Part shown: one piece after another, positions 1 to 64,000 of the stretch | Layout: the number at the start of each line of letters is the position of its first letter | How positions within the stretch are numbered: the first letter of the stretch is position 1 | Notes under the pieces: generated by a model | What the model was told of the DNA's origin: nothing | Seen by the model: the letters and a program-made list of their open reading frames with translations, nothing else | Databases searched by the model: none | Source: a virus | Length of the DNA: 64,000 nucleotides | IMG/VR virus record: IMGVR_UViG_3300045988_122441 | Reading direction: 5' to 3' (one strand) | Made by a program: the position numbers and the translations under genes

Positions 1-1
1 A

Positions 2-748
2 AATATGGAATGGAGAAATACACATGAAATCACATGGAAATTTGAGAGAGAAGAGGAACTTTCGACACTGATTTATGTTACAAGACATCTGAGAAATATG
101 CCATGTATACAGGAAATTTGCCTTAATCTGTTATATCTTCCAAATGCAAGAATGGATCGTATCCATAACCATAAAGAGGTATTCACATTAAGAGGCTTTG
201 CAGACGCAATCAACTGGCTTCGGTTTGATGTGGTGAGAGTCCTTGACGTACATAGTAACGTAGGAGCCGCACTTCTGAATAATGTACTTGTGTGTACACC
301 AGAGAAGTATTTAAAAGAAGTAATAGATCAGATAGATGAGACCGTACCGTTAGTTTTATATTTCCCAGACGAGGGAGCAGCGAAAAGATATTCAGGTTTA
401 TTACCGGGTATGAAGTATTGCTACGGAGAGAAGAAAAGAGATTGGGAGACAGGGAAAATTCTTGGACTGGCTATCAAGACAAACGGTATTGACCTACAAA
501 AGCAGACTGTATTGATGGTAGACGATATTATAGCTTATGGAGGTTCCTTATATTACAGTGCGAAAGAGTTGAAACGCATGGGAGCTGATACAATTTATGC
601 TTATGCCACACATACGGAAAACTCAATTCTCGATAAAGAAAAAGGAACATTGATTAAGTTGCTGGAGGACAATACGGTAGAAAGATTATTTACAACAGGA
701 AGTCTGTTCATTGGAGAACATGATAAGATTACAGTTTTGGAGGTGTAA
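2..748 (+). CDS. Ribose-phosphate pyrophosphokinase (Prs)-like enzyme, 5'-partial at window edge; candidate ADPR-pyrophosphate synthetase (Adps) of a NARP1-type pair
   Basis: The frame is open to the window edge. PRTase loop 'VLMVDDIIAYGGSL' is present, and 'YLPNARMDR' resembles Prs 'YFGYARQDR'. About 50-70 N-terminal residues of a normal Prs seem to lie upstream. The stop lies 3 nt before the NAMPT-like gene. Confidence 0.7.
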   Translation, partial: NMEWRNTHEITWKFEREEELSTLIYVTRHLRNMPCIQEICLNLLYLPNARMDRIHNHKEVFTLRGFADAINWLRFDVVRVLDVHSNVGAALLNNVLVCTPEKYLKEVIDQIDETVPLVLYFPDEGAAKRYSGLLPGMKYCYGEKKRDWETGKILGLAIKTNGIDLQKQTVLMVDDIIAYGGSLYYSAKELKRMGADTIYAYATHTENSILDKEKGTLIKLLEDNTVERLFTTGSLFIGEHDKITVLEV

Positions 749-751
749 GAA

Positions 752-2215
752 ATGGATAGCACAATGGCTTTATTGTTATCAGATACATATAAACAGTGTC
801 ATGACCGGATGTATCCGCAGGGATTGACTAAATTGGTTTCATACTGGGTTCCGAGAAGATCTATGCTCAAGAAGCAGGATAAGATGGTTTTCTTTGGTTT
901 GCAGGCATTTATTAAAGAGTATTTGATGGGATATTTTCAGACCAGTTTCTTCGATATTGACGAGGAAGAAATTGTTAAGCAGTACACTGATACGATGAAC
1001 GTACAGATTGGAGCCAGTAATTATGATGTGGATAAGATCGTACAGTTGCATCGCCTCGGATATCTTCCGTTGGAAATCAGAGCACTTCCAGAAGGAACGC
1101 TTGTTACAATGGGAATCCCATGCATTGAAATCACAAACACTAAAGAAGACTTTGCATGGCTCGTGCAGTGGATCGAATGTATTTTACAGGTAGAACTGTG
1201 GAAGCCTTGCTGTCACGCAACAATCGGTCATATGTACAGAAATATTGCAGACTATTGGTATAACAAGACAACCGATGGTCTGGACGGAGCAATGGCTTGT
1301 GCAGATTTCGGGATGAGAGGAATGTCATGTATGGATGAAGCGGTAAGATGCTCTGCTGCATGGCTGCTGTCATTCAACAAAACATCTACAATTCCGGCGA
1401 TTTCATATATTGATAAATATTACAATGCAGATTGTAAAAATAAGGGGATTGGTCTTGGAGCAGTATCCACAGAGCATAGCGTCATGGGTGCGAATTTCTC
1501 AATCGACGGCGATGAAATCACATTCGTCAAAAGGCTGCTTACTGAATTATATCCAGATACATCATTCAGTATGGTTTCAGACACATATGATTACTGGAAT
1601 ATGGTAAACAACATCCTGCCTCAGTGTAGAGATGAGATTATGAACCATAACGGAAAACTTTTAGTCCGACCGGACAGCGGAGATATCGTGGAAATCTCAG
1701 TTAAAACAGTTGAAAGATTGTGGGAAATTTTCGGAGGAACTGAAAACTCCAAAGGGTATAAGGTGTTAGATCCTCATATCGGAATCATTTACGGAGATGG
1801 ATGTACATTATCCAATGTCGAAACTATCTGGAAAGAACTTGAGAAACGTGGATTTGCTGCGAATAACATTGCATATGGAGTTGGGGCATTTTGCTTTACA
1901 GCAATCGTAGAAGATGGAAAACTTGTGGTTGCTACCAGAGATACATTTGGCATCGCAATGAAGGCGACATACGGTGTTATTAACGGTAAAAAACTGATGA
2001 TCTATAAAGACCCGAAGACAGACACAAGCCATTTAAAGAAATCGCATAAAGGTTGTTGCCGAGTATACAAAGAAGATGGACAGCTGAAGTGCCAGGATCA
2101 GCTGTCGGAGATGAGCGATGATAGCTTGCTCACAACAGTTTTCAAGGATGGTAAGCTTGTTAAAGAGGAGTCGTTTATGGATATTAGAGAAAGGATGTAT
2201 GGAGTAAATGATTAA
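752..2215 (+). CDS. Nicotinamide phosphoribosyltransferase (NAMPT/NadV) family protein; candidate nicotinamide ADPR-transferase (Namat)
   Basis: 487 aa. N-terminal 'LLLSDTYKQCH' matches the NAMPT 'TDSYK..H' signature, and length is typical of type II PRTases. A GGAGG SD lies 7 nt upstream. Confidence 0.85.
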   Translation: MDSTMALLLSDTYKQCHDRMYPQGLTKLVSYWVPRRSMLKKQDKMVFFGLQAFIKEYLMGYFQTSFFDIDEEEIVKQYTDTMNVQIGASNYDVDKIVQLHRLGYLPLEIRALPEGTLVTMGIPCIEITNTKEDFAWLVQWIECILQVELWKPCCHATIGHMYRNIADYWYNKTTDGLDGAMACADFGMRGMSCMDEAVRCSAAWLLSFNKTSTIPAISYIDKYYNADCKNKGIGLGAVSTEHSVMGANFSIDGDEITFVKRLLTELYPDTSFSMVSDTYDYWNMVNNILPQCRDEIMNHNGKLLVRPDSGDIVEISVKTVERLWEIFGGTENSKGYKVLDPHIGIIYGDGCTLSNVETIWKELEKRGFAANNIAYGVGAFCFTAIVEDGKLVVATRDTFGIAMKATYGVINGKKLMIYKDPKTDTSHLKKSHKGCCRVYKEDGQLKCQDQLSEMSDDSLLTTVFKDGKLVKEESFMDIRERMYGVND

Positions 2216-2669
2216 AATTATTGACGGCGATTTACTTGCATCCAAAACAGATATTATTGCACACCAGGTTAATTGCAAAGGTGCTTTTAACTCTGGTGTT
2301 GCAAGGGCAATACGGGAATATGATGTTCAGGTTTTCCATGATTATCGTGCGTACTGCTACAGTAAAACGGCAGATGATCTTATAGGAGATGTGAGATATT
2401 TCCAATCAGATATGGATGACAAAATATACGCAAACCTATTTGCTCAGAAATCTTATGGATATGATGGCAAACAATATACAGATTTGGAAGCGTTGAAAAA
2501 GTGCTTTGAAAATCTTCGGGACTATGTAATGGAGAGGAATATGAGTATTGCAATGCCTTATAAGATTGGAAGCGTTAGAGGAGGCGCAAACTGGGAAGAT
2601 GTTTATGCTTTAATTGAAACTACATTTCGAGAAGTAAATGTAGAATTATGGAGGCTTGATAAAGGATGA
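2208..2669 (+). CDS. Macro-domain protein (ADP-ribose binding/hydrolase)
   Basis: 153 aa. 'IIDGDLL..DIIAHQVNCKGAFNSGVARAI' fits the macro-domain N-terminal pocket pattern. Overlaps the upstream gene by 8 nt. Confidence 0.8.
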   Translation: MIKIIDGDLLASKTDIIAHQVNCKGAFNSGVARAIREYDVQVFHDYRAYCYSKTADDLIGDVRYFQSDMDDKIYANLFAQKSYGYDGKQYTDLEALKKCFENLRDYVMERNMSIAMPYKIGSVRGGANWEDVYALIETTFREVNVELWRLDKG

Positions 2670-3082
2670 TAAGTGCGTTTAGAGGAAAATATTATTTTTT
2701 AAGCAATTTTTATGCAGCTCCTGTGGTGTGGGACGGTGTTTCTTATAAGAATAATGAAGCTGCGTTTCAATCTGCTAAAGTAGGAAGAGAGTACAGGCAG
2801 GAATTTGCAGAACTAACCGCTTCAGAAGCTAAGAAATTAGGCAGGAAGGTTCCGCTTAGACCAGACTGGGAGAACGTTAAGGAAAGAATTATGTACGAGA
2901 TTTGCCTTGCTAAATTCTCTCAGAATGAAGAACTCAAAGAAAAATTACTTTTAACAGGAGAATGTGCCTTAGAAGAATGTAATACATGGGGTGACAAAGT
3001 CTGGGGAACGGTTAATGGTGAAGGAGAAAACAAACTTGGAAAGATTCTGATGAAAATACGGGAGGAACTGAGACATGAGTAA
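2666..3082 (+). CDS. NADAR (YbiA/DUF1768) family protein
   Basis: 'FRGKYYFLSNFY', 'YKNNEAAFQSAK' and C-terminal 'WGDKVWG..NKLGKILMKIR' are NADAR hallmarks. ATGA overlap with the macro gene. Confidence 0.8.
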   Translation: MISAFRGKYYFLSNFYAAPVVWDGVSYKNNEAAFQSAKVGREYRQEFAELTASEAKKLGRKVPLRPDWENVKERIMYEICLAKFSQNEELKEKLLLTGECALEECNTWGDKVWGTVNGEGENKLGKILMKIREELRHE

Positions 3083-3821
3083 ATTTAATGCAAAGGCAGT
3101 AAAAGATGACATCGTAAAATGGATTAGAGAATTCTTTGAGCAGAATGGTAAAGGATGTAGTGCTGTAGTCGGGATCTCCGGAGGAAAGGATTCCAGTGTG
3201 GTTGCAGCTCTGTGCGTAGAGGCTCTCGGCAAAGATAGGGTTTTCGGAGTGCTTATGCCGAATGGGGAGCAAGTTGATATTGAAGCATCGTATTCTCTGG
3301 TAAAGCATCTCGGGATTGACTATTGTGTGGTTAATATTCATGAAGCAATTCGATCACTGAAACATGAAATTAAACCACAGCTCGGAGACCATTGGTCTAT
3401 GCAGACTTCTATAAATCTTCCGGCAAGAATCAGAATGGCTACATTATATGCAGTATCTCAGACGATTGGTGGAAGAGTTGCCAATACATGTAATTTATCA
3501 GAGGACTGGGTTGGTTATGCCACCAGATATGGAGATGGAGCCGGAGATTTCAGTCCGTTATCTAAACTCACGGTAACAGAGGTTAAAGCGATCGGACGAG
3601 AGCTTGGTCTTCCAGAAGAGTTAATTGAAAAGGTTCCTACGGACGGTCTGTGTGGTCATACGGACGAAGACAATCTCGGATTCACGTATGTAGTTCTTGA
3701 TAGATACATTAGAACTGGTGAAATCGATGATATGCATACAAAAGAAAGAATTGATACTATGCATGAAAAGAACCTATTCAAACTGAAGCCTATGCCAACA
3801 TTTGAATACGAAGCGGCATAA
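3075..3821 (+). CDS. nadE: NH3-dependent NAD+ synthetase
   Basis: PP-loop 'GISGGKDSSVVAAL', 'RYGDGAGDFSPL', 248 aa. Confidence 0.9.
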   Translation: MSKFNAKAVKDDIVKWIREFFEQNGKGCSAVVGISGGKDSSVVAALCVEALGKDRVFGVLMPNGEQVDIEASYSLVKHLGIDYCVVNIHEAIRSLKHEIKPQLGDHWSMQTSINLPARIRMATLYAVSQTIGGRVANTCNLSEDWVGYATRYGDGAGDFSPLSKLTVTEVKAIGRELGLPEELIEKVPTDGLCGHTDEDNLGFTYVVLDRYIRTGEIDDMHTKERIDTMHEKNLFKLKPMPTFEYEAA

Positions 3822-3842
3822 TATTTAGAAAGGATTGATAAT

Positions 3843-4313
3843 ATGTTAGTCCCAGCTGCGCTATATAAGGATGAAATTATCAAAAATTTTAAGAAGCGAT
3901 ATTACACAGAAGACATGATGTATGAAACCGGATGTTTAGAGCAATGGTATCCGAATATTAAGGATATGCCAAGCGAGGGAGAATTTGATTATGCGATTGT
4001 GTGTTGTGATAAGCTAATTGGATATCTTTCTTACAAAGTAGACTACTATTGCTCAAAAGTATATAATTTTGGACTTATGTCATTCGAGAGTGGCAACCCG
4101 ATTATAGGAAGAGATTTGTTCAATAAAATGGAGGAGCTAGTACATCGGTTCCACAGAATTGAATGGAGAATGGTGGGAGGCAATCCGGTTGAGAAGCATT
4201 ATGATAAGTTTTGTGAAAGATATAATGGTAACAAGTATTTCTTAAAAGATGCGATTAGAGATCGAAATGGGAATTACCACGACGACATTATTTATGAAAT
4301 TGTAAATGAATAA
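3843..4313 (+). CDS. Hypothetical protein, possible GNAT-fold acetyltransferase
   Basis: 156 aa. 'IEWRMVGGNPVEKHYDKFCERYNG' resembles the GNAT motif A/B region. The assignment is weak. Confidence 0.4.
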   Translation: MLVPAALYKDEIIKNFKKRYYTEDMMYETGCLEQWYPNIKDMPSEGEFDYAIVCCDKLIGYLSYKVDYYCSKVYNFGLMSFESGNPIIGRDLFNKMEELVHRFHRIEWRMVGGNPVEKHYDKFCERYNGNKYFLKDAIRDRNGNYHDDIIYEIVNE

Positions 4314-4323
4314 AGGAGAAATT

Positions 4324-5183
4324 ATGGATACATCAGCACTTGCGAAAAGAATGAAAAAGTATGAAGCAGTGCCGAAAAATACGTTAATGAGAAGAACGCC
4401 CGTAATCATCAGAGTTGATGGTCGGGCGTTTCATACTTTTACAAAAGGATTTCAGAAGCCTTTTGATGACGTATTGGTGCGGGTAATGCAGGATACGATG
4501 AAGTATTTATGTGAGAATATACAGGATGTGTGTTTGGATATACGCAGTCCGATGAAATTACACTAATTCTCATAGATTATAAGAAGCTTAATTCAGAAGC
4601 TTGGTTTGCTTATGAGGTGCAGAAAATGTGTAGCATTGTGGCAAGTATGGCTACAATGGCATTCAATAGATTTTTCATGTATGAGTATGAAGAATTCAAT
4701 AGATGGATTTACGAAGGAAGTCCAACAGATGAAGACAAGCGACTAAATGATGTCTATTACAATGCGATGTGTCAAGGAGCAATGTTTGATGCCAGAGTCT
4801 TCAATATTCCAAAAGAAGAAGTTACGAACAATATTTATTGGAGACAGCTTGACGCAAGTAGAAACTCAATTCAGATGCTCGGACAGGCAAATTTTAGCCA
4901 CAGAGAGTTACTGAATAAGACATGTAACCAAATACAGGATATGTTGATGACGCAGCATGGAATTAACTGGAATGACATGGGTACATCTTATAAACGAGGC
5001 AGTTGCTGTGTAAGAAACAGGCGAGTTATCAGCACATCTGCCGACGGTACAGTAACATGTGAAATCAGGAATCCAAAAGAGCCTGAAACAGCGTGGGTTA
5101 TCGACAATGAAATTCCGATTTTCAAAGGAGAAGGCAGAAAATACATCGACGAGCTGATATTTATTGGAGGTGTTGAGATTTGA
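4324..5183 (+). pseudogene. Thg1-like protein (tRNA-His guanylyltransferase / 3'-5' polymerase family), frame broken near 4524
   Basis: ORF 4306..4566 carries 'IIRVDGRAFHTFTKGF.KPFD'. ORF 4530..5183 carries 'GYTQSDEITL'. The two frames join if one nt (a G near 4524-4526) is restored, giving ..CENIQ-GCVFGYTQSDE. The SD-supported start is the ATG at 4324. Confidence 0.75.
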
Positions 5184-6016
5184 AATGGTCAGAAGCAAAG
5201 GAAAAATCAGCAGATAAGACATGGGCGTTTTTGGAACTGCGACCGACAGGTAAGGTAGTATCCAAAGAACAGTATGAATATGTGCTTTATTACGCAAAGC
5301 AAACAGGTATTGATACCAGGTACATAAGAACATTCGAGGAAGAAAAGGGCAAATATCTCAGACTTGGAAGTTGGTTCGGCGGAGCCAGCTATTATTTCTA
5401 CTTTGCAGAACAGCCAGAAGGCGTATCGGAAACTGCTGAGAGAAATGAATTTGGAGCTTATACAAAATGCACAGAGTATTACGAGGATTTCTCATACGGA
5501 AAGTTTGGGGCTATCACATTTGAAGAAACGACTCAGAAGGTAAAGTGTAAAAGATGTGGTGGACATGGCGTGCTTCCTATTGGAAAGAATATCCGAGGAG
5601 TTATGAAATGTAATGTTTGTGGTGGCAGTGGCGAAGTTGAAGTGGATGCGCCGGTTTATGAAACGAATATGAAGAAGGCTATCCTGTTTGATTATTGCTT
5701 TGAGGCTCCGGAAGAGTTAGTGAATTTCTGCAAGACTATCGGATATAGTAATCCTGATTTTGCAAATGACTTTGACCTTATGTTCGATCAGAGAGTGATT
5801 GAATTCTGCGAAAAGCGTCTGGAACCACTTTGGAGTGAGAAAGTGTATAAGGGAAGAGAAAGTTATGCATTTCGATGTGGCTTTGCAGGAGCCGGATACA
5901 TAAGAGAGATTGATACTTCAAGAGTTTGGAACTTACGACATAATAATGTGGACGCTCCGATTATTAATTATGTAGAAGTAAGCACGAACAAGTATGGATA
6001 TTTGTCCGTATTATAG
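5180..6016 (+). CDS. Hypothetical protein with DnaJ-type CxxCxGxG zinc-finger repeats
   Basis: 'CKRCGGHG' and 'CNVCGGSG' are present. TTG start 8 nt after GGAGG, overlapping the Thg1-like stop. Confidence 0.5.
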   Translation: MKWSEAKEKSADKTWAFLELRPTGKVVSKEQYEYVLYYAKQTGIDTRYIRTFEEEKGKYLRLGSWFGGASYYFYFAEQPEGVSETAERNEFGAYTKCTEYYEDFSYGKFGAITFEETTQKVKCKRCGGHGVLPIGKNIRGVMKCNVCGGSGEVEVDAPVYETNMKKAILFDYCFEAPEELVNFCKTIGYSNPDFANDFDLMFDQRVIEFCEKRLEPLWSEKVYKGRESYAFRCGFAGAGYIREIDTSRVWNLRHNNVDAPIINYVEVSTNKYGYLSVL

Positions 6017-6025
6017 GAGGAATTT

Positions 6026-7225
6026 ATGATTTACTTAGATAATTCAGCAACGACTCCGATTCACCCGGAGGTGCTCAAAGCGATGATGCCGTACTTAAAG
6101 GGTGGATATGGGAACGCCGGGGCTGTTTATAGAATTGGACGAGAGTCTGCAAAGGCTATTCAGAAAGCAAGAGAGCAGGTTGCTCAGTTATTTAATGCTT
6201 CTGCAGATCAGATTGTATTCACATCTGGGGGAAGCGAAGGAAATAATATGGTGTTCTCATACGGCATGAGATGTATGCTTGAAGAGCGAGGAAAGAAACA
6301 TGTTGTAATTTCTCAGATCGAGCATGATTCAGTATATGAAGCAGCAACCCATATGTTTAAGCCGTCTGGAAAAGTGAATATAAAAGACGACTTTTATACA
6401 CAGTTTATACATACAAAAAGCGACGGAACGGTCGATGTAAAGCATTTAGAGGCATTATTAGACGAAGATGAGAGCATTGGTCTTGTGTCGGTAATGTATG
6501 TAAACAATGAAACTGGCGCAGTCAATCCAATTAATCATATAGGAGAGATATGCAGAGACAGGGGAATTCTGTTCCATACCGACTGTGTACAGGCAGCAGG
6601 ATGCCATCCGATTGATGCTAACATAATCGGGTGTGATTTTGCAACGATATCCGGTCATAAAATATATGCCCCCAAAGGTATCGGAGCTATATATATTAAA
6701 GATAAGACTCTTGCACGTTCATTAATATATGGCGGCACTAATCAGGAATTTGGTCTTCGTGGAGGAACAGAAAATGTGGCGAGTATAGTTGGTTTGGGAA
6801 AGGCGTGTGACTTAATTTGCTCAGATTTTGGCACACAGAGAGTGACGGTATCCCTGCTTAAACGGTTGTTTTATGAGAATATGACATCTTATTTGAAGGA
6901 ATTGAACCTTGAAGACAGGATTCATGTCAACGGTGCTTCTGTAGGCGATGTAGGTAAAACATTAAATCTTAGAGTTGAAGATATCGACAGTGAAACGCTA
7001 CTTTTGATGTTAGATGCAAAAGGAGTGTGTATATCTGCAGGATCTGCCTGCCATAGTCATAGGTCAGAGCCGAGTAGAGTGTTGACAGCTATGGGGCTTT
7101 CTGATGATGAGGCGAGGGATTCGGTAAGAATATCGTTTTCGTCTACCAACACGCCAGCTGAGATCGAAGAGGCTGCTGCAATATTTTCATCATGCATTAA
7201 AACATTAGCCGGATTGCAGAGGTAG
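6026..7225 (+). CDS. Cysteine desulfurase (class V aminotransferase, NifS/IscS-like)
   Basis: 'LDNSATTP', PLP-lysine motif 'SGHKIYAPKGIGAIYIK', catalytic Cys loop 'SAGSACHS'. Confidence 0.9.
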   Translation: MIYLDNSATTPIHPEVLKAMMPYLKGGYGNAGAVYRIGRESAKAIQKAREQVAQLFNASADQIVFTSGGSEGNNMVFSYGMRCMLEERGKKHVVISQIEHDSVYEAATHMFKPSGKVNIKDDFYTQFIHTKSDGTVDVKHLEALLDEDESIGLVSVMYVNNETGAVNPINHIGEICRDRGILFHTDCVQAAGCHPIDANIIGCDFATISGHKIYAPKGIGAIYIKDKTLARSLIYGGTNQEFGLRGGTENVASIVGLGKACDLICSDFGTQRVTVSLLKRLFYENMTSYLKELNLEDRIHVNGASVGDVGKTLNLRVEDIDSETLLLMLDAKGVCISAGSACHSHRSEPSRVLTAMGLSDDEARDSVRISFSSTNTPAEIEEAAAIFSSCIKTLAGLQR

Positions 7226-7259
7226 GGCTTTAATGGTAGAATAAAGGAGGTTACAGTAC

Positions 7260-7658
7260 ATGGAAGCATTAAGAAATCAGATTGATTTGAGCTTTTTAAA
7301 TTCTTCTGATAAGAAATGGATTACGGATACGGCAGATGACGTATTGAAAAAGAATCCAGATACAGACAAAGCACGTATCTGCCAGATGCTGTATAGTTAT
7401 CTGGCTTTACGACATATAACAAAAGGTAGAAATGTGAAAGTGAAGTACGAGCTGTTTGAGCCGTCTAAAAATATGGGCTATATCAGTGTGACAGGAAGAA
7501 AAATTGATTATCAGAATAGTAAGGTATTCAAAACTGTTACAGCATTGGCAACGAATTTTGAAGCTTATCCAAAAACAAACGGTACAGTTCAGCTCAACTT
7601 CACGTTTCACAAATTAAGAAAGAAGCGAGGAGATGGTTGCAATGGAAAGTGTGATTAA
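7260..7658 (+). CDS. Hypothetical protein
   Basis: 132-aa ORF with an AAGGAGG SD. Confidence 0.5.
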   Translation: MEALRNQIDLSFLNSSDKKWITDTADDVLKKNPDTDKARICQMLYSYLALRHITKGRNVKVKYELFEPSKNMGYISVTGRKIDYQNSKVFKTVTALATNFEAYPKTNGTVQLNFTFHKLRKKRGDGCNGKCD

Positions 7659-8001
7659 GTGTTTTGACGTAGTAAATATGGTGGTTGAAGAGGCGAGTGA
7701 CAGATTTAAACCATTATGGAAAGTCGATAAGGAGAAGCTGGATATCCTTCATGAGTATTGTGATGCGATTGACGGGATCTTAAAAGAGTTTGCAGGAGAT
7801 TCGGTCGATGTAGATATTGATGAAATTAAGATGACAATCAGTATTACGATTGAATGCGAAGATTTAACAATCGAATCAAAAGAGCATCAGTTCCATCAGC
7901 TTGTAGAAAGAGCTGTCAAGTTTTGCTTTTCAAAATCATCAGAGAGAGAAGCAATGTGTGTGAACTTTGTGTTCCCGAGTGTTTGGGATAAAGCAATGTA
8001 G
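7633..8001 (+). CDS. Hypothetical acidic protein
   Basis: 122-aa ORF. The start is ambiguous (7633 or 7642). Confidence 0.45.
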   Translation: MVAMESVIKCFDVVNMVVEEASDRFKPLWKVDKEKLDILHEYCDAIDGILKEFAGDSVDVDIDEIKMTISITIECEDLTIESKEHQFHQLVERAVKFCFSKSSEREAMCVNFVFPSVWDKAM

Positions 8002-8017
8002 GCTGGAGGTAACCTGC

Positions 8018-8248
8018 GTGAACAATAAGAGACGAGAACTGTTAAGAAATGCGACAGATTTGCTCGGTAAGGCATCCAATATGGTTCAATCGGCATTAGA
8101 TTCAGAGCAAGATTGCCTTGATAATATGCCAGAGAATTTATTGGATAGTGAGAGATGTCAAAAAATGGAGGACGCAATAGAAAGATTAGAGGAGGCTGTG
8201 GAGCAGATCGATAGCGCAAAGGATTGTATCAATGAAGCCTCCGCATAG
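8018..8248 (+). CDS. Hypothetical helical protein
   Basis: GTG start 8 nt after GGAGG (8005-8009). The ORF-track start at 7967 would overlap the upstream gene. Confidence 0.45.
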   Translation: MNNKRRELLRNATDLLGKASNMVQSALDSEQDCLDNMPENLLDSERCQKMEDAIERLEEAVEQIDSAKDCINEASA

Positions 8249-8259
8249 GAGGTAAAGGT

Positions 8260-8868
8260 ATGTGGAGTTTATTTGGATTGTTGGCGGTTGGTGGGTTTAC
8301 TTTGACAAAATATATCAGTGATTCTTCAACAACTAAGGCTGTTGAGTTGAAAAGAGAAAAAGCTGAAAATATTAATAAACTATTAGAGATGACATATAAC
8401 GATGAAATTTCTCTCGACGAATCACTCAAGGATGACGAATGCAGAGAAAATTTGCTATCATCAATCAGTGATGACATGGAATATATATACGGTAAACGAT
8501 GGCATAGTTTGCTTGAAAATTCAACATATTCATCTGCGATTTATGATGAGCTGAATACGATATGGGGAATTGTATTTCATCTCTTGTGCGCCAAAAATGG
8601 CAAAATAGTGCTGAATCAGAGAAACTATTCATTAGCTGGCAATCCAGAACTCTGCGAACAAAAGGTACGAACGTGCAAGATAATCGAACGATATATAAAA
8701 GACAGGCATCAAAATCTGGAATTGGTGTTTGTACCTGGATGGAAAATTTCAACATCATCGACGAAATTAGAATATCATGAAGAGATTTGCATGGGGAAAC
8801 TTTGGTGGAAACATAATCTTCCGGTATTGAACAAAGAGCAAACTTCGTATGTTAAAAAGCTATGGTAG
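8260..8868 (+). CDS. Hypothetical protein with N-terminal membrane anchor
   Basis: 'MWSLFGLLAVGGFTLT' is a hydrophobic N-terminus. AGGAGG SD. Confidence 0.5.
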   Translation: MWSLFGLLAVGGFTLTKYISDSSTTKAVELKREKAENINKLLEMTYNDEISLDESLKDDECRENLLSSISDDMEYIYGKRWHSLLENSTYSSAIYDELNTIWGIVFHLLCAKNGKIVLNQRNYSLAGNPELCEQKVRTCKIIERYIKDRHQNLELVFVPGWKISTSSTKLEYHEEICMGKLWWKHNLPVLNKEQTSYVKKLW

Positions 8869-8891
8869 TTTTTCCAACTATCGAAATTTCA

Positions 8892-8920
8892 TTGACAGTC
8901 AACTCTTTATATGCTAAAAT
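8892..8920 (+). promoter_or_regulatory. Near-consensus sigma-A/sigma-70 promoter with extended -10
   Basis: TTGACA (8892-8897), 17-nt spacer ending in TGC, TAAAAT (8915-8920). Lies in a 274-nt ORF-free gap. Confidence 0.65.
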
Positions 8921-8926
8921 TAGACT

Positions 8927-9142
8927 AAACCGAACAAACGTTCGCTGAATGACAAAATAGAATTGCATAAAAAGTAGCCGTGCAACAACCACGAAACACG
9001 GCTACAACCAGCGTTGCGACAACAACACCACAAAGATCACGCTTATACAGCAACAATAAGCGTGTATTAACACGTAATGGAGAAATATGCCACTACGATT
9101 GGAATACATGCCCACTATTAGAACACATATTCTGATTGTAGT
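8927..9142 (+). ncRNA. CA-rich structured leader or small RNA (function unknown)
   Basis: Two perfect 9-bp hairpins sit downstream of the promoter: 8974-9005 (GTAGCCGTG/CACGGCTAC) and 9038-9064 (CACGCTTAT/ATAAGCGTG). Their loops and linker are rich in CAACA/ACA. A 5-bp hairpin lies at 8931-8944. No ORF. Confidence 0.3.
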
Positions 9143-9568
9143 ATGCCACACCACTGCGAAAAAGTCAATGGAGGAATGCTACGAATGAATGGAAAAAATG
9201 GAAATAATAGAACAAAGATCCTGCTTGTCGATTTATTAGAATATATTGCAAAGTATCAATATGCTAGATATATTTTTTCAAGTCACTATAATGATGAGTG
9301 TTTGAATGAGAATGTAAATAAACACACTCTTAGGATGAATCTGGTATTTAAAGAAATGTCTATCAAATTCAATCCAAATCAAATTTTACTGTATAATTTC
9401 ATGGATTTTAAGTCAACAGATTCCCAGTACGTTATACTTGATAGGGTGAAATATGCCAGAATAAAAGAGATGGCGACGGGAATAAAGATAGATTTTGTGA
9501 GTGGAAATCTATTAGATGATATTGATAATCATACATATACCGTATTTGCGGAGTTTGTAACTAGGTAA
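9143..9568 (+). CDS. Hypothetical protein
   Basis: 141-aa ORF. The SD (GGAGGA, 9170-9175) favours an internal start at 9185 (MNGKNG..). Confidence 0.5.
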   Translation: MPHHCEKVNGGMLRMNGKNGNNRTKILLVDLLEYIAKYQYARYIFSSHYNDECLNENVNKHTLRMNLVFKEMSIKFNPNQILLYNFMDFKSTDSQYVILDRVKYARIKEMATGIKIDFVSGNLLDDIDNHTYTVFAEFVTR

Positions 9569-9582
9569 ATTATTTTTTTAGC

Positions 9583-9611
9583 TTGACAAAAAGGGCGTGG
9601 TATGCTATTCT
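9583..9611 (+). promoter_or_regulatory. Sigma-A-type promoter upstream of the MazF-like gene
   Basis: TTGACA (9583-9588), 17-nt spacer ending in TGC, TATTCT (9606-9611). Confidence 0.5.
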
Positions 9612-9661
9612 TTAACTGTAAACAAAACAGAAATAAATTACAGTGAAAGGAGTGGCAACCT

Positions 9662-10090
9662 TTGAAGAGCAGTAATAATACAAAAAATCCGAAGATCGGA
9701 GATATCTATCTTGTGTATTTCGACGGTAGTGGAAATGAACAAAAAGGATTTAGACCTGGATTGGTATTCCAGAACAATGTGGGAAATGAACACAGCCCTA
9801 ACTTAATAGTTTTACCACTTACGAGTGCGCTGAAGAAGACTAATCAGCCAACACATGTATTTATTCCAAAGGAGGTTGGACTCCGGAAGGATAGCATGGT
9901 ATTATGTGAGAATCCGAAATGTATGTCAAAATACAAACTTGGAGAGTATATCACTACATTACCAGAAGAATATATGGCACAAGTTGCCGTTGGTAATATA
10001 TTGTCTTCATCAGCAATAGCGTTCATTGATCCGGATTTACTGATGAGCGTTTGGCAGAAGGCGTTAGCATTAAATGCGATAGCTAATTAG
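9662..10090 (+). CDS. MazF/PemK-family endoribonuclease toxin
   Basis: 'IGDIYLVYFDGSGNEQKGFRPGLVFQNNVGN..SPNLIVLPLTS' is the canonical PemK/MazF core. TTG start 9 nt after AAAGGAG. Confidence 0.8.
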   Translation: MKSSNNTKNPKIGDIYLVYFDGSGNEQKGFRPGLVFQNNVGNEHSPNLIVLPLTSALKKTNQPTHVFIPKEVGLRKDSMVLCENPKCMSKYKLGEYITTLPEEYMAQVAVGNILSSSAIAFIDPDLLMSVWQKALALNAIAN

Positions 10091-10099
10091 GAGGGACGC

Positions 10100-11056
10100 A
10101 TGTATAATGAAAAAGTAAAACATCAGTTTATGAAAGAACAAATGGAGGCTACTCCGTGGAAGATGAATTTGTGTGAGCTAATATTTAATAGCACACAAGA
10201 ATATGAGGAAGAGTGGGATGCCGATCTGTGTACCAAATCAGCTGAGGAACTTCAACCTATGCTAAGCCAAATAACGGGATTCAGAGCTAGAAGCAAATGG
10301 TCAAGGCTTATCATACTCAAAGACTATGTTAAATGGTGCATAGAAATGGGAGTAGACGGTGCTTGTCCTGGAATGTTGGAAGTTCAAACGGTTGGATTGG
10401 ATAAGGTAAAACAGCAGACAGTTGCAAATCCGAAACATCTGCAAGGCTATTTAGATGCGATATGCGAACCTGCGGACAAGAAAGCTACGGATAATATATA
10501 TCGATGTTACTATTGGCTGGCATATGCTGGTATGGCAGAAGAAGATATACTAAATGTAAAATGTTCAGATGTTGACTTTGCAAAACTTAGGGTGAATTAC
10601 GAATCACGATACACGGTTGTTCCAATTTACCCTGAGAGCCTAGATGCTTTCCATAACTGTGCAGAATTAAATCAATTCCTATTTGTGCATCCGAACTATT
10701 CTAAAGAAATATGGAAGGCTAGGGCAGAAGGAGATACATTGATCCGAGGTATTAAATCAGTACCTACATTAAAAGCTTTGAGGGTAGAATTATCGAGAAG
10801 ATCAAAGCAGAACAGCGACAAGACGCCGCTGAAGTTGAGCTATTTCAGAGTATGGATATCTGGAGTATTCTATAGAATGTATGAGCAGGAGATAATAGGA
10901 GTTCCACCAGATTTCAACGCCATAGCATATCAACAGATGGAAGGAAAGACTTATAAACTGGATAGCGGAAGAAACACAATGGAAGCAAAGCGCAGACAGC
11001 TTGTAAGAGATTACGAAGAAGACTACGAAAGATGGAAACTTGCGTGGTTTTTATAA
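10100..11056 (+). CDS. Tyrosine-recombinase-like protein with degenerate catalytic motifs
   Basis: SAM-like N-terminus. 'YWLAYAGMAEEDILNVKCSDVDF' aligns to the integrase 'TGlRisE..L.w.DiD' box, but the Arg is missing. 'LSYFRVWISGVF' replaces the HxxR box. Co-oriented 9 nt after the MazF stop. Confidence 0.4.
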   Translation: MYNEKVKHQFMKEQMEATPWKMNLCELIFNSTQEYEEEWDADLCTKSAEELQPMLSQITGFRARSKWSRLIILKDYVKWCIEMGVDGACPGMLEVQTVGLDKVKQQTVANPKHLQGYLDAICEPADKKATDNIYRCYYWLAYAGMAEEDILNVKCSDVDFAKLRVNYESRYTVVPIYPESLDAFHNCAELNQFLFVHPNYSKEIWKARAEGDTLIRGIKSVPTLKALRVELSRRSKQNSDKTPLKLSYFRVWISGVFYRMYEQEIIGVPPDFNAIAYQQMEGKTYKLDSGRNTMEAKRRQLVRDYEEDYERWKLAWFL

Positions 11057-11117
11057 TATTATTTGAGCAATAGCTCAGTTGATCGCCTACTGTGAAGTGG
11101 GCTTTCAATTACATACA

Positions 11118-11140
11118 TCAAGCTAATTAAATAATTTACA
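11118..11140 (+). promoter_or_regulatory. Copy 1 of a conserved 23-nt intergenic motif
   Basis: TCAAGCTAATTAAATAATTTACA. Ends 2 nt before the tRNA. Confidence 0.45.
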
Positions 11141-11141
11141 T

Positions 11142-11213
11142 AGGGGTATAGCCAAGCGGTAAGGCACAGGAATTTGACTCCTGCATTCGTCGGTTCAAAT
11201 CCGACTACCTCTG
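11142..11213 (+). tRNA. tRNA-Gln (anticodon UUG)
   Basis: Hand-folded 72-nt cloverleaf. Acceptor AGGGGTA/TACCTCT (one G-T pair). Anticodon stem CAGGA/TCCTG with loop ATTTGAC. T arm GTCGG-TTCAAAT-CCGAC. No encoded CCA. Confidence 0.85.
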
Positions 11214-11259
11214 CTCGGACGTAAAAACGTCCAAAAAATAATCTGAAAGGAGAACGTCA

Positions 11260-11838
11260 ATGCTGACAGAAACAAAAAGAGTTGAAAACCATGACAGAGT
11301 TGTGGAACTTCTGAATTCAGTAGAAAGAGATGGTATCTCTGATTTACTGAAATGGCTTGAGGAATCTGATTTCTTCACAGCACCTGCATCTCGTGCATAT
11401 CATGGAGCCTACATCGGAGGTTTATGCGAACACTCTCTGAATGTCTATGACGAAGCAAAGAGATTGTTATCAGCATATCCAGAGGTAGAGGTTTCTGACG
11501 AAACAGTGATTATTTCTGCACTGCTTCATGATTTATGCAAGGTCAATTTTTACGCAACAGAAAAGAGAAATCGTAAAAATAGCGAGACAGGTCAGTGGGA
11601 AAGCTATGATGCATTCACCATTAAAGAGAAGTTCTGCTATGGAGGTCATGGCAGTAAATCGGTATTTCTTGCTCAGAACTTTATCAAACTGACACCTACA
11701 GAGGCAATCGCAATTAACTGCCATATGGGTTCTTGGGATGGCAATAAAGATGTTGGAAGCGCATATGAAAAATACTGGTTTGCATGGCTGCTGCATGTTG
11801 CAGATGAAAGTGCTACATATATCAAAGAGGGAGAATAA
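11260..11838 (+). CDS. HD-domain phosphohydrolase
   Basis: 'YHGAYIGGLCEHSLNV' and 'LLHDLCK' supply the H..HD metal-binding motifs. Confidence 0.75.
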   Translation: MLTETKRVENHDRVVELLNSVERDGISDLLKWLEESDFFTAPASRAYHGAYIGGLCEHSLNVYDEAKRLLSAYPEVEVSDETVIISALLHDLCKVNFYATEKRNRKNSETGQWESYDAFTIKEKFCYGGHGSKSVFLAQNFIKLTPTEAIAINCHMGSWDGNKDVGSAYEKYWFAWLLHVADESATYIKEGE

Positions 11839-11840
11839 GA

Positions 11841-12116
11841 ATGAGAAGAAGAACTGCTCAGGAGCCTGTAGAGATCGATGTGCTCCAGAAAAAGAAAGAG
11901 GAACTTGCTCAGTTTGTAGATCGCTATAATAATGCCGTATCTATGGTGACTGGAACCGTCAGTAGCCTCGAATCACTTAATGAAAGTATTGAAGCGAAAA
12001 TCAAGGAAATTGATGAGTATCAGGCAGAACTTACGAGAACTAAGGATGGTCTCGGAGAAACAAGATCAAAGAATGAGAAAATCATCAAAAATTTTAAGGC
12101 GCTGATTGAGGCGTAG
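11841..12116 (+). CDS. Hypothetical coiled-coil protein
   Basis: 91-aa ORF, tightly packed between the HD and Erf-like genes. Confidence 0.45.
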   Translation: MRRRTAQEPVEIDVLQKKKEELAQFVDRYNNAVSMVTGTVSSLESLNESIEAKIKEIDEYQAELTRTKDGLGETRSKNEKIIKNFKALIEA

Positions 12117-12128
12117 TAGGGAGGAAAT

Positions 12129-12830
12129 ATGGCAGAGACAGAAACATTAAATCTTATTCAGAAACTTGCAAAAATCCGTGCGATTTCTGATGTCGTAGCA
12201 AAAGAAAAAAGAGGATACAACTACAGTTATGCAGATATTACATCAATTCTGGCTAAGATTACAGCAGGTATGAAAAAATATGGAGTTTCTTTAATTCCAC
12301 AGATTGTTCCGGGAACATCTCATGTTGAACAGTTGGTAACATCCAATACGAAGTTCACTAAAACTGGCGAGGCATATGAGGCGAAGACATCAGAGATGCT
12401 TGTAACTGCCGATATGGTATTCAAATGGGTAGATGATGCAAACCCAGAAGACTTCATTGAGGTTCCATGGTTTGTCACTGGATCACAGGGAGATCCATCA
12501 CAGGCTCTCGGATCTGGTCTTACATATTGCACAAGATATTTCCTTTGCAACTATTTCCAGATTGCACAGGCTGATTCAGATGTTGACGCATACCGTAGTA
12601 AGCAGAAAGCAGCTGAGGAATCAGAAGATAAAGCAATCGCAGAGGAAATCATTGCTCAGTTTGATGGAATTGTAAGACAGTTCCTCGCAGACCATCCAGA
12701 TAAAGCGGATGATGTCAAGAATCTCGTTAAGAGATATGTGAAAAACGGAAATTATCTTGCAATTAAAGAGCCTGCGTTAGCAGCTGATTTACTTGAAAAA
12801 TTCAATGAAAAATTCATTAAAGGAGAATAA
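12129..12830 (+). CDS. Erf-family single-strand annealing protein
   Basis: N-terminal 'LIQKLAKIRAISDVVAKEKRGYNYSYADITSILAKI' fits the ERF pattern. Sits upstream of an SSB gene. Confidence 0.65.
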   Translation: MAETETLNLIQKLAKIRAISDVVAKEKRGYNYSYADITSILAKITAGMKKYGVSLIPQIVPGTSHVEQLVTSNTKFTKTGEAYEAKTSEMLVTADMVFKWVDDANPEDFIEVPWFVTGSQGDPSQALGSGLTYCTRYFLCNYFQIAQADSDVDAYRSKQKAAEESEDKAIAEEIIAQFDGIVRQFLADHPDKADDVKNLVKRYVKNGNYLAIKEPALAADLLEKFNEKFIKGE

Positions 12831-12835
12831 TACAT

Positions 12836-13225
12836 ATGGGATTCAGAACAGGAAGTTATGCAACTATTTGGTCAGTAGAAAGTGCTACAGATACTCGAAC
12901 AAAGGCAAGAATTTCAATCAGCAGAAAGAACAAGCAGACGGGAGAATATGATACAGATTTCTCTGGATTTGTTGACTTCATCGGTACAGCTGCGGCAAGA
13001 AAGGCTCTTACTTTAAAAGAGAAAGATAGAATTCGACTGGGAGATGTTGATGTTACAAATAACTACAATAAGGAGAAGAATATTACCTACACCAACTTCA
13101 AAATCTTTAGTTTTGAGACACAGGCTGAGATCAATTCTGGCGGTGGTGGAAACTCCGGTTTTAACACAGAACCTCAGAGAGCTGTGGATAGTGGAGAAAT
13201 TGATGACTCACAGCTTCCATTCTAA
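12836..13225 (+). CDS. ssb: Single-stranded DNA-binding protein
   Basis: OB-fold-sized N-terminus, Gly-rich linker, acidic tail 'DDSQLPF' (cf. SSB 'DDDIPF'). Confidence 0.7.
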   Translation: MGFRTGSYATIWSVESATDTRTKARISISRKNKQTGEYDTDFSGFVDFIGTAAARKALTLKEKDRIRLGDVDVTNNYNKEKNITYTNFKIFSFETQAEINSGGGGNSGFNTEPQRAVDSGEIDDSQLPF

Positions 13226-13235
13226 GAGGTGACAA

Positions 13236-14045
13236 ATGGGAGAAATAAGTTATCGTCCACTGATTGAGGCGATGACCTGGAGCTATAGTAGGCTCGAAAT
13301 ATTTGACGACTGCCCGTACAGGTGGTTTCTAACATATATACATACTCCCAAATTAAAAAAAGAAGATAAATTCTATGCTGCATACGGATTGTTTATGCAT
13401 GATTTGCTTGAGAAATATTTTAAAGGTGAAAATTCCAAAGAAGAAATACTAATGATGTTTCTCACGCAATTCAAAGCAAAGACAAAAGGAACTGGAAGAC
13501 CTAAAGCTGCAACAGTACAGAAATATTTCCAGTCAGGAACAGAATTTATTAAATCATTAGAGCCGCTGAGATTCAAAATGATTTCTGTGGAAGAGAAAAT
13601 CGACTTTAAAATAGGAGAGTTTAATTTTACAGGAAGAATTGATTATCTCGGAGAGGAGGACGGAGAGTTTGTTATTATTGACAATAAATCAAGGGATTTA
13701 AAGCCGAGAAGCGGGCGAGCGAAGCCAACGCTAAAGGATAAAGAACTTGATTTGATGTTACGGCAGCTGTACATATATGCAGAAGCAGTACGTCAAAAGT
13801 ATGGTAAATTGCCGAAATTATTATGTTTTAACTGTTTTAGGACAGGAGTGTTTATCGAAGAACCGTTTAACGAAGACGCATATCGCGAAGCCTTATCATG
13901 GGCGCAGCACAAAGTCGAAGAGATATCAGGCGCAGATGAATTCTATCCTAATCGGGAATTTTTCTCGTGTTATTACCTTTGTGGTCTCAGCAATCATTGC
14001 TGTTACGACATAGAAGCACGAGCCGAGAGGAGGACTAGAACATGA
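13236..14045 (+). CDS. PD-(D/E)XK nuclease, Cas4/RecB-like with Fe-S cysteines
   Basis: 'GRIDYLGEEDGEFVIIDNKS' supplies the D..D/ExK motif. One N-terminal Cys ('FDDCPYRW') plus C-terminal 'CYYLCGLSNHCC'. Confidence 0.75.
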   Translation: MGEISYRPLIEAMTWSYSRLEIFDDCPYRWFLTYIHTPKLKKEDKFYAAYGLFMHDLLEKYFKGENSKEEILMMFLTQFKAKTKGTGRPKAATVQKYFQSGTEFIKSLEPLRFKMISVEEKIDFKIGEFNFTGRIDYLGEEDGEFVIIDNKSRDLKPRSGRAKPTLKDKELDLMLRQLYIYAEAVRQKYGKLPKLLCFNCFRTGVFIEEPFNEDAYREALSWAQHKVEEISGADEFYPNREFFSCYYLCGLSNHCCYDIEARAERRTRT

Positions 14046-15373
14046 CTAGCGTAGATGACATCAATAGTCTTGAGAGTGAAGCCGGTATTATTGCATCGCT
14101 AATACATAAACCGGATTTCATCTTCTATTCCGAATATTTATTACCCAACCATTTTACAAATAAAGAAAACAGATGTGTGTATACAGCTATTGGAGATCTC
14201 GTTGAAAGAGGAATTACCACAATAGACCCGTATAACATCATAGAAAGTCTCAATGCTTCAGAAGCAACACGAAAATATGCTGATGAATTATCTATTGAAA
14301 AGCTGAATGAACTTATGGAAATGAGTGATGTACTGGAAAGACATACAGTCGAAGAATACAAGATGCTCGTTGATAATGTTCTGGATGCAGCTTTCAGAAG
14401 AGATACATTCCAGAGGTTAAAGGAGTGTCAGGCTCTTTGCTACAACCGGGCAGAAACAAATGTTGAAGAGAAGATATATTCCATCATCGATGATGTAATG
14501 ACAGAATTCTCAACAACAAATGATGTGCCGATGTTCAAAGATGTTGTGGATGACTGCTGGGACGAGATTCAGTCCAGACAGGGAGATGGATACGCAGGTA
14601 TTCAGTTCAAATTCCCAGCATTAAATGAATACGCCACGATTGAGCCTGGTGAGTTGTTTATCTTTGCGGCAGAAGCGAAGCAGGGAAAATCAATGATGCT
14701 CCTTAATTGTGCAGTCGATCTGATGAAGAAAGACTTAGCAGTATTGTATCTGGATAGTGAGCTTAACACAAGAATGTTTACAGCACGAATTCTTGCTCAT
14801 ATTGCGAGAGTAGAGTACAAGAGACTTACATCTGGAAGTTACAACGCAGAAGAAGCACAGAGAATTGATGAGGCAAGAAAATGGCTGAAGACCAGAAAGT
14901 TCACTCATTTGTATATCCCAATGTTTGACCAGCAAACAATTTTCACAGCAGTAAAGAGAGTCCAACACACAATGGGGCTTGACGTACTGATTGTTGATTA
15001 CTTCAAAGGATCTGGTGATGGAGATGCATTTGATTCATATCAGGAACTGGGAAGATTTGTAGATATGGTTAAGAACAAAATTTGTGGAGATATGGGGATT
15101 TGTGGAATAGGAGCCGCACAAGCAACAACAACAGGTAAAGTCGCAGATTCAGCTAAGATTGGACGAAATGCAAGTACGATTGCAATTATTCAGGACAAAA
15201 CAGCTGAAGAGGTAGAAGCTGATGGAGCTGAGTGCGGAAATAAGAAATTAAGGGTTATCCTTAATCGAAACGGTATGCAGCACGCATCCGGAGAATACAT
15301 AGATTTGCAGTTTAATGGAAACTTGATTTCCTATGAACAAGCAAAGCAACACATACCGAGTACCCCTTATTAA
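14042..15373 (+). CDS. dnaB: Replicative DNA helicase (DnaB-like)
   Basis: DnaB N-domain pattern 'ESEAGIIASLI' and Walker A 'AAEAKQGKSMMLL'. 443 aa. Confidence 0.85.
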   Translation: MTSVDDINSLESEAGIIASLIHKPDFIFYSEYLLPNHFTNKENRCVYTAIGDLVERGITTIDPYNIIESLNASEATRKYADELSIEKLNELMEMSDVLERHTVEEYKMLVDNVLDAAFRRDTFQRLKECQALCYNRAETNVEEKIYSIIDDVMTEFSTTNDVPMFKDVVDDCWDEIQSRQGDGYAGIQFKFPALNEYATIEPGELFIFAAEAKQGKSMMLLNCAVDLMKKDLAVLYLDSELNTRMFTARILAHIARVEYKRLTSGSYNAEEAQRIDEARKWLKTRKFTHLYIPMFDQQTIFTAVKRVQHTMGLDVLIVDYFKGSGDGDAFDSYQELGRFVDMVKNKICGDMGICGIGAAQATTTGKVADSAKIGRNASTIAIIQDKTAEEVEADGAECGNKKLRVILNRNGMQHASGEYIDLQFNGNLISYEQAKQHIPSTPY

Positions 15374-15377
15374 ACTA

Positions 15378-15400
15378 TCAAGCTAATAAAATAATTTACA
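15378..15400 (+). promoter_or_regulatory. Copy 2 of the conserved 23-nt motif
   Basis: TCAAGCTAATAAAATAATTTACA, between the dnaB stop and the primase SD. Confidence 0.45.
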
Positions 15401-15417
15401 TGAAAGGAGACGACGGT

Positions 15418-16401
15418 GTGGACTTAGAAGAACTGATTGATTCGATAGATATCGTGGAATACATATCACAATTTGTAGAACTTGAGGAGAAAAATGGAGA
15501 ATACTGGGGGCTTAGCCCATTCTCCGATGAGAAAACACCGTCGTTTTCAGTCCGCAGGGAGAACAATACTTTTTATTGTTTCTCCAGCGGCATTGGAGGA
15601 AACGTCTTTACATTCACAAAGTTCTACTATCAATGCGATGCAAACAAAGCAGTAGATATTTTAAAGAAATATGCAGGGTGCGACGGAACAGAGTTTATTC
15701 CGAGAAGAAGAATGGCGGCTACGATGGCTTGCAGGAAGTATATGAAAAAGCAAGTACGCCATAAGGAATCAAAAACGAAGCGATTTCCAGACGACTGCAT
15801 GAGCAAGTATGAAAAGAGAGATGATAAGTTGGCTGTATGGGAAGCAGAGGGTATCTCCAGAGAGGCACTTGATACATTTCAAGTGTACTATGACAGCTTC
15901 TCTAACCGGCTCGTATATCCGATACGAGATATTGAAGGAAATATTGTGAATATCGGTGGCAGAATCCTTGATCCTGAATGGAAAGAAAAAGGAATGAGAA
16001 AGTACACATATCTTTCTGGATGGGGAGAGATGAGCGTGATTTACGGACTTTTCGAGAATATGGAAGAGATTCTAAAGAAGAAAGAAATCATTATTTTTGA
16101 AGGATGTAAATCGGTGTTATTGGCAAGGTCGTGGGGAATAAGAAATACCGGAGCACTTCTTACGTCTCACTTGAATCCGGCTCAAATGAAACTGCTTGCA
16201 AAGCTCGGTGTAAAAGTCGTGTTTGCATTAGATAAGGAAGTAAATATTAAAAAAGATCATAACATCAACAAGTTAAAACAATATGTGAATGTTGAGTATG
16301 TATGGGACAAAGACAATTTATTAGAAGAAAAAGATGCGCCAGTAGATAAGGGGGTTGAAACATTTGATAAGGTTTACGAATATCGGCACCGATTCAGATA
16401 G
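15418..16401 (+). CDS. DNA primase (DnaG-like, TOPRIM) with degenerate zinc-binding motif
   Basis: 'SPFSDEKTPSFSV..FYCFSSGIGGNVFTF' compares with the consensus 'CPFH.EKTPSF....F.CFGCG'. TOPRIM 'IIIFEGCKS' and 'VVFALDKE'. GTG at 15418 lies 8 nt after AAAGGAG. The track ATG at 15400 lies inside the motif. Confidence 0.8.
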   Translation: MDLEELIDSIDIVEYISQFVELEEKNGEYWGLSPFSDEKTPSFSVRRENNTFYCFSSGIGGNVFTFTKFYYQCDANKAVDILKKYAGCDGTEFIPRRRMAATMACRKYMKKQVRHKESKTKRFPDDCMSKYEKRDDKLAVWEAEGISREALDTFQVYYDSFSNRLVYPIRDIEGNIVNIGGRILDPEWKEKGMRKYTYLSGWGEMSVIYGLFENMEEILKKKEIIIFEGCKSVLLARSWGIRNTGALLTSHLNPAQMKLLAKLGVKVVFALDKEVNIKKDHNINKLKQYVNVEYVWDKDNLLEEKDAPVDKGVETFDKVYEYRHRFR

Positions 16402-16903
16402 ATATGGCTTTGACGGTCATGGAAGAATGTCTCGTGTAGCCGGTACGGACAGACGTTGGAGAAGCGGTAGCAGTACGATGTCAAGTAGCACGATGTCAAG
16501 ATCAATATCGGACAAAATGGATGCAACAATTTATGGGTATAGATATTGCAGAGATGATAGACAGAGAAGAGCTGCTGAAAACATGACGAAATATTCCTAT
16601 GATATAGCAGAAATTGTAGAAATTCTCAATGAATTCAAGGTGGATATGAAACTGCCGGGAGGGTCTCCACGACCGCTTGTAAGTATTCTATTGGATGTCG
16701 TAAGGATGTATACGCAAATACACGATCCGGCAACTGGTAGTAGATTGCTTACATTATCGGAAAGCATAAATCAGATTATCACCACATGTGTGGAGAATGG
16801 TATGAACCAGAGAGAAATTACATCAGAGATATTGTGCGATCCAGAAGTCGATGATGCTCAACTTGATGATTTCCTCCATGAATTTGCAATAAAGGAGGGA
16901 TAG
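16355..16903 (+). CDS. Hypothetical protein
   Basis: 182-aa ORF overlapping the primase 3' end. The true start is probably internal. Confidence 0.4.
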   Translation: MKHLIRFTNIGTDSDRYGFDGHGRMSRVAGTDRRWRSGSSTMSSSTMSRSISDKMDATIYGYRYCRDDRQRRAAENMTKYSYDIAEIVEILNEFKVDMKLPGGSPRPLVSILLDVVRMYTQIHDPATGSRLLTLSESINQIITTCVENGMNQREITSEILCDPEVDDAQLDDFLHEFAIKEG

Positions 16904-16908
16904 GCAGA

Positions 16909-19900
16909 GTGAATAAAGATTATTACGAAATGTATCACTGTCATACGGAGTTAAGCCTTCTCGACAGCTGTACAAAATATCAAGAATATGTGGACTTAGC
17001 AGTAAAAAATGGTCAGAAAGTCCTGTCAATATCAGAGCACGGAAAACCTATGAACTGGACTGAAAAATGGGCGGCTTGTAAGAAAGCAGGTCTCAGATAC
17101 ATACATTCAGTAGAGATATATCTAACAGAACAACTGGAACCAAAAGTCAGAGATAACTATCATACAGTGCTCATGGCTCGAAATATGGATGGACTGCTAG
17201 AACTCAATGCTTTAATTACAAAATCATGTGACAAACAGCATTCGTACTATACAAACAGAATTTCTTTTGATGAGTTCTTAAATATTTCAGACAATATCAT
17301 ATCGACAAGTGCCTGTTTAGCTTCTCCGTTGAATAAATTGCCATCAGATCATCCACGATATATGGAATTGGCTCGTAAGTATGACTTCTTAGAAGTACAG
17401 GCACATAACCACCCAGAGCAGATCGCTTTTAATAAGAAGCTTCTGGAATTATCAAAGGAGATTGGCACTCCATTAATTGCAGGAACAGATACTCACAGTT
17501 CTACTCCATACAAAGCAGAATGTAGAGCTGCGTTAATATCCGCAAAGGGTAAATCTTATGGTGACGAAGATGCGTTTGATCTGACATACAAAACATACGA
17601 TGAACTCGTAGAGATGTTCAGAGTACAGGGAGCGTTACCGGAAGAAGAGTATATGCAGGCAATCAGGAATACTCATCAACTATACGATCTCACAGAGGAT
17701 ATCGAGCTTGACACTGCGATTAAGTACCCAATTTTATACGGTTCACGAGAAGCGGACTCAGAGAAGTTCACTGAAACAGTATATACGAAGCTTGAAGAAA
17801 AACTAGAATCCGGTGTCATACCAAGAAGCCAGGAACAGGCATTTAGAGATGCGATTGAAGAGGAACTTCGAGTATTCAGAAAGCTGAAAATGGACGGCTT
17901 TATGCTGTCAATGTCAGAATTGATTTCATGGTGTAAAGAGCATGGCATGGCGATTGGAACAGCTAGAGGATCTGTAGGCGGTTCACGAGTAGCCTATGTA
18001 ACAGATGTCATTGATTTGAATCCTGAAACATGGCACACAGTATTCTCACGATTCTGTAATGAAGATAGAGAGGAAATCGGTGATATTGATATAGACTGCG
18101 TTGAGTCTGACAGACCAGCAATATTCCAATACATCATTAAGCGATTTGGGGCGGATAAGACCGCAAGAGTGGCATCTTTCGGAACTCTGCAGGAGAAAGG
18201 TGTTATCGATGAGGTCGGCAGATACCTTGCTAAGAAATGGAATAAGGAACACGGCGTAGATAGCGGGGCATCACCAAAGGAAAACCCGTGGACATTACCT
18301 AAGATTGCAAAAATTAAAGAAGAGTATTCAGCTAATCCTGAGAAAACTAAGAGTAAGTATAAGGAACTGTTTTACTACTTCGATGGATTACTTGACACGA
18401 AGATATCGCAGTCAGTACATCCGGCAGGCATGGTAATCAGTCCAATCACTCTTGATGATAACTTCGGTATTTTCGAGAAAGATGGAGAAACCTGTCTGAT
18501 GCTTGATATGGAGAATATCCACGACTATACAGGTCTTGCTAAATATGACTTCCTTATTTTGAAAACAGTACAGGTAATTAGAGACACATGTAGATACCTG
18601 AACAGACCATATCCGAAGACACATGAAATTGACTGGGACGATCAAGAGGTATGGGCGGATATGATTAAGAATCCGTCAGGAATATTCCAGTTTGAGGGCG
18701 CATTTGCATTTGAGAGCTTAAAGAAATTCACTCCAAAGAGTATTTTTGATATGTCAATCGTTACAGCGTGTATCCGACCATCAGGAGCTTCTTACAGGGA
18801 TGCGTTACTTGCCAGAAAGCCACATAGTAATCCGTCAGAGATTATTGATGAGCTTCTAAAAGATAACCTCGGTTACCTGATCTATCAGGAGGATACGATC
18901 AAGTTCCTGCAGCAGATTTGTGGACTATCTGGTAGTGAATCCGACAATATCAGACGAGCTATTGGTAGAAAACAGAAAGACAGACTTGATGCGGCTATGC
19001 CATCAATCTTAGAGGGATACTGCGAGAAGTCACCACAGCCTAGAAAGGTTGCGGAAGCAGAAGCAAAAGAGTTCCTGCAGATTATTGAGGATAGTGCTTC
19101 TTATCAGTTTGGCTACAATCATTCAATAGCATATTGCTTACTCGGTTATCTCTGCGCTTATTACAGATACTACCATCCACTTGAGTTTATCACATCATTC
19201 TTGAATAATGCGGCAAATGAGGATGATATCCGAAATGGTACAGCATATGCTCATAAGATTGGCATCCGGGTAACGATGCCTAAATGGGGATTATCAAAGA
19301 GTGAATACTTCTTCGACAGTGAAAAGCGTGTTATTGCGAAAGGACTTAGTTCCATTAAGTACATGAGCGCTGGTCTTGCAGAAGAAATGTTCGAGATCGC
19401 CCATAAGAAAAAGTACAACAAGTTTATGGATGTACTGTATGACCTCAATAATAATTCTTCACTCAAGACAAATCAGCTGGATATTTTGATTAAGATTGAT
19501 TTTTTCTCAGAGTTTGGAAACCAGAGGGAGCTTCTGAAAATCACAGAACTGTTCTATGACATGTTTAAAAAAGGACAGGCTAAGCAGATTAGAAAAGACC
19601 GAGTTGACGGAACTCCACTTGAAAAGATTGTCCAGAAATATGCAGTTGGAATAACAAAGAGTGGCGGTGTCGCAAAAAGTTATACGCTGTTAGATGTAAT
19701 GTCGATTATGTATGATGCAGAATACGCCGTAAAGGATTTACATATGAATGATCTTAGCATTGTAGCTAAGGTAAGAAACTTTGCAGATGTCATGGGATAT
19801 GTCGGTTATGTGTCAGGAAGAGAAGAAGACCGCAAAAAACTGTATGTATCTGATGTATACGAACTGGTTCGCCGGAAAGATAATAAACAGTTCGGATATT

Positions 19901-20067
19901 CGATTATAACAAAATCCATTGGTAGCGGGGTTGAGAGTAGATTTACGGTAGTAAACAGTGTATACAATGAAGACCCTATCAAGAAAGGTGACATCATTTA
20001 TTGCAAAGGATGGGAAAGAAACGGTCAATATTTCAGATTGACGAGGTTTGAAAAAGTGCTTTATTAG
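16909..20067 (+). CDS. dnaE: DNA polymerase III alpha subunit (DnaE-type, PHP domain)
   Basis: PHP 'YHCHTELSLLDS', palm 'GDIDIDC..RPAIFQYIIKRFG..ARVASFGT'. 1052 aa. Confidence 0.9.
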   Translation: MNKDYYEMYHCHTELSLLDSCTKYQEYVDLAVKNGQKVLSISEHGKPMNWTEKWAACKKAGLRYIHSVEIYLTEQLEPKVRDNYHTVLMARNMDGLLELNALITKSCDKQHSYYTNRISFDEFLNISDNIISTSACLASPLNKLPSDHPRYMELARKYDFLEVQAHNHPEQIAFNKKLLELSKEIGTPLIAGTDTHSSTPYKAECRAALISAKGKSYGDEDAFDLTYKTYDELVEMFRVQGALPEEEYMQAIRNTHQLYDLTEDIELDTAIKYPILYGSREADSEKFTETVYTKLEEKLESGVIPRSQEQAFRDAIEEELRVFRKLKMDGFMLSMSELISWCKEHGMAIGTARGSVGGSRVAYVTDVIDLNPETWHTVFSRFCNEDREEIGDIDIDCVESDRPAIFQYIIKRFGADKTARVASFGTLQEKGVIDEVGRYLAKKWNKEHGVDSGASPKENPWTLPKIAKIKEEYSANPEKTKSKYKELFYYFDGLLDTKISQSVHPAGMVISPITLDDNFGIFEKDGETCLMLDMENIHDYTGLAKYDFLILKTVQVIRDTCRYLNRPYPKTHEIDWDDQEVWADMIKNPSGIFQFEGAFAFESLKKFTPKSIFDMSIVTACIRPSGASYRDALLARKPHSNPSEIIDELLKDNLGYLIYQEDTIKFLQQICGLSGSESDNIRRAIGRKQKDRLDAAMPSILEGYCEKSPQPRKVAEAEAKEFLQIIEDSASYQFGYNHSIAYCLLGYLCAYYRYYHPLEFITSFLNNAANEDDIRNGTAYAHKIGIRVTMPKWGLSKSEYFFDSEKRVIAKGLSSIKYMSAGLAEEMFEIAHKKKYNKFMDVLYDLNNNSSLKTNQLDILIKIDFFSEFGNQRELLKITELFYDMFKKGQAKQIRKDRVDGTPLEKIVQKYAVGITKSGGVAKSYTLLDVMSIMYDAEYAVKDLHMNDLSIVAKVRNFADVMGYVGYVSGREEDRKKLYVSDVYELVRRKDNKQFGYSIITKSIGSGVESRFTVVNSVYNEDPIKKGDIIYCKGWERNGQYFRLTRFEKVLY

Positions 20068-20076
20068 GAGGACAAA

Positions 20077-20505
20077 ATGGAAATATTAACAGATGTCACG
20101 CTTAGCAAATTGCTTGCTAATTGTGAGAAGTACGAGAATTATGTTGCAGCCATATTATTTTCGAGCAAGGCGAGAGAGACAGAGTTCCTTAATGAAATCA
20201 AAACTATCGGAAATGATTGGAATGTGAACGTAAGACTCGGAAGAATGAAATGTAAAAAGACGAATAGTCATATCTACACATTTACAATCGCTAAGAATTT
20301 TGAGGATAGAATCCGCGGAATGGAGTTCAATAGTATGTTGCTGGATGGCGATAAAGGTGCGGATGAAGTAATTGCATACATATATGGTCAGTCATTGGTT
20401 AAGTACATGAGTACGCAGAACGTGGAAGAAATGATCGATAAGGGATCGGCAGATAAAGCACTGACGAATTTCCTGGATGAATTTACAATCACAACGCATA
20501 GCTAG
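20077..20505 (+). CDS. Hypothetical protein
   Basis: 142-aa ORF with a GGAGG SD. Confidence 0.5.
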   Translation: MEILTDVTLSKLLANCEKYENYVAAILFSSKARETEFLNEIKTIGNDWNVNVRLGRMKCKKTNSHIYTFTIAKNFEDRIRGMEFNSMLLDGDKGADEVIAYIYGQSLVKYMSTQNVEEMIDKGSADKALTNFLDEFTITTHS

Positions 20506-20516
20506 GAGGTAGACAA

Positions 20517-20636
20517 ATGCTTTTATGGATGTTGCTTGTAGCTGCTGAATTGACTGGCACGCATTGCTTTGACGCAAACGGGTGGCTATTCGTTACTCTT
20601 GCGTGTTGGTTATGGCACTATATTATGTCCGATTAA
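20517..20636 (+). CDS. Small hydrophobic protein (39 aa)
   Basis: Not in the ORF track (under 60 aa). ATG 7 nt after AGGAGG. 'MLLWMLLVAAELTG...WLFVTLACWLW'. Confidence 0.4.
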   Translation: MLLWMLLVAAELTGTHCFDANGWLFVTLACWLWHYIMSD

Positions 20637-20712
20637 ACTTATTTGTATCATATGTTATAAACAAGTTTAGATATAAAACTACTATTTTATATACGAAATT
20701 GAGGTGATTGTA

Positions 20713-20913
20713 ATGGCGAAAAAGATGTATTGCAACAAATGTGGAAAAGAAATGGACTTCTGGGATAAACAAGAAGAGTTTTCAATCCACACACATTGCG
20801 GTTATGGCACGAAATTTGATGGGTCTGATTTAGAACTCGATTTGTGCTGTGATTGTATGGAAGAGCTGGCGGATAGTTGTAAGATACCTCCGGTAGCAAA
20901 TGAAGAAAAATAA
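20713..20913 (+). CDS. Small zinc-ribbon protein
   Basis: 'CNKCGKE' ... 'CCDC'. ATG at 20713 lies 6 nt after GAGGTG. Confidence 0.5.
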   Translation: MAKKMYCNKCGKEMDFWDKQEEFSIHTHCGYGTKFDGSDLELDLCCDCMEELADSCKIPPVANEEK

Positions 20914-20923
20914 TTATACATAT

Positions 20924-20946
20924 TCAAGCTAATAAAATAATTTACA
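20924..20946 (+). promoter_or_regulatory. Copy 3 of the conserved 23-nt motif
   Basis: TCAAGCTAATAAAATAATTTACA, immediately followed by the AGGAG SD of the next gene. Confidence 0.45.
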
Positions 20947-20957
20947 AGGAGTAAGAG

Positions 20958-21494
20958 ATGAAAGTAGAAATTTTAAAACATCCAACAGATGATGACTGGC
21001 GGTTATGCCAGACCTGTACTCTTGTGACGGTTAGCAAGAAACCAGCGAAACCGCCAACAGAAGCGTGGAAAGTAAGATTGCTTAAAGCCAATCACTCTCC
21101 GGTAAGAACATTAGAGTTCTGCTTCAGACTGACAGATATCCCTTATTGGGTGTCTGTTCATCTTGTCAGACATGTTCATGCCACACCTTTCGTGTCTACA
21201 CAGAGAGATGACAGACAGGATAAATACGAAAGAGGAGCCGCACGACAGGATGCGCCAGTAACAATGTGTTGGTTCATGAATGCGGAAGAGCTGATTACCA
21301 TTGCTCATAAGCGACTGTGCAATCAAGCATCCAAAGAAACACGCGAAATCGTAAGAATGATTTGCGAAGAGGTTATCAAAGTCAATCCGGAGTTCAGGGA
21401 GTTACTTGTTCCGAATTGCCAGTACCGTGGCGGTATTTGTGAAGAGTTCAACTGTTGTGGATTGAATCAGAAATATTTGCCTCATATCGAATAG
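20958..21494 (+). CDS. ThyX-like (flavin-dependent thymidylate synthase family) protein, short and divergent
   Basis: 'NHSPVRTLEFCF' and 'HLVRHVHATPFVSTQR' align with ThyX 'H.tPfE...f.F' and 'RHRxxSxxxxSxR'. Here RHR is RHV and the first Ser is Thr. 178 aa. Confidence 0.5.
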   Translation: MKVEILKHPTDDDWRLCQTCTLVTVSKKPAKPPTEAWKVRLLKANHSPVRTLEFCFRLTDIPYWVSVHLVRHVHATPFVSTQRDDRQDKYERGAARQDAPVTMCWFMNAEELITIAHKRLCNQASKETREIVRMICEEVIKVNPEFRELLVPNCQYRGGICEEFNCCGLNQKYLPHIE

Positions 21495-21498
21495 TGAG

Positions 21499-21957
21499 GT
21501 GATGGCAATGGAAAGCAGAATCCATAACAAACGCAAGATGAAACAGCTTATTGATTTCAAAGGATGCGCTATGGATGGCGGTATGTACCCAACAGATATT
21601 GATGGTGTGATTGAGTACAAAGACTCAAAATACATAATTTTCGAGGTGAAATACGGTGACTCAGAAATACCAATCGGACAAAGATTGGCTCTGCAAAGAA
21701 TGGTCGATGATTTCACTAAATCAGGTAAGCAGGCGATTGTGCTTATATGCTCTCATACAGTTAAAAATCCAAACAAGCCAGTTGTGATGGCGTGGTGCAA
21801 TGTCAGAGAGATTTATTACGGTGATGAGAAGCGCTGGCGTACTCCAGATAGAGAAATAAAGGTCAGAGAAGCGATTGATTGCTTTCAGAAATATTCAAAC
21901 ATTGTTTTAAACAAAGAAGAGGAGGCGAAAGAGCATGGAAGAACAGACAAGGCTTGA
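21499..21957 (+). CDS. Hypothetical PD-(D/E)XK / VRR-NUC-like nuclease
   Basis: 'PTDIDGVIEY..YIIFEVK....GQRLALQ' fits a D..ExK..Q layout. Start ambiguous (21499, 21502 or 21508). Confidence 0.4.
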   Translation: MMAMESRIHNKRKMKQLIDFKGCAMDGGMYPTDIDGVIEYKDSKYIIFEVKYGDSEIPIGQRLALQRMVDDFTKSGKQAIVLICSHTVKNPNKPVVMAWCNVREIYYGDEKRWRTPDREIKVREAIDCFQKYSNIVLNKEEEAKEHGRTDKA

Positions 21958-22306
21958 TGATAGCGGAGAGCGTATCTCATACGGAGATGGTATGGCTATC
22001 AGGGAACCGTCAACAGGAAAGGGAAGATATGATTTGGTATCTCCATTTGCTATGAGACGACTTGCTCAGCATTACGAGAATGGCGCTCAGAAATACGCTG
22101 ATAGAAACTGGGAAAAAGGAATGCCATTTTCAAGATATGTTGATTCAGCAAAGCGTCACTTAGACAAATACATAATGGGTATGACAGACGAAGATCATTT
22201 AGCTGCTGCTGCATGGAACATTTTTGCAATCATGCATCATCAGGAGCTTGGACAGACGGAGTTGGATGATATGCCACATTATGATTGTAAATATGAACAT
22301 GAATAA
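21935..22306 (+). CDS. dATP/dGTP diphosphohydrolase N-terminal-domain-like protein
   Basis: 'GKGRYDLVSP..LAQHYENGAQKYADRNWEKG...AKRHL......DEDHLAAAAWNIFA' matches the pattern I recall for that family. Confidence 0.55.
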   Translation: MEEQTRLDDSGERISYGDGMAIREPSTGKGRYDLVSPFAMRRLAQHYENGAQKYADRNWEKGMPFSRYVDSAKRHLDKYIMGMTDEDHLAAAAWNIFAIMHHQELGQTELDDMPHYDCKYEHE

Positions 22307-22316
22307 GGAGAAAAAT

Positions 22317-22958
22317 ATGCAGAGAAAAGAAACAAACTATTACGACATCGATGTTGATATTGACGAAACACTCTTAAAAATGGGTCTGGTAGATGACATC
22401 TTCTACGTGAGAGACCTTAAACAGAGAAAGCTGTTTCTGACAGCTAATGTAGATCAGTTCTCCATAGGCGATATCACAAAACATATCATGCAGTACAACG
22501 CAGAGGATAAGGGAGTTCCGGTAGAACAGCGACAGCCGATTCTTCTGTACGTGGCGTCCAATGGGGGGGATGTCGATGCCGGTTTCGAGCTGATCGATGC
22601 CATCCTTGCAAGCAAAACGCCTGTTTACACTATCAATCTGGGCTACCAGTACAGCATGGGATTCTTAATTGGACTGGCAGGTCATAAGAGATACGCTACA
22701 CAGAATGCGAAATTCCTTATGCATGATGGTTCAAATCTCATCTGGAATTCTGGAACAAAAGCACAGGATCAGATGGAATTCCAGAAACGTGTAGAGCAGA
22801 GAATCAAACAGTATGTAATTGCACATAGCAACGTCACAAGTGAAGAGTATGACAGCAAATTACGTGTTGAATGGTATCTGTTTGCTGACGAAGCGAAGGA
22901 GAAAGGATTCTGTGACCACATCTTAGGTGTGGATTGCGATATGGATGAAATTGTGTAG
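22317..22958 (+). CDS. ClpP-family serine protease
   Basis: 'LLYVASNGGDVDAGFELIDAI', 'YQYSMGFLI' (Ser nucleophile context), 'FLMHDGS'. The ATG at 22317 lies 6 nt after AAGGAG; the track start at 22224 overlaps the upstream gene. Confidence 0.7.
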   Translation: MQRKETNYYDIDVDIDETLLKMGLVDDIFYVRDLKQRKLFLTANVDQFSIGDITKHIMQYNAEDKGVPVEQRQPILLYVASNGGDVDAGFELIDAILASKTPVYTINLGYQYSMGFLIGLAGHKRYATQNAKFLMHDGSNLIWNSGTKAQDQMEFQKRVEQRIKQYVIAHSNVTSEEYDSKLRVEWYLFADEAKEKGFCDHILGVDCDMDEIV

Positions 22959-22970
22959 GAGGCTTGACAT

Positions 22971-23801
22971 ATGGACAAGGAATATCTTGGATTTAAGGAA
23001 CTCGTGATTACAGGGGAAGAGGCTAATGACCTCTTCAACCCTGAGTCTGAGAATACGTTCGGATGCCTGCAGAACGAATATTTGATTGCATCTGACGAAC
23101 ATGGAAGCGCCATCGGCAAATTCAAATGCGATGGACATAAAGTTGTGAAGATTCCGTATAAGGCTATCGAAACAAGATTCGCAGGAAAAGTAAAGCCTAG
23201 AAATCCGCAACAGGAACTTGCTATTGATATGCTTTATGACGAGAACACAACAGTCAAAATTATTGCAGGAAAGTTTGGCACTGGTAAGGACTTCTTAATG
23301 TGCTCTGCGGCAATCGATCTGCTTGAACATGATAAATTTGAAAAGATTGTGTATGTCAGAAACAATATCGAAGTGAAAAATTCTAAGCCAATCGGTCATT
23401 TACCGGGTTCTTATAATGAAAAACTCTTACCATTTGCGATGCCTTTAGCCGACCATCTGGGAGGAGTAGACGGTCTGGAACTGATGATTGGTCACGGAAA
23501 GATTGAAATCGTTCACTTAGGATTTATCAGAGGTAGAGACATTAAGAACTCAATCATTATTTGTTCCGAAGCAGAGAACATGACAAAGGAGCATATACAG
23601 TTACTTCTCGGAAGAGTCGGAGAGGGTTCCTCATTATGGATCAACGGAGATTTTAAACAGTGTGATGCAGATGTATTCAGAGAGAATAGCGGTCTGATGA
23701 TTGCTGTTGATAAGCTGAAAGGTCATCCAAGATTCGGATATGTGAAGCTTCTCAAGACAGAGCGAAGTGAAACTGCTGCTATGGCAGATTTGCTTGATTA
23801 G
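22971..23801 (+). CDS. phoH: PhoH-like ATPase
   Basis: Walker A-like 'AGKFGTGKDFL'. PhoH C-terminal pattern 'VHLGFIRGRDI...ERSETAAMADLL'. Confidence 0.75.
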   Translation: MDKEYLGFKELVITGEEANDLFNPESENTFGCLQNEYLIASDEHGSAIGKFKCDGHKVVKIPYKAIETRFAGKVKPRNPQQELAIDMLYDENTTVKIIAGKFGTGKDFLMCSAAIDLLEHDKFEKIVYVRNNIEVKNSKPIGHLPGSYNEKLLPFAMPLADHLGGVDGLELMIGHGKIEIVHLGFIRGRDIKNSIIICSEAENMTKEHIQLLLGRVGEGSSLWINGDFKQCDADVFRENSGLMIAVDKLKGHPRFGYVKLLKTERSETAAMADLLD

Positions 23802-23812
23802 GAGGTAACTGA

Positions 23813-26035
23813 ATGATTGTAATGAAGAGAGATGGTCGAGAAGACCAATATACAAAAACAAAGATACATACGGCGATTTGTAAAGCGATCGTCGAAGTCA
23901 ACGGAGCAGGGGATACTTCCCTTGCTACCGTTATCACAAACCGTCTGGACTCAAGATATCGTAAGAGAAAGAGAACAATTTCTGTGGAAGAAATCCAGGA
24001 TGATATCGAAACAGAACTGATGAAAGAGCAGGCGTTTGAAGTAGCTAAAGCGTATGTGAGATACAGATACAAACACGAAATGAAGCGTAACGGCAATGGG
24101 ATTGACAGAAAAATTCTCACAATCGTAGATGGTGTAAATGAGGAAGTAATACAGGAAAACTCCAATAAGAATCCAACAATCTTATCTACCCAGAGAGATT
24201 ATATCGCAGGAGAAATCAGTAAGGATATCACAAGAAACACATTGCTTCCAAAAGACATTCAGCACGCTCATGACGAAGGGATTATCCATTTCCATGATTC
24301 GGATTATTTCGTACAAAGAATGCATAACTGTTGCCTTGTAAACCTCGGAGATATGCTTCAGAACGGTACAGTAATATCTGATACGCTGATTGAAAAACCA
24401 CACAGCTTTTCTACTGCTTGTAATGTCGCCACTCAGGTTGTAGCACAGATTGCTTCAAATCAGTATGGTGGTCAGAGTATTTCGTTATCACATCTTGCGC
24501 CTTTCGTAGATGTAAGTAGAAGAAAAATTCGTAAGGATGTAGAGGAAGAAATTGCAGCTTGCAACGGAGACGTAAACAGTATCAATTCTATTGTAGAAAA
24601 GAGACTGAGAGAGGAAATCAAGCGTGGCGTACAGACAATTCAGTACCAGGTACTGACATTGATGACAACGAATGGTCAGACCCCATTTATCACTGTCTTT
24701 ATGTATCTTGGAGAAGTAGAAGATGAACGAACCAAAGCTGATTTGGCAATGATCATTGAAGAGGTTGTACGCCAGAGATATCAAGGTGTTAAGAATGAAA
24801 AAGGCGCGTGGATTACTCCTGCATTCCCGAAACTGATTTATGTCCTTGAGGAAGACAACATTCGTGAAGATAGCGAATACTTCTATCTGACAAAATTATG
24901 TGCAAAGTGTTCTGTGAAACGTCTTGTACCGGATTATATCTCTGAAAAGATGATGTTGCAGAATAAGATTGATGCGAATGGCGATGGTCATTGTTTCCCA
25001 TGTATGGGATGCAGAAGCTTCCTGACTCCTTATCTTGATGAGAACAGAAAGCCTAAATATTACGGAAGATTCAATCAGGGTGTTGTTACAATTAATCTTC
25101 CAGATGTAGGACTTTCTGCTGTGAAAAAGATGGAGGGAATCACTTACGTTAATGACGAGCAATATCAGAAACGTAAGGAAGAAATTTTCTGGGAAATCTT
25201 TGAAGAGAGATTGGAGCTGTGCCATAGAGCACTGCGTCTTCGCCACGAAAGATTGCTCGGAACACTGTCGGATGCTTCTCCAATCCATTGGCAGAATGGT
25301 GGACTTGCAAGATTAAAGAAAGGTGAGACCATCGATAAGCTCCTATATGGTGGCTATTCCACGTTATCTCTCGGATATGCCGGATTGTATGAATGTGTTA
25401 AGGCAATGACCGGAAAGAGTCATACAGACGACGAAGCAAAACCGTTTGCACTTGCTATTATGCAGAAGATGAATGATAAATGTGCAGAGTGGAAAGCAGC
25501 AGAAAACATTGATTATTCATTATATGGGACTCCGATTGAGTCTACTACATATAAGTTTGCTAAATGCCTCCAGAAGCGTTTTGGAGTGATTGAAGGAATC
25601 ACGGATAGAAACTACATCACAAATAGTTACCATGTTCATGTGACAGAAAAAATCAATGCATTTGACAAACTCAGATTTGAATCAGAATTTCAGCTGTTAA
25701 GTCCTGGAGGAGCTATTTCATACATTGAAACTGCGAATCTGAGCAATAATGTCGAAGCGGCAATAAAGGTTATCCAGTACATCTACGACCACATCATGTA
25801 TGCAGAATTGAACACGAAGTCTGATTTCTGTCAGGAGTGTGGATATGATGGAGAAATCCAGATCGTAGAGAACGAGGATGGAAAATATATCTGGGAATGC
25901 CCGAATTGCGGAAATAGAGACAGAGCTAAGATGAATATCGCAAGAAGAACATGCGGTTATATCGGAGTTAATGACTTCAATCAGGGACGTACACAGGAAA
26001 TCAAAGAAAGATATGTGCATTTAGGCGGTGAATAA
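23813..26035 (+). CDS. nrdD: Anaerobic ribonucleoside-triphosphate reductase
   Basis: ATP-cone N-terminus 'MKRDGREDQYTKTKI'. C-terminal Zn ribbon 'CQECGYDG..CPNCG'. Glycyl-radical motif 'RTCGYIG'. Confidence 0.92.
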   Translation: MIVMKRDGREDQYTKTKIHTAICKAIVEVNGAGDTSLATVITNRLDSRYRKRKRTISVEEIQDDIETELMKEQAFEVAKAYVRYRYKHEMKRNGNGIDRKILTIVDGVNEEVIQENSNKNPTILSTQRDYIAGEISKDITRNTLLPKDIQHAHDEGIIHFHDSDYFVQRMHNCCLVNLGDMLQNGTVISDTLIEKPHSFSTACNVATQVVAQIASNQYGGQSISLSHLAPFVDVSRRKIRKDVEEEIAACNGDVNSINSIVEKRLREEIKRGVQTIQYQVLTLMTTNGQTPFITVFMYLGEVEDERTKADLAMIIEEVVRQRYQGVKNEKGAWITPAFPKLIYVLEEDNIREDSEYFYLTKLCAKCSVKRLVPDYISEKMMLQNKIDANGDGHCFPCMGCRSFLTPYLDENRKPKYYGRFNQGVVTINLPDVGLSAVKKMEGITYVNDEQYQKRKEEIFWEIFEERLELCHRALRLRHERLLGTLSDASPIHWQNGGLARLKKGETIDKLLYGGYSTLSLGYAGLYECVKAMTGKSHTDDEAKPFALAIMQKMNDKCAEWKAAENIDYSLYGTPIESTTYKFAKCLQKRFGVIEGITDRNYITNSYHVHVTEKINAFDKLRFESEFQLLSPGGAISYIETANLSNNVEAAIKVIQYIYDHIMYAELNTKSDFCQECGYDGEIQIVENEDGKYIWECPNCGNRDRAKMNIARRTCGYIGVNDFNQGRTQEIKERYVHLGGE

Positions 26036-26037
26036 AG

Positions 26038-26550
26038 ATGTATTACGGCAAGATAAGAGATTGTGATATTGCGAATGGAAAAGGTGTGAGAGTGAGCTTG
26101 TTTGTATCTGGATGCAGAAATCATTGTAAGAACTGCTTTCAGCCAGAAACATGGAATTTTGATTACGGAACTCCATATACAGAAGAAACCGAAGAGTACA
26201 TTATCCAGTTATTATCAAAGCCGTATATTCAAGGTCTGACAATACTCGGAGGGGAGCCGTTTGAGCCAGAAAATCAACGTGGTTTAATACGACTCCTCAA
26301 AAGAGTCAAATCTGATTGTCCAGAAAAAGATATATGGTGCTATACCGGATATACTCTTGAACAAGCATTAACAGATGGAGCTTCTTGCAGATGTGAGGTT
26401 ACAGATACATTCCTTTCAATGATAGATACATTGGTAGATGGACGATTTGTAGAGAAATTAAAAGACATCTCTTTAGAGTTTAGAGGCTCTTCAAATCAGC
26501 GAATAATTAGCATGAAAGAATGGAGAGAGCAGCATGAGCAGAAAGAATGA
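26038..26550 (+). CDS. nrdG: Anaerobic RNR activating protein (radical SAM)
   Basis: 'GCRNHCKNC' is a CxxxCxxC cluster. 170 aa, directly after nrdD. Confidence 0.9.
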   Translation: MYYGKIRDCDIANGKGVRVSLFVSGCRNHCKNCFQPETWNFDYGTPYTEETEEYIIQLLSKPYIQGLTILGGEPFEPENQRGLIRLLKRVKSDCPEKDIWCYTGYTLEQALTDGASCRCEVTDTFLSMIDTLVDGRFVEKLKDISLEFRGSSNQRIISMKEWREQHEQKE

Positions 26551-26761
26551 ACTGAAAAGATCAATCGCATGGCATAGCATTAAATATGTTTTGACAGCAA
26601 TATTTATGGTGCTTAATCTTCTCGGAATACTGCATTGGTATTGGGTGTGGATATTTTTCCCGATCCTGTTATCGCTGGGGATAAAGATACTGATATTAGT
26701 TGTACTTAGTTTCTTTGTTTGCGTATTACCGAGATGGACTGAGAGGTGGACGGAAGAATGA
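26534..26761 (+). CDS. Small membrane protein
   Basis: 75 aa with two hydrophobic helices. Confidence 0.5.
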   Translation: MSRKNELKRSIAWHSIKYVLTAIFMVLNLLGILHWYWVWIFFPILLSLGIKILILVVLSFFVCVLPRWTERWTEE

Positions 26762-27186
26762 GAAGATTATTTATTATGAGAAAAGATTTACATATGTCTA
26801 CAGGAAAACTGCTTGCACAGGTAATGCACTGTGCCGAAGCATACTGGACTTCAAAGATTCGTAAGGGTAATTTATACCGAACAAACGATGGACAGTATAT
26901 GGCGCAAATGACAATGCCTGTTGAAGTGTATACAGACTATGTATGCGGATCATTCACAAAGACAGTGTGTGAGGCAAAGAATAAGAACCAGTTGCTTAAA
27001 GCAAAAGCCATTGCAGATGAGTTGGGTCTTGTGGAAGACATTGATTATGGGTGTATTTATGATAACTGCCTTACAGAGCTTGAGCCAGAAGAAGATAACG
27101 GCACAACACTTACTGGCATTTGGTTTTGTCCGTTAGATGATGAGATTGCTCACAAGATCAGTAAAAAATATCAATTATATAAATAG
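26758..27186 (+). CDS. Peptidyl-tRNA hydrolase 2 (Pth2)-like protein
   Basis: 'IMRKDLHMSTGKLLAQVMHCAEAYW' resembles Pth2 'vvRtDL.M..GK.aAQ..HA'. ATGA overlap with the upstream stop supports the start at 26758. Confidence 0.6.
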   Translation: MRRLFIMRKDLHMSTGKLLAQVMHCAEAYWTSKIRKGNLYRTNDGQYMAQMTMPVEVYTDYVCGSFTKTVCEAKNKNQLLKAKAIADELGLVEDIDYGCIYDNCLTELEPEEDNGTTLTGIWFCPLDDEIAHKISKKYQLYK

Positions 27187-27197
27187 GAGAGAAAATA

Positions 27198-27653
27198 ATG
27201 ACAACAGTAAATATGAATGTAAAGAAATTAAATAATGATTCCATCGTACCTACAAAAGGCTCTGAATATGCGGCAGGACTTGATTTATACGCATATATCG
27301 AATCCGGTGCGGTTGATATCCCGGCAGGATCGACAGTAAAAATCGGAACAGGTGTTGCAGCAGAAATTCCAGTAGGATGTTTTGGCGGTGTATTTGCGAG
27401 AAGCGGACTTGCTACAAAACGAGGATTAAGACCATCTAACTGTGTAGGTGTAGTTGATTCTGATTATCGTGGAGAAATCATCGTTGCCGTACATAATGAT
27501 TCGGATAAGTGCGAAACAATTCATCATGGAGATCGTATTGCTCAGTTGGTTATCATGCCGTACATTAGTGTTAGCCTACAGGAAGTTGAAGAGTTATCTG
27601 ATACGGAACGTGGAGCTGGCGGGTTTGGTAGCACAGGAGTTTCGCTGTCATAA
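27198..27653 (+). CDS. dut: dUTP diphosphatase (trimeric dUTPase)
   Basis: 'AGLDLYA', 'RSGLA', 'GVVDSDYRGEI', 'GDRIAQLVI', 'RGAGGFGSTG'. Confidence 0.92.
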   Translation: MTTVNMNVKKLNNDSIVPTKGSEYAAGLDLYAYIESGAVDIPAGSTVKIGTGVAAEIPVGCFGGVFARSGLATKRGLRPSNCVGVVDSDYRGEIIVAVHNDSDKCETIHHGDRIAQLVIMPYISVSLQEVEELSDTERGAGGFGSTGVSLS

Positions 27654-27658
27654 TGCAA

Positions 27659-27687
27659 AGAGGTGGGCGTAAGCCTGCCTCTATTTT
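27659..27687 (+). terminator. Rho-independent terminator after dut
   Basis: 10-bp stem AGAGGTGGGC/GCCTGCCTCT with a GTAA loop, followed by ATTTTAT. Confidence 0.6.
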
Positions 27688-27706
27688 ATAAGGAGATATT
27701 ATACAT

Positions 27707-27895
27707 ATGGAGAAAATATTGATGAGCCTCAAAGAGGTATGTGAGTACACAGGGTGGGGAGAAACAAAGGTCAGAGAGATACTGAAAAGACCTAATAGTA
27801 CGTTTACAGTGATACTTGGAAATAGACTGTATGTTAATAAGAAGAAATTCGATGAATACTTAGATAGATGCGCGAAATACCATATCCCTGTGTAA
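27707..27895 (+). CDS. xis: Excisionase-like helix-turn-helix protein
   Basis: 62 aa. 'LSLKEVCEYTGWGETKVREIL' is an HTH. Directly upstream of int. Confidence 0.6.
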   Translation: MEKILMSLKEVCEYTGWGETKVREILKRPNSTFTVILGNRLYVNKKKFDEYLDRCAKYHIPV

Positions 27896-27981
27896 AAGTT
27901 TGCAGTTGTATTTTTGCGTAAAATAGTGTAATGTATATGTGTAAGTTGATGCTGTAGTCAATATAGAAAGGAATATTGATT

Positions 27982-29178
27982 ATGGGAAGAGACTTAAATG
28001 GTAAAGAACTGGGCAGAGGATTTAGTCAGAGAAAGGACGGTAGATACGAAGCCAGAGCCGTTATATGCGGCACAAAAATAGATATTTATGACATGAATCT
28101 AGCAAAGCTGAAAAAGGAATTTGAAGCTGAGAAAGCTAGAGTGTTACGAGACGAAAAGAATGTAAGACCTAACGTCACGTTTGGAGAGTGGTATCAGGAA
28201 TGGTTTGAAAAGTGTAAATCACCTCAGTTAAAATCTGATGTAAGCAGAAAGACGTATGACAGAAAAGTAAGAAATACCTACTGTAAAATTCTCGGAGAGA
28301 AACGAATGGAAAATATCTCTCAGATGAATATGCAGGCTGCTACAACAGAGTTGATTGAGAAAGGATATACAGACCGTTCTGTAAGAGAAGCTCTCGGAAT
28401 TGTGAACGAATGTATGGAGATTGCTATTGTAAACCACATCATCAATGTAAATCCATGCGTAGGAATTAAAATCCAGAATGCAAACGAGCGTAAAGAAAGA
28501 AGAGTTATGAAGCAGTGGGAACAGGACTTATTCTTGAACGAGGTCAAGGATAGATATTACTACGAAGCGTACAAGATTCTTCTTCTAACTGGAATGAGAA
28601 TCGGAGAGTTCTCTGGGTTGCAATGGCGAGATGTTGACTTCGAGAATAAAGTCATCAATATTAATAGATCCATGCAGACCGCATATATTGACGGAAGAAA
28701 GATCGAGGAACTTACTACACCGAAAACAGCCAACTCATACAGAGCAATCCCGTTCTTTGGAGAAACAGAAGCTTGTTTGAAGAGCTGGAAGAAGAAGCAG
28801 GACGAGTATAAGAAACGTCTGGGTGACAGATGGAGAGCAAGACCTGAGTTAGGCGATCTTGTTTTTACAAGCACTGTAGGCTCGCCTGTGACTCGATATG
28901 TCATTGTACATGACATAGACAAAGTAGTCCAGAACATCAATCTCAAAGAGATGACAAAGGCATTCAGAGAGCACAGAGAGCCAGTGATGTTTGAACACTT
29001 ACATCCACATGCTTTTCGCCACACATTTGCAACACGTTGTTTTGAAAAAGGGCTTGACCCATTGTTTGTACAGAGTATAATGGGACATGCCAATTATGCA
29101 ACTACGGTGTCATATACACATATATTAGACGATTTGCGTCAGAAAGAGGTGCAGAAGGTTGGTAACTTCTTAGAGTAA
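27982..29178 (+). CDS. int: Tyrosine integrase
   Basis: 'LLLTGMRIGEFSGLQWRDVDF' and 'HPHAFRHTFATRCF...GHANYATTVSYTH' supply the R..HxxR..Y residues. ATG at 27982 lies 2 codons inside the track TTG. Confidence 0.92.
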   Translation: MGRDLNGKELGRGFSQRKDGRYEARAVICGTKIDIYDMNLAKLKKEFEAEKARVLRDEKNVRPNVTFGEWYQEWFEKCKSPQLKSDVSRKTYDRKVRNTYCKILGEKRMENISQMNMQAATTELIEKGYTDRSVREALGIVNECMEIAIVNHIINVNPCVGIKIQNANERKERRVMKQWEQDLFLNEVKDRYYYEAYKILLLTGMRIGEFSGLQWRDVDFENKVININRSMQTAYIDGRKIEELTTPKTANSYRAIPFFGETEACLKSWKKKQDEYKKRLGDRWRARPELGDLVFTSTVGSPVTRYVIVHDIDKVVQNINLKEMTKAFREHREPVMFEHLHPHAFRHTFATRCFEKGLDPLFVQSIMGHANYATTVSYTHILDDLRQKEVQKVGNFLE

Positions 29179-29582
29179 GAGAGTTGCGTAAACCTTACAT
29201 TGCGTCGAGATTGAAGAATCCGCGATACAGTAAGCTCGAAAAGAGTTGCGTAAAAGTTGCGTAGATAGCAGAATTTAATCTCCGTAAGCCCTTGAAATAC
29301 AAGGAGTTAAGAAAATACTTCGCAATTCAGATGGGAATGTAAGTACCTCAGCAAACTAAATCGTATAAGCCTTATAATTACTTGAAATTCAATGACTTGC
29401 AGAAGGCTTGTGTCTAATATGTGGTTTGAGTAACTATCATAAAGTATCGTATTTTAAGGAAAAATATCATATGGTTTTGCGTCAAAGTTGAGTAGCGAAT
29501 TGCGTAAGATAAATTTTGATTATCTTCAGCGAAGTTTACGCAAAATGATGGGTTACAGTATCAATTTACACATATACATTAC
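29179..29582. other. attP region with arm-type repeats
   Basis: ORF-free 0.5 kb next to int. TTGCGTAA/TTGCGT(C/A)(G/A) copies at 29184, 29200, 29246, 29257, 29477 and 29500. A degenerate copy (TTGAGTAG) at 29488, an inverted copy at 29536-29543, and one more at 27914 upstream of int. Confidence 0.6.
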
Positions 29583-29613
29583 GGGGTGGGTGAAAGCCTG
29601 CCCCTTTCTTTTT
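29583..29613 (+). terminator. Rho-independent terminator (+)
   Basis: GGGGTGGG/CCTGCCCC stem followed by TTTCTTTTT. The sequence is related to the 27659 terminator. Confidence 0.55.
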
Positions 29614-29654
29614 GAGAAAAAGAAGGCAGACTGGTAAATCAAACCAGTCTGCCT
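29611..29654 (-). terminator. Terminator of the minus-strand late operon (bidirectional hairpin)
   Basis: 12-bp stem AGGCAGACTGGT/ACCAGTCTGCCT (29624-29654). On the minus strand it is followed by TTCTTTTTCTC. Confidence 0.7.
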
Positions 29655-29687
29655 ATATTTATATACACACTCACAATTTGTTACATA

Positions 29688-29972
29688 TTACTTTTCTGCT
29701 CTTAACAGCGTCACGTCGATATCGGAAGTATCGGTATCAGCGTCTGTGTTAGTGTATGCAGTAGCGTCAATCGTATAGTCAACGACTCTTACGATAATGA
29801 AGTCGCTTTTAGCATACCCCTCTTCATTGAGCATCTTTTCAACTCTTTTATCCAAAGCTTCTTTGGAACCGAGTTCAAGCGGAATTACCTCACCGTCAAT
29901 ATTTGTTGTCAAATATTTATACAGCGTTTCGTAGTTATCACGCTTAGCCTGAGCAATCATAATTCTATACAT
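29688..29972 (-). CDS. Hypothetical acidic protein (last gene of late operon)
   Basis: ATG at 29972 lies 9 nt after GGAGG; the track TTG at 29978 is too close to the SD. Confidence 0.5.
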   Translation of the reverse strand: MYRIMIAQAKRDNYETLYKYLTTNIDGEVIPLELGSKEALDKRVEKMLNEEGYAKSDFIIVRVVDYTIDATAYTNTDADTDTSDIDVTLLRAEK

Positions 29973-29989
29973 TCTCAAGCACCTCCTGT

Positions 29990-30505
29990 TTAATGCTTTG
30001 TCTTAGCTTTTGCGTTCTTCACGTATGTAGCAGTACCGTCAAATTTGTGCTTATACTGTTCCGGCGGCTGTTTCGGCAATGCACGTATTTCGTCCATAAG
30101 ACCTTCCACGAATGAGTTGCCATGCTCATGCTGATAGATTAAGAATCTACGCTCTAAGCATTCCATAGAGTAGTCATCAATCCAGCCCTGCTCATATACA
30201 AAGAAATGATGACGTTCTGTTACATAAGCTTTGATACTTTCCTTGTCAGACTCAATCAGCATAGTAATACTATCATTGATCTTGTCTACAGAATCATTTG
30301 TATCTTCCTTAGCTTCCTTCAGCTCGTCTACATCTTCTTTAATCGTGTCAATCTCTTCTCGTTCGTCATGGTCTTTATCATAGTATTTGCGGACACGATC
30401 ACAAGCCCAGTCGATAAAAGACACTACTCCCTTAACAGCAAGACACAGAATTACTGTGTACATGATAATATCTGTGGGAGAATAGTTTGTAAGTAATTTT
30501 TCCAT
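29990..30505 (-). CDS. Membrane-anchored coiled-coil protein (BhlA/holin-like N-terminus)
   Basis: Single TM 'IIMYTVILCLAVKGVVSFI' followed by an acidic coiled coil. The ATG at 30505 has a GGAGGG SD. Confidence 0.45.
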   Translation of the reverse strand: MEKLLTNYSPTDIIMYTVILCLAVKGVVSFIDWACDRVRKYYDKDHDEREEIDTIKEDVDELKEAKEDTNDSVDKINDSITMLIESDKESIKAYVTERHHFFVYEQGWIDDYSMECLERRFLIYQHEHGNSFVEGLMDEIRALPKQPPEQYKHKFDGTATYVKNAKAKTKH

Positions 30506-30530
30506 ATTTCCCTCCAAAAGTTACATGCCG

Positions 30531-30559
30531 GAAATATGCAAGGGCGGAATGACCCGCCC
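30531..30559 (-). terminator. Hairpin/weak terminator after the endolysin gene
   Basis: GGGCGG/CCGCCC stem (30542-30559) 10 nt after the stop. On the minus strand it is followed by TTGCATATTT. Confidence 0.4.
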
Positions 30560-30568
30560 GAACATAGA

Positions 30569-32167
30569 TTACAGTTTTACGCAGTAATCAAGAGAAATCC
30601 ATCCGGCTCCGGATTTCAGTTTTCCCCAGCCCTTAGTAGAGCCAGTTCCTGCTTTTTCCTCAACAATAGTGAAAGTTCCCTTTCCGGTGTATTTACCAGT
30701 AATAGGATAGTTTGTGCCAGCTCCAGAACGAATTCTGAGATCACTTGCGTCAACACGAACTTTGTACGGTACGTTGCTTGCAGCTGGTTTTGAGGAGGAA
30801 CCAGATACGGTGGAACCAATCGTACAATAAGACGCATTTGCAAGGTAAATCCAGCCAGCACCAGACTTCAGTTTTCCCCATCCGTTGCTGAGAGCGGTAA
30901 TTGTGAATACACCCTTGCCAGTCTGACCAACAATATCGCCGTTCGGTGTTTTTCTGATGTTCAAATCAGATACCAGAACATTGACTGTGAACGGAGTGTT
31001 CGGGAAGTTGGTGTTTGTCTTTGACGGGGTAGTAGTGCTTGTAGAACCAGAAGAGCTTCCTCCGGTAGATGTAGAGCCGCTTCCCAGCAATGCATTGATA
31101 CGATTTGCTAAATCACCGTATCTTGAATATAGCCAGTTACCAGGGCAACTCTTGTTCGCAAAGAAGCGATGAGCAGTCAGAACCATCTCATTGCTCTTTG
31201 GTTCGTATGCCAGAGCTGCTTCCTTACTGCCTTTCCAAACTACTTTGGTTTTGCCGTTTCTACGACAGATATCAGCGCAAAGCTTAATCAGTTTTTCGTA
31301 AACGACATCGTTCATTTCGTAAGGTTCTTTCATACCGCTTGCACACTCAATGGTGATTGCTCGCTGGTCGTTTGCATTACTGGATGAACACCAGCTACGA
31401 TTAGCCTCGTCCACGCATAACACAACTCGTCCATCTTTACCGATACCATAGTTACAGCTTGCCTGTACGGAAGAACTTGTAAAGCAGCTGCCGATAGATT
31501 CAGCGGAGAGCTGTCCAACAACGCAATGCGGTGTTAATCTGTCGATTGAGTGAGTACGTCTGCCGCTGTGGTTAGGACTCTTTACCACACAATCTACAAG
31601 TGAACTGTTTGTGTAACCCATAGTCGTACCTCCTTCTGTCTGAGTTGTTTTTGAAGCAAATTTGTCGTAATATACCTGACCGTAGGATGCTCTGCGGCTC
31701 TGTACAGCAGAACTCTGGTCAGCAGGACGCTCATACTTTAAGAGCACAGCATTTGATGCCTGCAGAACGGAAGTAGCACTACGCAGTTCAGAGAGAACAG
31801 TACCGTAGTTTTCACTCAGTTCCTTGTACATGAACTCAAGCTGCATCTCCAGATCACCAATAGATGTACCTTTAGACTGACAGAATGCAAGTAATGCCTG
31901 CTTTCTGCTCCAATAAGTCCACTGGCACAAACCATAGCCAGCACTGTCTCGTACAAAATTCTTGTATGATCCGTTATCGACTGCTGCCGTATAAGCCGCA
32001 TCGGTATATCCGAGTTTCTTTTCAAATGAATTTTGCAGGTTGGTAGGGACTAATCCGCTTTCTGCGTAGATGTTTCCCATGAGACCTGCGGCTCCGTATT
32101 TGCTCATTCCCTTGCCAATACAAAAGTTCCAGATGCGTTCTTCATTTGTCGTTCCTGTTAATGCCAT
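30569..32167 (-). CDS. Multidomain endolysin: lysozyme-like N-domain + N-acetylmuramoyl-L-alanine amidase + 2x SH3b
   Basis: 'AAGLMGNIYAESGL..GYGLCQWTYW' is the lysozyme-like domain. 'ASCNYGIGKDGRVVLCVDEANRSW...NDQRAITIECA' fits the Amidase_2 pattern. 'GWGKLKSGAGWI' occurs twice in SH3b-like repeats. Confidence 0.85.
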   Translation of the reverse strand: MALTGTTNEERIWNFCIGKGMSKYGAAGLMGNIYAESGLVPTNLQNSFEKKLGYTDAAYTAAVDNGSYKNFVRDSAGYGLCQWTYWSRKQALLAFCQSKGTSIGDLEMQLEFMYKELSENYGTVLSELRSATSVLQASNAVLLKYERPADQSSAVQSRRASYGQVYYDKFASKTTQTEGGTTMGYTNSSLVDCVVKSPNHSGRRTHSIDRLTPHCVVGQLSAESIGSCFTSSSVQASCNYGIGKDGRVVLCVDEANRSWCSSSNANDQRAITIECASGMKEPYEMNDVVYEKLIKLCADICRRNGKTKVVWKGSKEAALAYEPKSNEMVLTAHRFFANKSCPGNWLYSRYGDLANRINALLGSGSTSTGGSSSGSTSTTTPSKTNTNFPNTPFTVNVLVSDLNIRKTPNGDIVGQTGKGVFTITALSNGWGKLKSGAGWIYLANASYCTIGSTVSGSSSKPAASNVPYKVRVDASDLRIRSGAGTNYPITGKYTGKGTFTIVEEKAGTGSTKGWGKLKSGAGWISLDYCVKL

Positions 32168-32186
32168 AGAGAAATCAATCCCCTTT

Positions 32187-32209
32187 CGTAAATAATTTAA
32201 TTAGCATGA
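32187..32209 (-). promoter_or_regulatory. Copy 4 of the conserved 23-nt motif
   Basis: Minus-strand reading TCATGCTAATTAAATTATTTACG, just upstream of the endolysin SD. Confidence 0.45.
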
Positions 32210-32232
32210 CTGTCTAACAAGAAAGACGGGCT

Positions 32233-32628
32233 TTAATTCCCGTCCTTGCTAGTAGCTGCTGTATTTGTTTTTACAATTTCACGCAGAGTATCCAATGCAG
32301 AATCAATCTGCTCGTCAATCCATTCAATCAGAGCTTTCTGATCTACGACTTTAGAGAGAATAGGATATTCCTCATAGATCTGCTTGATTACCTGAGCACG
32401 TTTGATAGAGCCTGCTTCGCTCCATTCCTGCCAGTCAACCTCTGCATCACTAATCATTTTCAGAATAGTTGTCTGAATCTGTTTCTTAGCGATTTCAATC
32501 TTTTCATCCTGGCTCTTAGACATATAATCCTGAGTTTTCTTCACGATGCCGATGACAAGACCGATGCATACGAGAATGCTTGTCCAGTTATCGTTCAGGA
32601 GCTGTAAAAATTTCTGTAATCCTTCCAT
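32233..32628 (-). CDS. Holin, LL-H-family-like
   Basis: N-terminal TM 'WTSILVCIGLVIGIV' followed by a helical cytoplasmic tail. Directly upstream of the endolysin. Confidence 0.6.
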   Translation of the reverse strand: MEGLQKFLQLLNDNWTSILVCIGLVIGIVKKTQDYMSKSQDEKIEIAKKQIQTTILKMISDAEVDWQEWSEAGSIKRAQVIKQIYEEYPILSKVVDQKALIEWIDEQIDSALDTLREIVKTNTAATSKDGN

Positions 32629-32634
32629 AATCTG

Positions 32635-33021
32635 TTACCCCTTTCCTGATTCTGAATTGCTTGTTATTTCCTGTTCTTTCATAGCAGTCTCATAGACTAT
32701 TCCACCTTCTGTGTTCTCAGCCTTTGACTTGCTGTAATATCCGAAGATAACAGGTGCGAGAGAAGCTACAATACCGAGCAGGGCATAAGCCTGAGATAAA
32801 TCGCAGAGTCTGTGTGATTCATACATGAACCAGATAGCGATGCAGAAAACAAGAATAACCATAGCCCAGAGAACAAGCTTACTGTTGGAGATACTTCTGG
32901 ACTTCTTCTGCCGACCTTTTGCTCGCTCAGCCTTGAGCTTTCTAAGGCGTGCCTTGCTTTCATTCTCATGCTTGATACGCAGCATCTCAGCGTTATATTC
33001 TTTTTCACTGATATATCTCAT
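32635..33021 (-). CDS. Membrane protein (two TM helices), possible holin/antiholin partner
   Basis: 'LVLWAMVILVFCIAIWFM' and 'ALLGIVASLAPVIFGYY'. Basic N-terminus. Confidence 0.45.
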   Translation of the reverse strand: MRYISEKEYNAEMLRIKHENESKARLRKLKAERAKGRQKKSRSISNSKLVLWAMVILVFCIAIWFMYESHRLCDLSQAYALLGIVASLAPVIFGYYSKSKAENTEGGIVYETAMKEQEITSNSESGKG

Positions 33022-33042
33022 TGTTTCACCACCTTTGCGGCA

Positions 33043-33083
33043 CTATATATAGAGAAAGAAATGATGATGAAAACTATATATAG
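33043..33083. repeat. Pair of identical 10-bp palindromes CTATATATAG
   Basis: Copies at 33043-33052 and 33074-33083, 31 bp apart, in the 100-nt gap upstream of the lysis cassette. Confidence 0.6.
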
Positions 33084-33121
33084 CATCTTAGCGTTTATAA
33101 AACGTGAATTTGATATGCATA

Positions 33122-33481
33122 TTACTTTTCATCCGTATAGTAAATAGCTGCTGGTTTGATTGCAGTATCTGTTGCAACATACATATCCGAATCATTTATC
33201 AGCATTCGCCTAAATACGGTGTATAAAAATGTTTCATCAATACCCGGCTGAGCAATAATCTTGTTTGCTCTTATGCCACGAGCTGCATCACTTGCATAGG
33301 CAAACCGAATCGTTGTCCCGTCTACCAGTTCAATCCAGCAGCCGCAACGTGACTTAATCATTTTGTTAATCATGTCATGCGGGTATGAGTCCAAAACCTT
33401 ACTGAACATCTCATCTCTCCATTCAATGTCATGATATACAATCAAAATTCGTTGTCTTAATATTGTAGATAAATCGTTCAT
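33122..33481 (-). CDS. Hypothetical protein
   Basis: 119-aa ORF. ATGA-type overlap with the upstream gene. Confidence 0.5.
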   Translation of the reverse strand: MNDLSTILRQRILIVYHDIEWRDEMFSKVLDSYPHDMINKMIKSRCGCWIELVDGTTIRFAYASDAARGIRANKIIAQPGIDETFLYTVFRRMLINDSDMYVATDTAIKPAAIYYTDEK

Positions 33482-33921
33482 TTCTTCTCCTTAAATTTCC
33501 ATCGATAATACGGCTTTTCTTCTCCAAAAAACCAGTAGCGTTCATAGTCATCAATCACAATCGCACACGCGGATAGTAATACCCACAACAGAGAGAACGG
33601 CAGACAAATCTGACCAAGAATATTAAATGGCATATTTGAATAATCCCAGATGCCAAGTCCGAGCCACAAATTCAATATGCATCCAGATATGAATTCTCCA
33701 GTTGTTACAATGCACGATCCAATGATTGCTTGCAGCCAAATTGGTGTATCCATTGATAAGACTTCATTAATAAGTCCAATGCATACGCCGCATACACCTG
33801 CAAGAATGAACATACTGATATGGCTATATCCCCTCCACACGATTTCAATCACGTAGTAAATAGACCCCATCACAGTAAACAGCGACAGATATTTAAGGCA
33901 TAATGATAGAGCCTTTTTCAT
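33478..33921 (-). CDS. Polytopic membrane protein (DUF1113 / 'ABC-transporter type IV'-like)
   Basis: Four hydrophobic helices. 'YYVIEIVWRGYSHISMF' resembles that family. Confidence 0.5.
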   Translation of the reverse strand: MKKALSLCLKYLSLFTVMGSIYYVIEIVWRGYSHISMFILAGVCGVCIGLINEVLSMDTPIWLQAIIGSCIVTTGEFISGCILNLWLGLGIWDYSNMPFNILGQICLPFSLLWVLLSACAIVIDDYERYWFFGEEKPYYRWKFKEKK

Positions 33922-33967
33922 CGTACAACCTCCGTATGTATGCAGAGAGCCGGATAAACCGACTCAG

Positions 33968-33990
33968 TGCATATTATTTAATTAGCTTGA
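33968..33990 (-). promoter_or_regulatory. Copy 5 of the conserved 23-nt motif (two 3' mismatches)
   Basis: Minus-strand reading TCAAGCTAATTAAATAATATGCA, 46 nt upstream of the 33921 start. Confidence 0.4.
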
Positions 33991-33994
33991 CACA

Positions 33995-34549
33995 TTAAGC
34001 CTCTGCGTTTGCCTGAGAATACAGCATCTTCAGAACTTCAGACTGATAAGCCTCCGGAATGTCAACGCCGTACTCCACAGCACAAACATCATTGATATCA
34101 GTCATGCTCTCGATATAGTCTCTCAGAGAGTTAAAGTATGTAGTCTGGAATTCAATGCAGTTCTCCATTGCTGTATTCAGAGCCACTACCTCATCCTTTG
34201 TGTAGAATTTACAAGACTCGCCATCTGCATGATACGGGAGAACCGTGATGCCAGCATTGGCTCTGTCATTCAGCTTAGAAATTTTCAGCTGGTCTGCAAC
34301 TTCAAGACTGAAGTGATGAGATTTCTTGTCAGACAGGGTGATGTCAAATCCCTGTGTGATAACTTCATTGCAGGCAACGCTCATCTCTGCAATCTTTGCA
34401 GCTTTTACATCGTCAATGTTATCGTTTGTTACAACACCGGATTTGATAAGCTGCTCCATAACAGCGCCCTTGATTTTATCTGGCACTGCATCGAATTCCT
34501 TTTCACCATTGTAAACAAGGTCTGTCCAAAAATTGATTAACTGAATCAT
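33995..34549 (-). CDS. Tail-fibre-associated protein (DUF4376-like)
   Basis: The region 'KAAKIAEMSVACNEVITQGFDI...HHFSLEVADQLKISKL' resembles the DUF4376 pattern. Lies downstream of the fibre/DGR genes. Confidence 0.4.
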   Translation of the reverse strand: MIQLINFWTDLVYNGEKEFDAVPDKIKGAVMEQLIKSGVVTNDNIDDVKAAKIAEMSVACNEVITQGFDITLSDKKSHHFSLEVADQLKISKLNDRANAGITVLPYHADGESCKFYTKDEVVALNTAMENCIEFQTTYFNSLRDYIESMTDINDVCAVEYGVDIPEAYQSEVLKMLYSQANAEA

Positions 34550-34563
34550 ATAACACCCTCCTC

Positions 34564-34836
34564 TTAAATTAATGCGCTCAGCTCAATAATGCACTGTTTC
34601 ATTTTTTCTGCTTCTGTCATTTCGCGGATAATGAATCTAGTATGACCATCCTCGCTCCAAATGTTTGTACAGGTCATATCCTTATAATCAACACCGCCAA
34701 TATTTACACTGGATAAATTGGCATCAGACAGAATCTCAATATTAACTTCATCATCTGTGATGTAGTTGTTGCCATTCAGTGTAGCGTGAATCTCTGTTCC
34801 GTTTGCGAGGATAATATTGTAAATAGTATTTTCCAT
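34564..34836 (-). CDS. Hypothetical protein
   Basis: 90 aa. GGAGG lies 8 nt upstream. Its start sits inside the last 86 nt of the RT ORF. Confidence 0.5.
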   Translation of the reverse strand: MENTIYNIILANGTEIHATLNGNNYITDDEVNIEILSDANLSSVNIGGVDYKDMTCTNIWSEDGHTRFIIREMTEAEKMKQCIIELSALI

Positions 34837-36064
34837 CTATAAAACCTCCAAATAAGTCGTAGTAAAGAAGATTTAAGTTGTCACGTTGTATCTTACTCAT
34901 TAAGTATGCATGACCGCCAATCCAGGAACGAAACATATTCTCTATTTCTTCCTGTGTGCGTTCGCCTCTTTGTACTTTTCTACTCAATGCTTTGAGCTTA
35001 CGTCTCATATCAACAATTCTCTGTGGGTTGATTTTCCTTATCACTCTTCCTGTATCAGTGAGAGAGTAGGATATCTGCAGAAAGCGATAGTAGTCTGATA
35101 GCTTTACTATTCTTGTTTTCTTTCTGTTCAACGTCATTCCGAGTTCTGTTGCTTTAGCTGCAATCTTAGCTTCAAGTTCAATCAGATACTCTTTGCTCTG
35201 GGAAATCACATAGCTGTCATCCATATATCTGCCGTAGAATTTCTGACCTTCAACGATCTTGACGAAATTATCTATCTGAGTTGGATAGTATATGCCGATA
35301 ATCTGGGAACACTGATCTCCGATATTTACAGATTTCCTCATGAATTTCTCGCCTGTATGAGCAGATTTTGGAACGTTCAGTCTGTAGTCAGCAGAATTGA
35401 ATGGCGTTTCCATACAATGTTCATATTCCTCGTCTGTCATATACGAGACATCAATCTTAAAATTATCGAATATTAAATCCAATAACCACAGCGAAAATTC
35501 ATCATGCACATGTTTTGCAATTTCTTGATAAGCAATATCATGCGGTATATTGTCATAGAATTTGCTGTAATCCATTAAAAGTATGTAGCCGTCATTCCCG
35601 TACAGCCGATAGTATTTGTGTAGATGCTCCTCGAATCTTTGTCTGCTAAAAGTAATTCCTTTCCCTTTCAGCGACGCTCCGTTATCATAAATTAGATAGG
35701 AGAGCAGACTCGGAGCCAAAATATTATCACAAAGAGAATGGCGGATAACCCTGTCAGACATCTGTAAACCTGTAATAGGTCGTGTTTTGCCACGCTCACT
35801 GATAATAAACTCAGTAGAAGCTTTTGACTGATATGCCCTGTCTTTTAAAGCAGCTTTACTCTTAACGATATGTGGCAAGAAATTCATTTCATATTTCTGC
35901 ACTTGAGGTTTCCAATCGGAATCTTTCTTTGCAGCCAAATATGCATGATAAAGTGAGTTTAAATTATATACAACATGACACCCATCTTCAAAATGTGTGT
36001 TTGTATCTGTCATTTCTTTCCAAAATATTTGACGTGTATAGCAATCAGTCGTAACGAATTGCAT
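34751..36064 (-). CDS. DGR reverse transcriptase
   Basis: RT motif 'GRYMDDSYVIS' and the DGR-specific 'NIGDQCSQIIG' ([I/L]GxxxSQ). Sits immediately 3' of the TR. Confidence 0.9.
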   Translation of the reverse strand: MQFVTTDCYTRQIFWKEMTDTNTHFEDGCHVVYNLNSLYHAYLAAKKDSDWKPQVQKYEMNFLPHIVKSKAALKDRAYQSKASTEFIISERGKTRPITGLQMSDRVIRHSLCDNILAPSLLSYLIYDNGASLKGKGITFSRQRFEEHLHKYYRLYGNDGYILLMDYSKFYDNIPHDIAYQEIAKHVHDEFSLWLLDLIFDNFKIDVSYMTDEEYEHCMETPFNSADYRLNVPKSAHTGEKFMRKSVNIGDQCSQIIGIYYPTQIDNFVKIVEGQKFYGRYMDDSYVISQSKEYLIELEAKIAAKATELGMTLNRKKTRIVKLSDYYRFLQISYSLTDTGRVIRKINPQRIVDMRRKLKALSRKVQRGERTQEEIENMFRSWIGGHAYLMSKIQRDNLNLLYYDLFGGFIDGKYYLQYYPRKRNRDSRYTEWQQLHHR

Positions 36065-36156
36065 CGCCTTTGTCTTTTAGCACATTCCTGTGCAAGGACA
36101 ATTTCTCCTTTCTTCGTTTCTTGTATCTGCATATAGCATAATTAAACAAGTGGAAG

Positions 36157-36273
36157 AAATCGGACGAACGCCATTAGAATTAGACGCGTTGTTGTTGTTC
36201 GCATTGCCGTTGTTGTTCACATTACAGAAGTTAGTCGCAGACCTCACACCACGCAGCCAATAGTTGAAGCGAC
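36157..36273 (-). repeat. DGR template repeat (TR)
   Basis: 117 nt aligning without gaps to 36956-37072. Asn-codon (AAC)-rich on the coding strand. Confidence 0.9.
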
Positions 36274-36314
36274 AAACGGCGCAAAACATGCAGAAATTGC
36301 CCTGATTAGTTTCC

Positions 36315-36869
36315 TTATGCTGTCACAGATTCTTTCTCTCTGTCTAAAATGCTTTTACGAATTTTGTTGTCAGATTTTCTCCAACCTTTGATTAGCACCT
36401 GTTCTTGCATAATCATATTTGTGATATTTTCATATTTCTCTATATTGACAGGCAGAGTAGTGATGATATACTGTAATTCCTGTATCAGGTTCTCGCAGTA
36501 ACCAAGAGCTAAGTCCTGATGTATTCTTCGTTCATCACACTCACTAATGAATTGCGGACATATTTCATTAGCTAGAAAAATTTCATGTACCATATCACGG
36601 GTAATTTGTATAATTGCTTTCTGCTCATCTGGTATAAACCATTCTACAAAAGCCTCGTATCGCTCTCTGCGTTTCTCTACGCCGCGATCATAACCATCTT
36701 TCTGTTTTTGACTCCACTTGTTGTATGCTTCCGGTTTTGGTCTTTCTTCATATTCCCTTAGTCCGAATTTTCTCAGAGCAAGGTCAGTTATAACCGTCCG
36801 AACTTTATACGCATGATGCTCAACCTCAAATGGTGATGGCTTTCTATTTGCTTTCAGTACCGACATCAT
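36315..36869 (-). CDS. DGR accessory variability determinant (Avd)-like helical protein
   Basis: Canonical position between VR and TR. Helical, basic, with a C-terminal 'LIKGWRKSD'. Confidence 0.65.
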   Translation of the reverse strand: MMSVLKANRKPSPFEVEHHAYKVRTVITDLALRKFGLREYEERPKPEAYNKWSQKQKDGYDRGVEKRRERYEAFVEWFIPDEQKAIIQITRDMVHEIFLANEICPQFISECDERRIHQDLALGYCENLIQELQYIITTLPVNIEKYENITNMIMQEQVLIKGWRKSDNKIRKSILDREKESVTA

Positions 36870-36883
36870 TTCCTCCGTATTAA

Positions 36884-36908
36884 CCCACCCACCCGGAGGT
36901 GGGATGGG
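36884..36908 (-). promoter_or_regulatory. GC-rich hairpin downstream of VR (candidate DGR target-recognition stem-loop)
   Basis: CCCACCCACC-CGGA-GGTGGGATGGG forms a stem of about 10 bp with one bulge and a 4-nt loop. It lies about 35 nt 3' of the target-gene stop. Confidence 0.45.
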
Positions 36909-36941
36909 ATTAAAGATATTGCATTGTATTTCTTGTCAATA

Positions 36942-37874
36942 TTAATTAACGAAGAAAAACGGACGAACGCCAAGAGAATTAGACGCGTCGTAGTTGCTCG
37001 CATCGCCGTAGCTGCCCACAAAACAGAAGCCAGTCGCAGACCCCACACCACGCAGCCAACAGGTGAAGCGACGGTGAATGTATTCAGGAGCGAGAGCGAA
37101 CAGTGGGAACTGAGAGTTGATACATCCAACTTCGTAACCGCTATTAGCCCATACTTTTGTTCCGTATACCATTGTCTCGGACATCAGCTCAACTTTACAG
37201 TCATACCAAGCCCATCCAGAAGCCTGTCCATCAGCAGTTGCGTTTGGCAGGATATCTCTGTAGGACATTACGTGAGAAGAACCGAAGTCATTCACGATTT
37301 TCTGAGTAGCCTGTGCAAGGTTTGTAGTTCTCATATCAGAGTTTGCGTATGCTCCAGTAGTAACGTTGTTTGCAGCGCCTTCTGTATACTGACCGCTATC
37401 TGTGTTATGCATCTGTGCATTGTACAGAGCAGAGTCAGGAACAAGGCACATGCAGTTACCGAGAGAAGACTTATCTCCAATCTGCTTTCCGAGGTTGAAT
37501 CCAGCAACTCGATATACAGTGCCGTTGATTGTCAGGTAATCACCTACAAACAGGTCGTCAAATGTACCTGCCTGAATAGCTTTTGACATAGCGGAGGTGT
37601 AGGAAGTACCTAAGTTCTTACCTCTGAAAATAGAGTTATGACCTCCTGCGTTGTTTCTTGCTGCACCTGTGTACAGCTCATTGATTGCGGCTGGGAGAGT
37701 TTTTGTACCCTGATCCAGACCATAAGTTTTGCTCATCAGCTTGTTAAGGGCGGCAGTGGAGAGATTTCCGAAAGTCACACCCTTAGTACCATTCGCACCG
37801 TCAACTGGGAGTACATCAGTATCAGCAACAGAAGTAACAGCGGAAAGGTCTTTAATTCTTGTTGTATTTGCCAT
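36942..37874 (-). CDS. DGR target protein: tail-fibre-tip / receptor-binding protein with C-terminal lectin-like VR
   Basis: The C-terminus 'CWLRGVGSATGFCFVGSYGDASNYDASNSLGVRP' parallels the TR-encoded 'YWLRGVRSATNFCNVNNNGNANNNNASNSNGVRP'. Follows the tail-fibre gene. Confidence 0.85.
   Translation of the reverse strand: MANTTRIKDLSAVTSVADTDVLPVDGANGTKGVTFGNLSTAALNKLMSKTYGLDQGTKTLPAAINELYTGAARNNAGGHNSIFRGKNLGTSYTSAMSKAIQAGTFDDLFVGDYLTINGTVYRVAGFNLGKQIGDKSSLGNCMCLVPDSALYNAQMHNTDSGQYTEGAANNVTTGAYANSDMRTTNLAQATQKIVNDFGSSHVMSYRDILPNATADGQASGWAWYDCKVELMSETMVYGTKVWANSGYEVGCINSQFPLFALAPEYIHRRFTCWLRGVGSATGFCFVGSYGDASNYDASNSLGVRPFFFVN
36956..37072 (-). repeat. DGR variable repeat (VR) in the 3' end of the target gene
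   Basis: By eye I count 18 mismatches to the TR. All lie at plus-strand T, i.e. coding-strand A, of the TR. Confidence 0.9.
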
Positions 37875-37889
37875 AGTATATTCCTCCTC

Positions 37890-39791
37890 TTATATACCTA
37901 ATTTCTTTTCTAGTTTTTCTATACGGTCATTGAAATCCTGCATTTGCAGTTCGTCGTATAGCAATCTAACCAATAAAAAATGAGTATACTCAATGCAGTA
38001 ATACTCATTTTCATCGTCTGGATTTAATTTTCGTGTGCCAAGCATCAGGAGTTTATCTTCAACTCCATGCCTAGCAAATGCATTTCGTAAATCTTGCGCC
38101 AGTATTCCGACACATAATTCCTCGTGGTCATAATCTGGTGCTGACATTCTAAACTGTACGAATCGGACTTCACCAACAGCCTGAATAATATTTCTTGCTA
38201 TTGGTTCAATATCACGTTTCATACGTCTGTCTGATAGACTTCCACTCCATGTTCCATCAAGGAAGCCCTTTCCTGTTTGAGCCTTCACATGAACACCATC
38301 TGATGCGGCATAAATGGAACCATTCTTTTGCTGAGTACCATTGTTGTTATAGTACCAGTCAGCCCATCCATAACCTCCTGATGTTGTTTCGTTCATTAAT
38401 TGAACACCTTTGAGGATACGCATCAACATAGCGCAGTCGATTCCGGCACGATTGGCTGTTTTACCGAAAGCAATACCATCACCACCAGCCTTATAGTCCA
38501 TTGTTGCGAAGCCGTTTGATAATGTCATAGTGGCGACGGCTTCTTTCCCAGCTTTATCTCTGATGGTAAGTCTGATATCATATGCCTGCGTATCAGACAC
38601 AGCAATTACACGGGTGTCACTCATATTTAATGAACTTGCGCTGATAGCAAGATTTGTCCATGCTGACTGACCTGCGATTCTATATTGCAGAACAGGAGTG
38701 ATGGTATTGCCGGATATGCTACTTACAGAACCATTTGATACAATTTTCGCATGGTCTCCCGTATCGTCAGCTATGAAGTTACTTGTTGTACTTCCAGTTC
38801 CTCGTGATGCAGATATTTTCGCTGTAGGCAGGCTATAATCAGACACGGTAACTTTCATGGTTGCGGAGTTCGTCCTTCCACGACTATCTTTAGCGGTAAC
38901 TGTTATCGTTTTTTCTCCAGTTGATGTAAACGGGTCAAAAGTATACTCGGTTCCGCTTGAAGCAGTTTTGTCAGACATCCCGGTTACAGATATCTTGAGT
39001 GATGAAATAGTAGAGCTGTAGCTGCCAGATGCCGAGGGCTTAACCTTAACCCCAGATAGTAACTTCGCATAACATCCGAACGTGCTATTGGTGTTCGTGA
39101 GTGATGAGATGCTACATGACGGCTTCACACTTGCCGGGACATTGCATGTAAAAGATATGGACTTGCTTCCAATTTTGGTATTACCATTGTATGTATCGCA
39201 ATATAATGTACCAACTCCTGAAGTGGCGTTTGGAACCATATGTGCCAGATCAAGAGGCGGAGTCCACGATACACTGGTGCTGGAAGATTTCGTGCATATA
39301 GTGCCAGATTTTGTGCCGTATAAATATGTAATGGTGTGTGTAAAGCTTGTGCTTGCACGAGATACAGAAATTGTTCCGGCGCTGCCCATTGTAAGAGTTC
39401 CACACGAAATGGAAGATGCTCGTGGTATAACGTTAAGGGAGAATGTCTTGCTCTTACTTTTGTTGATAGCCCACTCATAAATACCAGCTTCAACAGAGAT
39501 GGAAAAAGACTTTGAACCATCGGCATTGTGATTCAATGTTTTGGAGCCACTACATATTTGTGTACCATTATATGCATCCGTGTGATGGCTGGAATCGCGA
39601 TAAAATACCTGACTGCCATCAATTTTAATTCTAACCTCGCTGACTCGAACCCATCCAGAATATGAGCCGCTACCTTTGAGTGTCCATTTAATAGTGGATT
39701 TGTTATTAGCTATATCCTGGGTTGCCGTCCAGCTCAGCGTGACACTGCGCTGTGAATATTCGCCAGTTGTCACGCTTCCGCTTAAAGCCAT
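37890..39791 (-). CDS. Tail fibre with C-terminal intramolecular-chaperone (peptidase S74) domain
   Basis: 'SDRRMKRDIEPI...LLMLGT' followed by a terminal coiled coil. Ser/Thr-rich beta-type body. Confidence 0.75.
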   Translation of the reverse strand: MALSGSVTTGEYSQRSVTLSWTATQDIANNKSTIKWTLKGSGSYSGWVRVSEVRIKIDGSQVFYRDSSHHTDAYNGTQICSGSKTLNHNADGSKSFSISVEAGIYEWAINKSKSKTFSLNVIPRASSISCGTLTMGSAGTISVSRASTSFTHTITYLYGTKSGTICTKSSSTSVSWTPPLDLAHMVPNATSGVGTLYCDTYNGNTKIGSKSISFTCNVPASVKPSCSISSLTNTNSTFGCYAKLLSGVKVKPSASGSYSSTISSLKISVTGMSDKTASSGTEYTFDPFTSTGEKTITVTAKDSRGRTNSATMKVTVSDYSLPTAKISASRGTGSTTSNFIADDTGDHAKIVSNGSVSSISGNTITPVLQYRIAGQSAWTNLAISASSLNMSDTRVIAVSDTQAYDIRLTIRDKAGKEAVATMTLSNGFATMDYKAGGDGIAFGKTANRAGIDCAMLMRILKGVQLMNETTSGGYGWADWYYNNNGTQQKNGSIYAASDGVHVKAQTGKGFLDGTWSGSLSDRRMKRDIEPIARNIIQAVGEVRFVQFRMSAPDYDHEELCVGILAQDLRNAFARHGVEDKLLMLGTRKLNPDDENEYYCIEYTHFLLVRLLYDELQMQDFNDRIEKLEKKLGI

Positions 39792-39815
39792 ATATTTTCA
39801 CCTCCAGTCTATTAA

Positions 39816-42800
39816 TTACCTGCCCCCTAAGTACCTAAATGACAGGTTGCCATTAGAACGGGGAATAAAAGCAAATTTGCCAAGCTGTAATCGTTCTAAG
39901 ATTTCAGCATCAGTTACATATAGCTTATTGTTACTGAAGTATGCTACTTCGTCAGTACCCTGATAGAAGCTCAGTTTCTGTTCGCTTAACAGCATAGACA
40001 GCTGCTTAGAGACATCCTGACTTGATATCTTTCTCGTGATACGCAAACCAGCATCTTCCATTGAGAAACACTCTGTTGTCTTCTCAATATCAACAATTTT
40101 GCCATTGATAGCATCGACCTGCACAATGTATGTGTTGATATCGGTTTGTACCCTATCAACTTGCTGTTGTGTAGTTACGCTGCTTTTACGAATTTCTTCG
40201 ATACGTCCATCTTCACCCACCAAATCATCAAAGTCTTTACGATTGATGGTTACCTGGTTCAGAACGTCAGAAATAATTTCTCTTAACTCATCAGATATAT
40301 CGCCAAGGTTTTTGTCTGTATAATTCAACAAATCCTCTGGGGCAGGATAATAGTCTGTAGGACGGTTTCCTTTCTCTAACTGAATGTAGTCAATAGCGTA
40401 GTAATCATTTCCATTCATATTGTCAGTGATACGCAGGACGTTGGAAAGATTTCCAACATTTCCAGTCGTCAATAGCTGACCAGACGATGTTGCAAAATTG
40501 TAACGTGCGTCAGTAACTAGCTCGAATTCTGTATCCTCAAGCGTCAGAACTGTATATACCTTGTTCCATCCAGAAGACAACTGTATTTGCTGCATGTCTG
40601 TTGTCTGCATAACGCCATTGGCATTTGCAAGGCATACGTTAATAGTTGTATTCTGGCGGGAGTATACATTCATTGATACCGTGAGTTTAGTACCAATGGA
40701 GGCAGAAATTAGATTATCTGTGTATACTTCATAGTAAACAGCCTTAGCTGTATTAGATCCGGTTCCGGACTGAATCTTAATTACTTTTTTGGCTTCAATC
40801 TCATCTTCAGTGATGCTATAAACACCATCGCTGCCATAATAATGACATCCTTCAAGCGCATCAGATTTCTTGAGCAAGTTTCTTGCACCAATCATCATAT
40901 TTGCGCTATCTACCAGAATAGGAATAGTTTGGATATCGAGCAGGTTATTATCATTTGGAGCTTGACTGGCTTTATGCATTTCTACTGTATAGAACGTAGG
41001 CATATCAGCCTCTCCATAGATTGTGAATGACTGCTCGGCAACATTACCAGAAGAACTAAATACCTCTTCTGTTCGGTTGTCACTATATGTCTTTGTAATG
41101 ACAAAACGGCAAGGGTAGACCTCGCGATCACCATTGCCATCTCTGTAATATCCTCTAACTTTAACCGTATCCGGTGTGATGATGTTGTTTCCATCAATCT
41201 TAACTGCGGATGTATCAACTTCAAGGAAATATGTTCTTCCTGTCACTCCGGTATCACCCTGTTTTGCATTTGTATACGTCACAGTTGAATTACCGTCTGA
41301 ATAGTTGACAGTAGTTCTTGTCCAGAGAATCATACCGTCTGAAAGTTCTGGCATCTCATCTGACCATTTGTTTGTAACAAATATTCTCGAAGAATTGTCA
41401 ACCAGTGATAATCCACCGCTAGTGATAAGCTCGACTGATTCTGGCGGGGTAGTGCTTTTCTCGGTTGTTGCGATATATTCTATTTTTGTAGAGGTAATTG
41501 TAACATCAGCACCCTTGATAAGAGACCATGTGTACTTCGTAGGGTCTGTACTATCAGCCTCAATATTATCTGTGTACTGTCCGATATATTTTTTATCAGT
41601 ACCAACAGTCGTGTTGAATCCGGTTTTTCCATCAGCTGAGTCTGCGTAAGCTATATGAACATAGCCATTCTCACCCGGCGTACCATTTTCACCGACGTAC
41701 TTAGACCACTTATACGCACTTGCGGCTGTTGGTGCGGTAGAAGTGGTTGTAGATGTAGTACCGATATATTTTGTTGCGCTTGAAGGTGTTGTGGTCATTC
41801 CGCTACCATTTGCATCAGTAGCATATCTTATCCAGAGATAAGAGGATACACCGTCAAAGTAATCGACTCCTTTAACAGGCGTTTTACCATCAGCACCCTT
41901 GATAAGAGACCATGCATAATCTTTGTAGTTTCCGCTATCAGCCTGTACATTATCAGAGTACACACCAATATATGTTGCTCCGGTAAACTCGGATTTAGAG
42001 AATCCCTCTTTACCATCAGCACTCATAGCGTATGCGAAATGCACATAGCCGTTCTTGCCTGGAATACCGTCCTCGCCGTCTTTTCCTGCAAACTTAGACC
42101 ATGTATAGGAGTTTGCCGTGTCAGGGTCTTTGATGACATCATTCACGCAGATACCAATGTAGTCTGAAGGAACTTCTGATATCTGGCTATCTGTAGGATT
42201 TGGATATGCGGAATATTTGATATGAACATAATTGCTTGAACCATCACGTCCATCACGTCCATTGATTCCGTCGATTCCATCCGTACCATCGATACCCTGT
42301 CTTGACACGCTATATGTTACCGTAGAATTTCCATCTGAGTAATTGACCGTAGTTCTCGTCCACAGATATGATCCTTCAATAACATTCGGAACTGTTGTGA
42401 GCCACTTATTTGTAGCCAGCTCGTTTCCATTATGGTCTACAATGATTTTTCCATCATTTGTCGCCATTGAGTTTGCGGATGGTGGGATAGTACCGCTGTC
42501 GCTCGGAATATACACAACCTCCGTGGAAACGATATACACACTTGTACCATCTTCTCCACGAATTTGTGACCAAGCATATTTTTTGTAGTCTGTACTATCT
42601 TCTTTCACATTGTCGGTATAAACACCGATATGTGTAGCTCCTTCGTATTCGACTACACTGAAGTTCACACTACCATCTGCTGACTGAGCGTACGCAAAAT
42701 GCACATAACTATCTGCACCTGCTGTACCGTCCTTACCGTCTTTACCAGTAAATTTACTCCATGTATAAGAGCTTGCTGTTGTTGGGTCGTTCACGTTTTC

Positions 42801-45800
42801 ATCGACGCAGATACCGATATATGTAGATGGAACTTCGGTCATTAATTCATCTGTTGGATTTGCGACCGGGCTGTATTTGATATGAATGTAGGATGATTTA
42901 CCGTCTACGCCATCACGTCCCGGAAGACCTTGACCGCCATCAGCACCGGCTTTCAGTTTTGCAATTCGGAATTTCTTGCTGACAGATAACTTGTCCATAT
43001 AGATTAAATCAAATACGACCTCACCAACACTTGTGGTTAAGTTCTTGATCGTGTATCTATGGTTTGTCTTGTCCCATTCACCTACAATCCCACTTGTGGC
43101 AGTGATTGTCCACTTCAGGTCAGATGATTTTGTGATATCCGTACTTCCAGAGAATACAAGCACATCTGTATAGCAATCAGTGAAATTGCCTCCGTTGCCA
43201 TTAGAGTCGGTAGTGATACCGATGTATTCATTTGTAAGCTGTACCACGAGAGCAGCAGCTTCTTGCTTGATGGTCTTGTCAATATAAGAGCCAAGGTCAT
43301 CGCTGGTTGTCATTTGGATATGTCTACCGTTGATTTTGATATTTCCATCATCATCCACATACACATATTTTGTGTAAGAACCATCTTTGTTCTTACGCTG
43401 AAGTGTAAATAGATCCTTGTTCGTATCAGAAGCATCGGCAGTAATCGTCATACCATTCTGGTCAATCTTCACAGAGCCTGATGTATTGTAAATACCAAGC
43501 TCATTTCCAAGAATGATATTACCGACAATCTTATGTGCGATAATACCGTAGTCTTCTTTATATGTACCTGTCTCCGGGTCATAGTAAATATACTTACCAA
43601 GACCTGTTTTAACAGTTTTCCACCCATCGTTTGTGTAATAAAATCCATGATTGATAATCTTTGTCTGTTCTGCACTATAGTCGTCTCCGAATTCGTTCTT
43701 TTCTCTCATCAGGAGACCGGATTCATCAACAACCATATTCTGATTATCTGCAGCATTTACGATTCTTTTATTCGTAAGGTTCAGACCGTTCTCAACCATG
43801 TCCATAATCTGCTTATTCGCATTATTTCCCTTATTAGCCTGATGCTGTACCATAGAGTATGATGTAGCCATAGATTGAGCCTGAGCCAGAATACTCTGTG
43901 TATCTGACATATAGTCCAGTCCATATGTGACATCTGAAAACTCTACATCGAGCTTATCAAGATTGTCGTAATCAATCTTATAAGAAGTCAGTCGAAGCTT
44001 ATATACCACTCCGTCAATTTCGATGTGAACCCAGTTACCGACCTCGAAATTAACAAGAAGAGGAGAGAATGTTGCGTTGCCTTTTACAAGATAAAGCTGA
44101 TCGTGAGTAATAATATGGACTCCATCCAACGTGACGATTGGAACCGGAGATTCTTCCACATCCTGCTCTTTAACCAGAAGGAAGTTGTTAAGGTTGCAAC
44201 TGATTGTATGCTGTAATGTTGCAGATTTTACGATTTCACGTTCGGCGTTTTTGATAAATTCTTTTGCCTGAGCAATCAGTTCTGTGTCTGATAACCCATC
44301 AGAAATGAAATTGTCATTCTGGTATGTATCATCACGTCTGAAAGAACAGAACTCTACCCATAAAGTTTCCCCAAGGTAGCTTCGGAGATCAAGCTTGTTG
44401 GCAATAGCCTGACGCTGTTTCTCAATGTAATCCAGTACGCCATCTGGATTACTTCTTGTACCTCTAAGTTTCAGAACCTCTGCCTCACGTTCTCTTAATT
44501 CATCCTGAATCCATACGCTTCTGTTGTAGTACGGTAAATACATAGATGCATACAATTCATTTTCAGGGTCAGCTACTCCCTGTTGAATTAAGATATCCAG
44601 ACATCCACGAGCAATGCTCGCAAGGATATTGAGGTTATCCACGCTATAGAATGACAGTGCCTGTTTGAACTCGGACTCGCTCTTCTTAAACAGAGCAACA
44701 GTTCCTGTAGCATCTACATCATTCTTTTTCATAGCCTTCTCAATCTGACATTTGATGAAGTCCGGTGTTGCGTCAGAAACGTATACGGTCAATACTGCAG
44801 ATGTTGCCGTATCCTCTTCATCTGAATATCCAGTAAGAGTGACGGTTCCCTTCCACACCTTCGCTTCGTATGTGTTACACTTCGCTGTGATTCTATACAA
44901 AGAAGTATCAATAAATACCTTCGCATAATTCTGTACAGCAGATGTAACAGTAGCAGAAGATGAGATCTCTGCATTCTGAATGCCAAGAGGAGATAAAGTA
45001 TTTGTGGTGAGCTTTGCAAGCTCTTTTGCGGCAGTTGTCTTCTCACCATGCTCCGATGCTGGAGCCAGAGTGGTCTTTAATAAGCTATAGAAATTCAATG
45101 CAGAATAATATACATCTGTCAACGCAGAGTATCCTACGATTGGATATTTTACATTTGTCAGAGTATCATCATACAGCTTGTATTTATTGATAAGAGCGTT
45201 ATACTCAGAAATTACAGTAGATGGAATATCTATCTGTTTTTTAGTTGAGTACGACTCATATTCTGTGTCATAAGCTTTCAGCTTATCCTGTAAAGCCTGT
45301 GACATATCCGCACGAACAGAATCACTCAAATACCAAATATACTGACTGCCACTAGGATTGATATTACGAATCGTCGCAGTCATCAAATCATCGCCAGCAA
45401 CGAGGCGGAAACAGTTTTTTACACTGTCCTTATTTGATGAATAGGTAATATCTCCGGCGAAATTCTCGTGACTGAGAAAAATGCCGCTGTCAGTGCCATA
45501 TCCGTAATTGATATTCGCAGAGCCACACTTCGGGCATACCTTTGTAGTGAATGAGCCACGTTCGCCACATTCCATACATCGGTCATTCAGATCATATACA
45601 GAAATAGTTCTATGAATTTTGCCATCGTTATTCGTATATTCGCCATATTTAAAAAGGCATTCTACTTCATTTGCGATGTCATCAAATGCATCTTTTATAC
45701 TCGAGCCGTCCCATGAAAATGTTCGTTGTAGATTTGCAATAGATGAATCTACATGTACAATAGTATAATGAGATGCTTTGTCTTTTAAAATTCTGTCCAG

Positions 45801-46265
45801 AGCAGATGCCTCTGGATTCTTTGGGTCATAGATAATCGTAGGAGAGTAGTCGTCTCTCGCAATATCATCTTCTGTGTTAATTTCAACACCATTCAATGTA
45901 AGCTGACCAAGCTCTGCTTCCTGTAAATGAATTCCTTGACAATGTTTGATTGTACAGTCATTCTCATCAACTTCTACAGAAAGCTCATACCACGGATTGA
46001 ACGTAGACGTATCAAGATGTGGTATATACACCAGTCTGAAATCCCTGATATCATCCCATAACTGGCATTCAACACCATCGATCTCCTTATAAACATCAAA
46101 GGATATCTCAGCAGTTTCTACAAGTGCATTTGCATTCGTCAGTGATTGGACATTGTGAATAATTCCTTGTTTGGTTCCGCCACGATAAGAAAGAACGAGA
46201 TCTGGTGTAATTGGCTGACCGTCAGGACTTATTTCAATAAGACCTCCATATAAAGAAGTATTCAC
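39816..46265 (-). CDS. Giant tail-associated lysin-position protein (Tal) fused to receptor-binding modules, 2149 aa
   Basis: The N-terminus resembles prophage-tail (Tal) proteins and follows Dit. It contains an internal zinc ribbon 'CMECG..CPKCG'. Tandem ~100-aa modules ('YVHFAYA.SADG', 'YIGICV...SYTWSKF.GKDG') are present. Short GXY runs and a CBM-like domain lie before a C-terminal coiled coil. Confidence 0.75.
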   Translation of the reverse strand: MNTSLYGGLIEISPDGQPITPDLVLSYRGGTKQGIIHNVQSLTNANALVETAEISFDVYKEIDGVECQLWDDIRDFRLVYIPHLDTSTFNPWYELSVEVDENDCTIKHCQGIHLQEAELGQLTLNGVEINTEDDIARDDYSPTIIYDPKNPEASALDRILKDKASHYTIVHVDSSIANLQRTFSWDGSSIKDAFDDIANEVECLFKYGEYTNNDGKIHRTISVYDLNDRCMECGERGSFTTKVCPKCGSANINYGYGTDSGIFLSHENFAGDITYSSNKDSVKNCFRLVAGDDLMTATIRNINPSGSQYIWYLSDSVRADMSQALQDKLKAYDTEYESYSTKKQIDIPSTVISEYNALINKYKLYDDTLTNVKYPIVGYSALTDVYYSALNFYSLLKTTLAPASEHGEKTTAAKELAKLTTNTLSPLGIQNAEISSSATVTSAVQNYAKVFIDTSLYRITAKCNTYEAKVWKGTVTLTGYSDEEDTATSAVLTVYVSDATPDFIKCQIEKAMKKNDVDATGTVALFKKSESEFKQALSFYSVDNLNILASIARGCLDILIQQGVADPENELYASMYLPYYNRSVWIQDELREREAEVLKLRGTRSNPDGVLDYIEKQRQAIANKLDLRSYLGETLWVEFCSFRRDDTYQNDNFISDGLSDTELIAQAKEFIKNAEREIVKSATLQHTISCNLNNFLLVKEQDVEESPVPIVTLDGVHIITHDQLYLVKGNATFSPLLVNFEVGNWVHIEIDGVVYKLRLTSYKIDYDNLDKLDVEFSDVTYGLDYMSDTQSILAQAQSMATSYSMVQHQANKGNNANKQIMDMVENGLNLTNKRIVNAADNQNMVVDESGLLMREKNEFGDDYSAEQTKIINHGFYYTNDGWKTVKTGLGKYIYYDPETGTYKEDYGIIAHKIVGNIILGNELGIYNTSGSVKIDQNGMTITADASDTNKDLFTLQRKNKDGSYTKYVYVDDDGNIKINGRHIQMTTSDDLGSYIDKTIKQEAAALVVQLTNEYIGITTDSNGNGGNFTDCYTDVLVFSGSTDITKSSDLKWTITATSGIVGEWDKTNHRYTIKNLTTSVGEVVFDLIYMDKLSVSKKFRIAKLKAGADGGQGLPGRDGVDGKSSYIHIKYSPVANPTDELMTEVPSTYIGICVDENVNDPTTASSYTWSKFTGKDGKDGTAGADSYVHFAYAQSADGSVNFSVVEYEGATHIGVYTDNVKEDSTDYKKYAWSQIRGEDGTSVYIVSTEVVYIPSDSGTIPPSANSMATNDGKIIVDHNGNELATNKWLTTVPNVIEGSYLWTRTTVNYSDGNSTVTYSVSRQGIDGTDGIDGINGRDGRDGSSNYVHIKYSAYPNPTDSQISEVPSDYIGICVNDVIKDPDTANSYTWSKFAGKDGEDGIPGKNGYVHFAYAMSADGKEGFSKSEFTGATYIGVYSDNVQADSGNYKDYAWSLIKGADGKTPVKGVDYFDGVSSYLWIRYATDANGSGMTTTPSSATKYIGTTSTTTSTAPTAASAYKWSKYVGENGTPGENGYVHIAYADSADGKTGFNTTVGTDKKYIGQYTDNIEADSTDPTKYTWSLIKGADVTITSTKIEYIATTEKSTTPPESVELITSGGLSLVDNSSRIFVTNKWSDEMPELSDGMILWTRTTVNYSDGNSTVTYTNAKQGDTGVTGRTYFLEVDTSAVKIDGNNIITPDTVKVRGYYRDGNGDREVYPCRFVITKTYSDNRTEEVFSSSGNVAEQSFTIYGEADMPTFYTVEMHKASQAPNDNNLLDIQTIPILVDSANMMIGARNLLKKSDALEGCHYYGSDGVYSITEDEIEAKKVIKIQSGTGSNTAKAVYYEVYTDNLISASIGTKLTVSMNVYSRQNTTINVCLANANGVMQTTDMQQIQLSSGWNKVYTVLTLEDTEFELVTDARYNFATSSGQLLTTGNVGNLSNVLRITDNMNGNDYYAIDYIQLEKGNRPTDYYPAPEDLLNYTDKNLGDISDELREIISDVLNQVTINRKDFDDLVGEDGRIEEIRKSSVTTQQQVDRVQTDINTYIVQVDAINGKIVDIEKTTECFSMEDAGLRITRKISSQDVSKQLSMLLSEQKLSFYQGTDEVAYFSNNKLYVTDAEILERLQLGKFAFIPRSNGNLSFRYLGGR

Positions 46266-47059
46266 GCAATCACCACCTTCGCAATCGGATTATATGAAAT
46301 AGAGTATGTGCAAGGGAGATTAAACGTCAGTTTGTTTAATACATTGCCATACTCATTGTTGATTCGGATAAATTTGTAGTTAAAGTCATCTCCAAGTTCA
46401 TGCGATTTATTACTTGATAAGATTTGCAGGAGATGAGTAAATGTGAGTGTTTCTCCAGAAGAGCATCCACGAACAACAGTTGTTCTGTTATCGAATCCGT
46501 TTGTGATTTTTAAATCACCTGCGGCTTTGAGAGTAATTGTGATGTCAGGGTAGATATATCCTTCATCATCACTTGTGTCACTGATACTCACAGTACCGTC
46601 CTTTGCTACTGATCCGCTGATATTTACCTTGTCTTTATATCCGAATGGTGCGGTAGCAGTAAAAGTTAAATTGAATCCGATGCAAGCAGAATCGGCATGA
46701 ACCTCTTCGACATTGAATGTTCCATTCCAGAAGATACCTTCGTAATCATCGCCACCAGCTCTGAATTCGGACGCAACTGGACTTTCCAGCCATCGCTTCA
46801 AAGCTGCAGCTTCCTTTGGCGTAACCGCAGTCCCGGCATTATTACCGAGTTTACATATTGACATTTCTGCAACAAATGCACCGTCATAAACCGAATATAT
46901 AATCGGAAAATATCGACCGCCAAACATTGATATTGAAGTAAGTTCTCGCTGTGAATCTGTTGTTACGGCTCCGACAGAGCCAGAACCATCAAACTCGCAA
47001 AGCATGTAGCCATGGTCATTTAACGACTCTCCTCGAAAAGTAAAATCACATCTATCCAT
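46262..47059 (-). CDS. Distal tail protein (Dit)
   Basis: 265 aa between the TMP-side genes and Tal. 'FTFRGESLNDHGYML' is a typical Dit N-terminus. Confidence 0.65.
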   Translation of the reverse strand: MDRCDFTFRGESLNDHGYMLCEFDGSGSVGAVTTDSQRELTSISMFGGRYFPIIYSVYDGAFVAEMSICKLGNNAGTAVTPKEAAALKRWLESPVASEFRAGGDDYEGIFWNGTFNVEEVHADSACIGFNLTFTATAPFGYKDKVNISGSVAKDGTVSISDTSDDEGYIYPDITITLKAAGDLKITNGFDNRTTVVRGCSSGETLTFTHLLQILSSNKSHELGDDFNYKFIRINNEYGNVLNKLTFNLPCTYSISYNPIAKVVIA

Positions 47060-47080
47060 ACGTCCTCCTCCTTTCGTAAT

Positions 47081-47383
47081 TTATACTTTGAACTGTCTAT
47101 TTAACTGATTAAATTTCTTTTCATATTCCTTGCGTATTTTGCGGACGGCAAATACAGCATCTTTATACTGTTTTCGATATTCAAGAGCTTCTTGAATTCT
47201 TGCATTCCACTCAGCACGTAAGGTATCCACGCTTCCGATAATCTGCTCATAGTGTTGATTCTTATCTGAAAGCTGTGCGTTTTCTGTACGCAAAGCTCTA
47301 TTTTCATTTTTGAGTTTTTCGTTCTTTTCCTGTAGGCTTTTGATAGTGCGTTCCTGCATATCAATTTTTCTGTTTAAATTCAT
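47081..47383 (-). CDS. Coiled-coil protein
   Basis: The ATG at 47383 has a GGAGGAAAAGG SD. The track extension to 47443 runs through a hairpin and into the TMP stop. Confidence 0.5.
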   Translation of the reverse strand: MNLNRKIDMQERTIKSLQEKNEKLKNENRALRTENAQLSDKNQHYEQIIGSVDTLRAEWNARIQEALEYRKQYKDAVFAVRKIRKEYEKKFNQLNRQFKV

Positions 47384-47403
47384 ATCCTTTTCCTCCAATA
47401 GAA

Positions 47404-47431
47404 AGAGAGGCAACATAATAATTGCCTCTCT
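47404..47431 (-). terminator. Stem-loop directly after the tape-measure stop
   Basis: 10-bp stem AGAGAGGCAA/TTGCCTCTCT. Only a short U-tract follows on the minus strand. Confidence 0.4.
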
Positions 47432-47436
47432 AGTTA

Positions 47437-50400
47437 CTACCACTGATATTTATTTTTCGAGAGCTTACTGCCACCAGATAACTGGTCAACAGTCATGGAA
47501 CGAATCATCTTTTCAAATTTTCCGTCCTTACGCATCTGGTTCATAAAATCGTTGTAGTCTTGTACATGTTCTATCGGAATTGTTACCTGATAGGTGATGT
47601 CTCCGATATTTGTTGTATCTTTTCCGGATATAGGCGCACTTACCTTAGCAAGCTGTGATAATACATTTGCAGCGCCCTCATCTCCTCCAAACAACTTGCT
47701 CAAAGGATTATTTCCATCAGCAATGCTTCTCATAGCATCTTTCAATGCAATGAAGTTCTGTGTGTCCTCTGGGTTTAGAACCATTTCTGGCTCTGTAGGA
47801 GAACCGTCAAGCCAAGCTACTCCGGTATAGTCGGCAAGACCACCTTTCTTGAATGCGCTGTAGTAATACTGGGATAATTTGCTCTTTCCGGTCTTTACCC
47901 AGTAATTGTACAGATCACCATTGTTTGCATGAGCATTAATGTATTTCTGTACGGCAGCCGCATTAGAAGCACCAAACTTTGCTGTCAACCGCTTCTTTCT
48001 GTCAGGGTCATTTCCCCATCCAGACTTAGAGCCGTAAATCCAGATAGCTGCGGCAACACCACGTTTCACGTCCTCATTGAATTTTGGTTTCGTAGAGGTA
48101 GTCGTAGGTGTTTTTGGCGTGCTAGTAGATGTAGGCGGCTTCGCAGAAGTGTCTGTTTTGGTAGATGGAGTTGCAGAAGACACTGTCTTGTTAGCCTGAT
48201 TATCGCTTTCTTTGACCATAGCACCAATTTTGTATGCTATTTTTGTAATCACATCATTGACTGATGTAAGTTGTGTCAAGAAAGACTCTCCGTACTTTGT
48301 GATGATAGAGTATCCGCCACCCTCATTTGACCAAATGGACTTCATGGCAGCAGATAAATCATATCCAACTTTGTCGCTCTGTGTCTGTAACGTAGTGCTA
48401 ATTGTTGCAGAGTTGGCATTGATTGTATCAATCATGTCAGAAATCAAAGCATCGATATTATCAAGACGTTCATTCAGAATTGCCTCGTACTCATCATACA
48501 GATTATCAAGGAGCTTTTTCTGCTCACTGATATAGTGCTCATACTGCGTCTCCTCAAGGTCGTCCATAGCGTCAGCCAGGTCAACCTGAATCTTTTGTAT
48601 GGTAGCTCTAGTCTCTTCTGAATTATCACCGGAATATGCAGATAACTGTTTCTGCAGTTTAGCAATCTCTGATGACTGTTTTTCAATATCTTTCTGATAA
48701 TCATGTAGGTCTTTGGCGGTATCCATTGCCTCAGTGTATTTGTCAATCAAATCCTGTAAGGCATCAAGTTCTTTTTCGATACCATTAGCCACGAGGTCTT
48801 TAATTGCTTGCTTTTCATCCTCAGCCGCAATGATTGAATCACGCTGTGCCTCCAGTAATTCCTGGCGATGCTGTAACAGCGTTGTATTGTTTGGGTCTTT
48901 TGCAATCTCTGCATTTAACTTCTTCAATTCTTCTGCATACTTATCAGCCTGAGCCATGTATACATTGTAGTTTTGACCACGAAGACCTAGTGTTGCCATA
49001 CCAGTATCGGTAAATTTACCGTTATCAGTAAACAAATCAGTGTTCTCCATTAAGTCAATCATAAAGTTGGCTTCATCAGTAATATTACTGATCTGCTCTT
49101 GCAGATACTCAAACCGTTCCCACTTGATTTCTCGTATCGAATTATTGAATTCGATGACAGCGGTTTCAGACTTCTGAATAGATTCTTTTACCGAATTGAT
49201 ATCGTTCTGCATGTCATACCATGCTTCACTGCCTTCTTTGATTTCTCCAGAATTTACAGCTTCTGACATTGCTTTTGTGAGAGAAGCAAGTTCCTTCTTC
49301 TGAATAGCAATATTCTGTTTTTCAACATTTCGCATAGCTTCATAGAATTTGGTACTTGCAAGATATCCGCGAGCTTCAAGGTTATCAATACCGTTGTCAT
49401 AGGTATTAGTCAGATGCTCCAACAGACTAAGTTGATTCTCAAAATCGTTTGAGAGATTATCAAATCTATCTTTATATAGGCTGGCAATTTCTTCATGCAA
49501 TTCTGCGACGGCATCTTTTGCTTTAATTGCTTTCTCATAGAAATCTTGATAATCCTTAATCTTATCAGCAAGGTCTTCGTCTGTGACGGTTGTGATATCA
49601 ATAGAACCATTCTGAATCTTTTTGACCCAAGATTGATCCAGACCAAGCGAGTTGGCTTTCGCCATATATCCCTCGTATGCCTTGTTTTCTACATCAATCT
49701 TCTTTGTAATAGCTGCCATTTCTTTGACGGTAGCTTTATTACGGGTGCTAAGAGTTTGGAATGCACTGTCGGCTGTTATCTTTAGCCGATCAATAGCCTC
49801 TGTAGCTCTATCGACAGCTATGGCAATAAGGTCAAATACTTCTTCAAATTCTTTTTCTTTGGTAGATGTAGAATTTGATTTTGATTTTGAACTTCCGCTA
49901 GACCTTGTCCTGGAACCGCCGGATGATTTAGAACCACTTGAACTCTTCTTAGAAGAAGATGGTTTTCTGCTTGTAGAAGAGGCACTCGGTTTATATGGCT
50001 TATAACCACCAGTGACCATTGCAGTACCGCTTACAAGGGCAGAAGCTCGTCCGGCAACATAGCCATTCTCCAACAGACTTTCTGTTTGTCTATGGTTGAA
50101 TACAATAGCTCCAGCAGGTATATCTCTGAATTCAGCACCGTTGTCGCCAACTGTATACCACTTGCCTGTGCGTGGGTCTACGACGATTTCTCGTCCAAGT
50201 TCTCCAACAAGTGTACGTCCTCCTGGGGCAGTTCCCCAGTCGCCGCCCACTCTTGCAGTACCGCCCGCATGAGCAGTACCATTAACACTGACATCTCCAG
50301 TCTTCACGTAATTTACATATCTTGTGATAGTGCTAAATGAACCTGGAAGATTTGCTGTATCCGCAACATAATTAACTGTTCTGTTAATAGATGGGAAAGA

Positions 50401-53154
50401 GGTTGGCAATAAATCCGTCTTAGGGTCATAGATCACGTCGCATGTCTTAGACTCTGGATTGTACCCATCAATAGCGGAGGCATCTACTTTTGCCTGAACA
50501 TTAATTGTTTCTGCCGATAAATTTGCGATTGATGTCTGAATAGATTCTACGGACGTAGAGTCTATATTCAACTTCGCTTTAATATCTGGCGAAAGATTCT
50601 GAATTTCAGAAGCGAGAGAGTTTACCTGAGATTCAGCCTCGCTAGTGTCAGCACCTACTTTCTGCTTGATTTCCAGATCATTTGTGGCATTCTGGAATTG
50701 CTGCAGAAGTGAGATTGCGTTGCTGACTTCGCCCTCAACCTGAGAAGCATCGACACGCATAACATCAGGCTGTGAAAGGAGCTGCTTCTGTGTAAGGCAA
50801 TACTGAATAACAGCGTTGGCATTGTCAATGCTCGAAGCATCGACATCCGGTCTAGCTTTAATGCTATCCATCTCAGCAATCGTTGCATCGAGGGCATTGA
50901 TCTGTTCCTCTGTTGTAGAAAGATCAGATACATCCATCTTAATTTTCAGATCGCTGTTGCCGTCTAACTGTCGTAACGATTCAGCAGCTTCATTGGCTTC
51001 TACAGCTAAATCACCTACTGTTTTAACTGCTTCGTCTCCCCAGTCAAATTCAGCACCTTTCAACTGTAATTCATCGAAAAATGCCTGGACAACACCAGAA
51101 GATAAGTTCAGTCCCTCTGCGAAGTCCTCCATCTTCTTGCCACCGAGGACTTTAAATCCGTCATCTTCGCTATATGACATCAGTCCGGCATCAACAGATT
51201 TCTGAAGGAATTTATCAATATCAAGACCGTCAACAACTCCGTCGTCATCGAATCTCAGATACTGTTTGAAGTCCGACATATAGGACTCAATAGCACCGAG
51301 ATCTTCACGATCAACAGAATCTGGTACGATGAAATCTACGGCAGCTTCAAATTTCTTTGAACCAAAGTTCCCATAGATATCAGAGTTCGCATCGTATGTA
51401 TCACGAATTTGCTGTATAGCACTAACAGTATCATTCGCCATATCTCCATAATCAGAAGCACTCTGTGCATTTAACCAATGCTGGTAAGCACCAACAGCTT
51501 CCTGAATAGAAGCGGAGAGTAAGTCGTACTGAGCACATGTATCAGCAATAGCACTGTTTTCATCCAGTAAGGCATCTATTGAAGCCTGTATGCTGTCGGC
51601 TGTTTCGCCTTCTGCAAAACTTGCATCCCGTAACTGCTGACGATATTGTTCAATCTGTCGTGCGTTCTCAAGATATTGAGATTGTGCCAGTGCCTTGTTT
51701 GTGTTGTTGATAGCAACCTGTTCGTCTGCTTTGGCTTTAGCAATTTCTGCTACTTTATCCGCATTTAACTGCATTGTGCCATTGACATACTCAAGAGCAC
51801 TTCGATAATCTGCGAGTTCATCAGAATTGAAATCTTCTACGGATATAGACTTTCCGGTCATCTGACCGTTTAATACAGACTGTACTGCATCAATCTGAGA
51901 TGTCAGCTCCTGCGTTGCTTTAGTTGTATCGTCTACGGCATTCTGAATTCTTTCTGCATTGGATACGACAGCCTCGCCCGCATCGTCCGTAGCTTCTGCA
52001 CTGGAATTGATAAGATCTACGAAGTCGCTGATTGATAATCCGGCACCTTCAATGGCAGAAGCGAGTTCAGGATATTTTTCCTTTACATCGTCAACCGATA
52101 TACCAGCTCCGTCAGTAGCCTTTGCTAATTCTGTGAGTTCATCCTTAGCCTTCTTGTATTCATCGCTATTTAATATTTCATTAAATTGCATCTGTTTCCA
52201 AGCAGTAGGGTCTAATTCTGAGTAGATATAGGCAATCTGGTCATCAATCTGACTTAACACATCTGAAGCGCCGTCAACCTTTGCAAGTTCTTCTTCGGGG
52301 AGAGCTTTAAGCGTGTCTCTATATTCTGTAAGAAGTTTTACCTGATCCCAGATAGAATCTGTTAAATCCTGATTCAGATCGTCGTAATGTTGGATGTCTT
52401 CTTCCAACCATTTGATATCATTCTCATTTCCATCCTTCTGTGCTTTTGCAAGCTCATCCTTAGCTTCTTGCTTCAAAGCATCGAACTGTTTTATAGCTGC
52501 AAGCATAGAAGAAACATCAGTCGGCTCGACAGTAAGACCAGCATTATTCCCCGTCATCTGAGCATAATCTTGACGCTCTTTGGTTTGACTTGCACTGATT
52601 TCATTTTTGAAATTCTTTTTATATGCTGAAACAGTATCTTCAGCAGCTTGTCTGGCTGCTTTATTTTCTTCTCTTTCAGCTAAGTCCTGCTGAATTAACA
52701 GCTGTTCAGTAGCATCTTTGAGCTTCTGGAGTTCTGCCTCCTCCACAAATGTAAGATGTTCTTTACCAAGCAGCTCATCCATAGAAGCCTTTGTTGTGTC
52801 TAATTCTGAGTTGACACTTTCGAGATTAGACTGAGCTTCTTGATAAGCACTGTATGAATCACGCATCTTATCATTAGCTTCTGATGCAGATACATATGCC
52901 TTTGATATTGCGTAAATACCTGCGGCAACGGCAGCCGCAATAGCGACAATCGGTACAAGTGTTCCGGATAACGCAGCAGCTCCAGCAGATAATGTTCCGA
53001 ATACGCCAGCTCCACTCGAAGCGGCTGCAGCCATCTTTGCAATCGCATCTCCTACACTACCGAAAGATAACTGTAGCGCCACGAATACATCTGATAAAGA
53101 CTTTATTCCTCCGATGTCTTTAGTAACAGACAATAGACATGTCGGGTATTTCAT
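47437..53154 (-). CDS. Tail tape measure protein, C-terminal 1905-aa portion (probable 3' exon)
   Basis: Long coiled coils. The hydrophobic 'AAAASSGAGVFGTLSAGAAALSG' segment is typical of TMP mid-regions. 'GGDWGTAPGGRTLVGELGREIVV' is present. No purine-rich SD lies before the first ATG. Confidence 0.75.
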   Translation of the reverse strand: MKYPTCLLSVTKDIGGIKSLSDVFVALQLSFGSVGDAIAKMAAAASSGAGVFGTLSAGAAALSGTLVPIVAIAAAVAAGIYAISKAYVSASEANDKMRDSYSAYQEAQSNLESVNSELDTTKASMDELLGKEHLTFVEEAELQKLKDATEQLLIQQDLAEREENKAARQAAEDTVSAYKKNFKNEISASQTKERQDYAQMTGNNAGLTVEPTDVSSMLAAIKQFDALKQEAKDELAKAQKDGNENDIKWLEEDIQHYDDLNQDLTDSIWDQVKLLTEYRDTLKALPEEELAKVDGASDVLSQIDDQIAYIYSELDPTAWKQMQFNEILNSDEYKKAKDELTELAKATDGAGISVDDVKEKYPELASAIEGAGLSISDFVDLINSSAEATDDAGEAVVSNAERIQNAVDDTTKATQELTSQIDAVQSVLNGQMTGKSISVEDFNSDELADYRSALEYVNGTMQLNADKVAEIAKAKADEQVAINNTNKALAQSQYLENARQIEQYRQQLRDASFAEGETADSIQASIDALLDENSAIADTCAQYDLLSASIQEAVGAYQHWLNAQSASDYGDMANDTVSAIQQIRDTYDANSDIYGNFGSKKFEAAVDFIVPDSVDREDLGAIESYMSDFKQYLRFDDDGVVDGLDIDKFLQKSVDAGLMSYSEDDGFKVLGGKKMEDFAEGLNLSSGVVQAFFDELQLKGAEFDWGDEAVKTVGDLAVEANEAAESLRQLDGNSDLKIKMDVSDLSTTEEQINALDATIAEMDSIKARPDVDASSIDNANAVIQYCLTQKQLLSQPDVMRVDASQVEGEVSNAISLLQQFQNATNDLEIKQKVGADTSEAESQVNSLASEIQNLSPDIKAKLNIDSTSVESIQTSIANLSAETINVQAKVDASAIDGYNPESKTCDVIYDPKTDLLPTSFPSINRTVNYVADTANLPGSFSTITRYVNYVKTGDVSVNGTAHAGGTARVGGDWGTAPGGRTLVGELGREIVVDPRTGKWYTVGDNGAEFRDIPAGAIVFNHRQTESLLENGYVAGRASALVSGTAMVTGGYKPYKPSASSTSRKPSSSKKSSSGSKSSGGSRTRSSGSSKSKSNSTSTKEKEFEEVFDLIAIAVDRATEAIDRLKITADSAFQTLSTRNKATVKEMAAITKKIDVENKAYEGYMAKANSLGLDQSWVKKIQNGSIDITTVTDEDLADKIKDYQDFYEKAIKAKDAVAELHEEIASLYKDRFDNLSNDFENQLSLLEHLTNTYDNGIDNLEARGYLASTKFYEAMRNVEKQNIAIQKKELASLTKAMSEAVNSGEIKEGSEAWYDMQNDINSVKESIQKSETAVIEFNNSIREIKWERFEYLQEQISNITDEANFMIDLMENTDLFTDNGKFTDTGMATLGLRGQNYNVYMAQADKYAEELKKLNAEIAKDPNNTTLLQHRQELLEAQRDSIIAAEDEKQAIKDLVANGIEKELDALQDLIDKYTEAMDTAKDLHDYQKDIEKQSSEIAKLQKQLSAYSGDNSEETRATIQKIQVDLADAMDDLEETQYEHYISEQKKLLDNLYDEYEAILNERLDNIDALISDMIDTINANSATISTTLQTQSDKVGYDLSAAMKSIWSNEGGGYSIITKYGESFLTQLTSVNDVITKIAYKIGAMVKESDNQANKTVSSATPSTKTDTSAKPPTSTSTPKTPTTTSTKPKFNEDVKRGVAAAIWIYGSKSGWGNDPDRKKRLTAKFGASNAAAVQKYINAHANNGDLYNYWVKTGKSKLSQYYYSAFKKGGLADYTGVAWLDGSPTEPEMVLNPEDTQNFIALKDAMRSIADGNNPLSKLFGGDEGAANVLSQLAKVSAPISGKDTTNIGDITYQVTIPIEHVQDYNDFMNQMRKDGKFEKMIRSMTVDQLSGGSKLSKNKYQW

Positions 53155-53172
53155 GGTAAAATTGAATAAAAT

Positions 53173-54133
53173 CTATGGGAGGTATATTTATGGCTTTGAT
53201 AAAATGTCCCGAGTGCGGACAAGATGTGTCTGATAAAGCAATACAATGCATCCATTGTGGATATCCTTTAAATATCCAGAAAGATAGTGCTTATGATATT
53301 ATCTATAATGGATTTGAAAATAATTCATTAAAATACAAGTATCAAGCAAATCTGATAGGATGTATAAGACAACTGCTGAAATTAGATTTAACAACTGCGA
53401 AAATGATTATTGACAACCCACCATATACTCTTTTCCATTCTGTATCAAAAGAACAGGCAGAATGGATTATTACAACATTAAAACCGTTTCAATGCAATGT
53501 TACTGCAAACGAATCTAATAGCGATATTCAGTCAAATATTGAAATTGATTCTTATATGGCAAACGGATCAACATTGATATGCCCGCATTGTGGTTCTAAT
53601 GAAGTTATAACAGGTCAAAGAGGCTTTTCATTATTAACCGGATTTATAGGCAGTAATAAAACCATCAATAGATGTGGAAAATGCGGATATAAATGGGAAC
53701 CGTAATTTATGTCTTCTTATCGACGCTGACATATGCGTACCATGATTAGAGTGAGAGATAAGTTCTCACTACACGAGGACTATACATTAAAAGTCGCTAC
53801 ACTAGGCAGTAGCGGCTCAAAGGGTGGGTAGTCTCTGAGGATGAAGCTGTGAGTCTTCGTCCGGCTGATGTCATCCTATCTGCAGAAATATCTGCGTAGC
53901 ACTTAGGCTTACTATCACCATATGCCATCCAATCATTTGTTTCTGCCTTTCGCAACGTTCACGCTTATTGTTTCCAATTACGTTGTAGTATGATTGGTTT
54001 AACCAGTTTCCCAGCAATTACCCCTTTGTGTGATTTGTTTTAAAACGCTCACCCATAGCCTTGGCTCATATCTCCAAAATTGATATGTCCTTGACCATGC
54101 CGACCTCTGTTACAGATAACCCATGATTTTGGG
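53173..54133 (-). ncRNA. Putative group I intron interrupting the tape-measure gene (boundaries approximate)
   Basis: All elements below read on the minus strand. P-like UAAUUGCUGGGAAAC (54006-54020). P3 CAAAGGG (54022-54028) pairs with CCCUUUG (53818-53824). R-like UCAGAGACUAC (53828-53838). P8 hairpin (53796-53813). S-like AAUGUAUAGUCC (53777-53788). P9 hairpin (53750-53770). Two GAAA tetraloop hairpins lie in the P5 region. Confidence 0.6.
53190..53705 (+). CDS. Zinc-ribbon / ribosomal L7-L12 C-terminal-domain-like / zinc-ribbon protein
   Basis: 'CPECGQ..CIHCG' and 'CPHCGS...CGKCG' flank 'LIGCIRQLLKLDLTTAKMIIDNPPYTLFHSVSKEQAEWIITTLK' (cf. L12 CTD 'IKvVRe.tGLGLKEAKdLVe.aP..lkegvsKeeAe.lk..Le'). 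GGGAGG lies 7 nt before the ATG at 53190. Opposite strand to all neighbours. Confidence 0.6.
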   Translation: MALIKCPECGQDVSDKAIQCIHCGYPLNIQKDSAYDIIYNGFENNSLKYKYQANLIGCIRQLLKLDLTTAKMIIDNPPYTLFHSVSKEQAEWIITTLKPFQCNVTANESNSDIQSNIEIDSYMANGSTLICPHCGSNEVITGQRGFSLLTGFIGSNKTINRCGKCGYKWEP

Positions 54134-55927
54134 TCAAGCCACGTTCTTGATAATTTTGGCTATTCCTAATCCTACAAGAATGGTCTTTAATGAACCAAAC
54201 GTGCTGATTACTTTATCAATAGCCTCTACAATACCTCTAAGAGCATCGACAGCTCCTTTTGTAAAGTCTGAGTCGAAAACGTCAGAAGAGAGTTCCTGAA
54301 ATGCAGCTTTCAGCTCTCCAACTTTTGCCTTAGTGGTATCCATGTAAATATTGTTTGCTTCTGTTGCAGTTCCAGCAGAATCCATAGCACTTGCATAAGC
54401 ACCGATAGCATCCTTGATATTAGTGATTGTAGACATAATACCTGATGTATTACGTGTACCACCAAGAATTTCTGCAACACGAGACTGGGATACATCTTCC
54501 ATGTTGTCCCAAACTTCTGCAAGCTGTACGAAGATGTCATACATATCCTTATATGTGTTTTCATCTTTCATGATGTCAACGCCGGATAATGCCATGATTT
54601 CTTCTCTATACTTAGACAGACCCTGAGCTAATCCGTCTGTCTCTTCACCCATTTCCTCAAGCTCTGTTGTAGCCCCTCGGATACGAGCACTTACTGTTTT
54701 CCACATTGTACCTGTGGTTTCAGCATTCTGAAGGGATGCGTTTGTTGCGGCGAACAAAGCAGCACTCTTCTCGAAGTCAGTTCCAGAAGCATGGAGTGCA
54801 GCACCACCTCGCTGAAACGCAGCCATAAGTTCCTCGGCTGAGATAGCGTATTCCTGACCTACCTTTACGAGCACATCTGATACGTGTTCTGCATCACTTG
54901 CATCCATTTCGTATCCCTTTATGATAGAAGTAATACCAGTTGTAGCAGTGTCCACGTCAGTGTTACCGACATTTGCCATGATATTTGCATATTTAGCCAA
55001 ATTCGATGAATCGCTCATGTTGTATCCGAGTCGAGCAAATGTTTCGATAGATGATGCTACATCAGTTACACTCTGACCAAGCTCTTTTGCAAGAGAGATG
55101 GACTTCGTAAGAAACGCTTCCATTTGAGAATCAGAGGCTCCAGTTACAATCTGGATCTGAGCCATAGCACTTTCGACTTCAACAGCAGCAGAGACCATCT
55201 GTTTTACAGTTCTAATCGCATACATGATTGCCTGTGAAACCGTCAACCATGAAGAGAATTTTGAAGCCAGACCGGATATTCTGTCACCAAATGACTGTGT
55301 ATTTTCTCCAGCTGTTCTGATAGCAGTTGATGCATCAGTTACAGTTGCTTTAATAGAGGCAAAACGCTCTTTGAACTGTTCAGCCGAAACAGATCCATTC
55401 ATTAACCCTGTTTTTAACGCTTCTAATGCAGTGATCTGGTCTTTAAGCGCAGAATAGCTTGTACTGGTATTACCGTTTCTTGCCGCAGTCCATTTCTGAG
55501 TATTTACAGTTACCTGTCCAAGAAGATTGTTTACTTTGGTCAAAGCATCTGTATGTTTCTTTGTGCCGACTGCAAAAGCATTTTCACTCGCTGCAGCCTG
55601 TTTTGTAGCATCGGCGGCTTTCCTTGTAGCATTGGCATTAGCATTTTTTGCCTGTGTGTTGGCATTGATAGCTGCGGTATCTTTTACCCATATTCCTGAA
55701 TTGGTCTTTGTGTATCCACCTGCTAACTTTGCCGCATTTGCGCTCGATGCAGCCTTAGTCATAGATTCAATCTGCTGTCTCATAGAAGACAGGGACGAAT
55801 CATCAAATTTAAGTTTTATTTTCGGTGGATTAGCATTGACCTGAGAAACCAGACTGGTAATTCCCGCCTGAAATTCAGCATAGCTCAACGAAGTATCCAC
55901 GCCGACTGTCAGTAAAATGTCAGCCAT
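54134..55927 (-). CDS. Tail tape measure protein, N-terminal 597-aa portion (TP901-type core; probable 5' exon)
   Basis: 'ELMAAFQRGGAALHASGTDFEKSAALFAATNASLQNAETTGTMWKTVSARIRG' fits the TP901-family TMP core pattern. Ends in a hydrophobic 'TILVGLGIAKII'. Confidence 0.75.
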   Translation of the reverse strand: MADILLTVGVDTSLSYAEFQAGITSLVSQVNANPPKIKLKFDDSSLSSMRQQIESMTKAASSANAAKLAGGYTKTNSGIWVKDTAAINANTQAKNANANATRKAADATKQAAASENAFAVGTKKHTDALTKVNNLLGQVTVNTQKWTAARNGNTSTSYSALKDQITALEALKTGLMNGSVSAEQFKERFASIKATVTDASTAIRTAGENTQSFGDRISGLASKFSSWLTVSQAIMYAIRTVKQMVSAAVEVESAMAQIQIVTGASDSQMEAFLTKSISLAKELGQSVTDVASSIETFARLGYNMSDSSNLAKYANIMANVGNTDVDTATTGITSIIKGYEMDASDAEHVSDVLVKVGQEYAISAEELMAAFQRGGAALHASGTDFEKSAALFAATNASLQNAETTGTMWKTVSARIRGATTELEEMGEETDGLAQGLSKYREEIMALSGVDIMKDENTYKDMYDIFVQLAEVWDNMEDVSQSRVAEILGGTRNTSGIMSTITNIKDAIGAYASAMDSAGTATEANNIYMDTTKAKVGELKAAFQELSSDVFDSDFTKGAVDALRGIVEAIDKVISTFGSLKTILVGLGIAKIIKNVA

Positions 55928-55960
55928 TTATTTATCTCACCGCCTTTTTGAATATAAAGA

Positions 55961-55988
55961 AAAGGACTGGCTTATACACCAATCCTTT
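55961..55988 (-). terminator. Stem-loop upstream of the tape-measure start (attenuator or weak terminator)
   Basis: AAAGGACTGG/CCAATCCTTT stem with one mismatch. On the minus strand it is followed by TTCTTTATATT. Confidence 0.3.
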
Positions 55989-56009
55989 CACTAAATGTTT
56001 ACTATGTGT

Positions 56010-56558
56010 TTAAGAAAAATCACCGCTTACAGAAATGTCAATGACATTGTATTCGGATGCGTAACTTCCCATAAAACTGCTGACGGCATCATCTACGAAA
56101 TGAGCACCCGGTATCACAGTTCTACTCCAAGTTTCTTGACCGTGCCATATACCATGAACACGATTCATTTCATGATCCACACCGTTATTTAACAGTGCGG
56201 CTAAATTACTAATACCTCCGTACTTACCAGGAACCAACGAAGGTCTGCTCAGGTTTCCAGTAAAGAAGATTTCAATCGTATATACATTTGCTCCAGCCGG
56301 AACAGCAGAAGAGTGGCTAAGCTCTGAAATTGCGGCAGCAGCTTCTGAGCTTATACCGGAACTGCTGATCGAGTTTCTAAGAACTTCTATGAACTTTTCA
56401 GCAGCTTCCTCTGGCGTATGTGTTTTACCTCCGGACTTTAAAGTTATGGTTCCAAGCATAACTTTAGCAACCGTACTGTTTACTTTTGCCTGACCAGCGC
56501 CGCTTCCCATATGAGCCTGTGCTTTCGCAAGTATGGAATCCATATTGATAGAAGCCAT
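56010..56558 (-). CDS. Hypothetical tail-module protein (chaperone position)
   Basis: 182 aa, immediately upstream of the TMP. Confidence 0.35.
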   Translation of the reverse strand: MASINMDSILAKAQAHMGSGAGQAKVNSTVAKVMLGTITLKSGGKTHTPEEAAEKFIEVLRNSISSSGISSEAAAAISELSHSSAVPAGANVYTIEIFFTGNLSRPSLVPGKYGGISNLAALLNNGVDHEMNRVHGIWHGQETWSRTVIPGAHFVDDAVSSFMGSYASEYNVIDISVSGDFS

Positions 56559-56560
56559 AA

Positions 56561-57172
56561 TTATTTATCTCCTGTAGGCATCTGCACAACCTTTGAGTCT
56601 TTAGATTTGTCCATATATGCCTGTACGACTTTTCCTTCGTCTATATTTCCATCAGACATTGCATGGATAAGAGCTGCTAGATCATCTGGGTTCACTCCGG
56701 CATAGATCCCCGCAATCTGATTTACCAGATTTTCACACTCATCATTGATATGCTGCATCTGATTCATAACTGCCTGTATATTTGCCTGTGCAATATTAGA
56801 AACTTTATGCTCAATAGCATTGATAATTTCACCGAACTGACGACCCTCGATATGGTTCAGAACGGCATCTACAATATCTGAATTATAGATAACCGCATAT
56901 CGTGTAGGTAAGTCTTCTGGCAGATTGAAGTTAGCGTACATCTCCAGTAAGCAGCTTTTGATTGCAAAGTCTTTAACTTCTGGCAGGTATTCGCCATCAT
57001 CACCGAAGCAAGTTTTTGTCACGTAGTCAACAAATTCCATCATGGTTTCCATCGAGAGAACTCTATTTACGACAACGCTCATGCCGTTCCACTCAAATTC
57101 TGCAGTAGGTTCTGAAATTTTGTTTACAGCTTCGATCAGTGTAGACGCATCAATTCTATTTGCTTTTTCCAT
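56561..57172 (-). CDS. Hypothetical tail-module protein (tail assembly chaperone position)
   Basis: The ATG at 57172 has a GGAGGAAGAAAATA SD. Acidic and helical. Confidence 0.35.
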   Translation of the reverse strand: MEKANRIDASTLIEAVNKISEPTAEFEWNGMSVVVNRVLSMETMMEFVDYVTKTCFGDDGEYLPEVKDFAIKSCLLEMYANFNLPEDLPTRYAVIYNSDIVDAVLNHIEGRQFGEIINAIEHKVSNIAQANIQAVMNQMQHINDECENLVNQIAGIYAGVNPDDLAALIHAMSDGNIDEGKVVQAYMDKSKDSKVVQMPTGDK

Positions 57173-57644
57173 TATTTTCTTCCTCCATTTTCTCTTTTTG
57201 GGCTTCTCGCTTAGCCTTTCTTCGGATAGCACGTTGTTTCTTTACATATTCGTAAGAGCACCATCCTCCATCAATTCCTGAATAAGTCACCCATCTATAA
57301 TCTACGTCCGGGAATTTATACCAAAATAATTTCCTTTTGATATTTGCGACCGAATCCGGACATCCTTTTGTGTCAATAACGACCTCAGTTCCGTCCTTAT
57401 ATACAATGAAAAAATCCGCAACGTAGGTAATTGGGTGAACGTTTTTGTCGTCGTGTTTGAACTTTGGTTGTAACTCATATGGTTTCTGAAGCTCAAATCT
57501 TACCACATCGCCACTCTCCACTAGGGGGCAAAGTACATCACGATAATATTTCATTTCCAGTATGGAATCGAATACGATACCATCATAAGTACGATTTGAA
57601 GTGTCTTTATCGACATTGAATTTCGTTCTTGCGATAATAATCAC
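57156..57644 (-). CDS. DUF1064-family protein (PD-(D/E)XK-like nuclease fold)
   Basis: 'YDGIVFDSILEMKYY..L......G.V..FELQ..YEL' and 'ITYVADFFIVYKDGTEVVIDTKG......IKRKLF' match the DUF1064 consensus layout. Confidence 0.65.
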   Translation of the reverse strand: MIIIARTKFNVDKDTSNRTYDGIVFDSILEMKYYRDVLCPLVESGDVVRFELQKPYELQPKFKHDDKNVHPITYVADFFIVYKDGTEVVIDTKGCPDSVANIKRKLFWYKFPDVDYRWVTYSGIDGGWCSYEYVKKQRAIRRKAKREAQKEKMEEENNGKSK

Positions 57645-57650
57645 CTCATG

Positions 57651-57684
57651 AAAATAAGGCTACACCTTACAAAAAGATGTAGCC
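57651..57684 (-). terminator. Rho-independent terminator inside the tail module
   Basis: GGCTACA/TGTAGCC stem (57658-57684). On the minus strand it is followed by TTATTTT. Confidence 0.5.
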
Positions 57685-57702
57685 ATGTGCTATATGTAAT
57701 TG

Positions 57703-57990
57703 TTACTCAGTATCTTCCTCTTCGTCAAAATCGTCCTCGAACCAAGAATCTTCCCCGTCACATTCGTCGAGGTCACTATAGTCCGAAGACGATGGAGTAG
57801 GTTCGTTAAGTGGAACTACCGGCTCTGCATCATTCGCTCGTGATGCCTCAATCTCTGCAAGGTAAACACTACCATGCTCGGGGCAACACGCAACGTCCTG
57901 ATACCGGAAGATACCTTCAATACGCCGAAGTGTGTGGCAGTATTCATACTCTTTACCACACACTTTGCAAATTCTAGTTGCTGTAGGCAT
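57703..57990 (-). CDS. Small Cys-rich protein with a strongly acidic C-terminal tail
   Basis: 'CKVCGKEYEYCH...CCPEHG' followed by 'DECDGEDSWFEDDFDEEEDTE'. The ATG at 57990 is preferred over the track GTG at 57999, which overlaps the SD. Confidence 0.45.
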   Translation of the reverse strand: MPTATRICKVCGKEYEYCHTLRRIEGIFRYQDVACCPEHGSVYLAEIEASRANDAEPVVPLNEPTPSSSDYSDLDECDGEDSWFEDDFDEEEDTE

Positions 57991-58079
57991 TATTCCCACC
58001 TTCCTAATTCCGTAAAGAGACTCTTAGCAGCCTCGTCTATAATTGTCTTGCTGTCATTCGTGAACAATGCCTGCGCTCT

Positions 58080-58871
58080 TCATTCAGCGTCTGCTGTATT
58101 CACCCCGAACACAGTATATGTCCACAGGGAGCCGCCTGCGCCACAAGCTCCTGCCAGAGATTCAGCCTCAAAAGCGTGCGCTGTCTGGTTCTCACCCATC
58201 TCCAGAGAGAACTCGCCAGAGAAGTCAGCCTTCGGGATAAAGAACTGAATTCTGTAAACATTGCCACATTTGTCTTCGCCAAGAGCATCGACATACAGTG
58301 TGCATTTTTCAGAATATACATCGCTTTCGTTGTTGAGCACGTCGGCTTTGATACGTCTCTTGTAGTAAACAACAACCTCTGTTCCATCCGCTACATCTGT
58401 ATGGAAAGTGATAGCTTTTGATGCTGGCGCATATGCAAACTTACCAGCTGCAGCAGCAGATGCCTGTGTTAATTCCTGACTAAGACTACCGTCAGCATTG
58501 CGAATGTACAGGGCTTCGATTTCTGCTCCTGTAGTTCCGACAGCTTTATAAAGAGTGGAAGCCTTACCGCTTGCGACGGTCAGATAGTCTGTCCACATAA
58601 CATCTGTAGCCTTAGACTCAAATTTTCCACCTGTCTGTGCTTCAAGCAGACCGCCGGATACGAGACCGTTTGTACCACTGATTGTTACTGCCTTATTACG
58701 TTTCAGATTTGCAAGCTTACGTCCGCCCTTACCAGTAATCTCAGTAGAATCCTGAGTGTTAGCGATTGTCGCATTCTGAAGTTCATCAAGTGTGAATTTA
58801 TAATTACCAGTAACGACATCAAAGGCTGTAATTGTTTCCAGACTTGTGATAGTGATATCTTTGATATTCAT
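58080..58871 (-). CDS. Major tail (tube) protein
   Basis: 263 aa. The N-terminus 'ITITSLETITAFDVVTGNYKFTLDELQNATI' is typical of siphovirus major tail proteins. Strong SD. Position fits. Confidence 0.65.
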   Translation of the reverse strand: MNIKDITITSLETITAFDVVTGNYKFTLDELQNATIANTQDSTEITGKGGRKLANLKRNKAVTISGTNGLVSGGLLEAQTGGKFESKATDVMWTDYLTVASGKASTLYKAVGTTGAEIEALYIRNADGSLSQELTQASAAAAGKFAYAPASKAITFHTDVADGTEVVVYYKRRIKADVLNNESDVYSEKCTLYVDALGEDKCGNVYRIQFFIPKADFSGEFSLEMGENQTAHAFEAESLAGACGAGGSLWTYTVFGVNTADAE

Positions 58872-58893
58872 AATGTTCCTCCTATTGATTTAT

Positions 58894-59616
58894 TTAGTGA
58901 ACAAGCCAGTTCAAATCTTTCTGGCTTAATTCTTTTGGATTTATTGTTCCGGTATAAATACCGTACATTCTGTTGTCATAATCAGTCTTTTTAATAACCT
59001 GCCGAACACTTTCGTTGAATTGATAAATAGAAAGTTCTCTTGTCCCCTCAAAATCATATTTAAACTGTTCGGTATTGACCATTGCGATTATGAGAGATTC
59101 CAACTGTGAGTCCTCTTTCCTGTCTTTATGTCGTTTGAGTTTCTCACGAGCACGTCTTAGCATATAGTCTTTGGCTTCATCATTGGCTGGTCGCCTGTGA
59201 TTCTTTTCTAGGTGGTGCAATTTCCGCAACACAGAAGCCATCTGACTATGAATAGCTCTGTCAATCGTAATGTCGTGCTTTTCATCACGAATGACAAATT
59301 TACCATTTTGCGGGCTGATTCCAATTTCAAAATCAGACAGATCCATATCTCCAAACACGAGGCTCAGAACATATTTGTCCATCTGTTTGATATTTTCAAA
59401 AAGCAGTACGAATAACTGCCAAGCATTGATGGTTGTAAAGTCAATACCTAAATCATCAAGCTGCACCATAAAATCAATCGGCATGGCTGTAATAGCGGAC
59501 ACAACATTGTAATATGAGTCCTCATTATCCAACACCTGTCCAACTGTCGGTATGGAAATATGTATCGAATCATTGATTGCATAAGAATCACGATAAAGCA
59601 GATGTAATGCTGACAT
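58894..59616 (-). CDS. Hypothetical virion-module protein
   Basis: 240 aa. TAATG-type overlap with the upstream gene. Confidence 0.35.
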   Translation of the reverse strand: MSALHLLYRDSYAINDSIHISIPTVGQVLDNEDSYYNVVSAITAMPIDFMVQLDDLGIDFTTINAWQLFVLLFENIKQMDKYVLSLVFGDMDLSDFEIGISPQNGKFVIRDEKHDITIDRAIHSQMASVLRKLHHLEKNHRRPANDEAKDYMLRRAREKLKRHKDRKEDSQLESLIIAMVNTEQFKYDFEGTRELSIYQFNESVRQVIKKTDYDNRMYGIYTGTINPKELSQKDLNWLVH

Positions 59617-60128
59617 TATCCTGTCTTACGATTAATAGGAGTCGGTTTCTTCGGATTGTATTGCATATTGAAATCCTTTGCATGGAATGTCATAAGCTTT
59701 CCGTTGAAGTCTGTCATTGGGGCAAACCTTTTTACCGCATATAGCTCAAGCTCACCAAGACCATATTTCCTACTTCCATTAATCGCTTTTGCGATTTCTA
59801 CACAGAGCTTATCGGTTCTAACGCCACCTCCATTAGGAAGACGAAGCTTACTTCTGTGTGTAAATACCCATATATACAGAACTGGGTATAAGAACGTTTT
59901 ATTTGCACTTGCCTCCTGAATGTCAACATCGAAGCAAATGAATGTTTTGCCGTGTTCAACAGTATCCGGGATATACTCACATGGAAATACCTGTGTATAT
60001 GCCAATTTCGTAGCATCCTCAAACTTGATATCTGAATTAAGAAGAGATACGATATCCTTGTTTGTCAGAATGTCGCCCATTAGCTGATTTTTGTAGTCAT
60101 AAAATTCTTCTAACTGCATTACAGCCAC
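59616..60128 (-). CDS. Hypothetical head-tail joining/tail completion protein
   Basis: 170 aa. Call rests on position only. Confidence 0.35.
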   Translation of the reverse strand: MAVMQLEEFYDYKNQLMGDILTNKDIVSLLNSDIKFEDATKLAYTQVFPCEYIPDTVEHGKTFICFDVDIQEASANKTFLYPVLYIWVFTHRSKLRLPNGGGVRTDKLCVEIAKAINGSRKYGLGELELYAVKRFAPMTDFNGKLMTFHAKDFNMQYNPKKPTPINRKTG

Positions 60129-60880
60129 CCCTTCTTTCCAGTATCTGATGCAGAACTGTCATCCTTATCATCTACGATATCTGATGTATTTTCTTTCGGG
60201 AAATGCAGATAATAATTTGCAATTCCTAACTCGAAGTTGTCATTATCTGTTGAAACAACCTCTTGTAGTACGAAAGAGTAAATACCATGACCGTTATATG
60301 TTTTACCAACCTTTAATGGTTTGGTAAGAAGATAAGCATTCATCTCGGATGACTCTGGGTCATCTATAAGAAAGCGACAATTACGTGCAAATTTCACAGT
60401 GTAAGAATTACGAGCAATCGTCATCGCAATACGGGAGTCGCCTCTCGTTACAAAGAAATCTTTATCTTCATATTCTCCAGTCAGGTACTTTGTACCATCC
60501 TCGATAACACACCATTGCTCATGTATCACATGATCTGAGTCGATCCATTTGAGTAAGAAATTGCATTGCAATAACTTAACTCTGGTTCGCAGCTCAGTAT
60601 TGGCATCTTTTTCTGTTATAAGCCAATGATTATCATCCCATTCTACAAGACCTCCACATGTAAAATCCTCTCCAGGAAGAGAGTGCATGATTTTTTCATT
60701 TAAGTTATCAGAGTCATCTATAATAACCGAGCGTTCCTCACCATCAACTATCACATTGTGATATGATAAAGAATCCGGAAGCTTCTCTCTTAATCTACGT
60801 GAAGTACGAAATAGAGCAGCCTCTCGCTTAGTCTTGCCTTGAGCACATACACGGCTCTCATATACATCCCAGATTCCCAT
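60119..60880 (-). CDS. Hypothetical virion-module protein
   Basis: 253 aa. Call rests on position only. Confidence 0.3.
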   Translation of the reverse strand: MGIWDVYESRVCAQGKTKREAALFRTSRRLREKLPDSLSYHNVIVDGEERSVIIDDSDNLNEKIMHSLPGEDFTCGGLVEWDDNHWLITEKDANTELRTRVKLLQCNFLLKWIDSDHVIHEQWCVIEDGTKYLTGEYEDKDFFVTRGDSRIAMTIARNSYTVKFARNCRFLIDDPESSEMNAYLLTKPLKVGKTYNGHGIYSFVLQEVVSTDNDNFELGIANYYLHFPKENTSDIVDDKDDSSASDTGKKGWL

Positions 60881-60882
60881 GC

Positions 60883-61224
60883 TTACACCTCCGCAACAGT
60901 AAAATACTCTTCAAGCTTATTGCATACAGAGATAGCATGAAAAACTTCGCGTCTTACATCGCTCACGGTGCAATCAGGTGTATCAATCAGATATTCCAAA
61001 ATAGCCATGAGTGTGAGATAAGATGAATTTACTTTCAGCTCAGGAATCAATCCTTTACCTCCTATTAACTCGACACGCAAGCTACGCATATATGTCTGTA
61101 ATGACTCTTCTCCATTTTCTCGCATAGGGAGAATCTTAAAAAATCGATTTACGAGATCGTGGAAATAATTCTTTACGAGATCATTCCGAACTACTTGTCC
61201 GGTAATCGTTACCACACCACTCAT
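60883..61224 (-). CDS. Hypothetical head-tail connector protein
   Basis: 113 aa. Call rests on position only. Confidence 0.35.
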   Translation of the reverse strand: MSGVVTITGQVVRNDLVKNYFHDLVNRFFKILPMRENGEESLQTYMRSLRVELIGGKGLIPELKVNSSYLTLMAILEYLIDTPDCTVSDVRREVFHAISVCNKLEEYFTVAEV

Positions 61225-61670
61225 AAGTGTAAGTCCGTCAGATCTCCAGTATTAAAGGAATACTCCCGAATCATCTGAGTGTAGTCCTTTTTTGCATCTG
61301 CATATGCGTTCCCTACACGCAAAAGCAGCTCAGCAGGAGAGTAGGTTGTGAAATCCTGCGTATTAATAGCATTTTCCAATAACTCCTGCTTGTACACGTA
61401 TGGCTTTAGCCACTGTACGACCATTCCTTCTGAAACAATATCCGCAATTTCAGTTAAATCATCATCTGGAACGTCCACGTTGAACACTCTTGTTTCATCG
61501 TCACCAGTGGTGGAAAAGTCATACTGACAAATTTTTCTAAATCCGCTGATTGCTCGTTTCATGTAACCAATAACAACACTGTCCCTTTGAGATTGTTCAA
61601 GAGAAAGTAAATCACGCTCAGTTACTTTTTCGAGAAAAGAGCCGATGAACACGTCGTAAGAAACGCTCAT
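61221..61670 (-). CDS. Head-tail adaptor (gp6-like) candidate
   Basis: 149 aa, second gene downstream of the capsid gene (the 61682-62254 ORF lies between). Overlapping stop/start with the next gene. Confidence 0.4.
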   Translation of the reverse strand: MSVSYDVFIGSFLEKVTERDLLSLEQSQRDSVVIGYMKRAISGFRKICQYDFSTTGDDETRVFNVDVPDDDLTEIADIVSEGMVVQWLKPYVYKQELLENAINTQDFTTYSPAELLLRVGNAYADAKKDYTQMIREYSFNTGDLTDLHL

Positions 61671-61681
61671 ACGAAACCCTC

Positions 61682-62254
61682 CTATCTTTCAATCAGCTCA
61701 ACTCCAAGAGACTCCTCTAATGCGGCAATCGCTTTATTGGAATCAATCTCCCCCTCAGCGATCAGAACTCTGGCACGGTAGGCTACAGATTTCTTCTGAC
61801 CGTCAGACATTCCTCCGATAATCTGAGAGATAGTTTCAGCATCTTTCTGGAAAATCTCGTCGAAATCTTCAATGCGTACTGCATTTCGATAGAATCGCTG
61901 TACGCCAAGATAATCTACGATCCAGTCCTCATCAAACATAAACCAGTTGTTTTCAAAGAATTTCTTATAAGAGTTCTTTGCGTTTTTCAGCTCTCTGAGT
62001 TCCATTTCCTGTTCAGCTCCGAATTGATCCCACACAAATCGTTCTCCTGTATGCTTGCTAACATATACCAGTCGTCCCTGAAAACCATTGCGAACAGTTA
62101 CGTACTGTTCAGGGTCAATATCTTTTGGAACAATAGGTTTTACAGTTTTTTCAGCAGCTTTTCTAGTCCGAGTTTTTCTCTTTGGAGTTTCGGCAGCTAC
62201 GGATTCTGTAACTGCATTCTGTTCCACAACCTGAGTTTCAGTTTTAACTTCCAT
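61682..62254 (-). CDS. Hypothetical head-module protein with basic N-terminal tail
   Basis: 190 aa. 'PKRKTRTRKAAEK' near the N-terminus. Confidence 0.35.
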   Translation of the reverse strand: MEVKTETQVVEQNAVTESVAAETPKRKTRTRKAAEKTVKPIVPKDIDPEQYVTVRNGFQGRLVYVSKHTGERFVWDQFGAEQEMELRELKNAKNSYKKFFENNWFMFDEDWIVDYLGVQRFYRNAVRIEDFDEIFQKDAETISQIIGGMSDGQKKSVAYRARVLIAEGEIDSNKAIAALEESLGVELIER

Positions 62255-62315
62255 AAGTTACTCCTTCCGTTCATAAACGGGAGCCATTACAGCTCCCGTT
62301 GCATTCTTATTTCGA

Positions 62316-63332
62316 TTACGCATTCATTTCGTAACGACCAACACCAGCGTTACCACCAGCCAGGACGATACCCATTCCGTACTTCTCGCCGTACAGGTAC
62401 TCCTGTGTGAAGTCTGCGTTGCTCATCGGGTCGCCCATGAGAACGATAGGACTTCCTTCGTATACGACTTTAATCGGCTTGTCATCACCAGCGATGATAG
62501 TGATAACATCGTCATCGAATACGAACTCAGTAGAACCTACTTTATGGCGCTGTGGAGCAGCTACTACAGGAGTTCCGTAGAACTTGCCATAGTATCCCAT
62601 ATTGTAGAGATCGTCTTTAGCACCATCGTTCTGGATAGAAGCTTTCAGCTTACGCAGTGCTTTCTTTGTGCCGATGATTGTAGCCTGCTGTCCGTTAGCA
62701 GCTGCTTCAACATGAGAAATCAGGTCTAACAGCTCATCCTCGTCGTATGCACCTGCAACCGGGAAATATGTAGTACCGCCGAACTGGTCAGCAGTAGCAC
62801 CACTCCACAGAGTGTAGATATCATTCAGAAGTTTCTGACGGAAGGACTCGGATACTTTGTTGATAAAGTCGTTGAAATCAACACGACCTGCAAGTACACG
62901 GTTCAGTTCCTCGTAAATTCTGACTGTCTTGAGAGAAGTCGGAATAGATGCCTCAGATACACCGCCGAGTCTCTGACGTCTGATACCCTGAGTACCATCA
63001 GCTGCTTCAGAAACTACAAACAGGTTTCTATCCTCAACGAGGAAGATGTTCTTGTCACCTTCAGGAACATTACGGAAATCAACCAGAGCATTGAAATATT
63101 CGTCGCCCTGAAGACCCTCAACAACAGTTCTGCTCAGTGTCTCCTCCAGAAGAGAGAACAGACCTGCACATTTACCGTCTCTGATTTTCTTGTAATCCAG
63201 AACGGTGCTTCCGCCATTAGCCTCGATCAGAGCCTGTCTAAGCAGCTCCTGAGACTGACCTACGGAATATTTTTCAACCTTGCCTTTGTAACCATCAACA
63301 GCAAGTTTTACAATATCTTTAATTTCAGCCAT
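62316..63332 (-). CDS. Major capsid protein candidate
   Basis: 338 aa with a strong AGGAGG SD and its own motif copy upstream. Position lies between scaffold/decoration-like and connector genes. No homology search was possible. Confidence 0.6.
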   Translation of the reverse strand: MAEIKDIVKLAVDGYKGKVEKYSVGQSQELLRQALIEANGGSTVLDYKKIRDGKCAGLFSLLEETLSRTVVEGLQGDEYFNALVDFRNVPEGDKNIFLVEDRNLFVVSEAADGTQGIRRQRLGGVSEASIPTSLKTVRIYEELNRVLAGRVDFNDFINKVSESFRQKLLNDIYTLWSGATADQFGGTTYFPVAGAYDEDELLDLISHVEAAANGQQATIIGTKKALRKLKASIQNDGAKDDLYNMGYYGKFYGTPVVAAPQRHKVGSTEFVFDDDVITIIAGDDKPIKVVYEGSPIVLMGDPMSNADFTQEYLYGEKYGMGIVLAGGNAGVGRYEMNA

Positions 63333-63347
63333 TATAAAAATCCTCCT

Positions 63348-63370
63348 TGTAAATTATTTAGTTAGCATGA
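63348..63370 (-). promoter_or_regulatory. Copy 6 of the conserved 23-nt motif
   Basis: Minus-strand reading TCATGCTAACTAAATAATTTACA, immediately followed by the AGGAGG SD of the capsid gene. Confidence 0.45.
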
Positions 63371-63382
63371 CTGACGATTTTT

Positions 63383-63892
63383 TTAGTCAATCTTGATAAC
63401 GTAGTATGTATATCGACCAGCAATCTCAACATCGATAATCTTTCCAACAGTTGTCGCACCGGAAGTTGCGGATGCTGCAACATTCAGTTTTGTACCAGCT
63501 GCAAGCTCTACGATATTTCCCTTTGCAGGAGATGCGAGACCCGTCAGAGCTTCTTTAGTTACAGAGAACATATTTCCAGAATGGAGTCTATATCCTCTAC
63601 AAGCCTTACCAGCCGGGTTGATGAATTCATCCAGGTTGCGGAGTCTTTCATCATACGGTACTTCAGGAGCAGCGATCAGTACGACCTCTCGAATAGGTGT
63701 ATCTTTTGCGACATCTTCTCCGAGGAATACCTCGCGCTCACCGTCCATAAGCTCAGAAGCTTTCAGGACACTTCCGTTTTCAATTTCGGTAGCAGTAGTT
63801 TTAGCTGTACCCATGTATTTAACAGACACCAGTTCACTACGAACATCAGTACCAGTCATGTTGTCTGTTCTAACAACGCCATATTTAGCCAT
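63383..63892 (-). CDS. Hypothetical head protein (decoration or scaffold-associated)
   Basis: 169 aa, directly upstream of the capsid gene. Confidence 0.35.
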   Translation of the reverse strand: MAKYGVVRTDNMTGTDVRSELVSVKYMGTAKTTATEIENGSVLKASELMDGEREVFLGEDVAKDTPIREVVLIAAPEVPYDERLRNLDEFINPAGKACRGYRLHSGNMFSVTKEALTGLASPAKGNIVELAAGTKLNVAASATSGATTVGKIIDVEIAGRYTYYVIKID

Positions 63893-63906
63893 AAATTTTT
63901 ACCTCC

Positions 63907-64000
63907 TTATTCTTTAGCAGAGAAGCCATACTCCTCAAAAAGACCGCCATAAGGCTGGTCTGCCTTGTTATTTTCTGGTGTTTCAATAGGCAGTTTAGGA
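63907..64000 (-). CDS. 3' end of a gene continuing beyond the window (scaffold position)
   Basis: The open frame '..PKLPIETPENNKADQPYGGLFEEYGFSAKE*' ends at 63907, just before the AAGGAGG SD of the next gene. Confidence 0.35.
   Translation of the reverse strand, partial: PKLPIETPENNKADQPYGGLFEEYGFSAKE

Follow-up and report, generated by a model that had tools for sequence, protein, structure and literature searches.

The 64,000-nucleotide stretch of viral DNA analysed here (IMG/VR record IMGVR_UViG_3300045988_122441; hereafter the window) opens on a run of genes of NAD+- and ADP-ribose-related families, which raises the question of how a phage might use them together. The source phage, a common prophage of the human gut, is SPbeta-like, as is SpbetaL1, in which NARP1, the pairing of Adps with Namat, was defined (Osterman et al., bioRxiv 10.1101/2024.02.11.579819; structures of Namat in PMC12774641 and of Adps in PMC13586617). 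On balance, the sequences incline us to the answer that the window begins within a NARP1-family counter-defence operon of the phage, rewired to make NAD+ via nicotinic acid.

All five ORFs were verified, each overlapping or almost abutting its neighbour (Table 1), and the families assigned to them in the initial annotation hold. The junctions from ORF1 to ORF5, a 3-nt gap followed by overlaps of 8, 4 and 8 nt, are consistent with translational coupling. While the genes and tight junctions of the five-gene island described there stand, its bounds do not: the co-directional array runs on past position 3821, through genes for an unknown 156-aa protein, a Thg1-like protein and others, with no convincing promoter or terminator up to ~8.9 kb. 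Upstream sequence, taken from contigs with an identical ORF2 protein (99.975% identical at the nucleotide level across the first 4 kb that was compared), supplied the missing 5′ end of ORF1 and, 4 nt before it and outside the window, a sixth NAD-related gene, PncA. As the initial annotation had reported for the window, NMN/NaMN adenylyltransferase families are missing from the Pfam lists for the ~74 kb formed by the window and 10 kb upstream; such a gene could sit in the other ~80 kb of the phage genome.

Table 1. Genes at the start of the window, in nucleotides from its first position.
Feature	Position	Strand	Remark
Adps-like ORF1, 3′ part	1..748 (ORF 5..748)	+	247 of 275 codons; first 28 upstream of window
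Namat-like ORF2	752..2215	+	487 aa
Macro-domain ORF3	2208..2669	+	153 aa
NADAR-domain ORF4, YbiA-like	2666..3082	+	138 aa
NadE ORF5, NH3-dependent NAD+ synthetase, short type	3075..3821	+	248 aa

Adjoining Prs-like and Nampt-like genes in a phage recall NARP1, and both members of the pair bear the likeness out, ORF1 lying nearer to Adps than to Prs and ORF2 nearest to Namat. Full-length ORF1 (275 aa, read from the identical contigs) matches phrog_619 (1.5e-51) and reaches Pfam Pribosyltran at threshold only. It scores 113 bits against the validated FADO Adps (33% identity) and at most 40 bits against solved Prs structures, and it fails every NCBIfam Prs model (64–70 bits against cut-offs of 113–296). 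ORF1 keeps F18, R87, H121, D161, K185, D212 and D213 (ICP1 numbering), including the catalytic Lys185 and the acceptor residues, and its PP loop, DDIIAYGGSL, resembles the FADO loop DDLSSYGGTF; the typical Prs PP loop reads D-T-G-G-T. At ~275 aa it is also as short as Adps, where the shortness stems from a lost C-terminal alpha11-12 module (PMC13586617). ORF1 looks like an Adps-like ADP-ribose pyrophosphokinase rather than a Prs.

ORF2 matches the profiles NAPRTase (5.8e-29), NAMPT_N (5.8e-11) and phrog_448 (3e-163). Its best PDB sequence match is Namat (9w5x, 386 bits), ahead of H. ducreyi NadV (321 bits) and human NAMPT (204 bits), and Foldseek with an AF2 model (pLDDT 81) likewise ranks Namat first (E 4e-46, TM 0.85). 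The Nampt/Namat catalytic core is intact (D13, Y15, F189, R192, H245, R306 and D308). The pyridine pocket departs from NARP1: Ser takes the place both of Asp215, the residue that in Namat forms a hydrogen bond to nicotinamide (PMC12774641), and of the adjacent Ala242 (SpbetaL1 numbering); in human NAMPT the equivalent of the Asp215 change, D219S, is listed as a substrate switch (PMC4919578, Table 2). The adenine clamp departs too, its SCH motif being split by a 9-residue hairpin insertion (modelled with modest confidence, pLDDT ~65), with no clear counterpart of Namat Tyr396 and with Met in place of SCL Arg40. Because the published clamp is broken in ORF2, use of ADPR-PP is less secure for the window family than for the lineage of phage Phass-1, which is among the early-branching members of the Ser242 clade that retain the canonical clamp GAYTYQYVTRD. 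By its sequence, ORF2 is a Namat derivative, but a non-canonical one, and the nicotinamide-using Namat first envisaged now seems unlikely; we propose that it may act as a nicotinate ADP-ribose transferase making NaAD.

The flanking genes bear on this proposal. PncA is a 173-aa isochorismatase-family nicotinamidase in which both the Asp/Lys/Cys triad and the metal site (Asp-x-His...His-Cys) of the P. horikoshii enzyme are preserved, and ORF5 matches NAD_synthase (PF02540, 6e-55) and TIGR00552 (185 bits, above cut-off). The best PDB match of ORF5 is 2e18 (2.5e-39); the runner-up among solved relatives is the Francisella NadE, an enzyme that prefers NaMN, a point against NaAD as the substrate of ORF5. 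Across 50,697 phage records NadE was found in 53, and a Nampt/Namat-like gene in 2046. We typed 375 related phage loci by pocket, as canonical (Asp/Glu215 with Ala242; 105 loci) or altered (Ser/Ala215 with Ser242; 270 loci), and scored NadE and PncA within 7 kb. Both genes are present at 254 of the 270 Ser242-type loci, most of the remaining 16 having one of them, and NadE, with or without PncA, is present at 262, whereas neither occurs at any of the 105 canonical loci. The four-gene core persists across lineages that are only 33–54% identical and with shuffled gene order, PncA lying at either end of the cluster depending on the lineage. NadE is part of a conserved core with the nicotinamidase, and no generic top-up of NAD+ as first supposed. 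The sampled loci come mostly from a few gut-phage lineages, and in a tree rooted with H. ducreyi NadV the Ser242 proteins form a single clade (bootstrap 36/100), so the co-occurrence could reflect one ancestral event followed by inheritance, not repeated selection.

Between the Namat-like gene and NadE lies a variable slot that holds Macro, Macro with NADAR, a HAD-like phosphatase or nothing; at most loci an Adpp-type or HAD-like phosphatase gene is found inside the operon. A Poa1p/TARG1-like macro gene within a NARP1 operon recalls NARP1-AP, which combines Adps, the Macro phosphatase Adpp and Namat, and whose macro protein is an ADPR-1''-phosphate phosphatase (bioRxiv 10.64898/2026.01.28.702374). 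ORF3 falls under the Pfam cut-off for Macro (5.7e-4) and matches phrog_335 'phosphatase' (1.8e-34); its weak PDB matches are in the DarG/TARG1/Poa1p clade, but the macro 'phosphatases' associated with NARP1 are much closer to it than DarG is. With the 'phosphatase' of Vibrio phage F88, encoded between Adps and Namat, it shares 31% identity (E 6e-15) and the motif Q-x-x-Y-G-Y-D-G-K-x-Y, and at the position of the catalytic Lys of DarG and TARG1 its family shows no conserved Lys, the residue being either an invariant Gln or variable. ORF3 is probably an ADPR-1''-phosphate phosphatase of the NARP1-associated Adpp type, more likely acting on a small molecule than on macromolecular ADP-ribose marks. 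Unlike in NARP1-AP, Macro here lies 3′ of the Namat-like gene, NADAR, NadE and PncA are also present, and sister phages have a HAD-like phosphatase or nothing in the Macro slot.

ORF4 matches NADAR (PF08719, 7.5e-28) and TIGR02464 (82 bits, above cut-off), and is closest to E. coli YbiA (2b3w, 4e-20), which hydrolyses guanine-ADP-ribose in vitro (PMC11125620). All tested NADAR/YbiA proteins do so, and phage NADARs of the AdfN type are anti-DarT1 factors (PMC11825919) that defeat DarTG1 (PMC11125620, PMC11825919). ORF4, a stand-alone phage NADAR domain like these, is probably an AdfN-like guanine-ADP-ribose glycohydrolase; it differs from them in being set within an NAD+ reconstitution operon. 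A NADAR gene occurs in ~37 of 85 window-family loci and is without representation in most related loci, which marks it as a dispensable, variable accessory gene.

From gene content, family assignments, residue changes and co-occurrence we infer the following substrates and products. Host immune NADases would cleave NAD+, releasing ADP-ribose (ADPR) and nicotinamide; PncA would convert nicotinamide to nicotinic acid and NH3; ORF1 would pyrophosphorylate ADPR to ADPR-PP; ORF2, its amide-recognising Asp replaced by Ser, would form nicotinic acid adenine dinucleotide (NaAD) from nicotinic acid and ADPR-PP; and ORF5, as the proposed last step, would convert NaAD, ATP and NH3 to NAD+. The NH3 freed by PncA is itself a substrate of NH3-dependent NadE. 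The interchangeable accessory genes would enlarge the ADPR supply, Macro by dephosphorylating ADPR-1''-phosphate from aRES-type defence, as in published NARP1-AP, and NADAR by taking ADP-ribose off guanine in DNA (an anti-DarT1 activity) with release of ADPR. Use of ADPR-PP rather than PRPP is suggested by the Adps features of ORF1 and the failed Prs cut-offs, by the early Ser242 members with a canonical clamp, by an Adpp-type macro protein that would yield ADPR, and by the lack of an NMN/NaMN adenylyltransferase family in the ~74 kb. Against the nicotinic-acid route, the phage would pay extra ATP and destroy nicotinamide, which itself inhibits NADases.

The proposed route resembles the bacterial Preiss–Handler pathway (PncA, PncB, NadD and NadE), in which nicotinamide is deamidated, a deamido dinucleotide is built and NadE re-amidates it, and PncA and NadE here are ordinary family members. 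There is, however, no PncB- or NadD-family gene in the ~74 kb, and the transferase descends from Nampt/Namat and is paired with Adps, so NaMN and adenylyl transfer would be bypassed via ADPR-PP. NARP2 (Nampt with Nmnat) and NARP3 (PnuC with NadR; PMC13464706) are also phage NAD+ restoration systems against depletion-based immunity, but they differ in substrates, and no Nmnat, NadR or PnuC family occurs in the ~74 kb.

Were the operon an ordinary NARP1-AP, ORF1 and ORF2 would make NAD+ from ADPR and nicotinamide with Macro supplying ADPR from ADPR-1''-phosphate, PncA and NadE would boost host Preiss–Handler salvage in parallel, and the Ser changes would loosen base specificity. This suits the Adps and Namat homology of the pair and the kinship of ORF3 with the NARP1-AP phosphatase, and a study by Khan from 2006 is said to have found that human D219S NAMPT retained use of nicotinamide, whereas the table cited above lists a substrate switch only. 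Yet PncA and NadE are nearly constant beside Ser242-type proteins and missing beside canonical ones, a nicotinamidase made by the phage and a Namat working on nicotinamide would be competing for the same substrate, and the salvage boost would rely on the host for PncB and NadD, neither of which is supplied by the phage; we consider this reading unlikely. More doubtful still is a booster of Preiss–Handler salvage that recycles no ADPR. In it, PRPP would come from ORF1 as a divergent Prs, ORF2 would act as an analogue of nicotinate phosphoribosyltransferase and form NaMN, host NadD would turn this into NaAD for the phage NadE, and Macro and NADAR would serve as independent anti-ADP-ribosylation factors. 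PncA, a nicotinate-using transferase and NadE would be three of the four classical steps, the remodelled clamp and Arg40-to-Met change could mean that the window family lost adenine recognition, and Namat keeps PRPP activity in vitro (PMC12774641); but the Prs scores, FADO-type loop and short length of ORF1, the intact clamp of early-branching Ser242 proteins and the phosphatases at most loci, whether ADPR-producing Adpp-type or HAD-like, all speak against it.

The model of the initial annotation, in which Macro and NADAR strip macromolecular ADP-ribose, a canonical NARP1 that uses nicotinamide takes up the released ADPR, and NadE supplements NAD+, now appears improbable. Its first step fits ORF4, given the published activity of NADARs against DarTG1, and DarG and TARG1 macrodomains are among the nearest solved relatives of ORF3, but the replaced catalytic Lys and the closer macro 'phosphatases' point elsewhere for ORF3, NADAR is dispensable, and neither PncA nor the altered pocket is accounted for. 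That enzymes yielding free ADPR lie beside the NARP1 pair is a reasonable idea, since Macro with NARP1 constitutes NARP1-AP and NADARs are anti-DarT1, with the macro protein probably a small-molecule phosphatase. The evidence points instead to the NaAD route via nicotinic acid, which that model did not contain.

We found no published description of a nicotinic-acid variant of NARP1. Phage kits that rebuild NAD+ after bacterial immunity has destroyed it are known; the variant proposed here would do so by way of nicotinic acid, and if this is true, the ORF2 reaction, from nicotinic acid and ADPR-PP to NaAD, would be an enzyme reaction not yet described.

All five genes that the initial annotation had read as one NAD+/ADP-ribose operon were found on the + strand, and profile searches upheld their families. 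Their junctions are, in order, a 3-nt gap and overlaps of 8, 4 and 8 nt. ORF1 is truncated at the window edge, its PHROG match beginning at profile position 41; we recovered the missing 5' end with 10 kb of upstream sequence from six contigs, whose identity to the window is 99.975% in a comparison of the first 4 kb, giving a full-length ORF1 of 275 aa.

Features of the NAD block and of other regions of the window (window coordinates)
Feature	Position	Strand	Match
ORF1, Prs-like	5..748	+	phrog_619 1.5e-51 (profile search)
ORF2, Nampt-like	752..2215	+	phrog_448 3e-163
ORF3, Macro	2208..2669	+	weak Pfam match; phrog_335 'phosphatase' 1.8e-34
ORF4, NADAR	2666..3082	+	PF08719 7.5e-28
ORF5, NadE	3075..3821	+	PF02540 6e-55; TIGR00552 above cut-off
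156-aa gene	3843-4313		phrog_30343
Thg1-like gene, two ORFs	4306-5183		
PemK-family toxin-like gene, 142 aa	9662-10090		
Integrase	27976..29178		
Integrase with lysis/structural block	27976-30517		
Diversity-generating retroelement	34751-37874	-	
Reverse transcriptase ORF	34751..36064		
Template repeat, 117 nt	36157-36273		
Variable repeat	36956-37072		
310-aa ORF	36942..37874		

Four nucleotides upstream of ORF1, outside the window, lies a gene for a 173-aa isochorismatase-family protein (PF00857, 9e-26) whose closest solved structure is the Pyrococcus horikoshii nicotinamidase 1im5 (E 8e-12). Its Asp/Lys/Cys triad (D9, K93, C124) aligns with that of 1im5, as do D50, H52 and H69 of a retained Asp-x-His...His-Cys metal site; its score against the NCBIfam equivalog is far under the cut-off. 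This nicotinamidase-like gene, PncA, makes the NAD-related block one of six genes: PncA, ORF1, ORF2, Macro, NADAR and NadE. The block is embedded in a longer co-directional gene array, and promoter and terminator scans gave no convincing hit before ~8.9 kb, with counts at the level of shuffled sequence.

The region upstream of the block (L003:1-8628) includes three TerD genes and others for a P-type cation ATPase, a 271-aa tyrosine recombinase, an RlaP nucleotidyltransferase and a YAcAr (SLOG) protein. Downstream, 21 nt after NadE, is a 156-aa gene without a Pfam or NCBIfam match that overlaps by 8 nt a Thg1-like tRNA-His guanylyltransferase gene; the latter is broken into two ORFs because one nucleotide near 4523 is missing by comparison with a contig that is identical apart from this and has an intact 286-aa gene, and truncated versions occur on other contigs too. 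Bacillus phage FADO likewise carries a Thg1-like gene ~2 kb downstream of its NARP1.

The suggestion that the Prs-like gene encodes Adps, which makes ADPR-PP from ADPR, held on comparison with characterized proteins: ORF1 is closer to the genetically validated FADO Adps (113 bits, 33% identity) than to the best solved Prs (40 bits). Its scores against the NCBIfam Prs models all fall well short of the cut-offs, with at best 70.5 bits (cut-off 296), and 63.8 bits with TIGR01251 (cut-off 113). The canonical Prs PP loop reads D-D-x-x-D-T-G-G-T; that of ORF1 is DDIIAYGGSL, which by alignment is of the FADO type (DDLSSYGGTF; ICP1, DDICDGAASF). The sub-cut-off scores and the PP-loop comparison led us to reject a Prs assignment, and ORF1 is best classed as an Adps. 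Adps is a Prs-like protein of ~280 aa that lacks the Prs C-terminal alpha11-alpha12 module (PMC13586617); ORF1 (275 aa) is similar in length to the ICP1 (280) and FADO (277) enzymes, with coinciding C-terminal alignment ends, and from its length would also lack this module. Phe18, Arg87, His121, Asp161, Lys185, Asp212 and Asp213 (ICP1 numbering) are kept when ORF1 is aligned with the Adps proteins of ICP1 and FADO, including Lys185, which is essential and catalytic in the structurally characterized ICP1 enzyme (PMC13586617); most of these catalytic and acceptor residues are common to Prs, so they do not discriminate by themselves.

The companion proposal, that the NAMPT-like gene encodes Namat, which joins ADPR-PP and nicotinamide into NAD+, stood in part. 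Among PDB sequences ORF2 matches Namat 9w5x best (386 bits), above Haemophilus ducreyi NadV (321) and human NAMPT (204), and Foldseek with an AlphaFold2 model (pLDDT 81) gives the same order, Namat (E 4e-46, TM 0.85), NadV, NAMPT. The catalytic core is intact (D13, Y15, F189, R192, H245, R306, D308, G360, D361), with the phospho-histidine of the Nampt-like core among the residues kept. Three features that define Namat are nonetheless absent, two of them in the adenine clamp. The SCH element has the motif GSX-phi-X-phi-X-phi-TRD (PMC12774641), whereas ORF2 reads GAFCFTA[IVEDGKLVV]ATRD, with Phe392 kept, a non-aromatic position 7 and a 9-residue insertion predicted with modest confidence to form a beta-hairpin. 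In the SCL loop the third residue is Arg, Lys or Tyr, stacked on the adenine (PMC12774641); at this Arg40 position ORF2 has Met, followed by Leu, the MT835544 lineage has Arg and Phass-1 has Lys. The third difference is in the base pocket, where Namat Asp215 hydrogen-bonds the nicotinamide amide and D215A cuts activity 8-fold (PMC12774641). In ORF2 position 215 (SpbetaL1 Namat numbering) is Ser, all members of its clade have either Ser or Ala there, and the neighbouring Ala242 is replaced by Ser. The equivalent of Asp215Ser in human NAMPT, D219S, is tabulated as substrate-switching. The switch reportedly goes towards nicotinic acid (Khan et al. 2006). ORF2 is Namat-derived and not a canonical Namat. 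Many Namat-like representatives (P0122-P0270) are 570-1100 aa long and align with ORF2 in 2-4 separate stretches, as would be expected if inteins or other insertions had entered genes of this family.

ORF5 matches the curated NadE model (TIGR00552 185 bits, cut-off 64); its closest solved relative is the NadE of P. horikoshii, followed by that of Francisella (3fiu). NadE is rare in phages, being present in 53 of 50,697 phage records and a Nampt/Namat-like gene in 2046; two NadE-bearing records hold the whole set. In MT835544 the order is Adps, Namat-like (54% identical), Macro, NadE, PncA; in the recoded gut phage Phass-1, whose genome paper (phAss-1) names the genes without interpretation, it is PncA, Prs-like, Namat-like (33% identical), 139-aa gene, NadE.

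We collected 383 loci, 376 with a Namat-like ORF, and typed all but one untypable case (375) by residues 215 and 242, seeking partner genes within 7 kb of that ORF. Neither NadE nor PncA, and hence not both, occurs at any of the 105 loci with a canonical pocket (Asp/Glu215 and Ala242), 102 of which have an adjacent Adps. The 270 loci with Ser/Ala215 and Ser242 include 262 with NadE, 262 with PncA and 254 with both; the remaining 16 each have one of the two, which may be explained by contig ends, since these cut many loci. When P0138 and P0136, two representatives of the Ser242 type, were used as scan queries, neither had a close relative (matches at 35-47% identity, mostly from lineages already sampled), and the extra canonical loci recovered served as controls. 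The Ser242 subfamily is large, making up about 48 of the best 150 representatives at 50% clustering.

In a tree rooted with H. ducreyi NadV, from which the two diagnostic columns had been removed, all Ser242 proteins fall in one clade (bootstrap 36/100). This single, weakly supported clade replaces the two separate Ser242 clades of a midpoint-rooted tree, and we therefore do not claim independent origins. Early branches of the clade, Phass-1 among them, have an adenine clamp of the canonical 11 residues with its motif, and the hairpin insertion arises later. The association of pocket type with PncA and NadE is strong and persists between distant lineages and through rearrangements of gene order; it may nonetheless go back to one origin and is not counted as many independent events.

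What separates the Namat-like gene from NadE differs even between close relatives: within the window family this slot holds Macro and NADAR at 37 loci, a 139-168-aa protein at 22, Macro only at 20 and nothing at 2. ORF3, which adjoins ORF2, has 31% identity, and the motif QxxYGYDGKxY, in common with the 'phosphatase' that Vibrio phage F88 encodes between its Adps and Namat genes; its match to the Poa1p structure 6lft is weak (E 0.04). In NARP1-AP the macro protein Adpp turns ADPR-1''-phosphate into ADPR (bioRxiv 10.64898/2026.01.28.702374). The Adps-'phosphatase'-Namat order of F88 is the published arrangement; ORF3 is likened to it via F88, while the protein assayed was that of phage Gary. 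ORF3 has the homology and position expected of the NARP1-AP macro gene, which encodes a Poa1p-like Adpp homologue and lies no more than two genes away from the NARP1 pair. A DarG-type function was considered because DarG is the best NCBIfam match of ORF3. The catalytic Lys, K80 in DarG and K84 in TARG1, faces a Lys of ORF3 in one alignment and an invariant Gln in another that is shifted by one residue, and under neither alignment do the NARP1-associated macro proteins have a conserved Lys there; alignment with these proteins downgraded the DarG-type assignment.

ORF4, from its matches to PF08719 (98 bits, cut-off 35), TIGR02464 (82, cut-off 74) and YbiA 2b3w (4e-20), is classed as a YbiA-like NADAR protein. 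All NADAR/YbiA proteins tested remove guanine ADP-ribose, and phage NADARs defeat DarTG1 (PMC11125620, PMC11825919). The 139-168-aa protein takes the place of Macro and NADAR in 22 close relatives (for example, L089:9576-9995 and L009:8466-8846) and in Phass-1, and of 79 canonical NARP1 loci 16 contain the 139-aa type as well. A Pfam search gave no match; a DFDDT motif, read by eye, is typical of HAD phosphatases. This HAD-like protein is not mentioned in the preprint on aRES and NARP1-AP; it may play the part of the Adpp phosphatase without being homologous to it.

Gene content, pocket residues and co-occurrence are direct observations; the chemistry that we infer would run in four steps. PncA would convert nicotinamide to nicotinic acid and NH3; Adps would make ADPR-PP from ADPR and ATP; ORF2 would join nicotinic acid and ADPR-PP to give NaAD; and NadE would turn NaAD, NH3 and ATP into NAD+. 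Extra ADPR would be supplied by Macro from ADPR-1''-phosphate and by NADAR from ADP-ribosylated DNA. We give about an even chance to the joint reading that ORF2 is the founder of a large Namat-derived subfamily producing NaAD from nicotinic acid and ADPR-PP by an as yet undescribed reaction, forming a further NAD+ reconstitution pathway, a 'deamidated NARP1', with PncA, Adps and NadE; that its plug-in slot (Macro, HAD-like, NADAR) holds enzymes turning immune by-products into ADPR; and that many prophages of Lachnospiraceae from the human gut, and many recoded gut phages, carry the pathway.

Three rival explanations each account less fully for the pocket residues and the genes that occur with them. 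The block could be a canonical NARP1-AP that uses nicotinamide, beside which unrelated salvage genes happen to lie; this would suit the homology of ORF3, but the salvage genes go with the altered pocket and with none of the 105 canonical loci. It could instead be a pure Preiss-Handler booster using PRPP. For the deamidated reading, ADPR-PP use by ORF2 is the weakest link in the window because the adenine clamp is remodelled; it is nevertheless favoured by the Adps partner, by an operon phosphatase that would yield ADPR, by early relatives in which the clamp is intact and by ~74 kb without an adenylyltransferase family. The model of the initial annotation, in which Macro and NADAR strip ADP-ribose marks, agrees with the known NADAR activity and explains less of the pocket and its partners. 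The lack of a visible NMN adenylyltransferase gene, which the initial annotation noted for the window, extends upstream of it: precomputed Pfam lists contain no cytidylyltransferase-like or NadR family over ~74 kb (window and 10 kb upstream) of a ~150-kb genome. NARP2 pairs Nampt with Nmnat, and its adenylyltransferase gene was not seen in the ~74 kb covered; both NARP2 and NARP3 readings were rejected, there being no Nmnat, NadR or PnuC family in this stretch, and NARP3 is unrelated.

The element is an SPbeta-like temperate phage, widespread among gut Firmicutes; NARP1 itself was defined in phage SpbetaL1. The structural genes of the element belong to SPbeta-type families (YonD, YonB, YomW, YomU), and an anaerobic ribonucleotide reductase is encoded alongside DnaE, DnaB and DnaG in the block for replication. 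Relatives occur in genomes of Lachnospiraceae, Roseburia, Ruminococcus and other Clostridia, two isolates among them, and IMG/VR relatives are commonly contigs of 110-170 kb. In the metagenome collection, 788 indexed blocks contain a protein identical to ORF2; Megablast of the first 8 kb of the window against the phage collection gave no match. The integrase adjoins an oppositely oriented lysis/structural block, and the corresponding block at L266:19820-21902 ends beside bacterial tsf and rpsB, suggesting that the window represents an excised or circular form of the prophage. The early region also carries a PemK-family toxin-like gene beside an MrpR-like recombinase gene. A diversity-generating retroelement has all 18 of its 18 template/variable mismatches at adenines of the copy proximal to the reverse transcriptase, and its variable repeat lies at the 3' end of a 310-aa ORF neighbouring a tail-fibre-like gene.

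Few antiviral strategies of bacteria are commoner than NAD+ depletion, and work on the phage pathways that reconstitute NAD+ is recent and advancing quickly; of these pathways NARP1, NARP1-AP, RyDEP-fed NARP1, NARP2 and NARP3 are already published. Our literature search, of incomplete coverage, found no paper tying NAD+ reconstitution or Namat to nicotinamidase, NadE or nicotinic acid; that coverage makes an earlier description elsewhere possible. The predicted reaction is directly checkable with four purified proteins, and residues 215 and 242 offer a two-residue rule for telling the two pathway types apart in genome annotation. The proposal raises the question of whether a host nicotinamidase, or a nicotinamide-removing defence, makes the canonical pathway fail in these hosts. 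If true, NAD metabolism would gain a new enzyme reaction, NARP1 would have been re-engineered in its base specificity, and the subject would widen from model phages to very abundant prophages of the human gut.

Follow-up and report, generated by a model that had tools for sequence, protein, structure and literature searches.

The question raised by this locus is whether the two tape-measure-like reading frames on the minus strand of the window, the whole 64-kb stretch of viral DNA analysed here, belong to two separate genes or to one gene split by an intron. The ORF list placed these frames at 54134..55927 (597 aa) and 47437..53154 (1905 aa), as had been claimed in the first-pass annotation. 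Our analysis argues that they very probably form a single tape-measure gene interrupted by a self-splicing group I intron, with an antisense cargo unit, equipped with its own predicted promoter, in the loop of the P9.1 helix.

Tape-measure frames and the group I core

54137..55927, minus strand: predicted exon 1 of the tape-measure gene, 597 codons, ending ...KNVA, last base U54137
53131..54136, minus strand: predicted group I intron, 1,006 nt, based on covariation counts and the conserved terminal G
47437..53130, minus strand: predicted tape-measure exon 2, 1,897 codons and a stop, beginning SVTKDIGG...

The exon 1 product matched PF10145 (PhageMin_Tail, E=6.6e-26), and its 120 homologues among the matches listed all stop at the same residue. 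An in-frame UGA (54136-54134), the first codon of the intron, directly follows exon 1. Exon 2 is in frame with the ORF 53154..47437, and the joined reading frame runs unbroken across the splice. Conservation at the protein level among relatives begins exactly at the exon 2 start, with the motif S-x-[IL/T]-K. The ATG at 53154 had been described as lacking an SD, in a frame open upstream to the TAG at 53173-53175, and both points held; moreover, it lies within the P9.1 3' strand and is missing in relatives such as L001 and L008. This ATG is internal to the intron and is no true start. P0132, an uninterrupted distant homologue, could be aligned over the exon junction, and both P0132 and P0135, a further uninterrupted distant homologue, were recovered by a protein search with the query KNVA+KYPT..., which is not the true junction. 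Judged from their sequence, the two ORFs are exons of a single gene, whose spliced protein, at 2,494 aa from the fixed exon boundaries, agrees with the earlier estimate of about 2500 aa. A search for the spliced-junction DNA pattern (intron-less alleles or cDNA) in viral and JGI metagenome contigs returned unrelated matches only, and a near-identity DNA search against a phage collection gave no match.

The ribozyme was assembled from the following elements.

53750..54099, minus strand: ribozyme core and peripheral helices, identified by sequence elements and covariation
54099-54054, minus strand: P2, compensatory changes in 13 pairs
54052-54030, minus strand: P2.1
54027-54022 with 53824-53819, minus strand: P3, AAAGGG/CCCUUU, 4 compensated pairs
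54015-54011 with 53868-53864, minus strand: P4, invariant, with J3/4-P4 UAAUUGCUGGGAAAC
53997-53882, minus strand: P5 extension, two GAAA-loop hairpins and an 11-nt tetraloop-receptor motif UAUGG/CCUAAG, P5 helices with compensations
53858-53843, minus strand: P6, 3 compensated pairs
53833-53829 with 53782-53778, minus strand: P7, GACUA/UAGUC, with R UCAGAGACUAC, 2 compensated pairs
53818-53791, minus strand: P8, hairpin at 53814-53795 inside this span, 6 compensated pairs
53770-53750, minus strand: P9, 2 compensated pairs

A conserved group I core in the right order had been reported for this gap, with GACUA/UAGUC as P7, a P9 hairpin and GAAA hairpins in the P5 region; its elements were confirmed in place, and all three of these features were present. 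The core follows the canonical order P3-P4-P5-P6-P7-P3'-P8-P7', with the P3/P7 pseudoknot and the P, Q, R and S elements, P5 being only tentatively placed. The combined R...S pattern occurred once in the 64-kb window and in 0/100 shuffles. Only three bases, CCA, lie between P7 (end 53829) and the P3 3' strand (start 53824), and the extra helices P7.1/P7.2 of subgroup IA, found in typical phage group I introns, were sought between P7 and P3' and were absent.

Covariation was then compared with controls. In 11 diverged copies, 93.5% of cells were paired and 54/100 pairs showed compensatory changes, while shuffles gave 26.3±3.1 (0/500 reaching the observed count) and slid controls 11-16. In 8 close copies, 98.6% of cells were paired and 15 pairs were altered on both sides (shuffles 6.6±1.6, 0/500 reaching this count; slid controls 0-3). 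Covariation is silent on P4 because P4 never varies. The segment 53750..54099 kept 88-92% identity between phages with flanking exons at 53-86%, making the ribozyme the most conserved segment of the locus, above the coding flanks. The 54 compensated pairs, together with the covariation of P1 and P10 with the exons and the continuous frame, bore out the earlier proposal of a group I intron-like element splitting the tape-measure gene, and on sequence grounds the gap is a group I intron. Two alternative foldings were rejected: a helix GGAUGA/UCAUCC around P4' and P6 is disrupted in both L001 and L005, and the pseudoknotted core, with compensations in P6 and P7, was preferred to a nested RNAalifold alternative for the P4/P7 bases.

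The Rfam group I covariance model RF00028, named in the first-pass annotation as a check, gave no match even at E<=10 in the region or the whole 64-kb window, nor any match in the relatives L240-L246. This negative does not decide the matter, since RF00028 fails on related elements as well or gives them low scores. It scores nothing at those beside the tail tube gene of Staphylococcus phage phiIPLA-RODI, and of the Staphylococcus phage elements to which the P3-P5 module is homologous, one lies within an intron scored by RF00028 at 36 bits, under the family threshold. We read the miss as low sensitivity of the model to long P1/P2/P5 insertions. A second intron was observed in the tape-measure gene of the relative L008, where RF00028 gave 20.5 bits only.

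Splice-site pairings and intron boundaries

54101..54141, minus strand: P1, exon UGGCU (54141-54137) with internal guide GGUCG (54105-54101)
54135-54118, minus strand: P1a hairpin GACCCA/UGGGUU, inside the P1 span
54106..54113, minus strand: P10 5' strand GUAACAGA, directly 5' of the internal guide

The splice sites had been left unfixed earlier, with no clean U-G pair; this has been superseded, as the pair U54137·G54105 was found and both sites are now placed, at GCU|UGA (5', after U54137) and UUG|UCU (3', after the terminal G 53131). This splice-site wobble is invariant in 11/11 diverged copies, and G53131 is kept in all copies examined. The two P1 pairs beside the U·G vary on both strands among the 11 copies (GC:5 AU:4 UG:2 for one; GU:4 GC:3 UA:3 AU:1 for the other), and variants of P1 in relatives include UAUCU/GGAUA, UAGCU/GGCUA and UAGGU/GCCUA.

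P10 is formed by GUAACAGA and the initial 8 bases of exon 2, UCUGUUAC (53130-53123), with 3 covarying pairs in close copies. Divergent copies have wholly different yet complementary sequences, namely UCCACAAUU/AAUUGUGGG in L245 and UCUGCUAU/AUAGCAGA in L241. The helix measures 5-10 bp and was found rebuilt with other sequences in L001, L005, L241, L245, L032 and L330, and P1 and P10 together track the exon sequences in L241, L245, L032, L112, L320, L324 and L330.

Other candidates for the guide and the 3' splice site were tried and rejected. The guide candidate GAGCCA (54066-54061) seemed to covary with the exon in L008; the change is compensated within P2 (pair 62-87), and the resulting splice site is out of frame. 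The candidate GGCUAU (54060-54055) is the P2 3' strand. The 3' splice sites after TAG 53173, ATG 53152 and GUCU 53138 have no support from P10 or conservation, and GUCU 53138 would moreover break the frame. An automatic search for the best P1 plus P10, which served as a cross-check only, returned spurious distant sites in 5/28 loci, including the window, where such a site tied with the true one.

Based on these pairings, the following course can be proposed. The intron would fold in late transcription, and the guide GGUCG would pair with the exon 1 end UGGCU, setting the U·G wobble at the splice site. External guanosine would cut after U54137, the guide-adjacent GUAACAGA would then pair with the exon 2 start UCUGUUAC, the terminal G 53131 would enter the P7 guanosine site, and the exons would be joined, giving a tape-measure protein of 2,494 aa whose junction reads ...IIKNVA|SVTKDIGG... 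The ribozyme would take up the initial ~400 nt, and the remaining intron would be the P9.1 loop with an independent transcription unit on the opposite strand.

The antisense unit in the P9.1 loop

53151..53745, minus strand: P9.1 long-range helix, UCAUGGUA (53745-53738) with UACCAUGA (53158-53151)
53134..53162, plus strand: predicted promoter of the antisense gene, TAGACA, 17-nt spacer, TG-n-TAAAAT
53190..53705, plus strand: antisense cargo gene, 171 aa, RBS GGGAGG at 53177-53182

The antisense gene is located in the loop closed by P9.1, which has 3 covarying pairs (e.g. CAUGGUA/UACCAUG changing to UGUGGUA/UACCACA or UAUGGUA/UACCAUA). The plus-strand ORF runs from 53175/53190 to 53705, and with its RBS GGGAGG the SD-equipped opposite-strand ORF already noticed in the gap was confirmed. 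The predicted promoter is the best promoter-like site of the region (10/12 matches plus TG). Its -10 is complementary to the P9.1 3' strand, and its -35 lies in the intron 3' tail, adjoining the 3' splice site. An equivalent site, with the -10 at the homologous place, was present in 13 of the 15 relatives with a located ORF start; the relatives scored 9-12 on a 13-point scale in which one point was added for TG.

The cargo protein consists of a zinc ribbon, a bL12-CTD-like domain and a second zinc ribbon. Pfam matched PF13240 and PF13248, with PF00542 slightly under cut-off, and PHROGs matched phrog_2546 (function unknown). In the AlphaFold model (pLDDT 84.6), the middle domain matched the structure 1ctf with a TM of 0.88. 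The likeness covers only the bL12-CTD fold, at residues ~34-109 (TIGR00855 of NCBIfam, 16.8 bits vs a cut-off of 84.4), and the bL12 N-terminal dimerisation/uL10-binding domain is absent from the protein, which is therefore no replacement of the ribosomal protein. No nuclease domain or motif (LAGLIDADG, GIY-YIG, HNH, His-Cys, PD-(D/E)xK) was recognisable via Pfam, NCBIfam, PHROGs or PADLOC, and the PDB, queried by fold and by sequence, and viral models, queried by fold, returned bL12/ClpS only. The lack of an endonuclease motif reported earlier thus stood, with only zinc ribbons and a bL12-CTD/ClpS-like domain in all searches. A single weak HNH PHROG match (E=0.0046) was due to the zinc ribbon. 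PADLOC found nothing significant for defence systems among the cargo proteins. The protein has at least 1,389 homologues, and its middle domain can be replaced. No copy has a disrupted ORF, and the dN/dS of 0.05-0.08 in close pairs indicates strong purifying selection and therefore that the protein itself is selected.

Among 80 viral loci, ~47 have the ORF in antisense orientation immediately upstream of an open minus-strand frame longer than 1,000 aa, presumed to be exon 2, and in a further 5 it abuts a shorter frame cut off by the contig end. The ribozyme was detectable by sequence at or just past the ORF end in 20 of the 80 and farther away in 3 more. The linkage of ORF and intron, in the same place and orientation, reaches as deep as the ribozyme is traceable (protein identity down to ~35-40%), and some family members are free-standing and co-directional with their neighbours. 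The loop in relatives holds up to ~five ORFs, nearly all antisense; the cargo set differs among phages, and the zinc-ribbon ORF is always beside the promoter. The cargo ORF is far more diverged than the ribozyme, which suggests cassette exchange, not co-transfer.

We propose that a sigma-A-type extended -10 promoter, whose bases are complementary to the P9.1 3' strand and the 3' tail, would drive the conserved 171-aa zinc-ribbon/bL12-CTD-like protein, with up to ~four more ORFs, nearly all on the same strand, behind its gene in relatives. By means of the intron, a moron-like accessory module could be housed in an essential late gene without inactivating it. Expression of the cargo probably does not depend on late transcription and could occur e.g. 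in the lysogen, and the protein may possibly interact with bL12-binding translation GTPases.

A different reading accepts the intron and takes the zinc-ribbon protein not as passive cargo but as a factor for the intron's own mobility or maintenance, an undescribed kind of homing enzyme, DNA-targeting factor or maturase. The deep linkage, the fixed place next to the promoter while other cargo varies and the strong purifying selection would all fit such a role, and zinc ribbons are frequent nucleic acid binders. Antisense homing-endonuclease genes are also known from nuclear rDNA group I introns (PMC9548176). We nevertheless consider this improbable, since the protein has no nuclease motif or fold, its middle domain is replaceable, family members stand free elsewhere, close relatives yielded no empty (intron-less) sites, and the ribozyme is much less diverged than the ORF.

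It is likewise doubtful that the antisense unit is mainly regulatory, with transcription over the complement of the ribozyme and exon 1 damping tape-measure expression or splicing in the lysogen and the protein being secondary. A strong promoter-like site occupies a conserved position, and no terminator was found for the antisense unit, so that read-through past the ORF into the ribozyme complement is plausible; yet the ORF is intact everywhere at its low dN/dS, and more protein-coding cargo follows it in relatives. Finally, two separate tape-measure-like genes with a moron between them, the RNA motifs being due to chance or left over from a dead intron and exon 2 starting at ATG 53154, are very improbable: gene callers annotate two genes here in every relative, Rfam gives no hit and unspliced RNA would yield the 597-aa product ending at the conserved stop, but the non-coding 5' part is better conserved than the coding flanks, the 54 compensated pairs include those of P1 and P10, which are relevant to splicing alone, ATG 53154, within the P9.1 3' strand, lacks an SD and is missing from relatives such as L001 and L008, and protein conservation starts from S53130, not the ATG, with an uninterrupted homologue spanning the junction.

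Related elements and meaning of the intron

The interrupted gene with its intron-borne cargo was compared with known systems. An intron with an antisense passenger in a tape-measure gene had been called unusual. The first half of this does not stand, since Tourasse and Kolsto (2008) described the group I introns TMP-IVS1, -IVS2 and -IVS3 in tape-measure genes of Bacillus cereus-group prophages (PMC2504315); the second does, as the antisense, promoter-equipped cargo is what is unusual. Those introns are alike in being self-splicing group I introns, in interrupting the tape-measure gene of temperate Firmicutes phages, in having P1/P10 adapted to the insertion site and in that several may occur per gene; in some the homing-endonuclease gene is incomplete or absent, and inheritance is passive, together with the phage. 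They differ, by their description, in belonging to subgroup IA1 or IA2 and in having no ORF or endonuclease remnants, whereas the intron here has no P7.1/P7.2 insert and has a P9.1 loop with an antisense non-nuclease gene and its own predicted promoter.

Introns and intron-like elements of Staphylococcus phages (Kayvirus, Sextaecvirus; phiIPLA-RODI, PMBT8) have in common with ours the P3-J3/4-P4 and P5 extension module, with 72-80% identity over ~120 nt, two GAAA loops and the UAUGG/CCUAAG receptor. They likewise lie in or beside tail genes, and some are also missed by RF00028. Their P1, P2 and P9 peripheries are different and they have no antisense cargo module; in phiIPLA-RODI the ORF adjoining the element is on the same strand, unlike the antisense cargo here.

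In the nuclear rDNA introns of protists and fungi (PMC9548176), the protein gene also lies opposite the ribozyme strand in a peripheral loop. These introns encode His-Cys box endonucleases in eukaryotic rDNA, with expression aided by spliceosomal introns, whereas here the host gene is a protein-coding phage gene, the promoter is bacterial (predicted) and there is no nuclease domain. IStrons of Clostridioides difficile, in which a group I intron is fused with an IS605-family element (PMC3984707), are similarly composite, with the ribozyme 5', foreign genes in the 3' portion ahead of the 3' splice site, and splicing that renders the gene insertion harmless. Their cargo is transposases that move the element; ours is a zinc-ribbon/bL12-like protein with variable genes and no transposase, at a fixed site in one gene family. 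A bL12 domain inside a larger protein, missing from some homologues, is also reported for other phages (Mizuno et al. 2019, PMC6375957); the cargo, with its bL12 C-terminal-domain fold, differs in its two flanking zinc ribbons and its location in an intron. Like phage morons, the unit stands among late genes with its own predicted promoter. An antisense cargo module with its own predicted promoter in a tape-measure intron seems not to have been described before.

For annotation, the two "tape-measure" ORFs in many gut metagenome contigs would be one 2,494-aa protein, and the defined exon boundary is relevant for tail length prediction and proteomics. The locus also points to an entire group I intron family, in phages of gut Firmicutes, that the standard Rfam model does not see. 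We can only speculate, at rather long odds, that the zinc-ribbon protein is a new intron-associated factor in DNA targeting, homing or splicing control, which would explain its deep antisense, promoter-side linkage, and that the P9.1 loop is a protected landing pad for lysogeny-expressed genes inside an essential late gene. An intron helix and the 3' tail supply the very bases of the predicted promoter, and phages differ in which genes the unit carries. Should the unit be expressed in lysogens, a self-splicing intron can be a safe site for accessory genes within an essential structural gene.

A group I intron in the tape-measure gene

The tape-measure region of the window contains two ORFs:

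55927..54134, minus strand: 597-aa ORF with the PhageMin_Tail domain of TP901-type tape-measure proteins
53154..47437, minus strand: second tape-measure ORF, 1905 aa, about 1 kb downstream of the first

The frame of the 1905-aa ORF stays open upstream as far as the TAG at 53173-53175. Its ATG at 53154 lacks a preceding ribosome-binding site. The first-pass annotation had read the gap as a group I intron splitting the tape-measure gene, and all the sequence elements it quoted were found in the window at the places it gave. The check it proposed, the Rfam group I model run on the gap region, gave no match even at permissive E: with Rfam 15 there was no group I match in the window at the gathering score, and none at E<=10 over the 1.5-kb region or E<=5 over the whole window. 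This negative result is uninformative, since the model (RF00028) also misses or under-scores related elements, giving just 20.5 bits to the second tape-measure intron of the relative L008 and nothing at the related elements that follow the tail tube gene in Staphylococcus phage phiIPLA-RODI. Comparative analysis was therefore used in place of the covariance model.

The helices assigned were P1, P1a, P2, P2.1, P3, P4, a branched P5 extension with two GAAA tetraloops and a UAUGG/CCUAAG receptor motif, P6, P7, P8, P9 and P10, together with P9.1, a long-range helix (53745-53738 with 53158-53151) in which three pairs covary. Among 8 close copies, 98.6% of cells were paired, and both-side changes were seen in 15 pairs, against 6.6 ± 1.6 after shuffling (0/500) and 0-3 with partners slid. 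The 11 diverged copies were paired in 93.5% of cells and had both-side changes in 54 of 100 pairs, compared with 26.3 ± 3.1 shuffled (0/500) and 11-16 slid. Compensatory changes were located in P1, P2, P3, the P5 helices, P6, P7, P8 and P9; P4 gives no covariation signal because it is invariant in all copies.

The exon 1 end, UGGCU (54141-54137), pairs in P1 with GGUCG (54105-54101), placing U54137 opposite G54105. This splice-site U·G pair was found in 11/11 copies, and the adjacent pairs track the exon sequence, as in UAUCU/GGAUA, UAGCU/GGCUA, UUGCU/GGCG and UAGGU/GCCUA of relatives. P10 forms between GUAACAGA (54113-54106), the eight bases directly 5' to the guide, and UCUGUUAC (53130-53123); relatives carry the complementary replacements UCUGCUAU/AUAGCAGA, UCUACUAU/AUAGUAGA and UCCACAAUU/AAUUGUGGG. 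All copies have a G immediately before the P10 partner, and this puts the terminal G at 53131. Codon boundaries coincide with both splice sites, and the first codon of the intron is a stop. Gut metagenomes encode hundreds of proteins closely homologous to that of exon 1, and the C-terminal residue is the same (...KNVA or equivalent) in all those among the matches listed. Protein similarity among relatives starts precisely at S53130, with the motif S-x-x-K-x-x-G, and the alignment with an uninterrupted distant homologue, P0132, runs through the exon junction. Since the ATG at 53154 lies within the P9.1 3' strand and is missing from relatives, 'MKYPTCLL' is not a genuine N-terminus.

The splice-site evidence gives an intron of 1,006 nt (54136..53131). 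The predicted ligated-exon junction would read ...AAGAACGUGGCU|UCUGUUACUAAAGAC..., and the predicted spliced protein is 597 + 1,897 = 2,494 residues long, joined at ...IIKNVA|SVTKDIGG.... The compensated helices, the P1 and P10 pairings that track the exons and the continuous frame all support the original reading, and we regard a functional group I intron with these splice sites as very probable.

The spacing between P7 and the P3 3' strand is three bases, which leaves the intron without P7.1/P7.2 and thus not a typical IA intron. Tape-measure genes of Bacillus cereus group prophages hold group I introns at three sites, some without a complete endonuclease gene (PMC2504315), so the tape-measure gene as intron host is not new; those introns, however, belong to subgroups IA1/IA2. 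Elements of many Staphylococcus phages share the P3-P5 module at 72-80% identity, and one of them lies inside a sub-threshold RF00028 match (36 bits). In Staphylococcus phage PMBT8 (L286:1387-2624), three group I introns scored by RF00028 lie in tandem, and a fourth element, unscored by Rfam, has its P3-P5 module in common with the window intron. Two Rfam-unscored elements of the P3-P5 type stand directly after the tail tube gene in phiIPLA-RODI (L285:2463-3258).

The antisense zinc-ribbon gene

The intron carries a gene on the opposite strand:

53175/53190..53705, plus strand: antisense ORF, inside the loop closed by P9.1

Its product belongs to a family (phrog_2546) of at least 1,389 sequences, in which the eight cysteines of two zinc ribbons and a Gly-rich insert in the second ribbon are invariant. 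In the protein model (pLDDT 84.6), the middle domain superposes on the bL12 C-terminal domain (TM-score 0.88 against 1ctf), which was also matched at E=2e-9 when PDB sequences were searched by profile; bL12-domain proteins are known from phages (PMC6375957). None of the domain or fold libraries searched gave a nuclease domain or fold, in agreement with the earlier claim of an ORF without endonuclease. The dN/dS of 0.05-0.08 in close pairs indicates that the protein is under selection.

The top promoter-like site of the region, 53134-53162 (+), consists of TAGACA, a 17-nt spacer and TAAAAT, with TG upstream. The predicted -10 is complementary to the 3' strand of P9.1, and the predicted -35 falls within the 3' tail, adjacent to the splice site. 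Of 15 relatives with a located ORF start, 13 have an equivalent predicted site whose -10 occupies the homologous position, among them very diverged copies (-10 elements e.g. TGGTATAAT, TGGTATGAT, TGTTATAAT). A promoter for the antisense gene is thus predicted to be built into the intron, and we lean towards seeing the antisense unit as an accessory module with expression of its own.

In eukaryotes, rDNA introns with endonuclease genes on the antisense strand are known (PMC9548176), and in IStrons the 3' part of the group I intron houses transposases (PMC3984707). A review from 2014 on group I introns in bacteria says nothing of antisense ORFs. The literature searched described no phage group I intron whose cargo is antisense, has its own promoter and is not a nuclease; this does not prove that none exists.

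Spread and mosaicism of the locus

YomU/YomW-type Pfam families in genes neighbouring the relatives' loci indicate that the window is an SPbeta-like tailed phage or prophage, and an uncultured Ruminococcus MAG contig holds a near-identical ribozyme. A tRNA gene (RF00005, 63 bits) lies at 11142-11213 (+) amid the element's plus-strand genes, and a second giant ORF (39816-46265, minus strand; 2,149 aa) is found downstream of the tape-measure gene with two small ORFs between.

The gap with the antisense ORF was found in every relative context retrieved. We surveyed 80 viral-contig loci encoding a relative of the antisense protein. In 23, a ribozyme could be recognised from its sequence on the opposite strand, starting at or just past the ORF end in 20. 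At about 47 loci the ORF is divergent from an open frame of >1,000 aa (presumed exon 2) whose 5' end is within ~30-90 nt, and at another five the adjoining frame is shorter, cut by the contig end. L330, a type without profile match, has the same P1a hairpin and the same P1/P10 logic round a much diverged core. The gene is free-standing and co-directional with its neighbours at about ten loci, in an Anaerostipes phage and in a MAG element.

Loops hold between one ORF, in introns of ~1.0 kb, and about five, in introns of 2.4-3.6 kb; nearly all of these ORFs are antisense. Extra ORFs stand behind the zinc-ribbon gene in the multi-ORF loops L240:3948-6464, L241:3948-7543 and L330:3460-6230; extra loop genes include DUF2513, a proteasome-subunit-like protein (PF00227) and DUF6173, with no PADLOC match to defence systems. 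A second, different group I intron, with a ~130-nt insert between P7 and P3', lies further upstream in the tape-measure gene of L008 (5147-6001). Exon 1 is split into several pieces in L240 and L245 too, showing that these tape-measure genes are multiply interrupted.

The exon 1 protein also varies in length: in the 644-aa NCBI homologue P0001 an internal 47-aa stretch of the PhageMin_Tail region is tandemly duplicated, and a common 709-aa variant (P0012/P0069 type) contains a coiled-coil insertion of 112 aa close to its N-terminus. These changes represent length variation in the protein that sets tail length.

In an alignment of six loci, the first ~430 nt of the gap were far better conserved than the coding flanks. 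Identity to other phages was 88-92% for the ribozyme, 62-86% for exon 1, 53-61% for exon 2 and 36-63% for the ORF-bearing loop. With a profile of the conserved segment, copies of greater divergence were retrieved from other tape-measure genes, where they occupy the same site (L076/L112, L032, L240-242, L245/246, L293, L320, L324). The antisense protein is 37-57% identical between phages with ~90% identical ribozymes; in one lineage (L001, 6224-6733; L023; L182) an unrelated segment replaces the bL12-like middle domain, with both zinc ribbons and the Gly-rich insert retained. The low protein identity and the different middle domain of this lineage suggest cassette exchange.

When window 52231-55036 was compared with L001, L005, L008 and L023, exon 1 was 79-86% identical to L001, L005 and L023 and exon 2 was 53-61% identical, with a ribozyme of 88-92% identity between them. 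Judged from these alignments, the intron marks a mosaic boundary, and the conserved ribozyme may serve as a recombination joint linking tail-gene modules.
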